A stretch of 64,000 nt of DNA from the NCBI GenBank assembly GCA_026936335.1, contig JAPMXV010000003.1, forward strand, positions 124,001 through 188,000, read 5' to 3'. A program made the translations under genes and the position numbers. A model generated the notes under the pieces. That model worked only from the letters and a program-made list of their open reading frames with translations, was not told the origin of the DNA and ran no database searches. Positions 1 through 64,000 of this stretch are shown here, piece by piece (positions within the stretch are counted from its first letter, which is position 1; every line of letters begins with the position of its first letter). The DNA is from Mantamonas sphyraenae STR306 (taxonomy: Eukaryota; Protista; CRuMs).

Positions 1-1889
1 GCCGGCAGCTTCAGCTCCACGCCTTCCCAGTCGTCTTTGCCCGGGGTGATGGTGAAGCGCACCTTGAGAGGCAAGAGGCGAGCCAGTTTGACAGCGCCCA
101 CAATGACACACAGGGCAGCTTGCGCGTTGTGCGACAACGAGCTGCTGTCCAGCTTCTGCAGCAGTTCGTGGCGCAGCACGTCGGAAGCCTTGTCCACAGC
201 CACCTGCAGCTTGTCCTGCGTCATGGAGGCAATAAAAGCACGATGAGGGGGCCTACGCATGTTGTGGAAGGCGTTGATGAGCATGACAAAGCCCATCTCC
301 TGTTCGCGCACCTCTTTGGTCGTGACGTCCAGGGACATCTTGAGGGCGCGGTCAAATGCAGCGGGAAAGTCATAGCTCAGCGGTCCGCCAATGGTCCAAT
401 CATAGGAAATGTAGCTGAGCACGGGCAGGTTCTGTGAAAACTCCTGGGCAATCTCAAAGTTAAAGTGGCGGAGGAACTCTTCGTTGCTCAGAGCCGGGCC
501 GATGATTTCCGAGTTGATGCGAGACGACGGGTGCGTTTGCATGTAGTCCACAAAGGCTTGGATGAGCCAGGCGGGCTTGTTTGCGTCGCGGCGGACGGAG
601 TCTACGCCAAACACGGTTTCGCTCCACTGGCGGGCATGGCGCTGCACGAGCACGTCGTCACAGAGGGTCGCCGACATGAGGGCCTGGATAAGGCCCGGGT
701 GCTTGGTAAGGATGTGTCCGACGGCAGTTTGCTCTAGCAGGACGGCTTTGGTGATGGCGTCGACAGCAATGGCCTGGAAGCGAGGGAGGTCCAGGATCTT
801 TGTGATCTCCATGCTGGGCACAGTCTTTGTGGAGCCGCCAAAGTGGATGATGGGGCTGAGGAGAAGGGTGCCAATCATCCATGCAGAGATGGAGCCGAGG
901 AAGAAGTTGTCGTACACATCGATGCCTGTGTTGGTGAACAGGCCGGCGACAAAGATGAGGGTGCCTGCGCCGCAGAAGATGGGCACGCAGTTGATGAACT
1001 GCAAGATGGTGTTGAAGTGTGCGCTGTGACCACAGGCAGGCTGGATCATGAGCGAAAACACGAGCAGGGCAGCAGCCATGATCATGACGACGACGGTGCC
1101 GGAGACCACACTCGTGGCGACGAGGATGGTCAAGCTGGACACAAACATGCCCTTGTAGAGACACTTGAGGGGCGGGAACGCGGCGACAAAGCGAATGACG
1201 CGAATATGGCGTGCGTTGTAGGCAAAGGAGATGGCTTCGTAGGAAAGAAGCAGGTAGGCGAAACAAGCGAAAACGATGAGGGGCAGATGCTCGGCGGAGA
1301 AGCACTGGATGGAGGGCTCCCAGTAGAGGTGGCCGGTGGCCTCGTTGCAGGCAAGGGGCAGGGCAAAGGCGGTGTACATGGGGATGAGGAGCAGGTCAAA
1401 GAAGGCGACGGAGAGCGTGTAGAGGAGGGTCTTCTCAGCGTTTTTGGCCTGGAGGGTTTCGTACCAAGGGTTGTTGAAGCCACAGAGCGGGAGTTGGCGC
1501 CTGCGGATGAGCTGGCGCAGCACAGCAATGCCGACGACGGGAACAAATGCGAGAGCAAACACGGGCACAACGGCAAACGGGGCAAAGTTGAGGGCGAGGA
1601 CACGAAAGATGGTGAGCGGGATGCTGCCGGGCCGGGCCACGACGATCCACTCAAACATGAGGGCGAGCACCTGCCAGAACTCAAAGAAGAACTTGAGCTG
1701 GGAGAGGCGGGTACGAAAGCGCGGGTCGGTGGCCATGCCGAGCTCCATGTTGACGGGGATGAGGGAGTTGCGCAAGGCTTCCACGTCTTCCTTGTGACGA
1801 CTGAGGACGTTTGGGGCCTTGCGGACGTAGTAGATGGTGGTACCGATGGCTACGGCATTGATACCGAGGAAGAATCCAACGTCCGCCAT
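1..1889 (-). CDS. Multi-pass membrane protein of unknown function with helical C-terminal region; 3' end runs off the window
   Basis: ATG at 1889 (MADVGFFLGINAVAIG...), open frame to the window edge (about 629 codons), roughly 8-10 hydrophobic segments in the first half. Absent from the ORF track because it has no stop in the window. Confidence 0.8.
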   Translation of the reverse strand, partial: MADVGFFLGINAVAIGTTIYYVRKAPNVLSRHKEDVEALRNSLIPVNMELGMATDPRFRTRLSQLKFFFEFWQVLALMFEWIVVARPGSIPLTIFRVLALNFAPFAVVPVFALAFVPVVGIAVLRQLIRRRQLPLCGFNNPWYETLQAKNAEKTLLYTLSVAFFDLLLIPMYTAFALPLACNEATGHLYWEPSIQCFSAEHLPLIVFACFAYLLLSYEAISFAYNARHIRVIRFVAAFPPLKCLYKGMFVSSLTILVATSVVSGTVVVMIMAAALLVFSLMIQPACGHSAHFNTILQFINCVPIFCGAGTLIFVAGLFTNTGIDVYDNFFLGSISAWMIGTLLLSPIIHFGGSTKTVPSMEITKILDLPRFQAIAVDAITKAVLLEQTAVGHILTKHPGLIQALMSATLCDDVLVQRHARQWSETVFGVDSVRRDANKPAWLIQAFVDYMQTHPSSRINSEIIGPALSNEEFLRHFNFEIAQEFSQNLPVLSYISYDWTIGGPLSYDFPAAFDRALKMSLDVTTKEVREQEMGFVMLINAFHNMRRPPHRAFIASMTQDKLQVAVDKASDVLRHELLQKLDSSSLSHNAQAALCVIVGAVKLARLLPLKVRFTITPGKDDWEGVELKLP

Positions 1890-1974
1890 GGTGGATTGGT
1901 ATGAGGAATGTTGTGCGTGCGGCAGCGGACGAAACGAGTTTGGGTTTTTGTGTGTGTGTGTGAGTGTGTGCGGG

Positions 1975-4365
1975 ATGGAGGACGACGAGAAGAAGGAAGA
2001 GAGAGCCCGAAAGAGGCCAAGCACAGGCAGCAGTGGCACAGGGGCAGGCAAGCCGCCCACGAGTGGGAAGAAGGAGCGGACGGGAGGCGGGGACAAGAAG
2101 AAGGGCAACGGCCGATCCTTTGTGGTGAATCACAAGGAGAAGTACACACAGAAGCTGGTGGCGAAAGTGAGAGCAGACCGACAGCGCAAAGAGAAGCTGG
2201 ACCAAAAGATGCGCAAGGAGCAGGAGCGGAGGGAGCGCATGCAACAGGTGAGGGGCGGGAGTTTGGGTCCAGGGGGAGTTTTGGGCGCGGCGCGCAAGCA
2301 AGAAGCCAAGCCAAGGGGAAAAACGCTGACGCAAAGCACACACACGCGCACATATGTATATTCTTGGGTCTTGTGGGACTCATGGGACGCTGCTGGATGG
2401 CGACACACGCAACGGGGACGCGGCCGAAACAAACAGCGGCGTGAAACGCTGCTGGCGGACGACGCGAGCGCTTCGGGAAACGATGACGACGGGGGCAGCG
2501 GGTGGCCGATGAACGAAGACAACCCAGAATGGCTGGCAGACCTGCAAAACAAGGTGCAGGGACGAGCGTACGGGGCGGCGGATCTGGAGGCGTGGGCTGA
2601 GGAGGACACGGCACGGTTTGAGGAGGACGAAGAGATTCGCAAAACGGTTGATCTGCTGGTCAAGTTGAGCAGCCTGTGGGACGACTCGAGTGCATGGAAG
2701 AAGAAGAAGCGGGAGCAAGATGGAGAGCGTGTGCTGCGCAAGAGCAGCAGTTCGAGCAGCAGCAAAAGCAACACAAGCGAGCGAAGTGCGGGTCGTGGGG
2801 AAGGACGTCGCGGCGGCGGGCGACGTGGGAAGCGCAGCGGGAAGCGCAACACAAGCACGAGCTCAGTGGTGTCGCAAAATAGCAGCAACACGGCAACCGA
2901 AAGTATGGTGAGTGCACACTCGCTGGCAACGGCTGCAGAGGGGGTGGTGCACGTGGTGGGGGCTGCGGGTCTGCACGATCCAAGCTCTCCCACGGTGACG
3001 GCGTACTGGAAACACATGAAACCGTGGGAGGCACGGCAACAGGTGAACATCTTTGAAGTGACCGAAGCAAAGGAAGCCGGCGGTGGCAGGGGCGGTGGCA
3101 GGCGGAGGTCCAACTCGAGCGCGGATGGCGGCAGTGGGGCAGACGACGACAGCCACCACTCGGGGATGCACAGCAGCAGGAGCAGCCACGTGGGCGCACC
3201 CAGGCTATCGTACCAGGGAGCAGCGTCGCGAAAGAAGCGGTACAAGGACTACCGCGTGTACATGACTGAACACGGCCGTGGCGGAGGTGGAGGCACCACC
3301 CTCTCGGGCTCGCCGAGCAGTAGCGAGAAGCGATCACCAGGAATCCACCGCACCGGTACGCGCCGTCCCATTCTCTCTGAGCGTCCCGTACGCACGGCAG
3401 GATCGCAGAGCAGCAGCAGCGGGTTGGGCCGCACAACAAATATGGGCGAGGGTGCTGGTATGGGGAGCAGCAGCAACAACAATATGCCTCCGCTTCCGGA
3501 GAGTCCATCAGGCGCATCAAGCTCGGGGGCGTCGCAGGGATCGCCTGCAGGGTCACCCAAAACGCCAAGGAAAACTATGCTAAAGATTCGCACTGACAAC
3601 GCGGGCAGCGGTGGCAAGCATGGCGACTCGGACGGAGATTATACGACGTACGTGCTGTCGCCACATGCTGGCGAGGTGCTGCGGAAGATGGGTATCTTTG
3701 AAGGGAGCAGCAACGACAGCAACGACGACGCAAGCCCCAACCAGAACAAGGACTCGTTGACGGTGACGTGGGACGACCTATGCCACCTGGACGACGAGCT
3801 GACAAACATTGGGGTCAGTTTGAAGCAGATCCTGCCGTTGCAACGCCGTCAGGTGCGCGTGGTCAAGATGCCCAGCAAGGATGACCCAAGCCGCAAGCGC
3901 CACGGCGAGCTGAGCGGATTGATTGAACACCGTAAAAAGGGGGATCGACGCAAGGGGAGCAAGAACAGCGGAGGGAGCAGCAGTGAGTCAACAACATCGA
4001 GCACAAGCACGAGTACAAGCACCAGCACAAGCACAAGCACAAGCACAGGCACAAGCGGTGTGCAGAGTAAGGGTAATGTCGGGATGGGAGGAACCCATGT
4101 GGCCACGGGAGTGCGTGCGGGACTGAGCGATAGTCTGACCGCGTCGAGCGCGTCGTTGGCTTCGCGACGAGCAAGCGCATCGCTGTTGGGCCGAGGCAAG
4201 AGCAGCACAGGGATACCCAGCGGAGGTTCAGATCTGCGCAAGTTTCCGCCCATTCGAGGGGCAGCGGTGGGACGCAGCAATCGGCCGTCCAGCAGCACCA
4301 GCGCACGATCGACGTCTTCGAGCACGAGCAGGGGCACAGGACGGCCATTCAGCGGCGGTGTGTGA
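1975..4365 (+). CDS. Hypothetical low-complexity Ser/Gly/Lys-rich protein
   Basis: Part of the 843-aa ORF; likely ATG 1975 (MEDDEKK), probable in-frame intron ~2248-2436 (gtgagg...ctgac...aaacag); no recognisable domain. Confidence 0.65.
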   Translation: MEDDEKKEERARKRPSTGSSGTGAGKPPTSGKKERTGGGDKKKGNGRSFVVNHKEKYTQKLVAKVRADRQRKEKLDQKMRKEQERRERMQQVRGGSLGPGGVLGAARKQEAKPRGKTLTQSTHTRTYVYSWVLWDSWDAAGWRHTQRGRGRNKQRRETLLADDASASGNDDDGGSGWPMNEDNPEWLADLQNKVQGRAYGAADLEAWAEEDTARFEEDEEIRKTVDLLVKLSSLWDDSSAWKKKKREQDGERVLRKSSSSSSSKSNTSERSAGRGEGRRGGGRRGKRSGKRNTSTSSVVSQNSSNTATESMVSAHSLATAAEGVVHVVGAAGLHDPSSPTVTAYWKHMKPWEARQQVNIFEVTEAKEAGGGRGGGRRRSNSSADGGSGADDDSHHSGMHSSRSSHVGAPRLSYQGAASRKKRYKDYRVYMTEHGRGGGGGTTLSGSPSSSEKRSPGIHRTGTRRPILSERPVRTAGSQSSSSGLGRTTNMGEGAGMGSSSNNNMPPLPESPSGASSSGASQGSPAGSPKTPRKTMLKIRTDNAGSGGKHGDSDGDYTTYVLSPHAGEVLRKMGIFEGSSNDSNDDASPNQNKDSLTVTWDDLCHLDDELTNIGVSLKQILPLQRRQVRVVKMPSKDDPSRKRHGELSGLIEHRKKGDRRKGSKNSGGSSSESTTSSTSTSTSTSTSTSTSTGTSGVQSKGNVGMGGTHVATGVRAGLSDSLTASSASLASRRASASLLGRGKSSTGIPSGGSDLRKFPPIRGAAVGRSNRPSSSTSARSTSSSTSRGTGRPFSGGV

Positions 4366-4394
4366 CTCATCAATCACCCGCACGATTGTTTTGT

Positions 4395-5866
4395 TCATTT
4401 GGATTTTGACTGAGCATCAAGTGACCTCGCAGACGCCATTGGGAGCAACTTGCCGCTGGCAAAGGTGGGGCCTGGCACATGTGCCGAGAGAAACTGGACG
4501 AGCACAAAGATGTTGACGATGAAAAACAGGATGCCGGCAGACCAGACAGGGAGGAAGAAGTTGCGCGCTTGGAACTCGAGCTGATAGGCCATAGCAAGCC
4601 ACAGCAGCTGGGAGCCAAACCATGCGGCAAAAAGATAGGCGCCGCGGCGGGCCGATAGGAGGGAGACAGGGAGGACGAGCGGAAGCAGGGACAGGTACCA
4701 GATAAAGTACTGAACTGTGCACACCTTGTTGAAGGCGACAAAGACGAGGGTTTGACAAAACACCGCAAAGGTGATGTCCTTGTGGTACTTGTGAGCGAGG
4801 GCAAGGAGGAGGACAATCTGGGGCAGAAAGGCAAGGAGGCCCACGCCCGAGGGTCCACTCAGGTAAAGGGAGTAAAAGTAGACGGAGAAGTTGTGGCGAT
4901 GGTCGGTGCGCTCGATGTGATACAGATAGGTCTCGTAGAGGAACTGCCAACCGTAGATCCAATAGAGGAGGGCGGTCGTGAGGATGCAGACAGCAGCACT
5001 GAGCAGAGAAAAGACGACGCGGTCGCGGTTGAAGAAGGAACGCAGAGAGGAAGGCGAGGATGAAGTGGCAGGCTGGCTGCGATACTCGGGGCCGAAGAAA
5101 AACAGAAAGGCAGGCGCATACATGATGGGGTAAATCTTGAAATGGACAGAGAGGCCGTAAATGATGGCAGCTGGGACCACTTGGTGGTTGAACACAAAGT
5201 AGAGTGTGGAGGTGACCATGAGAGAGATGAGCGATTCGGCGTTGCCGCGAGTGGACACATTGACAGCCACAGGGTTGAAGAGCCACAGACACGTGTACAA
5301 GAGGGCATTGCGTTGCTGTTGAGCCAATTGGAGCTCAGGGGTGGACGCGGACGCGCTCTTGACGAGGGGCAGCCGTCGTTTGAGGATGGCGTAGATGCAG
5401 AGGCCGATCAGGAGGTCGTTGGCAGCAAAGAGGAGCTTGCCAAACACTTTGTGCACGTAAATATTGGGTAAAAGAAGCCAGGCCAGCAGCGGTGTGTAGC
5501 GGAAGGTGGCTCGTGTGTAAGGGGACAGCCCCTGAGCGACGAAGCGGGCGCCGTCTGTGAACACCTCGTAGTCGATGTCTGTGTACTTGACAGCGACTGT
5601 GCGAGGCCGCAGCAGCGCGGGTGGGGCAACAAAGAGTGGGCCGTTGTTGATTGGAGAACAGGCAACGCGGGTGGGGGGGGCGGGAATGGAGAGGGTGAAA
5701 GGATGTGGAGGTGGCAGGAGGAGGAGTGTGAGCGAGCGCGGCACATGTAGGACGAATGGCCAGTGCAAGGGTACGACGTACAGTTTGCATCTTGCCACTC
5801 GGCATACACAATTACAAGGAGACGTAGGAGGGCAGCAGCAAGGAAAACCTGCGTGGGAGACCACAT
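4395..5866 (-). CDS. PIGM: GPI mannosyltransferase 1
   Basis: Exons 5866-5782 and 5596-4395 give ...WQDANFAVKYTDIDYEVFTDGA, SPYTRATFRYTPLLA, STRGNAE, VHFKIYP, DHRHNFS, FNKVCTVQYF. Confidence 0.95.
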
Positions 5867-5948
5867 GAGAAGCGGTGGCAGGAAGCAAGTGGTTGGGTGT
5901 TCCAGGGCGCCGGATGATGCAGCGCTACACGAACGAGATCCCGGAGCG

Positions 5949-8900
5949 ATGCAGTCCAGAGAGCAGTTTGTAGATGCGCAACTCAAGTTGATTGAGCTGG
6001 AGCGGGACTCTGAAATGGAGGAGAGCGGCCTGCTGTTGGCAAACGCGAGCGCACGTGAGCTGGAGGCAAACGGGGTGGGGGTGGGCAAGCTGCGAGCTGC
6101 CGAAGTGCGTACAAACAGACTGGGTCGCACCGAAGTGCGCTTTGTGCGACAGTACAAGGGTGAGGACGGGGAACTAAGTCTGCCTGCACACAGAATCACC
6201 TCGGGGGACATTGTGAGCGTACGGCCGACGGCGTGGCTGACGGGCGGAGGCCCTGCGGCAGGAGAGGAGACATCTGCAGACGGTTTGACGGGAGTGGTGT
6301 ATCGTGTGAAGCCACACAGCATTGCGGTGTCATTTGACGAGTGGACGGAGTTTGCGGACGGATCGCTGGTGCTGACGAAGCTGGCGAACGACGTTACGTA
6401 CAAGAGGCTCAAGAACACCCTGCATGATTTGCGTGGATACAAAAACGGCCCTGCGCAGCGTGTGGTGGACGTTCTTTTTGGTGATGAGAAGCCAGAACAG
6501 AGCAGAAGCAGTGGAGGCGGGGGAGGCGGCGGCGAAAGCGTTGAGGGCCAATCCTCTGGCGGGTGGAAGGCGTTGAACCCGAGGTTGAACGAGACCCAAG
6601 TAGAGGCCATTGACTTTGCACTGCGCAGCAAGGACGTGTCTCTGATCCACGGGCCCCCCGGAACAGGCAAGACGACGACTGTGGTCGAGCTGATTGCGCA
6701 GTGTGTTGCTCGAGGCGACAAGGTGCTTGCGTGTGCGCCTTCCAATGTGGCGGTGGACAATCTGGTGGAACGGCTGGCGAGTGCGCCGTACTCTGTGTCG
6801 CTGGTGCGGCTGGGCCACCCTGCAAGGCTGTTGCCGTCGGTCCTGAAGCACTGCCTGGATGCACAGCTGGAGATGGAGGATGGGAGTGAGTTGGTGGACG
6901 ACATCAGGCAAGAGCTTCAGGAGATCCAAGCCCAGCTGAGTGGAGCCAAGCGGAAGCCAAAGCAGCAGTCGTACGGAGAGATCAAGGCAAAGCGCAGAGA
7001 ATTGCGAAAGGAGATGCGGGAACGGAGCGACGCTGTGATGCAGCGTGTGCTCTCATCTGCGGACGTGTTTCTTTGCACATGCACGGGTGCAGCGGGGCGA
7101 GATGCTTTGGCAGCCGCCAAACTTGTGGGCGCGTTTGATGTGTGTGTGATCGACGAGGCAGCACAAGCGCTGGAGGCCAGCTGCTGGATTCCAATGCTCT
7201 TGTGTAAGCGCACAGTGCTTGCAGGCGATCATTTGCAGCTGCCTCCGACGATCAGCTCGAGCGAGGCAGCAGCGGGCGGATTGGACGTGACGATGTTTGA
7301 TCGAGTGCAGGAGATGTACGGGGAAAGCGCAGTGCGCATGCTGACGATGCAGTACCGCATGCACACAAAGATCATGGAGTGGAGCAGCAAAGAGATGTAC
7401 GACGGAGCGCTTGTGGCGCACGAAAGCGTGGCGAACCACTTGCTGAAGGACTTGGATGGGCAGGTGGAAGACAACGAGGACACACACAATGCACTGGTGA
7501 TGGTAGACACTACAGGGTCCGACATGCTGGAACAGAGTGGGACAGGTGAGCGTGCCGGTGGAGGGAGCAGCAGCGGGAGCGGCAGCGGGCGAGGCAGCCT
7601 TCTGAACGCGGAAACCAAATCCAATGCCGGAGAGGTGGACCTTGTGGCGGAACAGGTGGAAGCTTTGGTGCAAGCAGGAGTGGCAGCGAGTGACGTGGGA
7701 GTGATCACGCCGTACAACGGGCAAGTGCAGCTGCTGCGCGAGCGTATTGGAAGCGTGCACGGAGAGGTGGAGATCAGCAGTGTGGATGGATTCCAGGGCA
7801 GAGAGAAAGAGGCCATTGTGATCAGCATGGTGCGATCGAACGACAAGCAGGAGATTGGATTTTTGAGCGACCGACGCAGGATGAACGTGGCGATCACCCG
7901 CGCGCGGCGGTACTGTTGTGTCATTGGCAACTTTGGGATGTGTTCGATGGAGCCGTTCCTGGAGCGACTGAGCAACTATTTGATGGACAACGCGGACTAC
8001 CGTTCGTTTATGATGTACGAGAGCGCAGAGACGCTGGCGGCCGTGGTTGGGGACCAGAGTTCGCAGGGACAGGAGCACAAGAAAGGGCTTGTAGAAGAGG
8101 CGAAAGCAGAGAATGCTCGCCAAGCGGAGATGCGCAAGGGCCAAGCGCGCGCTGAGGAGAACAAAAACAAGCGCGAGCAATTTGGGGCGGTGCTGCGATC
8201 GTATGCAGATGGGAAGCGAAGCGGGTTGCCGATTGAGGGGATTGAGCGTGCAGAGCACAGGCCGACTGTGTCGAAAGAGGGTATCCTGTCGTTTCCGCCA
8301 GCGCTGAATTCGTACGAACGGCGGCTTGTGCACCAACTGTGTGAGGAGCTGAGGCTGCGACATGAGAGTGCAGGCGAGGAAGGAAGCAGGCACATTGAGG
8401 TGTGGGGAGAAGCAGAGGCGGCTCAGATGGAAGACGCTGTGGTGGTCGTTGAAGTGGAGACGGAGGTGGAGACTGCGGCGACGGAAGAGGAGACAGCAAT
8501 TGCACAGCAGGATGGCCAAAGCGGTGGCAAAGGAGGTTTGGGTGGAGTGAAACGTGCACTGACGCCCGGAGACATCATGCGCATGAACATGGCCGAGGGG
8601 ATGGCTCCGCACGGAGGGGTGTCGAGCTCGACGAGCACGTCCGGGTCACAGGAGAAGGGCAAGGACAAGGGCAAGGAAAAGGAGAGTGGAAAAGGCAAGG
8701 GAAAGGGAAAGAGCAAGGGAAAGGGAAAGGGCAAGAAGGGCAAGAAGAATGCCGGAGAGAAGCAGTTTGATGCACTGATGGCAGAGGATGACGAGATGGC
8801 ACTGCTGGACTCGCTGATTGCCGCCAAGAACCAATGTGCGGTGAAGGGATGCAAAGAAAAGGTGGTTGTGATGAACCGCACATGTGACTATTGTCAGGCG

Positions 8901-9182
8901 GTGTACTGCTACGGACATGCGATGCCGGAGAAGCATGGATGCGGCGAGGCGGCACGGAAGCATTCGCGAGCGCAGTTTGTGGCACAGCGAAGCAGCGGTT
9001 CATCTGCCGGCAAGGGCATGAAGGCCAGCGACAAGGTTTACTTTGGCAACAAGTTGGCCAAGAAGAAGGAGGAAGCGCGGAACGCACGCAGCAGCGGCAG
9101 TGGAGAGGGCAACGGAGGCAGCGGAGGTGGTGGCGGGCGTTTGAAGAACAAGCGTGCCAAAAACAAGCGCAAGGTGGGATGA
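5949..9182 (+). CDS. IGHMBP2: SMUBP-2/IGHMBP2 SF1 helicase with R3H and AN1 zinc finger
   Basis: HGPPGTGKT, DEAAQ, GDHLQLPP, VDGFQGREKE, RRMNVAITRARR; R3H motif FPPALNSYERRLVHQLCEE; AN1 finger CDYC...HAMPEKHGC. Confidence 0.95.
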   Translation: MQSREQFVDAQLKLIELERDSEMEESGLLLANASARELEANGVGVGKLRAAEVRTNRLGRTEVRFVRQYKGEDGELSLPAHRITSGDIVSVRPTAWLTGGGPAAGEETSADGLTGVVYRVKPHSIAVSFDEWTEFADGSLVLTKLANDVTYKRLKNTLHDLRGYKNGPAQRVVDVLFGDEKPEQSRSSGGGGGGGESVEGQSSGGWKALNPRLNETQVEAIDFALRSKDVSLIHGPPGTGKTTTVVELIAQCVARGDKVLACAPSNVAVDNLVERLASAPYSVSLVRLGHPARLLPSVLKHCLDAQLEMEDGSELVDDIRQELQEIQAQLSGAKRKPKQQSYGEIKAKRRELRKEMRERSDAVMQRVLSSADVFLCTCTGAAGRDALAAAKLVGAFDVCVIDEAAQALEASCWIPMLLCKRTVLAGDHLQLPPTISSSEAAAGGLDVTMFDRVQEMYGESAVRMLTMQYRMHTKIMEWSSKEMYDGALVAHESVANHLLKDLDGQVEDNEDTHNALVMVDTTGSDMLEQSGTGERAGGGSSSGSGSGRGSLLNAETKSNAGEVDLVAEQVEALVQAGVAASDVGVITPYNGQVQLLRERIGSVHGEVEISSVDGFQGREKEAIVISMVRSNDKQEIGFLSDRRRMNVAITRARRYCCVIGNFGMCSMEPFLERLSNYLMDNADYRSFMMYESAETLAAVVGDQSSQGQEHKKGLVEEAKAENARQAEMRKGQARAEENKNKREQFGAVLRSYADGKRSGLPIEGIERAEHRPTVSKEGILSFPPALNSYERRLVHQLCEELRLRHESAGEEGSRHIEVWGEAEAAQMEDAVVVVEVETEVETAATEEETAIAQQDGQSGGKGGLGGVKRALTPGDIMRMNMAEGMAPHGGVSSSTSTSGSQEKGKDKGKEKESGKGKGKGKSKGKGKGKKGKKNAGEKQFDALMAEDDEMALLDSLIAAKNQCAVKGCKEKVVVMNRTCDYCQAVYCYGHAMPEKHGCGEAARKHSRAQFVAQRSSGSSAGKGMKASDKVYFGNKLAKKKEEARNARSSGSGEGNGGSGGGGGRLKNKRAKNKRKVG

Positions 9183-9238
9183 GGAATTGGTGAGCTGAGA
9201 GAGGACGTGTCCCGGATGGGCCCAGGGAAACCGCGCAG

Positions 9239-10390
9239 ATGTCGACAGCTGAGGAGGAAGATGGTCAGGAGAGGGGAGAGGAAACAAAGGGCCAAGATTG
9301 GAAACGTTGTCGGATAGAAGAGAGTGGGAAGAAGGTGAGCCAAGGCCGGAAGCATGCGGTGATTGTGGTGTGGGGCGAGGCGCTCGTGAACGCCAGTGAT
9401 CTTGTGCCAGTGCACGAAAAGCGAGCGACGCAAACAGGGGATCTGATGGAGCAGCTGGGGCTTCTGTCAAGCCACAGCAAGGTGACCATGGTGTGTCCCT
9501 CTCGAGCAACGACACTGAGCACGATCCACAGCTTCCACGACGAAGAGTTCGTGCGCGTTCTTCAGGAGGCTGGCATGCCAAATGCAACTGTGGAAGAGGA
9601 GACATTGGCCGAGTATGGTCTGGTGGATGATTGCGCACCGTTTGAAGGGGTATATGATCATGCGGCGTGGTTGGTTGCCGGTTCAGTGGCAGGAGCGCAG
9701 TGTTTGGTCAGGAACAAGACACTACGGGCGGTACACTGGCTTGGAGGACGGCACCACGCACAAACGGACAGTGCGTCTGGCATCTGCTTCCTGAATGACA
9801 TTGTTCTGGCGATCCAGTGTCTGCGTGACACGTACGCGCGCGTGCTGTACGTTGACCTGGACGCACACCACGGGGACGGTGTTTCGAGCGCATACGCGAC
9901 GTCGCAGCGCGTGTACTGTCTTTCTTTCCACCGGTACGAAGCCGGCTTCTTTCCCGGAAGCGGAGGCGAGGGAGAGCGAGGACGAGGCCGCGGCAAGGGG
10001 TTCACGCGCAACGTACCGTTGAAGCAGGATGTTACGACCGCCAAGTTTGTGCAACTTGTGCGTGAGCATGTGACACAGGTGGTGCGCGAGTTTGAGCCAG
10101 AGTGTATGGTTGTGCAGTGCGGAGTGGACGCGTTGGCGGGCGATCCGCTGGGGGGTATGGAGCTGGAGCTGGATGGGTTTGCAGACGCAGTGGAGTGGCT
10201 GCACACCGGTCATCGTGAGCTTCCAATGCTGTTTCTGGGAGGTGGCGGGTACGTGGACGCGACGTATGCGCGTGCCATGGCGTTGTTCCAATCGATCATC
10301 CTGGACGAGCGCCTGGAGGCCAATACGCCGATCCCAGACACGGTTGAGCTGTACGAAGAGTATGCACCTGGTTTCGAGCTGGCACCGTGA
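9239..10390 (+). CDS. HDAC8: Class I histone deacetylase, HDAC8-like
   Basis: GGRHHA, GICFLND, DLDAHHGDG, GVDALAGDPLG, GGGGY catalytic motifs intact. Confidence 0.85.
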   Translation: MSTAEEEDGQERGEETKGQDWKRCRIEESGKKVSQGRKHAVIVVWGEALVNASDLVPVHEKRATQTGDLMEQLGLLSSHSKVTMVCPSRATTLSTIHSFHDEEFVRVLQEAGMPNATVEEETLAEYGLVDDCAPFEGVYDHAAWLVAGSVAGAQCLVRNKTLRAVHWLGGRHHAQTDSASGICFLNDIVLAIQCLRDTYARVLYVDLDAHHGDGVSSAYATSQRVYCLSFHRYEAGFFPGSGGEGERGRGRGKGFTRNVPLKQDVTTAKFVQLVREHVTQVVREFEPECMVVQCGVDALAGDPLGGMELELDGFADAVEWLHTGHRELPMLFLGGGGYVDATYARAMALFQSIILDERLEANTPIPDTVELYEEYAPGFELAP

Positions 10391-10481
10391 ATGAGAGCGA
10401 GTTGCGCAGTGGCGGACAGGAAGCGTGGCGTGGCTGGCTGCAGTGCTGCGGCCTCGGAAACAAAAGGATTGGGTTTTTGGC

Positions 10482-12239
10482 ATGAGTGTGATTACAGGGG
10501 TGGCATTAGCCATTGGTGGCAACACGTTGGGATCGGTGGCGCTAGTGACGCAGAAACACGCACACAATCAGAATCAGAAGCTTGCGTCGCCGCAGAACAT
10601 CACACGGAACCCTGTGTGGGTGTTGGGATTGGTACTGATGGTGGCGGGCGAGTTGGGCAACTTTGCGGCATATGGATATGCGCCAGCGATGGTGGTGGCA
10701 CCATTGGGAGCGGTAGGTGTGGGGCGGCGGGTTCGGTGGGACGCGAGGCGCGGACTGGGTTCAACGGCTGACACAAACCCGTGCCGGGGCCGTACGCGCG
10801 TGGGCCATATGGAGAGCAGGTGAGCGTGGTGGCAAATGCCATCCTGGCTCGAGTGGTGCTGAAGGAGGCATTCCTGATCCGGCACCTGATCGGGATCATC
10901 TTTGCCATTGCTGGCTCGGTCATCATTGTGGTCAGCGCTCCGAACGTGAGTGCCATTTTTCGCTTGTCCGTGACGCGAGGACGCGTGGACTGGGCGACGC
11001 AAAGAGCTGGAGGGTGGCACGGGTGTGGAGCAGTGCGTGACGATGATGAGATTGGCTGACACGGAATGTGTGCGGCGTGTGTGCGGGTGTGTGGACACAG
11101 GACGACGGAGAAGTGTCAGCCGAGGAGTTCCTGCGGCTCATTTCGGAGACGGCGTTCATCGTGTACATTGTGCTGCTGGTGCTGACTGTGGCGCTGCTTT
11201 TCCGACTTGCACCCAAGTACGGCAAGCGGACGGTGGTGATCTACATCGGGCTGTGCTCCCTGCTGGGATCGGTGACGGTGATGTGTTCCAAGGGCGTGTC
11301 GACGGCGCTCCGGCTGTCGTTTGAGGGAGACAACCAGTTTACGAGCGCAGTGCCGTACATCCTGGTGCTTCTTTTGGTGACGATGACGGTGTCGCAGGTG
11401 CACTATCTGAACAAGGCCATGGCTGCGTTCGACAGCACGATTGTGGTCCCGGTGTACTTTGTCATGTTTACAATGGCTTCCATTCTCGGCGGCCTCATGC
11501 TGTACCAGGAGTTTAACGACATGTCTGCGGGAGGGGTGTTCTCCTTTGCGGTGGGGTTCACTCTCACCTCGATGGGGGTGTACTTCATCAGCAAAAAGAG
11601 CCTGGACGGGGCCGACGAGGCGGTCAAGGGCATGGGAGATGCGTGGGATTGTACGTGTTGAGCCAAAAGTGGGGCAGGAAAGGGTGAGAGTAGAGGCCTG
11701 GTGAACAATGACTGACACGGCACACATACACACCGTACACAGTGGACCCGGAGGACAAGGACAAGGACAGCGAGGAAACGGAATTGTCACAGCAGCGCAG
11801 ACGAAGCGAATCGGTTTCTTCAATCACATCGGATTTGGGAGACACAACGACGACGCCCATTCTTTTGGCAGGGAGCGGTTACGAGGCATCGGAGCGGTAT
11901 GGAAGGCGGCGAGGGTCAACGTTGGCACAGGCAATGCGGCGGTTTGAAAAGTGGGCAGAAATGCCCCTGGAGCACCAAGGGGCAGGTACAGGCCCCAGTG
12001 GGAGTGACGATGATGAGGAGGGAGCGATGTACCCGGGGGTTCCACGAGAGGGACGCGCCGAGCGAAGCATGCGCTCGGCCAGTGTCATTCCCAACACGGG
12101 CCTGGCGTTCTTTGCCGAGCACGTGGCCAAGGAGCGGGAACAGGAGCAGCGACGCAACTCGCTGACAATTGGTTCGGTGTACTTGGGTGGCCTGGAAGAC
12201 CACCACAAGGGTGTGGGAGAGAGCAAGACGAAGAATTGA
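10482..12239 (+). CDS. NIPA-family magnesium transporter
   Basis: GELGNFAAYGYAPAMVVAPLGA, YIGLCSLLGSVTV, QVHYLNKAM...FDSTIVVPVYFV; introns ~10712-10819, 10946-11100, 11652-11741. Confidence 0.9.
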
Positions 12240-12292
12240 AGACGCGACCGATGCTGGTGGTGGATTTTGCATTGCAGGCAAGCTTGCCTCGC

Positions 12293-13907
12293 TCAGGCAG
12301 AGGCAGGCGCAGCACCGCCAAAGACGGCATCGACCATACGGCCGATGAGGAAGAAGAGGACGGCGACGAGGACGAGGTGCCAGACCTGGTAGCCGTCGGG
12401 TGCGCGTGCACGTGCCTTTTCGCTCTCCATGCGCTTGATCTGATTGGTGAAGCCCTTGATCTTCATCTCCTGTGCGCTGATGGTGGCCTTCATGGACTCA
12501 ATGCTAGCCCCGCTGCCCGAGGAGCTAGTTGCGCTCGACGGTGTGCTCGTGGAGACCTTGTCGGACGAGCCCGACGTGGATGCGTTGTGGCGCTTGTGCA
12601 GGCCTGTGTTCTGCGACGCCACAGTGTTGCTCTGCAGTGGGACGGCATGTGTGCAAACAAAGCGTGAGCGTGAGCGAGATCGTCGACGACGTCATCCAAA
12701 CTTTCTCCCGCGCACGGTTCTCCTTTCCTCGCTGCTGCTTACGTTGGTCTTGAGGGTGTCTCCGGAATTCTCGGGCGGGTCCTGTATGGGCACAGGCGTG
12801 GAATGGCGTCAAGAAACAGATGTGAGAAGCGCTGCGTGGTGCGTGGCGGGCGTGTGCACGGGCTCGGAAAAAACGAGAGAGTGGAAATGTGCCGACGTAC
12901 GACAAAGTGGCACTTGAGCTTCTTCTGCGTGCCCTCCTTCCACTACACACGGTGCGCATACGGTGCGAGGAAGCCCACACATGAAACAGGCGACATGTTG
13001 CCGGGGTGTTGCGGGAATGGGGGATCCGGAGCGAGGGTGGTGTCAGTGTTACGTGCGTGGCGAGCAATTTCAGGGCGAGCCCTCTGGCGTCGCGTGTTTT
13101 CGACGCCACGGCGTTGTGCAGATGAGAACAGCGCGATGCAAGAGCTCCCTGGCGCGTCTTGCCGACCGGTGGGTGCTGTGCTGGGCACGGGACGAGCCAA
13201 AAGGACGCAGTTGGGCGGGGAGGCTGGTGCCGAAAACGTACCGTCTCGCTGGGCACTTGCTCGACGGCGGTGATGGACGAGTTCACCACGCACGACTGGA
13301 TCATAAACTTGTCCTTGTGCTCCTCAGAGTCATTGACGGGCTGCAGTAGCACTGTGGAAGGGAGCGATCGTAGATACGCAGAGGGTCAGAGAGGAACAGG
13401 GAACGGTGGGGAAAGGAGCGGGTTACGGAGGTCAAACGGAATCGGCAAACGCAGTTCCGGCGCACACACAGTGGCCAGAGAGGATGATGGGGCACACCTG
13501 GAAGCAAGTGCGTGTGGTACACAACACACACAGACTGTGACGGGTGGAGAGGGCGTCATGCGACGCTGTATGCAGCCAGAGTGACGCGCGGCGTTGAGGG
13601 CCACGTCGTCGGAATGGGAAAACTCACCCTTGACCTCGGTGGTGGCACCACCGTCGAGGATCCCGGCGTTGGGACGCACGCAGTACCGCGCCGGCGCAGT
13701 CGTTTTGACCTTGTATGCCACCTTCTCCGACAGCGGGTTGCTCAGGGTAAGCACCTCCTGCAGCACACGGTCCAGGGGACCTGTAGGGACGGCTTGGAGT
13801 CAGCAGAAGCAAGAGGGATGGTGAGGCGGTAAGCGGAGGGTGCATCACGTACGCGTGAACTGAATAGCTGACGGGGACACATTCACAATGCTATCCTTTT
13901 TGCTCAT
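12293..13907 (-). CDS. VAP: VAMP-associated protein (MSP domain, coiled coil, C-terminal TM)
   Basis: VAYKVKTTAPARYCVRPNAG, HKDKFMIQS, TM WHLVLVAVLFFLIGR; multi-exon. Confidence 0.9.
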
Positions 13908-14068
13908 TTGGGCAACAAAATTGCGCGGTTGGTTGCGGCGGGGCGGGGGGCGTGTGATGGTGCTGTGGATGGACAACGGACAATGCACACAGGACACACA
14001 TGGGATGGAGTGACGGGATGGTGGCGGAGTTGGGTGTGTTGGAACACACGGAGTGCAGAGTCTTGGAA

Positions 14069-15305
14069 TCATTCGTCGTCCGCAGACCCCGAGCCAAGTT
14101 GCCCACCCTTCACACTGACATGCCGCCTCTTCTTGCTGCCTGCCTTGCGTTCCACTTTGACTGTTTGGCTTTGGAGAAAGGCGAGCTCGTTGAGGCGGTC
14201 AGCAAACAGATCCGCCTCGTTGGAAGGCACCGAGCAGCTCATTGGGTTGGCATACAGCGAAATGGCGTGTGCTGCCGACGAAGACGAACTGGCCGACGAG
14301 TTTGAGCCTGTGCTGCCTCTCCTTCGTGCGCCTCCTCCATTGGGTCCGCTGCGCGTGTTACGGCCCGTGCCCCGTCGCCCGCTGCCGCTCTTTGCGTTGC
14401 CCGCAAGCGACAAAGACCCGCCACGACTGGTGCTCCCTCCACTGCTTCCACTGACCCCGCTGTTGCCTCCATATACGTCTACAAAGGCTCGGCTGGCCTT
14501 TTTCCTGCGCATCCGTGGCCGTCGTAGGTCATTTTCGCTCGACACGCGTTGCAAATCGCCTCCAGTGCTCGCCGACTTGCTGATGCGGCCTTTGGAGTCA
14601 CCTCCACTCGTCATACTGCTGCTGCTGCTGCTGGTGGTGCCGCCATTTCCATCTCCGTGGTTGTCGCCATTCGACCCGCTGTTGGTGATCATCAGTGTTG
14701 CTGCCTCGCTCCCTTGTCCCGCCGACGACGCCGCTGCTGCTACTGCTGCTGCTGCGGCGGCGGCTGCTGCCTTTCGCTGAGCCTTTCGCTTTGTTTTTTC
14801 CCTTCTCGCCCTGTTTGCGTGCGGGGTTGGAGGGGGAGGGTGAGTTGCGATACGTGGTTTGTGCTCGCTTGGCAGGGGAAGGGGTTCGCAAAGTGAGACT
14901 CTCACCTTGCCTTGGCCGCTCGCTCAGCCTCCATGGCTGCCTGCTCATCAGCTTCACGCTTGCGCATCAGAAGAGCTTCATCCCTGCGCCGTGTGTCCTC
15001 TGCGTCCCAGCATTCTTTCTGGAACGCCTGTGCGATGTGCGGGTGGTGAGTACACGGGTAACAGCGTGTCTGCCATGGCACGATTCCTGCCCAAGTGCTT
15101 ACCTCCATGGCGTTGATCACTTCTATGTTTTGTTCCACCGCGTTTTGCACACTGTGGTAGTGCAGGGCATGTCAGCAAGGCGGTTTCGCGGGTTGAAAGA
15201 GGAGGGAAACGGTTCGAGTAGGTCGATTCAGGCTGTGGCTCACCTAACAAACTCCACCATCTCATTGACGAGCTGTGTGATCACCGCTTTGTCACCACTG
15301 CTCAT
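14069..15305 (-). CDS. Hypothetical protein (coiled coil plus low complexity)
   Basis: ATG 15305 (MSSGDKAVITQLVNEMVEF); three GT-AG introns (~15243-15153, 15102-15029, ~14905-14811) join the ORF pieces in frame. Confidence 0.65.
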
Positions 15306-15403
15306 GTGCGGGGGTGAGGGGGGGGGGGGCACGTGGTGACGGGTGGTGCTGCGTGCGCCTGCGCCCTCGCTCACGGCCCCAACACATCCCCTCCACACCT
15401 CCA

Positions 15404-16705
15404 ATGAGCCAAAATCCGTTTGACGACCTGGACAGCGACGAGGAGCAAGAGCTGTTTGGCGCTGGAGGGCTGGACAATGGCGAGGACGATGCCGACCAGG
15501 CCGCGCGGAGGCCCGGCACGTCTGGCGGCGCCGTGCTGGGTGACATCCACTCCCCCAGCAACGGCTCGCCCTTTGACAACATTGACTTTGAGGAAGAAGA
15601 GGACAGTGTGATTGAGGACCGTCAGTCGCTGCTCTCTTCGCCCAGCAACTCGTCCGCCCATTCCTTTGTCTCTGCCTCACAGGTGGGCGGCAACACAAAG
15701 GTCTCCAAGCTCGGTGGCTCGGCAAACAGCCCAGCCACAGTTGGTTCCACCTCCTCCCAGCCACGTATGATCTCTTCTTCTTCCACCGCACGCTCTGCCG
15801 CGCAGTCGGGGCCGCACCCCGACGATTCTCCCATGGACACACTCGACGAACCCGTCGCAGACACACTGGTATGCACCGCCTATCTTCCTCACCTGCCCTC
15901 CCTCTTCCTTTGCACCACACGCACACAAACACACGCACACACACACACACACACACCCATCACTCTTCCAGTTTGTGCCTCATTGTACCCTGACCACCGC
16001 GCTCACCCCCCAATCCCCCAATCCCCCCCCCCCGTGCCGCCGACACACAGAAACGGGATCTCAAGCGCATTGGTATCAAACTTTGGCATGTACTTTATCC
16101 CAAGGATTCGTCCTTCTCTGTCCTGCGTGACTGGGACCTGTGGGGCCCGCTGCTTCTCTGCCTCATGCTCGCCATGTACGTCTGCGCCTTTTCGGCCCTT
16201 TCCCACGCCACCACACATTCCATGGCCCTCCTCGTCCTTGTCATGTTCGTGTGTTGTGTGAATACGTGCGCAGCTGAAGTGCATGTGCCTTTGTCCGTAC
16301 GTTGCTAACCCGCTGTTTGGGCCGTCTGTGCTGCAAAGCATGCTGAGTTCCAGTTCCCGCGACGACCAGTCCGAGACTGTGTTTGCCTCTGTGTTTGTCA
16401 TTGTTTGGGTGGGTGCAGCCATTGTCACTCTCAACGGTGCCCTTCTCGGCGGTGCCATCTCCTTCTTCCAGAGCGTCTGTGTGTTGGGCTACTGCCTGGC
16501 ACCCCTGAACATCGCCCTCCTCATCTGCAGGCTCGTCCCTGTCCTCGCCGTCCGTGCCATCGTGTCCATTGTGGCGTTTGCCTGGTCCACACGCGCCGCC
16601 GTCGCGTTTCTGGCCAACCACGTGCCCGAGAACAGGCGACTCCTCGCCTCGTACCCGATCGCGCTTTTCTACCTCTCTGTCGCCTGGCTGGTGTTTATTC
16701 AATAG
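15404..16705 (+). CDS. YIPF6: Yip1-domain Golgi protein
   Basis: DTLDEPV, LRDWDLWGPL, GGAISFFQSVCVLGYCLAPL, YPIALFY; two introns. Confidence 0.9.
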
Positions 16706-16825
16706 AGGGGCCACATCCCACGCGCCTTTCGCCCTCCCATTCCTTCCCCCCACCCACCCTCCCTCCATCCATCCATCCATCCCCAAACAGGATCACCTCC
16801 GCTTGACCCAACCGAACCCTCCGCG

Positions 16826-18346
16826 ATGGACTTGTCTCTTGCCACCCTACTCTGGCTTCTGGTGGGCGTGCTGGTCGTCCTTGTACTCGCTGCGCTGCTG
16901 GTGCCACGCATCAACATGCCGGAGCTGATGGAGCTGCCCGGTGTCAACCTGCTGCAGAGCATGTGGGACCTCTTGACCCACCGGGACGAAAAGATGTACC
17001 ACCTGCTGCGCCAGTACAGCGCCCGTGCTCAGCACACTCTGTTCTGTTTCTGGTTCTCGCCCACCACTCCGATGGTGGGCGTGGCCCATCCGGCTGCGGC
17101 CAAGGACATCCTCATGAACAACGACAACATCACAAAATCGGACCTGTACACGTTTATGCACCCGTGGCTGGGCACCGGCCTGCTCACAAGCACCCACCAG
17201 AAGTGGGACTACCGCCGCACCCTGCTCACGCCGGCTTTCCACACCGACGCCCTCATGGAACACTATGTGGAGGTGTTTAACCGCAACGCACAAAAACTCG
17301 TGCGAAAGTGGGGCCGCCACGCAGACGAGGGCGACCACTTTGACCCGTTCCCGGCCATCACCCACATGGCCCTTGATGCCATCAACATGTGCGCCATGGG
17401 GGTGGAACTCAACTCCCTCGATGCCACCGAGGGTGAGAACAACGAGTACGTGGAGGCCATCTACGCTGCCAGCAACCTCCTGTGGGGTCGCATGACCTCG
17501 CCCCACATGTGGATCGACTGGCTGTGGAAGAGCAGCGCCAAGGGCAAACAGTTCCAGGCTGCCGTCGATCGCATGAACGGCTTCACCACGTCGGTGATTG
17601 CCAAGAAGCGCAAGGAGCACGAGGAGAACGGCCCTCCTGACGACCACGAGGCCTCCTTCCTGGACATCCTGCTGCAGGCAGAAACCCAGAGTGGCGAGCG
17701 CCTGTCGGACGCCGACCTGCTGGAAGAGGTGGAGACGTTTATGTTTGAGGGCCACGACACCACGTCCAGTGGCATGCTGTGGACGCTTTGGCTGATGGGA
17801 CAGGACCCCGAGGTGGTGGCCAAGGCCCAGCAGGAAGTCGATGCCGTGTTTGGCTCCTCCGAAACCCTGGACATGGAGCAAATCAAGGAGTTTGAGTACC
17901 TGGACATGTGCATCAAGGAGGGCCTCCGTATGTATCCGCCTGTGCCCAACATTGCCCGTCGCGTTGAAACACGCATGACCATCCTCGGTGTGTCCATCCC
18001 CGTGGGTGCCAACGTCGCCGTCAACCCGTCGCTCATCCACTACAACCCGGACGTGTGGGACGAGCCGCAAAAGTTTAACCCCGATCGCTTTTCGCGGGAG
18101 AACAGCAAGGGCCGTGACCCGTTTGCCTTTGTGCCCTTCAGCGCAGGCAAACGTAACTGCATCGGACGCATGTTTGCCCTGCGGGAGATGAAGGTCTTTC
18201 TGGCCCACGTCCTGCGCAACTACACGCCGTCCACCCCGCCCATGGGTGACCCCAAGCCCCTCCTCGAGCTCATCATGCGTCCCAAGGACCCCGTGTACAT
18301 CAGCCTGGCACGTCGCGAGGGTGCATCGTCGTCATCGTCGAAGTGA
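16826..18346 (+). CDS. Cytochrome P450, CYP4-clan-like
   Basis: N-terminal TM, EEVETFMFEGHDTT, KEGLR, FNPDRF, PFSAGKRNCIG. Confidence 0.95.
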   Translation: MDLSLATLLWLLVGVLVVLVLAALLVPRINMPELMELPGVNLLQSMWDLLTHRDEKMYHLLRQYSARAQHTLFCFWFSPTTPMVGVAHPAAAKDILMNNDNITKSDLYTFMHPWLGTGLLTSTHQKWDYRRTLLTPAFHTDALMEHYVEVFNRNAQKLVRKWGRHADEGDHFDPFPAITHMALDAINMCAMGVELNSLDATEGENNEYVEAIYAASNLLWGRMTSPHMWIDWLWKSSAKGKQFQAAVDRMNGFTTSVIAKKRKEHEENGPPDDHEASFLDILLQAETQSGERLSDADLLEEVETFMFEGHDTTSSGMLWTLWLMGQDPEVVAKAQQEVDAVFGSSETLDMEQIKEFEYLDMCIKEGLRMYPPVPNIARRVETRMTILGVSIPVGANVAVNPSLIHYNPDVWDEPQKFNPDRFSRENSKGRDPFAFVPFSAGKRNCIGRMFALREMKVFLAHVLRNYTPSTPPMGDPKPLLELIMRPKDPVYISLARREGASSSSSK

Positions 18347-18388
18347 AGGGAATGAACAACGAACAACGTTCTCAGTTTATTACTGTGT

Positions 18389-19420
18389 TCACTGCTTGCT
18401 GCAGTCAATGTCCATCTTCAATCCCTGCTGCAGGTAGTAACAGTACCACTGCATGGCGTTCTGGCTCTCAACATGGATGTCACGGCTTTCGATGTGGTTG
18501 TCGTAGGCCAGGGCCTTGGCAAAGGACCAGCCCAGGAACTGCATGTAATAAGAGCCGCTCATCTCGCCGGTGCGGTCTTCGCCTGCCTCACAATGGATGT
18601 AGAGCACTGTGGTGCGGTTGCTGGCCATGCCGGTCTTCAGGTGCTGCTTCAACGCAGGGATGCGCTCGTGCAGCTTGTCCATCTGCCACTCATCCAGAGT
18701 GGCTGCCAGACGGTTGCGCAGATCCTTGGGCAGCTTGTCTGGGTCGATGAGACTGCCCACCGTCAGCCAGTGCACGTACTCGCCCTTGTTTGCGTTTGCC
18801 TTGAAGAATGCCTCTTCCATTTCCATGTCGTGGCGCTCCTGTGGCGACAGCGGTTCCAGCAGGCTGTGGGTGGGTGGATGACGAGTGATCGTGTGCATGA
18901 TCCAAAACGGGGAAACGAGTGTACAGTGCCCGAGTGTGAGCGAGATGTTTGCTGCGCAAGAACGGCGCGTGGACGTGCTTCCATACTTGAAATCCACAAG
19001 GTAAAAGTCGTCCGGAAGGGTGCAGTTGCCTTCTTCCTTGCATCGTGAGGCCATGGCTGCCTTGAGCTGGTCGTACGCAAAGGCTGGCGCTGTGGGAAGG
19101 GGCAGGCGTGCGGCGGCAGGTGCCAAGATTATCGCGTGTGAGCGTGTGGTCGTCTCTCACTGCCCAGCAACACCGGCACACGCGTGGAAACCACGCTCAA
19201 GTGGTATCACGGAGCATCGGCAGTGTGGGAGGTGTGTTGGGTGTGGGGTGTGCCTGCGCTGGTACGTACGCGAGCCTCCCGTTCGCGGTTCGTTGCCACG
19301 GAAGAGGTAGTTGGTGTTGCCGTTGCTGTCCACAGCCTTGTCGATAAAGTGGACGCGGGAAGGGTCCAGAGCGGCAAAGCAGAGCACCACACACGCAGCC
19401 AGAGTGAAGAGACGAAGCAT
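18389..19420 (-). CDS. Signal-peptide-bearing protein tyrosine/dual-specificity phosphatase-like protein
   Basis: MLRLFTLAACVVLCFAALD signal, NYLFRGNEP, IHCEAGEDRTG (CX5R); two introns. Confidence 0.75.
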
Positions 19421-19491
19421 GATGGGGACACAAGTGTTTTGGTTCGCCGCCCGCACGAGTGCATGCAGCGAATCACAGTCGACTGAGGACG

Positions 19492-21213
19492 ATGCAGCGA
19501 AGCGGGAAGAGAGAACGTGAGGATGGAGAGGTAGAGCACAATGGGCAGGGGCTGGATAGCAAGCGGGCGCGCACGGAGGTGCCGAGCAAGCACTCATCAC
19601 AATCGTCCTCCAGCACGCCCGGCGCACTTTCCACCGCAGGCACACAGACATACGAAGCTGAGGTTGCCCAGCAACTGGAGCGCATCGGTGAACGCAAGGA
19701 CGAGCAAGAGAGGCTGCAGGAGCAACGCAGGAAGCTGCAGCTGCGCATGGCCCAGGTGCACATGGCGCGGAAGCCGCTGCTGAACGACTCGGACACGCCA
19801 GCGTCGCCCGCCTCGGATGCAGACACCGATGCAGACGAAGAGAAGGAACACGACGATGATGACGACGACGAAGAGGTGGACGACGAGTCGAGCACAGTCA
19901 TTCTGGTGAGCAAAGAGGCCAGCGAAGACACACAGGCACGGCCGAGCAGCAGCAGCAACAGCAGCAACAACAACAGCAACGCACGAGAGGACACAGAGGG
20001 AGGACAGCCCCACACAAACACAGAGACACAGAGAGGCAAGGGACAGGAGTCGGGCATGGCGTCGGGAAACTCGTCTGCCTCCTCGGACATGTTTGCCTCG
20101 ACTTCACCTGCGTCCTCAGGCTCCGAGAGCCATACAGCAGTGGTGGCTGCGGTGCGCAAAGGTTCAGAAGAGAACAGCACACTGCAGGACAACTGGGACG
20201 ACGCCGAAGGGTACTACGTAGCGCGGCTGGGCGAACTGTTGGCGCAAGGCAGATACAAACTGATTTCCAAGATCGGCAGGGGTGTGTTTTCGACGGTGGT
20301 CAGATCGGAAGACACGCACACGGGACAGGCGGTGGCCATCAAGCTCATCCGCAACAACGAGGTGATGCACAGGGCGGGGATGCGCGAGATCGAGCTCCTC
20401 AAACGGCTGATGAAGGATGATCCGGAGGGAAAGAAGCACTGTGTGCGCATGCTGGACCATTTCGAGGAACGCGGACACCTTTGCTTGGTGTTTGAAAGCA
20501 TGGCGATGAATGCGCGCGAGTTGCTGCGCAAGTTTGGGAAGAATGTGGGCCTGAGCGTCCAAGCGGTGCGTGTGTACGCCAAACAGATGCTGATCGCCCT
20601 GAGACAGCTCAAGCAGCTGGGAATCATGCATGCAGATATCAAACTGGACAACATGGTGGTCAACGAACAGTTCAACGTCATGAAACTGTGCGACTTTGGC
20701 TCGGCGTCTCCCGTGGAGGAGAACGACATCACCCCGTACCTGGTCAGTCGCTTCTATCGTGCGCCAGAGATTATTCTGGGGATGCGGTACGACTGTGCCC
20801 TGGACATGTGGTCTGTCGGCTGCTGCCTGTACGAACTCTTTACGGGCAAGGTCTGCTTCCCAGGCAAGGACAACAACGACATGCTGCGGCTGTTCCAGGA
20901 AACCAAGGGCCGCTTTCCCAACCGTATGCTGCGCAAGGGGGAGCTCAGCGAAGGCCATTTTGACGGCCAGTACTTCCTGCATCAGACCGACGACAAGATC
21001 AACGGCCAGCAGATGGCCAAACGGCTCTTGTTTACAGAGAAACCAAACCGACCCGTTGCCGACCGTCTCTTTGAAGGATTCAAGCCGGCGTCAGGCGAAG
21101 AGGCAAAGAGGGCCAAGCTCCTGGCTGACCTCTTGGACAAGATGTTTGTCCTCGACCCCAGCAAACGCATCTCTGTCGGCCAGGCGTTGAAACATCCGTT
21201 CCTGAAGGCATGA
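19492..21213 (+). CDS. PRPF4B: PRP4 Ser/Thr kinase
   Basis: DNWDDAEGYY, GRGVFSTV, HADIKLDN, LCDFGSA, ITPYLVSRFYRAPEIILG. Start codon uncertain. Confidence 0.93.
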   Translation: MQRSGKREREDGEVEHNGQGLDSKRARTEVPSKHSSQSSSSTPGALSTAGTQTYEAEVAQQLERIGERKDEQERLQEQRRKLQLRMAQVHMARKPLLNDSDTPASPASDADTDADEEKEHDDDDDDEEVDDESSTVILVSKEASEDTQARPSSSSNSSNNNSNAREDTEGGQPHTNTETQRGKGQESGMASGNSSASSDMFASTSPASSGSESHTAVVAAVRKGSEENSTLQDNWDDAEGYYVARLGELLAQGRYKLISKIGRGVFSTVVRSEDTHTGQAVAIKLIRNNEVMHRAGMREIELLKRLMKDDPEGKKHCVRMLDHFEERGHLCLVFESMAMNARELLRKFGKNVGLSVQAVRVYAKQMLIALRQLKQLGIMHADIKLDNMVVNEQFNVMKLCDFGSASPVEENDITPYLVSRFYRAPEIILGMRYDCALDMWSVGCCLYELFTGKVCFPGKDNNDMLRLFQETKGRFPNRMLRKGELSEGHFDGQYFLHQTDDKINGQQMAKRLLFTEKPNRPVADRLFEGFKPASGEEAKRAKLLADLLDKMFVLDPSKRISVGQALKHPFLKA

Positions 21214-21368
21214 GTGCGTACGATAGCTGGAATCTGTGGCGAGGTGGTGCACAAGCAGGAGCTCGTGATTCCATGTGCGTGTGCTGGGTTGCGCGCCGAG
21301 ATGACCACATGAAACCCTGAAGTTTTCAAAAGCCTTTCAATCCGAAATGGACAGCCCCCCAATCCGAA

Positions 21369-22154
21369 ATGGACAGCCTTACAACAACAACCACCTTCAA
21401 TGGCAACCACAACCACGGCTTGTCTGACGACACCGGTTCTGTGTCCTCAAGCAGCACCTCGTCGACCGAACGCGACACAGGTCCACCTGTTCACGACGAT
21501 GCGACGTACCGCGCCATGGAACTGGAAAAATTGCCTGGCTTCCTTGAGTTGACACCTGAGAACGAGTTTGAACTGAGCGAGGCTGGTTCCGCAAGCATTG
21601 AAAGTCCGGTTTCTCGTGTTGAAGACCTTTCTGATCAGCAGCGCGGATCAGAAGAGGTTTCAACTCGGGAATCCAGACTCTTCATGCGTACGGAACCAGC
21701 CTCGAGCCCTGCTGCGTCAGAATCGGCGGACACGGGCAGCAGGAAGCGAGAGCGGGACGACGGAAACGAAGAGGGGAATGGGGTCGACCTTTTTCCCTCC
21801 CAAACACAAAAACGCCAGCGTGTGGTGGTGGACGCGAGACCCCATGATAACGACGTTATCGACGAGGATGGCCCTGTGTATTACAAGATCCCCTACCCAG
21901 ACCTGGACATGAACACCACCGTGATCGATCCAGTGGGTGAGGAACACTACGCTGTGAATGTTGGGTCGGACGGTGGATTCCGGTGCAACTGCGGCAAGGG
22001 CCGCGAGTACCCATCACGGGAGCGTGAACACACGAAACTGTTCTACTCGCACCTGCGCGATCAACTGAAGCAGTTTATGTGCCGTTTCTGTCAGTTGCGA
22101 GTGTGCCGCAGGGCCTGTGTGATCAAGCACATCAAAAAGATGCACAGCGTTTGA
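21369..22154 (+). CDS. C2H2 zinc-finger protein, copy A
   Basis: 261 aa; C-terminal CRFC-x12-HIKKMH plus an upstream CNC...H motif; acidic/Ser-rich N-terminus. Confidence 0.7.
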   Translation: MDSLTTTTTFNGNHNHGLSDDTGSVSSSSTSSTERDTGPPVHDDATYRAMELEKLPGFLELTPENEFELSEAGSASIESPVSRVEDLSDQQRGSEEVSTRESRLFMRTEPASSPAASESADTGSRKRERDDGNEEGNGVDLFPSQTQKRQRVVVDARPHDNDVIDEDGPVYYKIPYPDLDMNTTVIDPVGEEHYAVNVGSDGGFRCNCGKGREYPSREREHTKLFYSHLRDQLKQFMCRFCQLRVCRRACVIKHIKKMHSV

Positions 22155-22339
22155 GGCGCAGAGAGGACGTCGCGTAGAGCTGGTCAGAGAGCACACACAT
22201 GCGCACGAGAGTGGTGAGCACGAGAGTGGTGACAAGGAAGGAAAGAGAGAGAGAGCGTGTGTGTGTGAGCAGGATGACATGGTGCTCCGCGAGAGCCAAA
22301 AGAACAAACACCCAGGTTCTGGCGCACTGGTCACCCATC

Positions 22340-24966
22340 ATGAGCAGTATGCGCCTGCCGAGTATCGACAGTGGCCGTAGCGCACACGTGTCGTCGTCCA
22401 CGCAGAAGCACGTGCACTCGGATTACAACGAGGGGGAGGAGGAGGAGTATGTGTTTGGAGACGACGAGCTGGATGTGGAGCTGAAGCCAGAGGACCGTGT
22501 CGGGGCACGGTATGTGCCACAGCACTACATCGACACATCATTGCTTGCATCGATGCACAGGGCACAGTCTGTGACGTCGTCGATCTCGTACTCGTCGGGC
22601 AGGCTGTCGCGGAGTGCGATGCGGTTCCGTGTGGAAACGCCCGACCCGCAAGACGATGAAATCAGGTGAGGGGAACGGGAGAGGATGGGACAGTGGTGGC
22701 ATGGGATGTGATGACGTGGGGCAGGCAGGCAGGGGGTGCAAGGAAAATGACTGACACCGAGGAGAAACACACGTGCAGGATCAACCTGCGTCTGCCCAAG
22801 ACGCTGACGAGTGTGACCCACACAAACGCAGTGAGTGCGTTTACGGAACGGTACAACCACCAGATGGACAAGTACATGCGGGTGTTGCAGACAGCAAGAG
22901 GTAGCGACAGCGGGGTGGAGAGTGTCGAGGTGCTGGACGAGGTGAGTTGGGTGAGGGAAGCAACGGTCGAGTGGGTGTGGGGAAAAAAGGCAGGGTAGGG
23001 TAGGAGAGGAGGGCAGATGGGTACTGACACGGCAGGCGGGGTATGTCGTGTGTATGCAGCATGCACATGTGGACTACAAAGAGCAGTTTGATGAGTACCA
23101 CGCACAGGTGCGAGGGCTGATTGGTGAGTTGGGGATGGCTCTCGGGCACGAGTCCAGATGCACGAAGGAGGGATGGGTGGAGGGTGGAGATGGGCAGGCA
23201 CAGGACGCAAACAACACACACACTGACACACAAGATGTGGCATGCCTGCGCGTGGACTGGTGGTTGTTTTCGTCGAGACGCAGACGGTACAGCCAAGCTG
23301 CGACAGCTGAAGAGGAAGGAAGACGTGGAAGCAGAAGAGTCGGCAGGGCAAGGTGTAAAGGAGAACAAAAAAGGTGGGTTTTGTGCGCATGGGGAAGAGA
23401 AAAGAGGCAGCGGGTGAGTCTGGCTGGCAAGACACTGACATACAGACACACACACACACACACACACACGGGCTGGAATGGTCAGTGACGGCAGTGGAGA
23501 GCCAACTGTCGCCACCGAAACTTGGAGGAGGAGGCGGAGGAATGCGGCCAAAGCCGAGGATGAAACCGGCGTTTGAGAACACGACGAGCGTGAACCTGAA
23601 GCTGCAACGGAAGCTGGAGTCGCTGAAAGAGGACGAGGTGGAAATGCACCAGTTTCAGCAACGGGCAGAGGGAATCAAGAAGGAGCGGGAGCGAGGGAAG
23701 CAGGTGCGGAGAAACATCATCCGGAGGAACAAACTGGTGCACCAGGAGTTTGTGCCCGAGGTGATGGCGGCCACACTGGCACTGCGGTCGGAACTGAATG
23801 AGCTGCGTATGCTGGAAGTGCAGCGGAACAAGATCGAGATGGACGAGCTGCGGAAGGAGCAAAAGTCGAGGAAGATCAAGGACCAAAAGGAGCGGGAGGA
23901 GCGGGAGAAGGCACGGATGCGGTTCCTGGCAAAGCAGGCGAAGCTGCAGTTTCTGCAGAAGAAGTGGGCAGTGATGATTGTGATTGGAAGTCGGCAGGCA
24001 TTGTGGGTGACGCGGTTGCGGGAGCACAGGCAACTTGCGTTTGAGATGCGTGAGAAGCATATTGCGGCACGGGTGATCCAGCAGGTGTTTCGGGACTATT
24101 CTGTGCGACGAACAGAGTCGAAGCTGCAGGGGGCACGGGAACGGATCGCAAGCTATGTGGACGAACACGCGGAGAAATGGCGAGCGCGGCGGAGGATCAG
24201 GAGCGCGATTGTGGTGCGTCAGTTCTTCAGGGACGTGGAGGAGGTGACGGGCTTCTCGCACGTGATCAAGAAGTACAGGATGTGTGTGACGCAGGTACAG
24301 CGGCAGTGGCGCAACTACCTGGTGATCCGGAGTGCACAGCTGGTGCTGCTGTCGAGGCTGTTTCAGCGGCTTGAGAAGAAGCTGCCCAAGGTGTTGGAGG
24401 AGCGTCGACGGGAACGAGAGGAGGCCGAGCAGGCACGGCGGAGGAACAGACTGCAGAACCTGACGAGCAGGCGGAGCTACAGGGCACAGCGAGAGGAAAA
24501 GGCGGTGCGGAAGTACCCGCCAGTGACGGAAGAGTTCCAGTACATGGTGCTGCTGGAGGACCTGCAGAAGCGGAAGCGAGACCACTGGGAGGCGCTGAAG
24601 CAGTACATCATCGACATGCACGAGTACAAGAGCCGACGGGAAATTGAAGACGCACGACGACGTCTGAACAGCCATCTGCGACGGGAAAGCGAGACAGAGG
24701 GGGGCGTGGGGAGCAGCAGTGGGAGTGGGGGAGGAGAGGGAGGCGGGATCAAGGAAGAGGAAGGGGTGAAGGAACCGGAGAGACCGGTGTTTCGTGTGTT
24801 GCCGTCGGATGAACACATGTACGATCTGATCCAGGACGCACAGCGACGGATGGTGGACACGCTGGCAAGGAACAGCGAGGACAGGCTGCTGACGACGGAT
24901 GATGGAGCGAGCACGAGCACGACAGGGACGAGTGGGCGAAGGCGTGGCAGGCGAGGACGAGGGTAA
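22340..24966 (+). CDS. Coiled-coil protein with IQ-like motifs, copy A
   Basis: MSSMRLPSIDSG start, four introns before a long final exon (~23495-24966); AARVIQQVFR and VTQVQRQWR IQ-like motifs. Confidence 0.7.
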
Positions 24967-24978
24967 CACTTTTGTTCT

Positions 24979-27900
24979 TCAAAATGAAAGAATTCCACCG
25001 CGCTTCTTCTTCTTTTTTGTGCTGGAAACGAGACTGACGTGCACGCGGTAGGAAACGAGGTCGGAGATGGGCACGGGCTTTGAGCCAGCACGCAACGCTC
25101 CCCATACCATGTATGGCACGAGGAGGATGAGGACAAGGATGGCCCAGAAGTACCAAGGCCAAGGCGGAGGCACAGGAGTGGTGGGGGGCGCTTGGTAGAA
25201 GAACGCCTCCTGGTCAGAAAGGACACGGAAGCGGCCGTGCATAATGACAATCTGAACCCCTGCTCGTGCAGCAGACCCGAGACTATAGGAGCCTGCTGTG
25301 CAAACAACAGTGGTTGTGGATGTCACATTTGCGTTTGAGCACAAGGAATTACCCATGGTGACATTGATGGGCACTCCAGGCACGAAATCGTTGCCGGTGA
25401 TGGTGACGGGGTAACCTCCCGTGCTGTTGCCAGCACTTGGACTGATGGTGGAGAAGCGCGGCCAGGCCGGATCGTAGGAAAACTGCTGAGTCAACGAAGC
25501 TCCCCTGCCTTGGGCGTCCGTTACTACAACATCAGCAGCGGTAACCACGTTGCTTTGTGAAGCAGGCACAACCCCTGCTTTACATGTCAGCTGGGTGGAG
25601 CTGATGACGCGTACTGCTGTGCACAGAACGCCGCCAATGCGTACTGTTGGCACAGTGCCGGTGACTGGGAAGCGCGACCCTGTGATGACCACATAGCTTG
25701 TGCCAAGAGTCGAGGCACCAGCAGGATCGATGCCACTCACTGATGGCCATCCTGCGTCAATGACCACTGCATCGCCTCGCATCAGTTCCACACGCGAACC
25801 AGTCACATTAAGATGGACAGACTCGAAGCCGCCGCCACCAACACCGCCGTACAGACCCGTGGTACACAACATCTGTCCGTCCTGAAGCTGAGTAATGGTA
25901 CAGGCGACGGATGACGAGTCACCTGCCTCAGGAACACCCAGAAGCACACGCGGGGCGTTGTAAGTGACGTTGGCGTTGCTGGTCTGGTTGAGCTGCAGCA
26001 GCGAGGTTCCCTGAATGGTGAGCACCGTACCGCCGTAGTCCGGCACACGCGACGGGCTGACGGACGTGATTCGTGGGTACGCTGCGTCGATGGCAGCTGC
26101 GTAAATGCCTTGGGCCCATCGCTTGTCCGACGACTGCACGTTCACATCGACGGACTCGGTGCCCGTGAATGAGGCCAGCCCCTGCGTGACACACCAGGCC
26201 ACGGAGGATGAAACAATGGTCAGCGGCTGACAATTCATGTTGCCCAGCGATACGCCGCTCATGGATGTGTGAAATTGTGTACCACGCACGAGCACAGACA
26301 TGCCGGCAATGCTTGACACCCTGCCCGGGTACACACTTTTGACGGTGGGCCATGAAGGTCCAACGGCATACGCATTGACGCTGCTCACGCTCTGCAGCTG
26401 TGAGTTGAACAGGATCTTCACATCCTGGTTCGTCTGTGTGGTGATGGACGGCTGCGCGGGCGACAAGCAGGTCAGCCGCGTGAAATCGGTGCCCACGAGG
26501 ACCACGTTGGTGCACTCATCACTGCCAATCTGCACACGAGTAAACCCAGACAAGCCCAGGTAGCGGCCGCTGATCGTGATGCGTGTTCCTCCCGTGGCGG
26601 GGCCTCCCTGTGGTTGCACGCTGTCGATCTCGGGCACACGCGTGGTAATCGTCATGGCCTTGGTCTTGACAGCGTACATGCGTGCACTTCCGGCGTATCC
26701 TCGGTTGCCACTCGTGCGGTCGATGGTGACCACCACGTCAACGTCTGTGTCGGTCTGCAGACCACCCACCACAGGCGTGTCCAGCACAATGGATGTCGCT
26801 GTCACGCTTTGGATGCTACCCGGCGGCACTTGGAACCCGTTGATGTCCACCGACACGGCCATTCCGGACGCCGGCTGCAAATTGGTGCCTGTGAGGGTGA
26901 TGCGTGTGCCGCCAATGAACGGGGCGGAAGATGGCGACACCGATGCCAAGGTGGGCCACAAAGTCGCATTGACCGACTTGCGAGCCTCAAAGTCACTGCA
27001 CATCCACTCGCCATGCGTCGGACACTGAAGTGCCCCAGTGAACCCAAACACAGTCCCGTTGCTGTCTGCGGCGCAGTCAAACCACACATCCTTGGCCTCC
27101 ACCTGCAGCCATGTGTTGTTAAGGCACCTGTAGTTGAAGCAAATGGGAATGGGTGCCTTGGAGGACACAAACTGGCTTGGGTCATCTCCCAGCGTCAGAC
27201 TGTGCTCCAGAGTGCTCATGAAACAACGTGCGCTGTATCCCGATTGCTCCTGCAAGGCTGCAGGAGTACCAAATGAGCCACCATACACGCAATCTCGATT
27301 GCTAAAAGCATTGACGTAGGGACAGTAGTCCGCCAGCACATCGGTGCCTCCCAAGCGAGGCTGGCCAGCAAAATGCTGGTATTCGGCTGGCAAATCCTGT
27401 CCGTAGGTCGTCACCTGGCACACCCCCTTGTGCTGTCGATCAAAGGTGCATGATTGTACGTTGGCTTCGCAGCGATACCCTTGCGTAGGCCATCCGCTTC
27501 CTGTGACGCAGTCGTCACTTGTAAAGTTGCATCCAAGCTGCGAGCCCCACACGAGACTCTCCGCCTGCGCAAAGTCTACCCGGTAAAAGCCCATGTCGTG
27601 AAACAGAGCCAGAGTCAGGTTGGACAGCACGTTGTCCTGAAAGTTCGATGTCGACCCGGTCATGAGCTCGTTGCCCAGGATTCGCTTTTCCCAGTGGCTG
27701 CCGGCAGACCCCGAGCCACCCTGCGCCTCCAGCAACACTCCGTCCAACGAAGGACAACCAAAGTGACGTTTGGCCACTTCTACAACTGTAGGCGTGACGA
27801 TGGTCTGTTGCGTATGTCCAGGCTTGACCGTGTGGTTTCCGAGGACAAGCTCTTCTGGCAGCGTCGTGTTGTGCCCCGGAGACGACGCCCTGACATCCAG

Positions 27901-28926
27901 GAACTGAGAGAATTGTTTGACGGCAAAGCCAAGCACATGTGTAATCTCATGCATAGCCACGCGCTTGAGGGCATGTTCCAGGCGCGGGTTGTTGGCAAAG
28001 TCCGTCAGCTTTGCTGGACTCCAATTCACCTGCCCGGCAATGGGACTATGAAGCACACGCGGTGCAGAGAAATGTGTGTGCGGTGTGTCAGTACATGGAT
28101 GCATGTCCAAGATTCAGTGGGGACATCCTGTGATGAGTGCTGACTCACCGAAAATACTGGTCTGCTTGGCAGCTGCCTGCAAAGGCCACGGTGGCGCCCA
28201 CAGTGGGTCTGGCTGAGACAAACAGAAGCAAATCGCTGTTGGAGACACCTGGACCGGATGCAGTGTAGCTCTGTGGAGAAAGACGTGCGTGAGCGGGAAG
28301 GGAACGCCGCGTCAGCGCCCCGCAAAGGGAAAACGGCCTTGAAACGGCCCAAGGAAACTCACCGTGGGCACAGACAGGCCACCGTCGAAGCCACAATTCT
28401 GGCTGTTGGTCAGCTTGAGAGAACCCTGAACAGGTTTCACTTGCAGCAGTGTGTTGAATGTTTCGATGGACGAGTTGAGGAGGGCGAGCAGTCGAGTTTT
28501 CTTCGCCGGCGTCAGCAGGTCGTCCGCTGTGCATGTCAGAAAGCAGTCTGTAGTGATCCCTGCTGCCGCATCACATGGCAATGAGGCGTTGGGTGAGACT
28601 CCAAGCAGCACCGTATCCCCAACCGTCTGGCATGTCCGGTTGGACGTGTCCGAATCAAGATACCGCGTGTCCAGCGTGATCCGAATGCCAGACAGCGTCC
28701 CGGAATGATGGGATAGCAGTCTCCTTCCCGAGCTGGGTGTGGGTGTGTCATGGTCGGTTTCATGGGTGTGTGCGCCTGCATAGTCCTGGGGAACACGAAC
28801 AGTTTCGGAGCCTGCCAATTGCTTCTGCAGCTCGTTATGGATGCACACGTGGTCATCCACGTGTGCTCTGACGCTTGCCAGTAGTACCAGCAAGATACAG
28901 CCAGCAAAAAGACTCTTCGGGGCCAT
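24979..28926 (-). CDS. Leishmanolysin/GP63 (M8) metalloprotease with six IPT/TIG repeats and a C-terminal TM
   Basis: Signal peptide, HVCIH propeptide, HEITHVLGF, GSHWEKR..NELMT, LADYCP; six P-x(3)-SV/I-x-P...GG repeats; TM WAILVLILLVPYMVW; two introns near 28.0-28.36 kb. Confidence 0.9.
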
Positions 28927-29083
28927 GCAGTCTTTGCTGGGAACTTTGTTTTAATTTCGGAAGCACGCGCAGCCACGCAACGCCATCAAGGTTGGACAGT
29001 GCCGAATGACCGGAACAAAGACAGAGTTGGATTCATGTGGGAAGGGTCTGCATTGCATCAATTCAGAAAGCACAACTCAACGG

Positions 29084-31710
29084 TCACCCTCGTCCTCGCC
29101 TGCCACGCCTTCGCCCACTCGTCCCTGTCGTGCTCGTGCTCGCTCCATCATCCGTCGTCAGCAGCCTGTCCTCGCTGTTCCTTGCCAGTGTGTCCACCAT
29201 CCGTCGCTGTGCGTCCTGGATCAGATCGTACATGTGTTCATCCGACGGCAACACACGAAACACCGGTCTCTCCGGTTCCTTCACCCCTTCCTCTTCCTTG
29301 ATCCCGCCTCCCTCTCCTCCCCCACCCCCACTGCTGCTCCCCACGCCCCCCTCTGCCTCACTTTCCCGTCGCAGATGGCTGTTCAGACGTCGTCGTGCGT
29401 CTTCAATTTCCCGTCGGCTCTTGTACTCGTGCATGTCGATGATGTACTGCTTCAGCGCCTCCCAGTGGTCTCGCTTCCGCTTCTGCAGGTCCTCCAGCAG
29501 CACCATGTACTGGAACTCTTCCGTCACTGGTGGGTACTTCCGCACCGCCTTTTCCTCTCGCTGTGCCCTGTAGCTCCGCCTGCTCGTCAGGTTCTGCAGT
29601 CTGTTCCTCCGCCGTGCCTGCTCGGCCTCCTCTCGTTCCCGTCGACGCTCCTCCAACACCTTGGGCAGCTTCTTCTCAAGCCGCTGAAACAGCCTCGACA
29701 GCAGCACCAGCTGTGCACTCCGGATCACCAGGTAGTTGCGCCACTGCCGCTGTACCTGCGTCACACACATCCTGTACTTCTTGATCACGTGCGAGAAGCC
29801 CGTCACCTCCTCCACGTCCCTGAAGAACTGACGCACCACAATCGCGCTCCTGATCCTCCGCCGCGCTCGCCATTTCTCCGCGTGTTCGTCCACATAGCTT
29901 GCGATCCGTTCCCGTGCCCCCTGCAGCTTCGACTCTGTTCGTCGCACAGAATAGTCCCGAAACACCTGCTGGATCACCCGTGCCGCAATATGCTTCTCAC
30001 GCATCTCAAACGCAAGTTGCCTGTGCTCCCGCAACCGCGTCACCCACAATGCCTGCCGACTCCCAATCACAATCATCACTGCCCACTTCTTCTGCAGAAA
30101 CTGCAGCTTCGCCTGCTTTGCCAGGAACCGCATCCGTGCCTTCTCCCGCTCCTCCCGCTCCTTTTGGTCCTTGATCTTCCTCGACTTTTGCTCCTTCCGC
30201 AGCTCGTCCATCTCGATCTTGTTCCGCTGCACTTCCAGCATACGCAGCTCATTCAGTTCCGACCGCAGTGCCAGTGTGGCCGCCATCACCTCGGGCACAA
30301 ACTCCTGGTGCACCAGTTTGTTCCTCCGGATGATGTTTCTCCGCACCTGCTTCCCTCGCTCCCGCTCCTTCTTGATTCCCTCTGCCCGTTGCTGAAACTG
30401 GTGCATTTCCACCTCGTCCTCTTTCAGCGACTCCAGCTTCCGTTGCAGCTTCAGGTTCACGCTCGTCGTGTTCTCAAACGCCGGTTTCATCCTCGGCTTT
30501 GGCCGCATTCCTCCGCCTCCTCCTCCAAGTTTCGGTGGCGACAGTTGGCTCTCCACTGCCGTCACTGACCATTCCAGCCCGTGTGTGTGTGTGTGTGTGT
30601 GTGTCTGTATGTCAGTGTCTTGCCAGCCAGACTCACCCGCTGCCTCTTTTCTCTTCCCCATGCGCACAAAACCCACCTTTTTTGTTCTCCTTTACACCTT
30701 GCCCTGCCGACTCTTCTGCTTCCACGTCTTCCTTCCTCTTCAGCTGTCGCAGCTTGGCTGTACCGTCTGCGTCTCGACGAAAACAACCACCAGTCCACGC
30801 GCAGGCATGCCACATCTTGTGTGTCAGTGTGTGTGTTGTTTGCGTCCTGTGCCTGCCCATCTCCACCCTCCACCCATCCCTCCTTCGTGCATCTGGACTC
30901 GTGCCCGAGAGCCATCCCCAACTCACCAATCAGCCCTCGCACCTGTGCGTGGTACTCATCAAACTGCTCTTTGTAGTCCACATGTGCATGCTGCATACAC
31001 ACGACATACCCCGCCTGCCGTGTCAGTACCCATCTGCCCTCCTCTCCTACCCTACCCTGCCTTTTTTCCCCACACCCACTCGACCGTTGCTTCCCTCACC
31101 CAACTCACCTCGTCCAGCACCTCGACACTCTCCACCCCGCTGTCGCTACCTCTTGCTGTCTGCAACACCCGCATGTACTTGTCCATCTGGTGGTTGTACC
31201 GTTCCGTAAACGCACTCACTGCGTTTGTGTGGGTCACACTCGTCAGCGTCTTGGGCAGACGCAGGTTGATCCTGCACGTGTGTTTCTCCTCGGTGTCAGT
31301 CATTTTCCTTGCACCCCCTGCCTGCCTGCCCCACGTCATCACATCCCATGCCACCACTGTCCCATCCTCTCCCGTTCCCCTCACCTGATTTCATCGTCTT
31401 GCGGGTCGGGCGTTTCCACACGGAACCGCATCGCACTCCGCGACAGCCTGCCCGACGAGTACGAGATCGACGACGTCACAGACTGTGCCCTGTGCATCGA
31501 TGCAAGCAATGATGTGTCGATGTAGTGCTGTGGCACATACCGTGCCCCGACACGGTCCTCTGGCTTCAGCTCCACATCCAGCTCGTCGTCTCCAAACACA
31601 TACTCCTCCTCCTCCCCCTCGTTGTAATCCGAGTGCACGTGCTTCTGCGTGGACGACGACACGTGTGCGCTACGGCCACTGTCGATACTCGGCAGGCGCA
31701 TACTGCTCAT
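29084..31710 (-). CDS. Coiled-coil protein with IQ-like motifs, copy B
   Basis: Differs from copy A by 2 aa in the last exon (T>A, S>G); stop TGA versus TAA. Confidence 0.7.
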
Positions 31711-31880
31711 GATGGGTGACCAGTGCGCCAGAACCTGGGTGTTTGTTCTTTTGGCTCTCGCGGAGCACCATGTCATCCTGCTCACACACACACGCTCTCT
31801 CTCTCTTTCCTTCCTTGTCACCACTCTCGTGCGCATGTGTGTGCTCTCTGACCAGCTCTACGCGTCTTCCTCTCTGCGCC

Positions 31881-32672
31881 TCAAACGCTGTGCATCTTTT
31901 TGATGTGCTTGATCACACAGGCCCTGCGGCACACTCGCAACTGACAGAAAGGGCACATAAACTGCTTCAGTTGATCGCGCAGGTGCGAGTAGAACAGTTT
32001 CGTGTGTTCACGCTCCCGTGATGGGTACTCGCGGCCCTTGCCGCAGTTGCACCGGAATCCACCGTCCGACCCAACATTCACAGCGTAGTGTTCCTCACCG
32101 TCTGGATCGATCACGGTGGTGTTCATGTCCAGGTCTGGGTAGGGGATCTTGCAATACATGGTGCCATCCTTGGCGTACATCACCTCCACCTTGCCGTGGA
32201 TTCTCGCGTCCACCACCACACGCTGGCGTTTTTGTGTTTGGGAGGGAAAAAGGTCGACCCCATTCCCCTCTTCGTTTCCGTCGTCCCGCTCTCGCTTCCT
32301 GCTGCCCGTGTCCGCCGATTCTGACGCAGCAGGGCTCGAGGCTGGTTCCGTACGCATGAAGAGTCTGGATTCCCGAGTTGAAACCTCTTCTGATCCGCGC
32401 TGCTGATCAGAAAGGTCTTCAACACGAGAAACCGGACTTTCAATGCTTGCGGAACCAGCCTCGCTCAGTCCAACCTCGTTCTCAGGTGTCAACTCAAGGA
32501 AGCCAGGCAATTTTTCCAGTTCCATGGCGTGGTACATCACATCGTCGTGAACAGGTGGACCTGTGTCGCGTTCGGTCGACGAGGTGCTGCTTGAGGACAC
32601 AGAACCGGTGTCGTCAGACAAGCCGTGGTTGTGGTTGCCATTGAAGGTGGTTGTTGTTGTAAGGCTGTCCAT
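31881..32672 (-). CDS. C2H2 zinc-finger protein, copy B
   Basis: 263 aa from MDSLTTTTTF; paralogue of 21369-22154. Confidence 0.7.
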   Translation of the reverse strand: MDSLTTTTTFNGNHNHGLSDDTGSVSSSSTSSTERDTGPPVHDDVMYHAMELEKLPGFLELTPENEVGLSEAGSASIESPVSRVEDLSDQQRGSEEVSTRESRLFMRTEPASSPAASESADTGSRKRERDDGNEEGNGVDLFPSQTQKRQRVVVDARIHGKVEVMYAKDGTMYCKIPYPDLDMNTTVIDPDGEEHYAVNVGSDGGFRCNCGKGREYPSREREHTKLFYSHLRDQLKQFMCPFCQLRVCRRACVIKHIKKMHSV

Positions 32673-32879
32673 TTCGGATTGAAAGGCTTTTGAAAACATC
32701 AGGAACAGTTGGCCATCGCGGCGCGGCAGCACACGCACACGCACATGGACACACGAGCTCCTGCTTGTGCACCACCTCGCCACAGAATTCCAGCTATTCC
32801 TGTTTGCAACGTCACAGATTGCATTGCGCCATCGACAGTGACCAATCAATCCAATCTCTCCGATTTCATTCGTCCAGCG

Positions 32880-34331
32880 TCACTTGCACCCGCAGCCCTT
32901 TTTCTTCTCCCCATCCTCGTAGGCGATGATCTGAATCGACCCACCGCCTCCCGAGCTGCCTCCCCTGGACGATTTCTCCTCGTCCGCAGGAAGTGCTTTT
33001 GTGATCTCTACAAACACGTTCTCCACATTGATGTCGTCCTTTGCGCTGGTCTCGAAAAAGATGGCGCCGATTTCGTCCGCATACTCTTGGCCCACCTTGG
33101 TCTCCACGTCTCGCTGCTCCTCCAGGTCGCATTTGTTCCCTGCCATGGCAATGACGATGTTTTCTGGCCCGATTGTCCGTAGTTCCTTGACCCATTTTTG
33201 CAGGGTTTCGAACGAGTCCTGTGCGTGCATAAAGATGGCAACGGTCAGCAAGTGGCCAACAACCAGGCCCACTTCTCTCCTATTCCTTTCCCCTCGTGCA
33301 CATTGGCCAATCCTCGGATCTCATAATACTTTTCGACTCATCGCGTGAAGATCACAAGGACCAACGCTCTCCCGCTGTGCCCCACTGCGGACCACCGACA
33401 CTCGCCGGCCGATCCGCGGCACAGAAGGAGTGCGTCGACGCCCATATCAACGTGCTGTGTACCGAGGCGGGCCGTGCGTTTCCTGGAAGGCTGGTCGGGT
33501 GCGACGGAGCCGCAGAGCAGCTCCGCTGCGCCGGCTTGGCCCCCATGTCCCGCACAGTCCTCTCGGAACACGTCTGCATGCTGGACAGGCGCACTACACG
33601 CTCAAGTTGCAAGTTTTCGTCATAGGAAGGCATGTGGACAGCCAGTGCTGCCGTCGAGGCGCGCTCGCCAACGGGATTTTCCCTCCTGCGCTCACCTTGT
33701 CCGTAATATCATACACAACGATCGCAGCTGCCGCGCCGCGATAGTACATGGGGGCCAGACCCTGGTATTTCTCCTGTGCGGGGTGTGTGCGCATTCTGTC
33801 AGCCCGTGGCTCCCGTGTAGGGACAACGTCTTGCTCGCGGAATTGCCCGCCTCGCCCAAACGTACCTGACCCGCCGTGTCCTGTGAACATGGACCGAACG
33901 TCGCCCGCCGGCACGACGGTGAAGTGCATGGCAAAGAGCACGTGTGTGTGCGTGCGTGTGTGTCGTGATGGTGGGTTCGTGTCAGCACACTGCGCTGCAG
34001 CCCAGGTTGCGGGGAAGGAGGAGGGAAGCTCACCCAAATCTGGAACTTGATTGTGGTGTCGCCCACCACCAAAGACTTGGACAGGAAAGAGGCCCCGATG
34101 GTGGGTTCGTTGAACTGTTTAAATGTGTCCGACACAAACCGCAGCACCAGCGACGTCTTGCCCGTGCCCGAGTCACCCAAAAGCACAAGCTTAATCTCCC
34201 GGGTCAGCGTCTCCAGGTCACTGGACGACGCTGGCGCCTTGTACGAGTCGACCTGTGTGCCATCACGCTTCCATGTCAGCAACGCAATGTGCAACCAAGA
34301 CGCAATTCTGCACCTCCAAGCAACGCACCAT
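32880..34331 (-). CDS. RAB22: Rab5-subfamily GTPase, Rab22/Rab31-like
   Basis: GDSGTGKT, PTIGASF, IW|DTAGQ|EKY, LAPMYYRG, GPENIVIAMAGNKCD, ETSAK, CGCK tail; four introns, first coding exon is ATG only. Confidence 0.88.
33311..33627 (-). ncRNA. Intronic box C/D guide RNA, SNORD97/SCARNA97-like (predicted tRNA-Met C34 2'-O-methylation guide)
   Basis: Terminal TCCT/AGGA stem; C box ATGACGA (33623-33617); D' TTGA; C' GCGATGA (33344-33338); guide ATTATGAGAT then D box CCGA (33317-33314); lies in the 477-nt Rab intron, sense to the host gene. Confidence 0.7.
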
Positions 34332-34391
34332 CGAGTGGGGCTCGTCCTCTTTTTCTTCTTGTCTCACACACCGCACTCCAGTTCCCCTTCA

Positions 34392-37300
34392 TCACGACAC
34401 CACACAGGTTGACGACGATGCCTTGTTGTCCTTGCTGTTGCTACTGCTACTGCTACTGCTGCTGCTACTGCTACTGCTGCTGCTGCTGCTGCTGATACCC
34501 GCACCGCGTGTTCCAGTCTGGTAGCTGCTCAGTTCGGCCTTGAGCCTTGCCACCTCTGCCTTCAACTCTTCGTTCTTGCGACGCGATTCGGCCAATTGCG
34601 GATCGTGTTCGCTTTTGAACGCAGGCCTGGGGTCGATCTGACGTGCGAGGCGCTCGCGCAGCTCCATCACCTCGGCCTCCAATTCTGCGTTTGTCAGTTC
34701 CAGCTCATGAATCCTCTCACCCATGCCCGAGCTCCCCGGGCTCGGTGGCAGCTTTAGCATCTTGTTGCGGCCGTGTTTGTAGTGATCCTTCAGCGTCTTG
34801 TTCTGCATCTCCACCTGTGCCTTCAGCTCCCGGTTCTTCCTTTCCAGCTTCTCCATGCGCTCCTGCAAGCGGCCCAGATGGCCCGTCTTTGCTGCGTTTT
34901 TCATCTTGGTCAGCACTAGGTTGCGCTGCATGCGTTTCAAGTTCGTATTGGATTTCCACTGCTCCACCGCCAGCTTCGCCAGCGTCGTCGACAGCGGGTT
35001 GTCCCTCATGCGCGGTGGTTTGGGCACGGCCACCATGCCGTTGTCGTGTCGCAGCATCTTGGACTTGTCATGTGCTGCCATCTCTGCCTCGCGTCCACTG
35101 TGTGCTGTGCGCAGCACCTGCGAGGAAGCCTCCTCGTCGTCGTCCGAAGTCTCTTCGTCCGACATCAACACCATCTCACCAGCCTCGTAGTTCAAGTCAA
35201 AGGCAATGTTTCCTGTGGCCAGGTTGCTGATCAGCTCGTCGTTGACCAAACACGGCAGGGAAACGTCGTAGTCAAACTCCGGATTGGTGGTGCGTTCCTC
35301 GCATGTCTTGGTGTGGTACCGCTTGCCCAGAAACTCAAACGAGACAAAGCAGCCGCGCGACACTTCGGGAGGCAGACCCGTGGCTTTCGTGATCTTGATG
35401 CGCACCTGCGCCATCTTCCCGCGCATCTTGTTCCACGCCTCCAGCACCGCCTCGTCGTCGTCCTCGTAAAAATCCATCTCGTCGTCTTCGTCCTCAAAGG
35501 GCAACTTGATGTCCACGCCCACAAACAGCTGCGAGGCTCCAAAGTCCCCTCCGTACGGAACAATGTGCGTGGCCTGCGTCACTTCCTGGTCTTCGTCACC
35601 GACGTCCTCCAGCTCGTCCCGCTCCGTCATGTTGACCGGAAGCAGGTTGAGAAGGGGCCGCAGGAACGGAGTTGCCTGTCCGTACGACAGGGCACCCAGG
35701 TTCCACTTGGCCATCAACTGCTGGCCCTGTTCCTGTTGCAAGCGTGTCTGCTGCATGCAGGCGTGCAATTCAAAGAAACGGGCCTTGTCGATGAGCATCA
35801 CCGAACCTGTGCTGAGGTTGTGCACCTCCAATACAACCATGCTCTCCACAGAGCCGTCGTTGACCACCACGGCCTTCAGCCGCACGCGCACGTCCAGTTG
35901 CGGCACAATGTTCATATCCTTCATCATCAGGGACACCGCGTGTGTTTGTGTCAGCAGGCTGATGAGCTCGTCCTTCTGTGCCTGCTCCTTGTTCAATGCC
36001 TCTGCGTCTGCCTTGAGCTTTGCCGCCACATCTGCCAGCCGGGCCTTTTCCGCCTCTCGCTTCTCCTCACCCAATGTCTGCAGTTGGGCGCGCATTTGCT
36101 CCAGCTCCTCTTCGCGTGCCTGCAGCGCCGCTTGGTTCTCCTGAAACTTGGCGTCCTCCTCGGCGCTGGGCAACCAACCGCGTGCGCGCAACACCTGCTT
36201 GTTGGCGGTGTCCCAGATGGGTCGCATCTCGTCGGTATCACACTTGAGATCCACGTAAAAGTATGCGTTGAGGCCAAAGCACACGGTCTGGAAGTGTTTC
36301 AACGGCGTGGCTTCCTTCACAAGCTCGCCGTCCACGCGCAGCTCGGCCTTCTCGTCCAGAGGCTGCACCACAACGTTGTTGTCGTTGTCACACGAAAACA
36401 CACAGTGGTTCTTGCGCACCTGGTAGGCGTTGAGGGTGATGTTGCACGAATCGGACGCCCCCAGCGTCGTTTCCGCCCCCTTTTGGATCATGTAGCGCAC
36501 TACACCGTCCTGGTCGTCGTCCTGGGCCAAGTTGACCAGCAAGGGTACATCCGACGTGCCTCCAGACACGTCCAGTCCCCGGTCGCGCATGTCATCCAAC
36601 ACGCGCTGCCTTTGCTCCTCGGCCTTCTTTTTCATCACGTCGGTCAACTCCTCGTCGGTCAGCTCGGCGTACTGCTGCAAGTGCACCATTTGCACCTCGA
36701 GACTTTCCAGTTGGTCGGCACGTGTGGCCAGCTCGTCCTGCAGCTCGCGCATGGCATCGGACGACGATCCATCCTCACTCTCGCGCTCTTGCAGCTCCAG
36801 CAGCTTGGCTTCCAGCTCCTCCTTCTGCTTGCGCAGGATTTCATTGTCCTGGTGCATTTCCAGCAGCCGTTGCTTTGCCGTCATGTTTTCGCCCGTGTCT
36901 TCGCTGACCACCGCGTGTGTTTTGATCTTGCTTGCATTCTGGCAGAAGCGCATGGTGCTTGCCGTCTCGTCGGCGTTGCCCGACGACGGCCCAACACAGC
37001 CAATAAGCGACGTCATGCAGTTGCCCACGAGGGCGTTTTTGAGCACCATGGCCAGCATGGAGTCGCGGAACGGGGGCACGCCCTTTCCGTCGATGATCAC
37101 CTTGATGCAACGGCTCAGCACCGTGAGCGAGTTGTTGATGGCCTTTGCTTCCTCAAACGTTTGTCCCTTGACGCCCGTCTTGCCCACGCGCTCGCTGCCG
37201 GCAAGATCCACAAGGAAGATCTGGCCGTGCTTGCGCGTCTCTCCTGGGGCCTTGCGTTCGATGTCGAGAACGAGGATGGAGTGGGAGCGAGACGACGAAG

Positions 37301-38506
37301 CGTTCATGCCAGTGGAGTTTGTGGTGCGTGCCAGGGAGCCGACCTTGAACAGCTCATACATGGTGTCGAGGTTGGACGCCGGGTAGCGGCACTCGGCCTC
37401 GTGGGCGTACTTCTTCTTGTTCTTGACACCGCGGTTGACAAACTTTGTCTTTTTGTGTTTGTCTTCCGTCACACGGATCTGTGAGGCGAGGCGGCGGACG
37501 CCGAGTGAGTCGGGGGCCGGTAGAGGGAACAGGATGCGAGCAAGCCTGCGTTTTTCCGCGACCCACACGCACGTGCGCAACATACGTTCATGTTCTCCAC
37601 GGAACAGGCCTTGCGTGAGGAAAGCAAATCGACAATGCGTTCGTTGTAGATTTCCAGGTAGCTCATGTTGATCTGCATCTGCACGCCCTCGCGTTGCATC
37701 TCTTCGTCGAGCGAGCCAAAGATGCGCGGTACAATGCCCCAGTGCTTGCGCACCTCTTCGTCAGACAGGCCCTCCGCCTCCACCTGTGTAGGAGAGGGAA
37801 CAGTCAAGGGGTCAAATATGCCGAGTACGTCACCCGGGGTGTCAGTCAATCAGGAGGGCGGTTTGGGAAGTGTCGATCACCAGCGACCCTGAGCGTTCGT
37901 CGTTTCGGGTGTGCTTGTCACTCAACGTACGTCTTTAAAGTCTTTGCCGGTCATGGTGTACGTTTTGCCACTTCCCGTCTGTCCGTAGGCAAACAGACAG
38001 GTGTTCAGGCCTGGCGATGAGGGGGAACAAGTGGGGTGTGAGCCAGAAGTCATGTTGCAAGCAAACGGCTACCACGCAGAAAAACCTAGGCACCCAGCAC
38101 GGGCAGGGCTTCACTGTCGGCGCTGCTCACCTGAGTAGGCACCCTCCACGAGGGGCTTGCCCATCTTCTGGTAGACAATCTCCTGGTCGGCCCACTTGGG
38201 GTGGTTCCAGCCAGGCTCGCCGTCGGCTGTGGTGAGATGCGTCCACAACGCGTGGGTAACCGAAAACTGCGTGCCTCGGCCAGGACCTTCGCGGTCGACC
38301 TGCACGATGTCACCGTCACCGTCTTCCTTGTCGTACATCTGCACACACATGTAGTACTTGCCGTCGTCATACTGCTCCAGGGAAGCAGCGTGCGACTTTT
38401 TCTGGTACAGATCCCTCTCGGCTGCCGACGCATTTGGCCCGGGGGGTTTGGGCATCTTTTTCGACGGCCGTACACGTACGCCAATGCGAATGGATTGCGT
38501 GGGCAT
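34392..38506 (-). CDS. Kinesin-3-like motor with FHA, C2-like domain, coiled coil and CaaX tail
   Basis: [34 protein letters not shown]; PLLVNL...HCVF (FHA); KATGLP...TTNPEFDY (C2); ends CVVS; three introns. Confidence 0.88.
34434..34495. repeat. (AGC/AGT)n coding trinucleotide repeat (poly-Ser)
   Basis: In the kinesin tail; similar tracts at ~40941-40972 and ~45610-45660. (CA)n tracts occur in introns at ~15930, 23446, 30581 and 59535. Confidence 0.9.
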
Positions 38507-38590
38507 TGGGACTGTGCGTGTGTGTGTGTGTGGGGGGGGGAATTGAACGCGCGGGCGCAGCTCCAAGCCAATCACCGCAACACATCCAGC

Positions 38591-39725
38591 ATGAGCAGAC
38601 GCACCGGCTTCCAGGTGCCTTCCAAGCAACGAAGACAACGCGCTGTAGGCGACCTGATTACAGAGAACGACAAGTGAGTCGGCGGGGATGGACGCGTTTG
38701 GGCTGGAATTCTCGTTGTTGACACGACGACCCCGCAGGAAACTCTACACTGAGGATGAGAACTTGTTCAAGCCAATCGCCAAACCAAAGTCAGGGGATTG
38801 GCTGCACAGCCACAAGGAAAGCGCGCAAACATTCCATCAGTACTCGGGCTCGCAGCGCGCAGGGCCGTGGAAGCGGGCAGACACCATTGCCCTCTACGTC
38901 ATTGGAGAGTTTGAAGAGGGCAAGAGTCCGGCAATGGAAGACCTTCAGAGCTACTGCAGCGCGTTCTTTGGTCTGAAGGTGCGTGTGGAGCAGGAGATCG
39001 GGCTGGATTCCATTGAACGGTGCAACATCAACTCGCGGATCGACGACAGTGGCAATCTGCAGCTGGACGGCGCGAGCATTCTGGAGCACTTGGACACGTT
39101 GAAGCCTGAGAATTGCTTCTGCAAAGTGGCAGTGACTTGTGTGGACATCTGGCCGGGCAGAGACGGGTGGAACTTTGTGTTTGGCCTTGCATCGCCAGAT
39201 GCATTGTGTGGTGTGTTCTCGTTTGCTCGTTACAACCCACACTTCTTTTCAGGAGACATGGACGAGCAACTGAGTGCCGAAGAGCTGTCTCTGATGCTGC
39301 TGCGGTCGGTCAAGGTGCTTGGCCACGAACTGCTCCACATATACGGCATCAAACACTGTTGCTACTTCAACTGTTTGATGCAAGGAAGCAACCACTTGGA
39401 CGAGAGCGACAGCAAGCCGGTCCATCTCTGTCCCATGTGTCTGCGAAAGCTGATGTTCTCAAGCACGAGCATCGAACTTGACCCGCTCGCTCGCTACGCG
39501 GCTCTGCAGACATGGTTTGCAGAACATGGCTTCGAAGAGGAAGCAAACTGGTACGGGAGTCGCATTGAGAGCATCGGGACGCTGGACCCGCCAAAGCCGA
39601 GGAAAAGTAGCAGCAGCAACAGCAGCAGCAGCAGCGGTAGCAGCAGAAGCAGGCCATGGAGGCAGAAGACGAGCAAGAAGAAGAAAAAGAGCAACAGCTC
39701 GTCAAAGGACTCGTCGAGTGATTGA
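38591..39725 (+). CDS. AMZ2: Archaemetzincin (peptidase M54)
   Basis: GDWL..HKE, WNFVFG, HELLHIYGIKHC, CLMQGSNH, LCPMCLRKL; intron ~38674-38738. Confidence 0.88.
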
Positions 39726-39783
39726 CAATGATTGATTGTGACACATGATCCTGACCAACCAACGGAAAAGCGCGTTTGTGGCG

Positions 39784-40938
39784 ATGAAGGTGTCGGTGCA
39801 GCTGGGAGAGGAACGTATAAAGCTCATTTGTATGTAGTGTGGCATTGGGGGACCGAGTGTGGAGGGCAGTGAGAAGGGTGTGGGCGGCTGTTGACACGCG
39901 GGAGAACGGGGTCCACCAACCACAGGCAAACAAGACGCCACTGCGGCCGAGGTGATAGAGAAGGCTGTGAAGTACATGGCACGTCGCAACGTGCAGGTGT
40001 CGATTGGGGCCCTTGCCACGAGCGAGTCTGACGGGAGAGAGCGGCTGGAGCCCGACGAGTCTGTGCACGGAGCGACCGAACTGGTGGCTGTGGATTTCAG
40101 CATGGACGACGGCAGTGAGCAGGAAGAGACTCGACCACGCACAAACTCCATGGCTCGACGTCGCACATCGTCAGTACGGATTTCCTCGGACAATGGTGAG
40201 TTGGAGGTTGCAGCAGGAGATACGCGCAGCTTGGGTGGGCTAAGGTTGCGATTCGCGTTTGTCCATTCTCTGACACGCGGTGCACTGTGGACGTGTGGCT
40301 TTGACGGCGGACGACAGCACTCCGACCAAGCCTGGGCGGACGCAGGGTTTCCATGATCGACCAGCAGGCAATGCCGTTTGATTTGACAGAGGTGCATTCG
40401 GAGGGCTTGGGCTCGGGGGGCATCGACACCGCCAGCGTCGGACTGGCCCTGCAGCTGCAAGAGGACGAGGACAGCGGCAAGACAACCAATGCTCTTGGGG
40501 GAAACACACAAACAGGAACTTCAGCACCGCTGGCAGTGGACAAAGAGACGCTGAAACTGCTGGAGGACGGCTACAAGTGGAAGCGCGGCTCGTTGCGACT
40601 GAGGCGCTTCCTGAAGGACTACAAGCACAACGAAGCGGCCGAAATGCAGCTTGTGTGGTAAGCGACGGGTGTTTCCAAGAGAGAGGGGTGTGTGGGGCGA
40701 GGAGTTGAGCGTGTTTGGGTGGGTTGTGGACTGACAACTGAGGGTTGTTTGCAGCGCCATGGAATTGGCTCAGCTGCTGAGCTCGTTTCGGCAGGACGCA
40801 CGCACGCTGGCGGAACTGATCATCAATGAGTTGGGTGCAGAGGGAACGAGGAGACGTGTGCCGCCGTTGGAAGGCACGCAGAACGAATATGTGGCGTGCG
40901 GACTGCACTTTGTCCTTGCCGAAGAACCCGAGATTGTC

Positions 40939-40973
<35 letters not shown>

Positions 40974-43900
40974 CCTGTTGTCTGCACAGAATGTGAACAA
41001 AAAGGACGAAAGTGAACACCTGCACTTTGTGGGACATGCACGCGGTGGATATGCAGCACGGGTTGTGAAGCCGATGAAACTGAGCAACTCTGTGGACAGC
41101 AGTACAAGCGATGACGACGACGAACTGGAGCTGGTGAAACCGGTGCGGAGAACACCGAACAAGCTGAGTGCAAAAGAGCTGCTGCACGAGTACCAGGCAC
41201 GGCAGGCGGTGCTGGACGCAGGGGTATCGGGCGTGTCGGCACCCTTCTGTTGTCTGGTGGACTATGGGGGCCATCGTGTGCTTGTGCAGCTGTTGTCGCA
41301 ACACAACAAGCATACACGCTACTCTCTGTTGGTCGGCTCGTCGCACGCGTCTCTGAGTGCCGAACAGCGGCGGCCGCTGCACACCATGATGGAACGGTTG
41401 AACCTGAGCGATTTTGCAAAACCAAACACACACACGGCGCATGAGGACACGCGTGCGCACAGCAAAGTGAGCAACTACGTGGTGCCTCGGTTTGGTGTGA
41501 ACCCACCGCATGCTTTGGAGACGATGCGCGTGTTGTTGCAAAGCGATGAAGGCGGCCGGCGCAATTCCATGGCTGTGTCGTCGTCGAGTGCCAACGCAGC
41601 TGCCGAAGCGGTGGCGGACATGGAATTGTTTGGGTTGGTGAAGCTGATGCCGCGTGTGCTGCTGCCTCTGCCGCACGACGCCACCGAGCAAAGGACACGG
41701 CCGTGTGCCAGGCAGGAGTTTCTGCACCAGGCGACTGGTGCCATGCCCAGTGAGGCGTGGACGGCATACACAGGCAAGGAGGCAGCCATGCTGAGCACCA
41801 GCGATGTGCTGGTGGACATGAGCAAGCGACTGGAGTCCCACGTGTTGCCCACCCTGTGTGCAGAGTTGGACGTCCAGTACGCAGCCATCTGGGAGTACTG
41901 TGGGGAGACGGTCTTTGCATCATTGACACACGTGGATGATGGCCACGCTGAACGGGTGGCAGAACGGACGGGCCGGCCTGCGCACACCTGCTTTGCGCTC
42001 ACGGTCAACCAGCTGTTAGGCTCTGTCACCTCGCGCTTCCATCGCTGCGGCATCAATCTGCGCTACCTTTCATTGGCTGTGGATATGCTGCAAGCCGATT
42101 ACCTGCGTGCGGCGGTGGCCAGCGAGTGTGCAGCGCGTGCTCTTCGCCACAGCATGCGTGCGCACTGGCGACGTGGCGATGCGGCGGCATGGACGCCCGA
42201 AAACACACTATGCACCCTGCTAGAGTGGGTTTGCAGTGACGTGCACAGTTTGGGCTTGCGTGTGCAGGCGCACAATGCACACGCAGACGTGCAGGCTGTC
42301 GTAGGCTCGCTTCGACGCGACTGGCTCTTTGTGCGCACGTGTGCATTGCTGGGCTTGCACGTGGCCAACATCCATGTGCTTGCTGAGCAGTTGCATGGAA
42401 ACGACACAGTTGACGTGGCCACCGAGTGGTCGGCAACGGTGGCTGGAATGGCAACCGGCTTGCGACTGAGCAGCCGCGCCAAACACACAGACCTGCCTCA
42501 GGCTCACATTGAAAACGTGTTGGTGGAGTCCGTGCAGCGTGAGCTGTCCATCGACGCACAGATCTTTAGCAGTGCCAAGGAGTACTTTGATGCCGCGTTG
42601 GCGCAGGCCGAGGATTCGGACGTGGACAATGACCAACTGCGGCTGTTGTTGCGTGCCGCTGTGGTATACCAAGCACACGCCAAGAGTTATGTGGCGCAAG
42701 GTTCGCTGGGCATGGCCGAGGCCAAGCTGGCTCGATGTGTGGAGATGTTGCAGCGTGCGCGACGCTGCAACCCGCTCTTCACCGACGTGGTGCTCGTGTA
42801 CTCCAGCTCGTTGAGTCTCATGGCCAAGCTTGTGCCCACCGACGACCCGCTGCACCGCAAGCACATGCGTATGGCGGCGCAGCTGTATCAGTTTGCGGCC
42901 GACTGCTTGCATGTGCCCGATTCCATCAACATCCACCTCACCCTGGCGCGCTGCCAACTCGATGTCGCTCTTTGTGTACACCCGCATCTGGCTGTGCTTT
43001 CTCAGGAACCGGGCACAGACATCCAAACGCGTGGCACGGCTTCTGAACAGGCATCCTCGGCATCCATATCGTCGTCGTCGTCGTCGTTGACGGGCGCCCA
43101 TGACACGGCCCCGTCCTCAGACGCCAGCACAGGCACCAAATCTGCTGTGCTGGGCAACCCGAGTGTGGATGGGGTGCCTTTGCGCCGATTGTCCAGCAGT
43201 ATCAGCGAACACATGCCTGGGGTCAACAGCGACGAAGCAACCGAAACAGCGGCGTTGTTGAACAGCGCGTGCAATCATTTTGAGCTTGCAATGCAGGTTG
43301 CACCGCGTCATGAGCACCTGGAAATCACATTGGGCTGGGCAGAGGCCCTGCATTATGCTGCGTTGACATGCACCGACGTGGCGGGGCAGTACTTGCCTGC
43401 GCTTGTGCTCTGCTTTGGCAAACACTGCGATGGACTCAAGCTGGGGACGCGCGACGTGCAGCAGCTGCATGCGTCGTGGGCACACAAGTGCAACGTGCAC
43501 CGCTCCTGGATCATGCACTCGAGCGTGATGCGCACCCTCACCACGCGCCAACAGACCATTCTGCTCACGTTTGTCAACAATGTGGCGCTTGTGTCCAACA
43601 CAGACATGTACAGGAGTCTGTCGCACACATTTGGCGCTGGCAAGCGACGTGCTCCGGCCAGCAGGCGTATGCAGGGCTTGCTGCAGCGCACGACGTCATC
43701 CGAGAGCATTCGCAGCAAGAGGACGACGCATGATGACACACGCACAGGGGCAGGGTCATCAAGTGGCCACGCGGGCGGTGTGGTGGATGCAAGGGGCGAC
43801 GGCAAAGCAGGTGGAAGCGCCGGCGGGACTGGTGGGGGCGCAAGGCACACACTTGTGCCTGGATCACTGCCCACACGTGCGGTGGACATTGCGTTTCTGT

Positions 43901-45622
43901 TTGCAGAGCCGCTTGTGCAAATCCCAAAGAAGAGCAGTAGCCAGGGCGAGCTCATCCAGCTGCCGTTTGTGGACATGGTGGCACGTGACAAGCGGATCAT
44001 TCGTGGCCTGCACGCATCTGGCCTAGAGGTCGCTGTGGCCCAGACGCACGCCACACGCAGTGCACTGGGCACGGTGTTGGGCACGGGCATGTGCACGGTG
44101 GCCCATTACTCCGGGTACGGGTTTGCGACAAGCAAAAAGTCGATGCTGGTGTTGGAGGACGATCATGCTGCGCACGCAGATATGGTCAAGGGAGTCCAGG
44201 CGGTGTCTGAACTGTTGCAAGATGGCAAAGGCAACACGCCCCTCAAGGTGGCTGTGGTGACGTGCAACGAATCGTTGCAAACGGCGTCGCTGTTTGTGCA
44301 AGCCGGTGTGGGCCATGTGGTTGCCCTGCGCGAGGACTTGCAAGGAGTGCGCTTCGAGGAGCCGATGGTGGCGTTTTCGACGCAGTTGCTGAACAAACTG
44401 GTGCTGGGCCACACGGTGGCGCGCGCATTCGCCGAAGCGGTGGAGGCCGCTGTGGAGGCGTGTCCGGACGAATGGCACGGAGAACAGGTGCAAGAAGTGC
44501 GTGAGGCGTTTGTGCTGCTGCCCAGTGGGGACACGCACCATGAAGTGGTGTTTGACCTTCACGCCACGGGACGCGTGCACGAACACTGCGGCTTGGTGCC
44601 CGAGCGCATACACACCATGCCCAAGGGCTTTTGCAGCCGCAACGTGTCCCTGTACAAACTGGTGGACGCGGTGAGGCATCACAGGTGGACGCTGCTGAGT
44701 GGAGACGAGGGCATGGGCAAGACGGCCCTCAGCAGGGTGTGCTGCCACCACATGTACAACCGTCGCTACTTTCCCGGCGGCATCTTTCAGGTGGACGTGC
44801 ACGGGGTCAACAACATGGCGGATCTGTGGTTCACTCTCAGCCGAGGGTTGAATCTCAGCATGACCGTGGACAGTCACCAACAGCTGTACGAGCTGTGTGA
44901 CACGATCAAGGAGCCCATGCTGATTGTTCTGGACGGCTGCGACGCACTGGTCACACGATACGAGAAGCGAACAAACACAGGGTCCGATGGAGCAGGTGTG
45001 GCAGGCATGGGCAGCGGGGGTGGCTCTGGAGAGGGCGCCGGAATGGTGGGTGGCGGCTGGCGGACGGCAAACAGTGGAGGCAACGCGTTGCAAGGGGATG
45101 CGCTGAGTGGGTCGATGGAGCACTCGGGTGTGAGTGTGGATGCGACAGGCAGCCATCTGTTCCGCTTTGTGAGCGAGCTGCTGGACGAGAGCCTGAACGT
45201 GCGCGTGATGATGATGTCGCGTGAGCGATACCACGCACCGGCGGCTCAGGCGGCCTGGAGCGCCACAGGGGTACACGTAACACCATTGGATTCCATCGAG
45301 GCAGCAGAGATGTTTTACGTGCACTGTGACACGGCGGAGGATGGCAGCGCAAAGATCAAGAGCAGCGAGGTGACGGGCGGGATGCAGGACCACGAGGTTG
45401 TGGACACGGGCATGTACGTGCGTCTGTTGGCCCAGCACCCGCTTTTTGAGTACCTCGACGGCGTGCCTGGACGGATCATCGACGCGGTGGAGATGTACAA
45501 TGCGACAGCAGACGGGCAAAAGAGCTTGAGCGAGCTGGTGGCACGGATGAAACGCCAGGACAAGGAGAAACAGAGGAGTGGAACAGAAAACGGCAGCAGT
45601 GGGGCAAGCAACAGCAGCAACA

Positions 45623-45660
<38 letters not shown>

Positions 45661-46263
45661 GGCGTTGGTGGTGCAGGCTCAATGGGTGGAAAGGCCGGGG
45701 GTGGTGACGCAGAGTTTGGCGACGCCCAGGCAGCGGACATGTGGCAGAGAATGTTTGGTGGCGTGGATGAGGTGCGCTGGGTGGACTTTCGACGCGAGTA
45801 TCTGCAGGGGATGTGGCGAGTGTCTGAAGAGGACTGCTCGCAGCTGCGGGATCTGTTTCTGGATCGCAAGCGGACGTCGCTGGTGGTGACAAAGCGCAGC
45901 ATGAACCTGTTTCTGAAGCTGTTTGGGCCGTACGACGGTTGCATGGAGCGTGCTTTGGACGTGTTGACGCTGGACAGTTTCCACGGCTACCTGACGCGTC
46001 CGCGTGTGGTGCAGCTGTTTCAGGACGCAGAACCGGGCACATTCCTCATCCGCCTGAGTGACAACTATCCTGCGTCCTTCATCTTTTCCATGGTGTGCAG
46101 CAACGGCCTTGGTCAGCGCACCATGGTCAACGAGCCGATCAGCCGGCTGGACGGAAGCACAGATGTGGTCAATTCGCAGAACGAGCAGTTCTCAGGGTTG
46201 ATGGGAGCCATTCAGGCGTACTACAACAGTGGATTGTTCAAACAGGGGGTAGTGGCAAGATAG
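39784..46263 (+). CDS. Large multidomain protein: ubiquitin-like, Clu, helical repeats, CHAT-like, STAND P-loop NTPase, SH2
   Basis: Three short 5' exons join the 1834-aa ORF; PFCCLVDYGGHRV and FHRCGINLRYL (Clu); HYSGYG and AGVGHVVA (CHAT); GDEGMGKT and LIVLDGCD; FHGYL...PGTFLIRLS (SH2). Confidence 0.78.
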
Positions 46264-46318
46264 GGAAGGGCATTTGGGTGCGTGTGCCAAGTCAATCAAA
46301 AAAAAGCCTTTGTGCACG

Positions 46319-49300
46319 ATGCGACACTCCACACTTGTACTAACGTGGTGTGGCGTGTGGTTGGCATTGTTTGCCCTTGTGTGTGCAGCCAGTGCTGCAG
46401 CCGAGGAGCCTATGGATAGCAGGCAGGCTGTGCTTGACAGCTTCCGCACGTGGGCGCTCTCGCAAGGCGGGAGTGGGACGAACGAGCGCATGCGTGTGAT
46501 GAGCGTGGAGGAGGCAGTTGAGATGGCCAAGACACGCAAGGAGATCATGCGTACGATGATGCTGGAGGAGCCCGAGCGCGCGTTGAAGGAGGCGTTTGCT
46601 GTGCCGCTCAACCTGCGCCGTGTGCTGGACGCAGAGGTGCAGGAGCACATGGAAGAGGTGTTTGACGCACGCGGGTCCATCCACGAGGTGGAGCCGCTGT
46701 GGACACCCGAAACGAGCGACGAGCAGCGTGCGGCGTGGCGGGAGAAGTACGTGGCGATTCTGGAAGACGGAACGGAGTGGGACATCCTTCCGTACGGGCG
46801 TCGTGCGGGACTCAGCATGCCTGGAGGCACGACGACGGGTCTTCACGGTGTGGTGATGCGCAATGAACGCGTGGCGGCCGTGCTCGACAGTCCCATGCGT
46901 CGTCTGCAGGCACACGAAGTGACGATGTACAGGCGCGAGGGACGCACCGAAGTGATGCAAAGCCGAGCGACGGCCAACCCTGTGTTTGTACTCAACGAGC
47001 ACGGCCACGTCGCAAGCTATGGCACGCAGAGCGAGCTGGACGAAGAGGAGAAGCGGATTTTGACGCGCGAGGTGCACGGACGTGCACTCGTGTCGTACAC
47101 CAACGGTGAGTTTTGATGATGAGAAGGTTTAGAGGCGAATCTTGACGGTCCGTTTTTTTCCCTTGACGGCGTTTTGGCAGCAGGTGCACTGACACAGCCA
47201 GGATGCAACCTTGGTAACGCGTGGATCACACAGGTGTCAAGTCGATGCTGTGGATCCGCATTGCCTTTCCAGATCTTGCGTACTCGTACTCGCTGTCGTC
47301 GGTGCAGACGATGCGCGACACGGTAAACTCGTACTACGCAACGGTGAGCAACTCGTCGACGAGTTTCTCGCAATGGACGATTCCGCCGGTGATTACGATG
47401 AGCAAGAACAGCGACCAGTACACGGGTGGGTGCAACGACGGCTACAAGGGCATCGACACGGAGGCCAGGCAACTGTCGGCCCAGGCTGGCTACGACGTGA
47501 CCAACTACGACCGCTGGCTGATTTCGTGGCAAAAGATCACCGCGTGGGGCAACTGCTGGGCGGGACTGGCGTACGTGGGTGCAAAGGGAGGCTGGATCAA
47601 CACCAACCCGACCGGTTGGGATGTGGTTTCGCACGAGCTTGGCCACAACTGGGGCTTCCGACACGCCAACGCGTGGGTTCCCGGCGCATCGAGCTCGGAC
47701 CCAGCCGACCCCAGCGGCTCGCTGCGTGCGTACTACGACAAGTTTGACGTGATGGGCTACGGCGGCGGCAAGGTGGTGGAGATGCACTTCAACGTGTACA
47801 ACAAGATCCGAGGCAACTGGTTTGCAGACAGCGCCATCCAGGACATTGACCAGTCCGGCACGTATCGCATCTACGCCATGGACATCAACTCGCTCACGCA
47901 GACGCCGCGTGCGCTGGCATACCCGAAGGATTCGAACCGCAAGGTGCTGATCGAATTCCGGCAGGCGATTGAGCCGAGCTCGGTGGCGTACAACGCCAAG
48001 AACGGCGTGTTCATCAAGTGGATCCAAACGGGGGCGACCAACACGTACGGCAAGACGCACGAGAGTGCGCTGCTGGACATGCGCCCGTGGACGTCGGACC
48101 AGCGTGACGCCATCCTGGGTCTGGGCGACCAGTACATTGACGGATCGAACGGCCTGAGCAAAACGGTGGTGGTGACACCCGTGCGCATTGTGCCGAACGA
48201 GTACGTGGACGTGGTCATCAACGTGGGCGACTTCCCGGGCAACCGGGACCCGTCTGTGGACGGCCTTCAGGTTGCATACTCGCGTGTGCCGCGCAATGTG
48301 CCCGTGCCCATGCGTGCCAAGGCTTCGGATGCCGACTCGGACACGCTGTCGTACTATTGGGACTACGACTTTTCGGCGACCGCGCTGAGCCAATACTTTG
48401 GGGACAAGAACGCAGAGTACACGTCGCACGAGTACACGTCGACGGGTACGCAGACGGTGCAGGTGACGGTGAGTGACATGCGAGGTGGTGCAAACGCAGG
48501 CTCGGTGCAGGTGACGGTGACGTCGTCGTGTCCGGACTCGTGCAACAACCACGGTACGTGTGTGAGTGGCAAGTGCCAGTGTGACAGCGAGTACACGGGT
48601 CCCGACTGCTCGTTGGCCATGCCCACCATCCTGTCGACGCAGCCAGCCGGTGTGGCGAGCGGAGGCACGATCACCATCAACGGACGCAACTTTACAGAGA
48701 ACAACTTTGTGCGATGCAACTACACCAACGGCGACTCGTTCTGGGCCACCGTGCTCAGCAGCACCCAGATCACGTGTCCCACCATGCCTCGCCAGGTGGG
48801 ACTGGAGGAGGAGGTGACGGTTTCGCCGGACACCCTGGTGTACGCAGGCACCGTCAAGTACACGTACGACCCCAACAGCGTGCCCGGTAGCACGCCTGCA
48901 CCGACACCGACACCCACAGGCAGCCCGGGACCCGGATCAAACGCAAACAGCGACAACACGGCAGCAAGTGGGGCCAACCCGGGTGCCGCACCGTTGTCTC
49001 CGGAAGCCTCGGGCGCCGTGGCGGGCGGCATCATCGGCTTTGTCATTGTTGCCGCAGCTGTGGGCTGGGCCATCAAGGTGAACCGTGACGGAGGCTCGGT
49101 GCGCTCCAAGCTGCACATGGACAACCTGTTTTCGCGCAGCGGCAGCCGCGCAGGTGGCCGTGCAGGAGGCGCAGGAGCGGGCACAAACGTGAACCGCATC
49201 CAGCGTCCGGGTGGAGCGGCGAGCAGCGGCAGTGCAAGCCGTTACATGCCCGGCGGAGCAGCAGCAGGTGCGGTTGGAGCTGGCACGGTTGCTTCGCGTG

Positions 49301-49536
49301 TGCAGGCAGCCAATGCTCGCAGCGGCCCGCCAGGCCGTGCGCCGCCGCCTCCTGTGCCGCAGCGTCTGCCGCAGTCCCGTGCTCTGTATGCCTATTCTGC
49401 GCAGAGCAACAGCGAGCTGTCCATCAGCGAGGGCGACATGTTGACTGTGAAGCAGCGCAACGGTGACGGATGGGCGTTGGTGGTCAACCAGCGTGGCCAA
49501 GAGGGTTACGTGCCCAACAACTACATCACGGCGTGA
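46319..49536 (+). CDS. Type I membrane M11/gametolysin-like metalloprotease with PKD, EGF, IPT, TM and SH3
   Basis: Signal peptide; intron 47106-47233; HELGHNWGFRH, DVMG Met-turn; YYWDY...TVQVTVSD; CNNHGTC...GPDC; TM; ALYAY..ELS..GW..GYVPNNY. Confidence 0.85.
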
Positions 49537-49592
49537 GCTGGTGGTGAGGGAATGAATGAATGAAGGAGATTGCAGTGCAAAACAGAATGCAT

Positions 49593-51346
49593 TTAAAGGC
49601 CGGCAGCCTTCTTCAGCTTCTGGTAGTCGGGAGTGCCCAGACCGGTGACGGGATCCCAGCCCTGAGTGGCCTGGAAGCCGTACTGGTGGCCGTTGCTGTT
49701 GTCACCCTGAGTGATGTCGTTGAGGGCAGCGGCGTTCTGGTACAGGAACTGGTTGAGCGGGCCAAGGGCGGGCTTGCCAGCCTGCATGAGCTTGTCGTTG
49801 ACGAGAGCCACAATGGAGGCAAAGGTGGGGCAGCTTGCGCTGGTGCCGCCGACCTGCTCGACGAAACCGTGCACCACGACGGGGAACTTGACACCCTGGG
49901 CGCTGACGTCCGGGATGGCGCGGCCGTCGCCGTTGTAGTAGCTGCTGGGCGGGAGCTGCACACCGGAGCGCAGGTAGCCCGACACGGCGTCCACCTGGAA
50001 CTTGGCGGTGGTGTTGCGCGGGAAGTAGCCCTCGGGGGCGAAACCTCCGCCGCTCCACGGGGTCGACTTGGTCTCGGTGCCGTCGTCGTTGAGGTCGGTG
50101 GCACCGACAGCAGTGACGGAGGGCAGGCAGGCCGGGTACGACGGGTGGAAGTGGTCGTAGCCGCCGGTGCGCGAGTAGACACCCGAGTCACCCGAGGCAA
50201 TGAGCACAGAGACACCCAGGGCGCCGAGCTTCTGCATCTCGGTGTCGAGACGCTGGGCAGTGTCGGTGGACACCGACTCGGTGGCCTCACCGTAGCTGAT
50301 GGACCAGACCAGAGGCGACTGGTTGGAGCTGATGACGTTGTCCACAAACTCGACCAGGTCGAAGCTGAAGCCAGACTGCAGCCACATGTCGGTGGGGATG
50401 CCCTGGTTCACGCCAATGATGTACTGCACGTCCAGGTTGGCCTCGGTGTGTCCGCTGCCGTCGGCGTTGTGGCTGTTGGCCACGGGCTGGTTGGGGATGT
50501 TGAACTTCTTCTCAAAGTGCTCCAGATCATCCTTGCTGAAGGCCTGGCCCTGGAACTCGGCGCATCCCTGGCTGCTCTTGGTCTGGCCCGATCCAGTCTC
50601 GTCGACGTTGTACATCTTGCGCAGGCTCTTGGGGTCGTTCTCCACGCCCAGAGCATCACGCTTGGTCTTGAGGGACATGCGCGGCAGGGGGAAGTTCTGC
50701 ACGCCAAAGAATGTGTGCACGTGGCGGGACACGGCAGCGGGCACGCTGGGGGCGTCGTAGGTGCGCACAATGTGGCGGCCGCTCTCGGCGTGGCTGAAGC
50801 GCAGAAAGTCAACGGACAGGACGCGCTCCAGAGTGGCCACAGGGGCGGTGATGCGCAGCATATCGCGGGTGCTCATCACGTCCACCTTCTCGATACCCTC
50901 GCTCTTGAGCCAGCCAAGCAGCTCATCGATCACCTGCATGAGTGTGTGTGGGTGTGCGGGGGGGGGGGCCGTTGCGAGTTAGACACGCCGATTCACTTTG
51001 CGTGGATTCCGCTTTTTTCCCCTCTCTCGCTCTTTGCGGCGCAACATACCTCGTTGTCAACGGCCATGAGGTGGGTCAGCTCCTCGCGGCTCAGGTACTT
51101 GCCGTAGGCGGAGCTCTTGGGGTTGGACACCTGCTCAAAGAAGTTGCGCAGGTTCTCGGCGTTGGGCTGAGTGATGGCAAGCCAGACGGTGATCTCAAGG
51201 TCGCGGTCGGCCTTGCCCTCCTCCTTCCACAGGCGCTGGACGTTCTCACGAGGCACATCCACGCCAAAGTTGATGCGCTCGTGCGCCACAGCGAAGCACT
51301 GAACGATCAGTGCGAATGCAATAACAGATGCGAGCTGCTGCTTCAT
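49593..51346 (-). CDS. TPP1: Tripeptidyl-peptidase I / sedolisin (S53)
   Basis: Signal peptide and pro-domain (SNPKSSAYGKYLS), EANLD, ASGDSG, GGTSAS, GWDPVTGLG; one intron ~51049-50935. Confidence 0.92.
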
Positions 51347-51416
51347 CGTGTCTTTCGGTTGCAGGCGGGAGCGCATCGACGCACACAACGCATTTCAAAG
51401 TTGCATCAGCAGCGCA

Positions 51417-53126
51417 ATGTTTGCCAAACGGGCCGGGCGGATGCGTGTGTCCACGCTGGGCGTATGGCAGCTTCAACAGGTTGGCAGTATGGCCAGGGCA
51501 GGGCTGAGTGGCGTGGCGGAACACGAGAGCGCGGACTACCATCGGGAACGCACCGAGGCGCTGGAGGCGTACGCCGCAAAGAGCGGGAAGCCTGTGTACA
51601 AAGAGGTGGAGGCCAGGAGCCACACGCTGGTGGAGCTGCGTGCACAGTACGAGGAGAGTCTGGGGCCGGGAGAAAAGGCCTCGGCGGACGATCCACAGGT
51701 GCGTGTGGTGGGACGCATCCGAGCCAAACGGGAGGCAAGCAAGAAGCTTGTGTTTTACGACATCGAAAGCGAGGGCGGACGCGTACAGGTGATGAGTTCA
51801 CTGAGCAACTACCACGACGGCGAGGCGTACCAAAGGGACCACGGGGTCCTGCGTCGCGGCGACGTGGTGGCGGTGCACGGCGTAGCTGGCAAATCGAAAC
51901 TGGGCGAATTGTCAGTGTTGCCAGAGCGCATCGATCTCCTTGCGCCCTGTTTGCATCTGTTGCCTGCGGCGAGCGAAGACAAACTGGCCGATCCGGATCT
52001 GCGCTTCCGACAACGCCATCGGGACTTTTTGGTCAACGAAGAGCGACGCAATGTGCTCGTGGCACGAGCACAGCTCATTTCGGGCATGCGACGGTTCCTG
52101 GAAAATGACGGGTTCCTGGAGGTGGAGACGCCGATGTTGCAGGGGGTGGCCAGCGGGGCCGCAGCGCGACCATTTGTGACCCAACACACGGCACTGCACA
52201 GAGACATGCAGCTGCGCGTGGCACCGGAGCTGTATCTGAAGCAGTTGATTGTGGGTGGCTTCCCGCGCGTGTTTGAGATCGGGAAGCAGTTCCGCAACGA
52301 GGGCATCGACTCCAACCACAACCCAGAGTTCACCACCATGGAGCTGTACCAATCCTACGCCGACTACAACGACCTGATGGCATTGACGGAGAAACTGCTG
52401 GCCCACCTGGCACACGAGGTGGAACCGAGCACCGAGGAGCTTCGCCAGCAGTTGCAGGCGCCGTTCCAGCGCGTGTCCTTTGTGGATGCCATTGAAAGCA
52501 AACTGGAAAGCACACTGCTGAGCAGCGAGGAGTGGCAGGCGGTGTCACGTGCGGGAGGGGACGTACGGTCGGCCACACGTCGGTTGCAGGAGATGTGTGC
52601 TTCTGTGGGCCAGCCGAGTGGAGACGTCACTTCTGTGCCGCAGCTGTTGGACAGGCTGGTGGGCACCTTGGTGGAACCCGACTGCACGCAGCCCACCTTT
52701 GTGGTTGACCATCCTCTGTGCCTCAGCCCGCTTGCACGCGCGCATCCAGACCGCCCCCATCTTGCGCAACGCTTTGAGCTGATGATCCAAGGCATGGAAG
52801 TGGCCAACGCGTACTCAGAGTTGAACGATCCAGGCGAGCAGAGACTGCGCTTCCGCCAGCAGCAAGGATATGCCGACGACGACGACGACGACGAGGTCGT
52901 GCTTCCCGACGAGGACTTTTGCCGTGTCCTGGAGTATGCCATGCCTCCCACAGCAGGGTTGGGCATTGGCATCGACCGCCTCGTCATGCTCTTTACGGGT
53001 CAGCGGCACATTCGCGAGGTGATGGCCTTTCCAGCCCTGCGCGAGCTGCCCACAGCAAGCGGTGGGAATGCGGCTTTGCAGGCTGGTCAGACCGACACGG
53101 ATGCATCAGGAGAGCGAGCGATGTGA
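51417..53126 (+). CDS. KARS: Lysyl-tRNA synthetase class II, probably mitochondrial
   Basis: FLEVETPML, LRVAPELYLK, FRNEGID..HNPEFT, ANAYSELND, GLGIGIDRL; Arg-rich N-terminal presequence. Confidence 0.93.
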   Translation: MFAKRAGRMRVSTLGVWQLQQVGSMARAGLSGVAEHESADYHRERTEALEAYAAKSGKPVYKEVEARSHTLVELRAQYEESLGPGEKASADDPQVRVVGRIRAKREASKKLVFYDIESEGGRVQVMSSLSNYHDGEAYQRDHGVLRRGDVVAVHGVAGKSKLGELSVLPERIDLLAPCLHLLPAASEDKLADPDLRFRQRHRDFLVNEERRNVLVARAQLISGMRRFLENDGFLEVETPMLQGVASGAAARPFVTQHTALHRDMQLRVAPELYLKQLIVGGFPRVFEIGKQFRNEGIDSNHNPEFTTMELYQSYADYNDLMALTEKLLAHLAHEVEPSTEELRQQLQAPFQRVSFVDAIESKLESTLLSSEEWQAVSRAGGDVRSATRRLQEMCASVGQPSGDVTSVPQLLDRLVGTLVEPDCTQPTFVVDHPLCLSPLARAHPDRPHLAQRFELMIQGMEVANAYSELNDPGEQRLRFRQQQGYADDDDDDEVVLPDEDFCRVLEYAMPPTAGLGIGIDRLVMLFTGQRHIREVMAFPALRELPTASGGNAALQAGQTDTDASGERAM

Positions 53127-53235
53127 ACGAGTGATGCATGGAGGAAATGGGAGAAGTTGAGGAAAAGAGAGTTTGATCAGAAGGACTTTCACCCACGCCA
53201 CACGCACACACGACCTGTTCACCACCATGTGTGCA

Positions 53236-54125
53236 TCACCTCCACACACTCATGCGCTCCATGATGGCATCGACCATGGCGTCCACCTGCTCACTGTCGA
53301 GGTACTCGCTGTTCTGGATGGCATTGCTGAGGACAATGATGGCACTGACGCTTCCGGCATTGAGCCAGACGCGTCCGTTGTATCCAACGGCCAATTCAAA
53401 TGCCATGTGCTTGCCCATGGCCACGAGCACGGGTGCGTCGTCACGCATGAGGGAGCGGCCGAGGCTAAGGGAGCATTCAAACATGTACCCGTCCTTGAGC
53501 TCGCCAAAGCCGTCGCTCTTGCCCTTGTTATTCACACATTCAATCTCCGGGTCCATGTCCTTGTTTGCGACGGTGACTCGTGCGTACACGAGGGAGCCAA
53601 TGGCCAGTTCCGGACGCGACTTTTTGGTCGCATTCTCAAAGGCCAGGCTGTTCAGGGTGGCTGGTGCGCTGCAGCCAATGTCCACCTTGTAGTGTTCTGT
53701 GTAGGACTCGAGCACAATGCCCACCACCGTATCGTCGACTGCGGGCACGTACTGCGAGTGTGTACGGGTGTGTTGTGTGTGAGTCCGTGGACGCGGCTCC
53801 TTGGGCTTGTGCTTCGTCGCAGCGTGGGCGTGTCACATACCCTCTTCTGGCGGTTGTCCACCCAATAAAGGTTGCCGCTGTCCTTTTGCAGGACCCCAGC
53901 CTTGGTGGCGACAATGTTGTGGTCGTCCTGCATGAGTCCTGGGCCGACACGGAAGACGGCCTTGGCGTTCTTGCTCTTGCCTTTGTTGCCGCTGCTGGTG
54001 CTGCTGCTGGTGCTGCTGTTTGCGGCATCTGCCTCCACCTGCATGTCGGCTATGGCCTGCATGTCGACCACAATGTCGCCAGGCACGACAATTTGGCCAA
54101 CCAATTCGGTGGTGGTTGAGGACAT
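53236..54125 (-). CDS. EXOSC3: Exosome cap subunit RRP40
   Basis: IVVPGD, VGPGL, YWVDNRQKR|YVP..DTVVGIV, AFENATKKSRP, AVGYNGRVW; intron ~53840-53752. Confidence 0.92.
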
Positions 54126-54130
54126 CGACG

Positions 54131-55435
54131 ATGCTGCGGGATGTGCTTGTGCAAGCGCGCGCACGTCCGTTCGATGCGGTGCGTTTGGCAGCCGCGTGTG
54201 TGCTTGTTCTGGGTGCATTGATAACGGTGGTGGCGTGGATGGTCGCCCCTGCGCCGGGGCCGCCCTCGGTGGTGGAAAAGGCCAAGGAGACGGTCAAGCG
54301 GTTGCAGTGCGCGTCTGTCCACGTCCCATCCGACTGGTTCATCTTTACCTCCGTGGGACAACGGGTCATGGTTGTCATGCCGCCCCTCACCGACGTCGAA
54401 AACTCCAAGGAGATCCAGCTGTACAACGTCACCACGCCGCACGTGAGCGCGCATTTGTTGCCTCTGTTGCACCGCGAGTGCAGCCGTCTCTCAGAGAACA
54501 AGGGCATGCCTATGTACCTGGACATTGGCGCCAGACTGGGCTTTTTGGGCATGGAGGCCGCACACCTGGGTTGCTACAGTCTCATGTACGAGGCACGGCC
54601 GCTTGTGCGGGAGGCGCTGTCCACAGCGATCTGCGCCTCGAACTTGACGACCATGGCCGAGGTGCGTGGGTACAACGTGGTGGATATGGACACTGCGATG
54701 GAAGTGGGTGTGGTCAGTGAGGTTGTGTACAGCAAGAGCCGGCCGAAGCGCCAGAGCACGGGCGAGAGTGAAAGCGGGTCGCGCCGCCGGCTGTTGACAG
54801 AGGTGGCGCCGAACAAGGAGCATATGGTGAACTTGTTCCGCACACAGCTGAACGCGCAGTCGTTCTATCATCGCATGGATGATATGTACGACTCGGAAGC
54901 GGCTATGGATCTGCCCAAGGGCTGCCCGTACTGGAACCCGGACGGGTTTTCGCCCGCTCCGCCGCCCGCGTGCTACAAATCGCATGTGGTCGACCTTGCC
55001 ACCGACTTGGACAGACCGGGAAATGTCAGCCGGTTGCTCAACAGGGAGATGAGTGATCTGGCAGTGGTGCGTATTGACGAAACGGTGAGCGTTGTCAACC
55101 TGTGGCCGCTGCTGCGAGGATGGATGACATCCAGGCGCATGTACCACCTGCAAATGACAATCAATCCGGAGCAACAGAGTGTGGATTGGCTGATGGAGAA
55201 CCTGCCGACGATTCCGGAGCACCTGCACTTGTTGCACTTGCCCTTCTTTGACCACGACGTCAAGCGCAACTGCTACGTGCGCCTCATCAATGTGAAGCAT
55301 CGTGAGACGTTGGCTCGGTTCATCGATGCCGTATACAAGCGGTCTGTCGGTAGATGCACCGGCCGAGTCGAGGTTCTCATCACGCCGCTCACGCGCCAGG
55401 AGGTGCGCGAGATGTGTGAGGCGGGCGTGCACTGA
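54131..55435 (+). CDS. Type II membrane protein with SAM-methyltransferase (FkbM-like) motif
   Basis: N-terminal TM; YLDIGARLG...MYEARP resembles motifs I and II. Confidence 0.6.
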   Translation: MLRDVLVQARARPFDAVRLAAACVLVLGALITVVAWMVAPAPGPPSVVEKAKETVKRLQCASVHVPSDWFIFTSVGQRVMVVMPPLTDVENSKEIQLYNVTTPHVSAHLLPLLHRECSRLSENKGMPMYLDIGARLGFLGMEAAHLGCYSLMYEARPLVREALSTAICASNLTTMAEVRGYNVVDMDTAMEVGVVSEVVYSKSRPKRQSTGESESGSRRRLLTEVAPNKEHMVNLFRTQLNAQSFYHRMDDMYDSEAAMDLPKGCPYWNPDGFSPAPPPACYKSHVVDLATDLDRPGNVSRLLNREMSDLAVVRIDETVSVVNLWPLLRGWMTSRRMYHLQMTINPEQQSVDWLMENLPTIPEHLHLLHLPFFDHDVKRNCYVRLINVKHRETLARFIDAVYKRSVGRCTGRVEVLITPLTRQEVREMCEAGVH

Positions 55436-55567
55436 CGTGATGCAGAAGCAGGTGCTGGTGGTCACCCATGTTGGGGGATGGGGATGGGGGATGGGGGATG
55501 GGGATGATGCTGGTGTGGGAAGCGACACGCGTTGGCTTCCCCAAAACAACAACAAACAAACCAAAAC

Positions 55568-56309
55568 ATGCAGAATGCAAAGTTGGCACTTGTGGTGATG
55601 GTGGTGCTTGCGTGCCTGGCGTCGACGAGCCAGGCCAGCACGGGCGAGGAGCTCTTTGAGGGTTGGGTCGAGGGTCTGGTCAGCAGCGAGCTGCCGGGCG
55701 TGCCGGACATGTCGTCGTGCAAGCGTGAGGTGGGCGCTGTGGAAAGCGACTTTTCCAGCGCCTTCCGTAACTTTGGTGTGTCGCGCACCTCCAACCTGAA
55801 CCAGGGCCTGCGCGACCTCTCCTCGGGCATGAACGATTTCCTCGAGGCCCTCCGCGCCTGCGGTGCCACCGATCTGGCCAGCAAGGTGGCTGGTGCCATT
55901 GCCAGCATGGGCGCAGGCTACGGGTAAGTTGCGTTGCATGGAACCTGGGTGTGATTGGATGAGCCTGTCGCGAACGAGAGGGGTTCCGACAAAAACGGCC
56001 TCCTCTTCCGCAGCTGACCCCGGAACAAACGCCCCCCCGGACCACAGTGAGATCTCCGAGGCCATCAAGATCATGGTCAACGGTATCGATATCTACGACG
56101 ACATCTCGAGTGCACACTCCGAGTACGTGGATGCCTCACGTGTCCCCAGAAACGTGTTCTTTGGAAAGGTGCCAAAATCGCTGACCCGTCTTCCCTCTCC
56201 CCCCCTCCCCCCTCCCTTTCCTCTCCCGAAACCCACTCACAGCTGGTCGCGTGGCGATGCCTACGGCTGCGGCGAGGAGTTGGGCAAGCTGACTGCCACG
56301 CTGATCTGA
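55568..56309 (+). CDS. Small secreted helical protein, paralogue 1
   Basis: Signal peptide; two introns (55924-56048, ~56123-56242); ends GEELGKLTATLI. Confidence 0.75.
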
Positions 56310-56392
56310 GCTGGTTAGAAGCCCCGTGGAAAGGAACAAAGTGCGCTTCCACGCCCATCCCAAACAGTGTCCATTTGTTGTCATCACCCGTC

Positions 56393-58005
56393 ATGTCCAC
56401 TGCCGAAGAGGATCTTGTGCAGGTGTCGTTTGTGGCGGATCCAAAGGTGCCCAAGGCGCTGCGTGTGGCCGAGGAGCCTCTTGCGGTGCCGGGCAACCTG
56501 AAACGCAAGGGATTGTCGCTGTTGCTGAACCACATGTTGCATGGTGAGGACAGCGACGACGATGATAGCGACGATGACAGCGAAAACGAGGACCAATCGT
56601 CGTCATCGTCTGGATCGAAGCACAAGCAGCAGTCGTTTGATTTTGCCATCAACGAACAGCTGCTGCGCACAACGCTCAAGTCGTTCATGGCCAAACGGTC
56701 GCTGAGCAAGGTGAGTGCAGGTGTGGCGCGAGGACATGCGGCGTTGCTGTGTGCGGTGTGTGAAACGGGCAGGCGGAACGCGGACGGACTCGCGGCGCAT
56801 GTTTCGACGGCTGACGGATTTGCAAACGCACCCACACACACACACAGGAACGCACTCTGGACATTACGTATTTTATCAAACAGCGTGCGCCAGAGCCAAA
56901 GACGGCACAGCCGCATGACGATTGGGTGAGCTGCGTGGCTGGAAACTGGCAAGGCTTGTTCCTCACGGGCTCGTACGATCACCAGCTGCGGCTGGTGGTG
57001 GCAGGCGGCGAGGATGGGGCGCAGGAGGCAAGCATCGTGCAGGTGGCACACGACAAGCCCATCCAGGCGGTATGCTGGGGAGCACAACAGAGCGAGACCC
57101 AGCTGCGTGCCTTTTCGGCGTCGGACGACGCGCTGATCAAGAGTTGGTCCATGGACACGGAGATGCACAGTGCCCAGCTCCAAGTGACGTACCAAGGCCA
57201 CCAGGGCAGCGTGCAGGCTCTTGCATACCATTTCGAGCACCAGAAGCTGGTGAGTGGATCGTGGGACAAGACGCTGTGCATCTGGGACGGACGAGTGGCT
57301 CGCCCGGGCTTTGACGACGACGACGACGACGAGGATGAAGATGAGGATGAGGATGAGACGGAGGAAGTGTCGGCAAAGGTGGGACGCAAGCGCAAGGCGT
57401 CATCGAACAGCAGCAAGGGCAAGCGCAAGGCGAAACGGGGCAAGGTGGACAAGTCGCCACTGCGCATCCTGGAGTCGCATCGCAACTGTGTGTCGTGTGT
57501 GCTGTGGCCGACGCGATCGCAGATCATCAGTGGCTCCTGGGATCACAGTGTGATTGTGTGGGATGTGGAGAGTGGATCGCCGGGCAACGTGCTGAAGAGT
57601 AGCTGTGTGGTGCGTAGCATTGCGTACGCCGAGACGCGGCATCTGATTGTGAGTGCACACAGCGACAACGCCATCCGGCTGTGGGACGAGCGCCAGGGCG
57701 AGAAAGCAGTCAACCAGGTCATCAACAAGGCACACGGCGGCTGGGTCAACGACGTCAGCTTCGAGAAGGTGGCTGTGGGCAGCAAAAAGGGCACGCGAAC
57801 CAGCCAGCAGAACGAAATGGTGTTTGCCAGCGCCTCGCATGACTCCACGGTGAGGTTGTGGGACGTGCGAAGTCTCAAGACGCCCCTGCACACCATCAAG
57901 AGTGCCGACCGCGAGGCAAAGATGCTCGCCGTCGACTTGTGGTCCGACTGGCTTGCCATTGGCGGCACCGACAACGAATTGCGTCTCATGTCGAGGAGCA
58001 CTTGA
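56393..58005 (+). CDS. WDR12: Ribosome biogenesis WD40 protein YTM1
   Basis: NLE domain (LSLLLNHML, FDFAINEQLLRTTL), HDDWVS, WD repeats; intron 56711-56847. Confidence 0.92.
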
Positions 58006-58114
58006 GGGAGGAGGAGTGGGAAAGGAGAAAGAGCGAGGGAGCGAGGGAGCGAGAGAGAAAAAGAAGGGAAAACGAGGCGCAGAGTTGAGATTGATTTCCA
58101 AATCTTCCCCATCA

Positions 58115-58885
58115 TCAGGCCAGGGTCATGACAAGCTTGCCGAGCTCCTCGCCAGTGCCAAAGTAGTCGCCACGCTTCCAGCTGTGTGAGTGGAAACAAT
58201 GTTTGAGAGTGAGCGGGGGGGGGGGTTACGGGTCAGCGTGTGTGGGACGGCGTTGGTGCGAGGACGCGGGAAGGGGCAAAAACTGACTCGGAGTGGGCGG
58301 CTGTGACGTCGTCATAGATATCCACGCTCTTCACCACAATCTTGACACCCTCAATAATGGAGCTGTGCGCACGTGTGTGAGTGACGTTGCAGGTGAAAGG
58401 TGCAGGGGGGCTGTTGCGGGGACGGTGACGGGAAAACAAAGGCATGCCGAAAAAACGCGTGTTGCAGCACAGCGATGCGGAATCGCGCGCAGGCGACGCT
58501 GGAGGCGCCATAGATCGTTCGCAAGCACGTACCCGTAGCCGGTGGCCATCTCGCCAACGACCTCTGCAATCTTCTCGGCGGCATAGGTGGCACCACAGTT
58601 GTCCAGGGCGTGGACAAACTCGTTGATGCCTGCGGCGGTACGCTTCAGGCCCTCCTTGAGGTGGGTGCGGTCGTGGATCTCAAAGTTGCGGAAGGCGTCA
58701 CGGAACTCATGGACGACGCCGCTGACCTCCTTCTTGCACTCCTCCACGTTGGGGATCTCGCCAAAGGCGATGCCAAACACAAAACCCTCAAAGAGCTGCG
58801 TGTCGGCGTCTGCCTGCGCCACAGAGCTGACACAGAGCAGGACGGCCATGCAGGCCATCAGAGCACCAATCTTGGACACGGACAT
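58115..58885 (-). CDS. Small secreted helical protein, paralogue 2
   Basis: LFEGFVFG, CGAT, MATGYG, DIYDD, GEELGKLVMTLA; same two intron positions as paralogue 1. Confidence 0.75.
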
Positions 58886-58959
58886 GTGTGTTTTGGTGGG
58901 GTGGGTGGGTGGATTTTTTGTGGCTCGCCCGGCGGGAGCCAAAGCGGGCACAGAGAGAG

Positions 58960-61900
58960 ATGGCAGCAGCTGGGTCTCGGCACGCTGCGGTTGTGCTCGT
59001 CGTTGTGGGGCTGTTGCTGCTGGCCACGGTGGCGGTGCCAGAGGAACAGGACGGCACCGGCATGTGTGGCAAAGACGACAAACCGGACGAACCGGGCTGC
59101 ATCAAGGGCGAGCCCAAGGAGGGAGATCCGGAGCTGAAGAAGCAACTGGTCGACGTGGGTTTTCCGCCTCTGCCCCGTGGTTTTCCGCCTCGCCAGCCGT
59201 CCTTGAGACGCCACATCAACGACACTGACACCGTTCCCTGGCACCACATGAACGTACAAACACACTGGATTGCGTACAGGCGTGCGGTATCGATCCCATG
59301 AAGCTGGGCACGGGCCCAAAGTGGAAAGCGCTTCTGGACGACTCTAGCTACCAAGTGCAGCTGGGCAACGAATTCAAAGCACAAATCCAACTGCGTGAAC
59401 TTCTTTCGCAGTACGGCGACAGTACGTGGATGCCGTGGGGGACCATGGTGGGAGACACCTCACCGCGCACGGCTGCAAGCCCCAGATCCACTCACCGTAC
59501 ACCCACTCACCCACCTACTTGCAAACCCACACACATACACACACACACACACACACACGGTCCATCACAGTGCCGGAGCCAGCCAAGGCAGTGGCTTACC
59601 ACAACCTGGGACTGGTGGCGATGAAACGCGAAAAGTTTGCAGACGCCATCCAAAGCCTGAAGGAGGCGCTGAAGTACAAAGATGACTTTGCAGAGGCACA
59701 TGCGCTGCTGGCGTACGCTTATGTAAGCAAAGCCAAGTCTGTTGCGGGCAAGGAGCCAGCGACAGCGGCTCGGCTGTATGCAGATGCGGTGGCGGCGCAG
59801 GAAGCGGCTGTGGCCAAGGCGCCAGGGAATGTGGAACAGCAGGTGCGACTGGCAGAGTACCTGCTGAATGTGCCCATGAAAGCGGTGGATGCGTTGGACA
59901 TCATGCGACGCGTGGTGGACCAGGACGAGGAGAATGTGCACACGTTGCACGTGTATGCACAAACGCAAGAGGCAACGGGTGCAGTGTACCAGGCCAAACA
60001 GACGGTGGACAAACTCTTGCGTGTGTACAGCTCGGTTCGCCTCTCGCAGGCAGGCAACGTGAGTACCGACACCGAAGACGGCGGGCGTGGCGAGGCCGAG
60101 TACGTTGCGTACGGGGGCGCCTTGCTGATGAAAATGGGTCGTATGAAAGAAGCAGCAGCGGAGCTGGAGCGTGCGGTGTTGCTGAGCAAGGGTAGGGATG
60201 CCATGGCCCTGACGCACCTGGCAAAGTGCAAGGAGCGGCTGGGCAACGACAAGGAGGCACGTGCGCTGCTGGAACGTGCGTTGGAGGTGGATGGAGGCTA
60301 CTCCATGGCTCACTACGAGCTGGGCAGGCTGAAGATGGCAGGTGAGGATTGGCAGGGGGCCATGGGACACTTTCAGCGTGCGTACCGTGCCAACGCAGGC
60401 ATGCACGACGCGTTCTGCAATGTGATGTACATCAAACGACAGGTGTGCGACTGGACACGATGGAAGGGCATGATGAGTCAGTTCCGGGGGGTGCTGGAGG
60501 CGCAGCTGCGCAACGACCAGCTGCCGTGCTTGCTGCCTTTCCATCTGCTTGCGTTCAACCTGTCCACCGACACACAAAAGCGTGCCACAGAGCGAGTGAG
60601 CAGCGAGCTGTACAGGCGTACGGCCACGTACGTGCACAACGTGATGATGGAGCCGTCGGCAGAGGGAGCACGCGAGCGGAAGCGGCTGGAGGGGTTGCAG
60701 TGCGACGGCCCCGCGGCCGAAGAGGCAGGGGCCTGTGTGTGGGCACCGGCCAGCCGCAGACAGCCGCGACGTGGCGGGAAACTGCGCATTGGGTTTGTGA
60801 GCAGCAATCTCAACAACCACGCGGTGGGCAACCTGGTGCAAGCTGTGTTTGGGGAGATGGACAGGCGGCGGTTCCACGTGACGGCGTATGCGCTGGCACG
60901 GCGTGTGAGGTCGGACGACCGCACACAACAGCGCATTGCCAGCGAGGTGGACTCGTATGTGGACATCAGCACCATGGGCGTGTACGAAGCAGCAGCGCGT
61001 GTGCGTGCCGACAACATCCACGTGTTGGTCAACCTGAACGGGCACACACTGCACTCGCGCAACGAACTGTTTGCGTTGCACCCTGCGCCTGTGCAACTCA
61101 TGTTCAACGGCTTCTACTTTACGTTTGGAGGCGCGGGTGTGGATCACCTGGCGACCGACGCGGTGGCCAGCCCGCCGCAGCAGGCACACCTGTACACAGA
61201 GAAGCTTGTGTATCTGCCGGTGCCGTTTGCAGTGTCCGACTACCTGTTCACGCGTCCCGAGGTGTTTGGCAACGAGCAGCGGCGCGCCAAGTTTGTGTTC
61301 AGCGAAGGCGGCGTGCAAAAGTCGAGCATCCAGATTGGCGACGGCAACACGGTGTTTGCCAGCTTCAACGCCCTGTACAAACTGGAGCCGGACGTGTTTG
61401 CGGTGTGGATGCGCATCCTGAAACGTGTGCCGCGTTCGATTCTGTGGCTGCAACGGGTGGGCCGGGATGGCCAACTGGCAGCACAGAACTTGCGACGCGA
61501 GGCCAAGGCGGCTGGAGTGGACCCGAGACGACTGGTGTTTACGGAACGGGTGCAAAAGGAGCAACACCTGGTGGTAAAGGGCATGGCGGATGTGTTTCTG
61601 GACAATCCGCTGTTCAACGGCCACACAACAGGCATCGACGCTCTGTACGCAGGCGTACCGGTGGTGACCGTTGCCGGCGAAAGCATGGGCCAGCGAGTGG
61701 GTGCATCCATGCTGCAGGGCCTGGGGCTGAAGGAGCTTGTGGCGGCGAACTTGGAGGAGTACGAGGAGCTGGCGGTACAGATGGCACACAATGCCACGTA
61801 CCTGGAGTATGTGCGTCGTCACCTGCGTCAACAACGCACCGAGTCGACGTTGTTCAACACATCTCGATGGGTCAAGGGGTGGCAGACGGCCGTGCGGCTG

Positions 61901-62071
61901 ACTTACGAGGCCTGGCACGGCCAGTGCATGCGTGGGTGCTGGCTCGACCGTGCAGAGGACATGGACAAATGCATGCGAGCGTGCACTGTGCCACGCCGTC
62001 GGATGCATGTTGTCGTGGCCGGTGCCGGGGCGAGCGGAGGAACAACGCAAACGCGCACACATCAACGATGA
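58960..62071 (+). CDS. O-GlcNAc transferase-like (GT41) TPR protein with N-terminal signal peptide
   Basis: Introns 59155-59279 and 59422-59570; TPRs; QVCDWT, LRIGFVSS..NHAV, NLNGHT, PAPVQ, FNALYK, FNGHTTG. Confidence 0.85.
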
Positions 62072-63714
62072 GCAGCAGCGGAAGCAGCAGCAATGGAGGC
62101 GTTTTGACCGTCGATAGCAAAACTCTTGTGATGAACAACCTTGGGGCAGCGTTCCGGCGCTTCTTCTTGGACAAAGACACTGCGGATGTGACTCTGCACG
62201 TTTTTCAGGAATTGAACGAAAAGGAGGCCTCGAGCAGCAGCAAGAGCACCTCCGCAGTGACATACCCAGTGCACAGGATTGTGCTGGCCGCACAGTCGGA
62301 CTATTTTCGAGGGCTATTCTACGACGGGATGCTGGAAAGCGCAGAGAGCGATGTGGAGATCTCTGTGCCGGGCCCCACGTCTGTGTTTGCGGCGTGCCTG
62401 ATGCACATGTACACGGGCAAGGTGGCTGAGGATGTGGACGTACAGGAACTGTATTCAATGGCCCAGTTTCTTCAGATGAGCTCGCTGCGGTTGGCGCTGG
62501 CGAGCCAGAGCTGCACGGCGTTTCTAAGCACGGCCGTGGCCGACCAGATGGAGGAGGTGATCCCGCATGCAGCACAGGAGGTGGCCAACAAGATGGAAGA
62601 GGTGTCCAAGAGTGAGGAGCTGTTCCAGCTGACGGAGGAGGCGTTTGCGGTGTTGTTGTCGCATGACGACGTGGTGTTTGCGCGCAAAGTGGACGAATTG
62701 ACGCTGTTCCGTGCGGTGGTGCGATGGGCCCGGTATGTGGTGACGGGGGAGGATATGTTGGAGCAAGGACAAGAGACGAAGCGGGCGGAGGAGGAGAAAG
62801 ACCAGGAACGTCAGCCGATGCAGGTGGAGGAGGCAATGCGCAACAGGGCGTCCACAACGGTGGAGATCGCAGACGCAGCAGAGAAGTTGGTGTACCATCT
62901 GCGCCTTGGTCTGATCCCTCTGGAGGGTCTTGTGAACGAGGTGGCCTCGAGCGGGGTGGTGCCGTTTGAGCTCCTCGGATACGCAGTTGCACAAAAGGGG
63001 ATGCGCAGCAAGGATCGGGACCTGACCAAGATGATGCATCCTCGCTGGCGCACGTGGCCGCCAGAATCCCTCGACCCGTCGGACCGCTACGGTTGGCTGG
63101 ACGAAACAGATCTGGTGATGCATTTTTCGCCGGCGGAGCAAGAGGTGGAGACGGCGGTTGCAGATTGGTGGAGCCGAGACAGTGCAATTTGTGTGGAGGA
63201 GGAACGAGGCAACATGTTCTTCCACGTGCCAAACGATTCGCCCAGTGTGATGCTGCACATCGATGGCGGCGGCGGCCTGCGCTTCAGGAAGGACTTGCAG
63301 GACGCGTTGGGTGTGAGCTGGACAGTGCTTGTGGTGGATCGATACACGGGTGGCGCTGTTGGACGCACGCTGCAGAGTTCCGAAAACAACTGGCTTCTGG
63401 GTCGCTGGAGCAACAACTTGGGCTGCCACATGGACGGCTGGCTGCAGTACAACCACTGCGAAACAGGCACGGTCAATGTGTCTGTGGTGACAGTGCGCGG
63501 CGGGCAATCTCGCTACTTTGTGGACGGGACCCTGTTGACGGAAAGCGGGAACGGGAACAAACCGCGCACGCGTCTGGCACTGTGTAGCTCGGGCCGCTAC
63601 AACGAGCCAAGTGACTGCGACGTGGGTGACGTGATTGTGTGGAACCGTGTGCTGCACGATGAGGAAGTGGAGCTGATTTCGGAGAAGCTGCTGGAGATGT
63701 ACCGTGGCGCGTAA
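62068..63714 (+). CDS. BTB/POZ-BACK protein with C-terminal ConA/LamG-like domain
   Basis: ADVTL, VHRIVLAAQSDYFRGLF, ELTLFRAVVRW, VIVWNRVL. Start 62068, alternatively 62131. Confidence 0.8.
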   Translation: MSSSGSSSNGGVLTVDSKTLVMNNLGAAFRRFFLDKDTADVTLHVFQELNEKEASSSSKSTSAVTYPVHRIVLAAQSDYFRGLFYDGMLESAESDVEISVPGPTSVFAACLMHMYTGKVAEDVDVQELYSMAQFLQMSSLRLALASQSCTAFLSTAVADQMEEVIPHAAQEVANKMEEVSKSEELFQLTEEAFAVLLSHDDVVFARKVDELTLFRAVVRWARYVVTGEDMLEQGQETKRAEEEKDQERQPMQVEEAMRNRASTTVEIADAAEKLVYHLRLGLIPLEGLVNEVASSGVVPFELLGYAVAQKGMRSKDRDLTKMMHPRWRTWPPESLDPSDRYGWLDETDLVMHFSPAEQEVETAVADWWSRDSAICVEEERGNMFFHVPNDSPSVMLHIDGGGGLRFRKDLQDALGVSWTVLVVDRYTGGAVGRTLQSSENNWLLGRWSNNLGCHMDGWLQYNHCETGTVNVSVVTVRGGQSRYFVDGTLLTESGNGNKPRTRLALCSSGRYNEPSDCDVGDVIVWNRVLHDEEVELISEKLLEMYRGA

Positions 63715-63771
63715 ACGGCATGTTTGGATAGAAAAGTGGAAAATTGTGCATTGCTTTGGTGCTTGGCTTGC

Positions 63772-64000
63772 TTAGCCTTCCTTCCAACACCTCTTGCCAA
63801 CATCCAGGTGCTGGAGCTTGCTGATTTCGGAGCAGTCTGCGAATCCGTCGGGAAGGAGGTCCTTCATGTAGGGCTGGATATCCTTAAAGGCGTTGCGCAC
63901 CGTGCAGTGCGTGATACCTGCGACGACGGAGATCTCTTGCTGGGTCTTGCACTTGCCGCTGATGACCGAGACGGCGTAAATGGAGGCGGCGGCGACGGAG
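63772..64000 (-). CDS. TFIIB-like protein, C-terminal cyclin repeat (partial)
   Basis: SVAAASIY...KTQQEISVVAGITHCTVRNAFKDI; stop at 63772; gene enters from the window edge. Confidence 0.75.
   Translation of the reverse strand, partial: SVAAASIYAVSVISGKCKTQQEISVVAGITHCTVRNAFKDIQPYMKDLLPDGFADCSEISKLQHLDVGKRCWKEG

What the first reader, a model, noticed from the sequence alone, without database searches (positions are those of the whole stretch)
33311..33627. Hidden intronic C/D-box RNA predicted to guide tRNA-Met wobble methylation
Seen: the Rab22 intron 33695-33219 is about 3-4 times longer than most introns here and reads TCCT-ATGACGA ... TTGA ... GCGATGA ... ATTATGAGAT-CCGA-GGA. Boxes C and D both change U to C at the positions that face each other in the K-turn. 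Known: human SNORD97 and SCARNA97 guide Cm34 of elongator tRNA-Met with (from memory) AUUAUGAGA before box D, and archaea have an equivalent guide. The guide here pairs with UCUCAUAAU and the D+5 rule lands on C34. Inference: a deeply conserved tRNA-modifying guide RNA in a protist, in a new host gene.
Basis: partly seen in the sequence, partly recalled or inferred. Interest (0 to 1): 0.82.

Follow-up and report, generated by a model that had tools for sequence, protein, structure and literature searches.

The report
Probable giant tRNA-Met guide snoRNA
A long intron of a Rab GTPase gene in this protist very probably encodes an unusually large box C/D guide RNA, with slightly off-consensus boxes, aimed at the wobble cytidine of elongator methionine tRNA, the job done by SNORD97/SCARNA97 in humans; neither the RNA nor the methylation has yet been shown.

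Summary
The 477-nt intron (33695-33219, minus strand) carries UCC-U-AUGACGA ... UUGA ... GCGAUGA ... AUUAUGAGAU-CCGA-GGA at the stated coordinates.

The genome's only two elongator tRNA-Met(CAU) genes read GGUCUCAUAAUCC. The guide forms 9 Watson-Crick pairs plus 1 G.U with them, and the fifth nucleotide before box D faces C34.

Chance is a poor explanation:
- The 9-mer occurs 13 times in 25 Mb, and only this copy has a D-like box in register.
- A Markov null expects about 12 full C-D'-C'-D architectures per genome, and about 4e-6 that also carry this guide.

Supporting points:
- With boxes and guides held open, the 257-nt insert folds as a closed domain whose stem directly flanks D' and C'.
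- The same genome holds another giant C/D RNA (about 390 nt) with a 13-bp guide to the 18S U27/snR74 site.
- Canonical SNORD97-like RNAs from metagenomes share a 5' motif with this one.

Against:
- Both terminal boxes deviate from consensus, giving C.C instead of U.U.
- The terminal stem is only 3 bp.
- There is no Rfam match, no RNA data and no close relative.
- A canonical snoRNA elsewhere in the genome also pairs with tRNA-Met C34.

Verdict: a real guide at about 0.6. The scan had noted this stretch twice, and a similar giant C/D RNA on another contig.

The parts
33696..33773 (-). Rab22-like coding exon upstream of the host intron (EKYQGLAPMYYRGAAAAIVVYDITDK)
   Evidence: Read. It is in frame with the DTAGQ microexon at 33880-33866 and with the last exon.
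33219..33695 (-). Host intron, 477 nt, GT..AG, single copy in the genome
   Evidence: The gene's other introns are 153 and 92 nt.
32880..33218 (-). Last coding exon of the Rab22-like gene (112 codons plus stop)
   Evidence: translation. In one search the named matches, at 47-48% identity, are Rab-22A proteins; the best match overall is an unnamed transcriptome protein at 62% identity.
33311..33627 (-). Proposed box C/D RNA, 317 nt, sense to the host gene
33625..33627 (-). 5' strand of the terminal stem (UCC). It is followed by bulge nucleotide U 33624.
   Evidence: It pairs with GGA at 33313-33311. Extension of the stem beyond these pairs is not significant.
33617..33623 (-). Box C variant AUGACGA (consensus RUGAUGA, with U5 changed to C)
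   Evidence: Both GA dinucleotides are kept.
33606..33616 (-). D' antisense element AAACUUGCAAC (11 nt), orphan
   Evidence: No rRNA match of 8 bp or more. The best tRNA match is weak.
33602..33605 (-). Box D' UUGA. It lies inside the motif AACUUGAGCG, which is shared with environmental SNORD97-like RNAs.
33345..33601 (-). 257-nt G+C-rich insert between D' and C'. It forms two long hairpin domains closed by GCGUG (33601-33597) pairing with CACGC (33347-33343).
   Evidence: Constrained fold. Fold z-scores are -3.9 and -3.1.
33338..33344 (-). Box C' GCGAUGA (core GAUGA at 33342-33338)
   Evidence: It lies 20 nt upstream of box D.
33318..33337 (-). D antisense element GUCGAAAAGUAUUAUGAGAU. Nucleotides 33327-33318 pair with tRNA-Met G30 to U39, and G 33322 faces C34.
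33314..33317 (-). Box D variant CCGA (consensus CUGA, with U2 changed to C)
33311..33313 (-). 3' strand of the terminal stem (GGA)
33244..33248 (-). Branch-point-like CUGAC. It lies 26 nt upstream of the 3' splice site and about 65 nt downstream of the RNA's 3' end.
   Evidence: Read. This is an inference from the consensus only.

Best explanation
The long third intron of the Rab22-like gene encodes a 317-nt box C/D guide RNA.

Proposed mechanism (inferred, not shown):
1. After splicing and debranching, exonucleases trim the intron back to a terminal k-turn. That k-turn is formed by box C (AUGACGA), box D (CCGA) and the UCC/GGA stem.
2. The k-turn has a 3-nt bulge, tandem G.A/A.G pairs, a C.C pair where U.U normally sits, and then G-C and A-U pairs.
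3. Snu13, Nop58/Nop56 and fibrillarin assemble on it.
4. The 10 nucleotides before box D pair with G30 to U39 of elongator tRNA-Met(CAU), so fibrillarin 2'-O-methylates C34. SNORD97 and SCARNA97 do this in human cells.

D' and C' are brought face to face by a stem that closes a 257-nt folded insert. The D' guide has no recognised target.

Shown here: the anatomy, the target sequence, the register, the improbability of chance, and the precedent for giant C/D RNAs in this genome. Inferred: accumulation of the RNA, assembly of the particle, and the methylation itself.
For: - Motifs, register and target are confirmed.
- Among 40 distinct tRNAs and the rRNAs, the best D-guide match is elongator tRNA-Met at C34.
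- Only this copy of the 9-mer has a D-like box in register. No canonical AUUAUGAGAN-CUGA exists elsewhere in the genome. The one UUAUGAGAA-CUGA hit belongs to the snoRNA on contig C41.
- The full architecture was found once in 359 kb of real sequence, and that hit is this locus. The Markov null gives about 12 per genome, times 3e-7 for the 9-mer.
- The two deviations fall exactly on the mutually facing 3b:3n pair (PMC5689011). All four GA dinucleotides, the G-C pair, C' and the guide are intact. This is the pattern expected under constraint rather than decay.
- A constrained fold closes the insert with a stem that abuts D' and C'.
- Precedent: on L077, an AUGAUGA box, a 13-bp guide to 18S A28, about 330 nt of folded insert, and CUGA with a 4-bp stem.
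- Human SCARNA97 is 216 nt, and the family is intronic and reported from vertebrates, insects, a tunicate and flowering plants (PMC6601510).
- Three canonical environmental SNORD97-like RNAs are 144 to 193 nt long. They share a motif just after box C that also occurs at 33608, against a background of 2.5e-5 per nt.
- The intron is single copy, so it is not a repeat.
Against: - Neither terminal box matches its consensus.
- The terminal stem is 3 bp, and its extension is no better than background.
- The duplex is only 9 Watson-Crick pairs plus 1 G.U, and tRNA-Thr(CGU) C34 pairs nearly as well.
- There is no Rfam hit.
- No RNA run was listed and no close relative exists for a conservation test.
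- The insert is not pyrimidine-rich, unlike the human and environmental relatives. Its fold z-score is matched by 3 of 24 random window segments.
- No UGACGA/CCGA pairing was seen among 27 CCGA hits in metagenomes.
- The 5' motif was noticed after the fact.
- A canonical snoRNA on C41 could already serve tRNA-Met C34.
Confidence: 0.6

Rival explanations
1. It is an inactive relic. The locus was once a SNORD97-type gene, the U-to-C changes in boxes C and D stopped RNP assembly, and tRNA-Met C34 is now served, if at all, by the canonical snoRNA on contig C41.
For: - Both terminal boxes are off consensus, and the stem is only 3 bp.
- The guide has not tracked the local tRNA stem: CCUG in the tRNA faces AAGU in the guide, so pairing stops at 10 bp.
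- The C41 snoRNA has canonical boxes, a 6-bp stem and 11 contiguous pairs with the elongator tRNA.
Against: - Two random hits among 11 box positions would fall on the facing pair about 1 time in 55. Both being U to C is rarer still.
- Every other constrained position is intact: the GA dinucleotides, the G-C pair, C', D', the 10-nt guide and the closing stem.
- Humans keep two redundant guides for this site (PMC6601510).
Confidence: 0.15
2. It is a real C/D-type or otherwise structured intronic RNA, but tRNA-Met C34 is not its main business. The functional part could be the 257-nt folded domain or the orphan D' element, or the target could be another RNA such as tRNA-Thr(CGU) C34.
For: - tRNA-Thr(CGU) gives 8 Watson-Crick pairs plus 2 G.U at C34.
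- The folded insert makes up 80% of the RNA, with a fold z-score of -3.9 for the whole element.
- The giant U27-type RNA on L077 also carries a large folded domain of unknown role.
Against: - The guide core is identical to that of canonical SNORD97-like RNAs from the environment.
- The best match over all tRNAs and rRNAs is tRNA-Met C34.
- The two giant inserts share no sequence similarity.
Confidence: 0.13
3. It is a chance constellation. A long, G+C-rich, self-folding intron happens to contain degenerate box-like strings and a 9-mer complementary to a tRNA loop.
For: - Relaxed terminal motifs are common, at 71 per Mb and 22 in 359 kb of real sequence.
- The boxes were read with one mismatch each.
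- The extended stem and the fold of the insert are not exceptional.
- The scan read very many windows.
Against: - The joint expectation for the full architecture plus this guide in register is about 4e-6 per genome. It is about 1e-2 if any of roughly 200 known methylation sites had been accepted.
- The location is a sense-strand intron, and the longest intron of the gene.
- A closing stem abuts D' and C'.
- The shared 5' motif has an uncorrected p of about 5e-4.
Confidence: 0.12

Closest known systems
Human SNORD97 and SCARNA97 (SNORD133), Vitali and Kiss 2019, PMC6601510
   Same: - Intron-encoded, in the sense orientation.
- The guide upstream of box D selects C34 of elongator tRNA-Met(CAU).
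- The RNAs are unusually long for C/D RNAs (SCARNA97 is 216 nt) because of a large internal region.
- The target arm GUCUCAUAAUC is conserved from animals to plants, and also here.
   Different: - The boxes here are AUGACGA and CCGA rather than the consensus.
- The RNA is 317 nt.
- The internal region is G+C-rich and folded, not pyrimidine-rich and unstructured.
- The host gene is a Rab22-like GTPase, not EIF4G2 or LARP4.
- Sequence homology is not demonstrable.
- Pairing is 10 bp.
Environmental SNORD97-like RNAs found here (L113:329-494 +, L120:668-868 -, L153:1335-1486 -)
   Same: - They share the C'-spacer-AUUAUGAGAY-D module.
- They are 144 to 193 nt long.
- They share the motif A[AU]CU[CU](U)NAG[CU]G just after box C.
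- L113 also has U at the guide position next to box D.
   Different: - They have perfect GUGAUGA and CUGA boxes and 6-bp terminal stems.
- Two of the three have pyrimidine-rich interiors.
- Their organisms are unknown.
Archaeal box C/D sRNA guiding Cm34 of elongator tRNA-Met (Joardar et al. 2011, as cited in PMC6601510)
   Same: The same target nucleotide and the same guide logic.
   Different: It is a compact archaeal sRNA of about 60 nt with 12-nt spacers, and it is not intronic in a protein-coding gene. I did not compare it directly.
Giant U27/snR74-type C/D RNA of the same genome (L077 minus strand, contig C29, RanBD-gene intron)
   Same: - It is intronic.
- The order is C, guide, D', about 330 nt of folded insert, C', guide, D.
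- It is about 390 nt long, with a fold z-score of -4.2.
   Different: - Its C and D boxes are canonical.
- It has a 13-bp guide to a universally methylated 18S site.
- Its insert shares no sequence similarity with this one.
snR60/Z15-type snoRNA of the same genome (L043:413-519, contig C41, MTHFR-like gene intron)
   Same: Its D guide also places C34 of tRNA-Met at the fifth position.
   Different: - It is 107 nt long, with a CUGA D box, an AGGAUGA C box and a 6-bp stem.
- It pairs best with the initiator tRNA (16 contiguous pairs) and less well with the elongator (11 pairs).
- Its D' guide is a standard rRNA guide.

Membership tests
Box C/D guide RNA (snoRNA/scaRNA) | 5' box C RUGAUGA | tested here: not met
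   The box reads AUGACGA, with C at position 5. R, U and both GA dinucleotides are kept.
Box C/D guide RNA (snoRNA/scaRNA) | 3' box D CUGA | tested here: not met
   The box reads CCGA, with C at position 2. C1, G3 and A4 are kept.
Box C/D guide RNA (snoRNA/scaRNA) | Terminal k-turn geometry: a stem, a 3-nt bulge, tandem G.A/A.G pairs, a non-Watson-Crick 3b:3n pair, then a G-C pair | tested here: met
   The elements are UCC/GGA, bulge UAU, G.A, A.G, C.C, G-C and A-U (rule from PMC5689011). The stem is only 3 bp, and its extension is not significant.
Box C/D guide RNA (snoRNA/scaRNA) | Internal D' and C' boxes at guide-length spacing | tested here: met
   UUGA lies 11 nt after box C, and GCGAUGA lies 20 nt before box D. 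A closing stem abuts both.
Box C/D guide RNA (snoRNA/scaRNA) | Antisense element of about 10 bp or more ending next to box D, with the fifth nucleotide opposite the target | tested here: met
   There are 9 Watson-Crick pairs plus 1 G.U with elongator tRNA-Met, and the fifth nucleotide faces C34. This is at the short end of the range.
Box C/D guide RNA (snoRNA/scaRNA) | Stable RNA bound by Snu13, Nop56, Nop58 and fibrillarin | not testable with these tools
   No RNA run was listed, so read laying could not be used.
SNORD97/SCARNA97 | D-box guide selecting C34 of elongator tRNA-Met(CAU) | tested here: met
SNORD97/SCARNA97 | Intron-encoded, in the sense orientation | tested here: met
SNORD97/SCARNA97 | Detectable sequence or profile homology | tested here: inconclusive
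   There is no Rfam match, but three canonical environmental relatives do not match either. A shared 5' motif has an uncorrected p of about 5e-4. The pairwise score against L113 gives p of about 0.04.
SNORD97/SCARNA97 | Long pyrimidine-rich internal region that cannot fold (PMC6601510, Supplemental Fig. S2 legend) | tested here: not met
   The interior is 49% pyrimidine and 65% G+C, and it is strongly folded.
SNORD97/SCARNA97 | Cm34 present on the tRNA and dependent on the guide | not testable with these tools
   This needs RiboMeth-seq, primer extension or mass spectrometry.

The most novel reading that the evidence does not exclude
This lineage may divide the methylation of the methionine anticodon between two guides. 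One would be a giant C/D RNA specific for the elongator tRNA, with a C.C k-turn and a 257-nt folded domain. The other would be an ordinary snR60-type snoRNA whose second guide has 16 contiguous pairs with the initiator tRNA. That would be the first snoRNA-guided modification proposed for an initiator tRNA. Large folded inserts between D' and C' would then be a lineage-wide functional feature of C/D RNAs, for example for localisation, as in SCARNA97.
Probability: 0.2. Interest if true: 0.75.

Novelty: new variant of a known kind. Interest (0 to 1): 0.55.

Why it matters
snoRNA-guided tRNA methylation in eukaryotes rests on one experimentally tested case, human SNORD97/SCARNA97. Its candidate homologues have been reported only in animals and flowering plants.

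A working guide in a distant, unidentified protist would support an ancient origin for this tRNA-directed use of C/D RNPs, continuous with archaea.

It would also provide:
- a natural test of whether a C.C pair can replace the near-invariant U.U of the C/D k-turn;
- a pair of 300 to 400-nt C/D RNAs in which to ask what large inserts between D' and C' do;
- a system with two candidate guides, for initiator and elongator tRNA-Met, in which to study how guides tell apart nearly identical anticodon loops.

Tried and rejected
- Rfam scans of the window, the intron and the 3' module gave nothing relevant. This proved uninformative, because canonical environmental relatives also fail to match.
- Expression could not be tested. 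No RNA run was listed, so read laying was never used.
- Conservation could not be tested. The exon-only protein search found nothing closer than 62% identity. The look-up by the neighbouring kinesin found no record. The kinesin homology search found nothing closer than 35% identity.
- Whole-genome searches with the LSU and SSU rRNA families failed. I located the rDNA by a short pattern instead.
- The first two patterns for the U27-type guide missed it. A third pattern found it.
- The repeat or transposon explanation is rejected, because the intron is single copy.
- The antisense tRNA fragment explanation is rejected. The flanks of the 9-mer do not resemble the tRNA complement (read by eye).
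- An extended terminal stem is not significant: p is 0.36 against shuffles and 0.15 against genomic pairs.
- The two giant inserts share no similarity.
- No independent UGACGA/CCGA covariation was found among 27 metagenomic CCGA hits.
- A shorter RNA using GCGAUGA as box C is rejected, because no stem flanks it and the guide would be the hairpin loop (read by eye).
- The H/ACA and miRNA readings of the insert have only chance-level Rfam scores.
- The human guide string could not be verified in text.

Full report
**What is in the sequence**

On the minus strand, a Rab22-like gene has a 15-nt DTAGQ microexon (33880-33866), a 78-nt exon (33773-33696) and a last exon (33218-32883). These are separated by GT..AG introns of 153, 92 and 477 nt. 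The last exon alone matches Rab-22A proteins.

- UCC-U-AUGACGA at 33627-33617
- UUGA at 33605-33602
- GCGAUGA at 33344-33338
- AUUAUGAGAU at 33327-33318
- CCGA at 33317-33314
- GGA at 33313-33311

**The target**

The window holds no tRNA gene. In the whole assembly (25.06 Mb, 78 contigs, about 58% G+C), TCTCATAAT occurs 13 times. Two of these lie in identical 102-nt tRNA genes on contig C54 that ARAGORN in bacterial mode missed. Infernal aligns them as tRNA with the loop CUCAUAA and a 31-nt insertion in the D region. Their D loop, variable loop and T arm are those of animal and plant elongator tRNA-Met (compare with the alignment). A DNA search found no further copy.

The guide pairs G30 (G.U) and U31 to U39, and its fifth nucleotide before box D faces C34. 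Against 40 distinct tRNAs and the 18S, 5.8S and 28S rRNAs of this genome, this is the best match of the D guide. tRNA-Thr(CGU) C34 is a near second. The D' element has no convincing target.

**Is it chance?**

The ten other non-tRNA copies of the 9-mer are mostly YYE codons, and none has a D-like box in register. No canonical AUUAUGAGAN-CUGA exists elsewhere in the genome.

I defined a relaxed architecture that just admits this candidate:
- a 3-bp stem;
- N-R-UGA-N-GA as box C;
- NUGA 9 to 22 nt downstream as D';
- GAUGA 9 to 25 nt before C-N-GA as C' and D;
- the complementary 3-bp stem;
- total length 60 to 450 nt.

In 359 kb of real sequence from this genome (both strands), the terminal part alone occurs 22 times. 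The full architecture occurs once, and that hit is this locus. In 20 Mb of third-order Markov sequence, the terminal part occurs 1,428 times, the full architecture 5 times and the 9-mer 6 times.

This gives about 12 chance architectures per genome. About 4e-6 of them would also carry this guide in register. If any of roughly 200 known methylation sites had been accepted, the figure is about 1e-2. It is lower again for a sense-strand intron. Pure chance is therefore unlikely.

**The two deviant boxes**

In the C/D k-turn, box C position 5 and box D position 2 form the 3b:3n pair, which is normally U:U (PMC5689011). Here both are C.

Everything else needed for the k-turn is present: the 3-nt bulge (UAU), G.A, A.G, G-C and A-U. 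Two random substitutions among 11 box positions would fall on this one pair about 1 time in 55. The pattern therefore looks constrained rather than decayed. It is not proof, however, because U.C or C.U might be tolerated as well. I also found no second example among 27 metagenomic CCGA hits.

**The insert**

Free folding gives a z-score of -3.9 for the whole element and -3.1 for the insert. Three of 24 random window segments reach that level, so the score by itself says little.

With the boxes and guides held single-stranded, as they would be in a particle, the minimum-energy fold closes the insert with GCGUG/CACGC. This stem sits immediately next to D' and the GAUGA core of C', and it encloses two long hairpins. 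That is the topology expected for a C/D RNA whose D'-C' loop has been expanded. The intron is single copy.

**A precedent in the same genome**

I found it on contig C29 (L077, minus strand), in an intron of a gene with a RanBD domain. Its parts, in order, are:
- box C AUGAUGA;
- a 13-bp Watson-Crick guide to 18S A28 with D' CUUA;
- about 330 nt that fold with a z-score of -4.2;
- a C'-like UUGAAGA;
- CUGA followed by AUCG, which pairs with CGAU before box C.

No nearer D box is present. The two inserts share no sequence similarity. Giant C/D RNAs therefore exist in this organism.

**A second tRNA-Met guide**

The only UUAUGAGNN-CUGA in the genome belongs to a 107-nt snoRNA in an MTHFR-like intron on contig C41 (L043:413-519). 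It has a 6-bp stem, box C AGGAUGA, CUGA for both D' and D, and a D' guide of the snR60/Z15 type.

Its D guide pairs as follows, each time with C34 at the fifth position:
- initiator tRNA-Met (A1:U72, A54, A60): 16 contiguous pairs, 13 Watson-Crick plus 3 G.U;
- elongator tRNA-Met: 11 contiguous pairs;
- 28S rRNA: only 9 pairs.

The window RNA pairs with the initiator over only 7 bp. The two guides may therefore be specialised, or they may be redundant as in humans.

**Comparison with known RNAs**

SNORD97 and SCARNA97 are intronic, long (SCARNA97 is 216 nt), and guide Cm34 of elongator tRNA-Met. Candidate homologues were reported in vertebrates, insects, Ciona and flowering plants, and archaea use C/D RNPs for the same site (PMC6601510).

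One metagenome scan for GAUGA-N6-16-AUUAUGAGAY-CYGA returned at least 120 stretches, mostly coding or chance. Three of them have GUGAUGA, CUGA, 6-bp terminal stems and lengths of 144 to 193 nt. Two of the three have pyrimidine-rich interiors.

The three share a motif just after box C, A[AU]CU[CU](U)NAG[CU]G. A pattern written from those three alone hits the window three times in 128 kb, one of them at 33608, directly after the proposed box C. This suggests homology of the 5' module, but I noticed it after the fact. None of the three matches Rfam, so the Rfam blank for the window says nothing.

**Limits**

No RNA run was listed. No close relative is available, and the organism remains unidentified. 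Its nearest protein matches are an unnamed transcriptome and animal proteins. Expression, particle assembly and Cm34 are all untested.

**Verdict**

| Reading | Probability |
|---|---|
| Functional SNORD97-type guide of unusual build | about 0.6 |
| Inactive relic | 0.15 |
| Real RNA with another role | 0.13 |
| Chance | 0.12 |

Noticed in passing
L043:413-519 (+), which is G000 contig C41:81886-81992: A canonical 107-nt C/D snoRNA sits in an MTHFR-like gene intron. Its D' guide is of the snR60/Z15 type, against 28S A1023. Its D guide, GCCUUCGGGUUAUGAGAA-CUGA, forms 16 contiguous pairs with the initiator tRNA-Met (L031:1500-1575) and 11 with the elongator, with C34 at the fifth position each time. 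To my knowledge, a guide for an initiator tRNA has not been described.
   Followed up: partly
L077 minus strand (G000 contig C29:481801-483011), about positions 570-966 of the reverse complement: A giant C/D RNA of about 390 nt lies in a RanBD-gene intron. It has box C AUGAUGA, a 13-bp guide to 18S A28 (the U27/snR74 site) with D' CUUA, about 330 nt of folded insert (z -4.2), and CUGA with a 4-bp terminal stem. Its D guide has no clear target.
   Followed up: partly
L009:142-243 and L010:142-243 (G000 contig C54:420319-420420 and 426057-426158): The only two elongator tRNA-Met(CAU) genes carry an identical insertion of about 29 to 31 nt in the D arm, after about position 22. The insertion contains a UUCG-capped hairpin, and T-run terminators follow both genes. 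This would be an intron at a non-canonical position, which is rare in nuclear tRNA genes. I did not establish a bulge-helix-bulge motif.
   Followed up: partly
L063:51-124 and 272-345 (G000 contig C30:470057-470351): Two tandem copies of an odd tRNA with anticodon CAU have G at position 37, A1:U72 and A54. These are initiator-like features without the G-C run in the anticodon stem.
   Followed up: no
L113:329-494 (+), L120:668-868 (-), L153:1335-1486 (-): Three environmental contigs carry canonical SNORD97-like C/D RNAs of 144 to 193 nt. L120 and L153 share AUCUUUYAGCGG right after box C although their contigs have 33% and 77% G+C. L113 also has a weak SNORA35-like H/ACA match at 2167-2287.
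   Followed up: partly
window 38014-38134 (+): A weak C/D-like hit: GCGAUGA ... CUGA, 121 nt, a 5-bp stem and a 10-bp match to 28S G1791. It may be chance in G+C-rich sequence.
   Followed up: no
window 33866-33880 (-): A 15-nt microexon encodes DTAGQ of the Rab switch II region, between introns of 153 and 92 nt.
   Followed up: partly
L071 and L072 (G000 contig C78:5000-17500); also contig C40: rDNA units of about 10.8 kb. In L071, 18S is at 5282-7093, 5.8S at 7427-7580 and 28S starts at 8197. The 28S continues to L072:1809, for 3,613 nt in all.
   Followed up: partly
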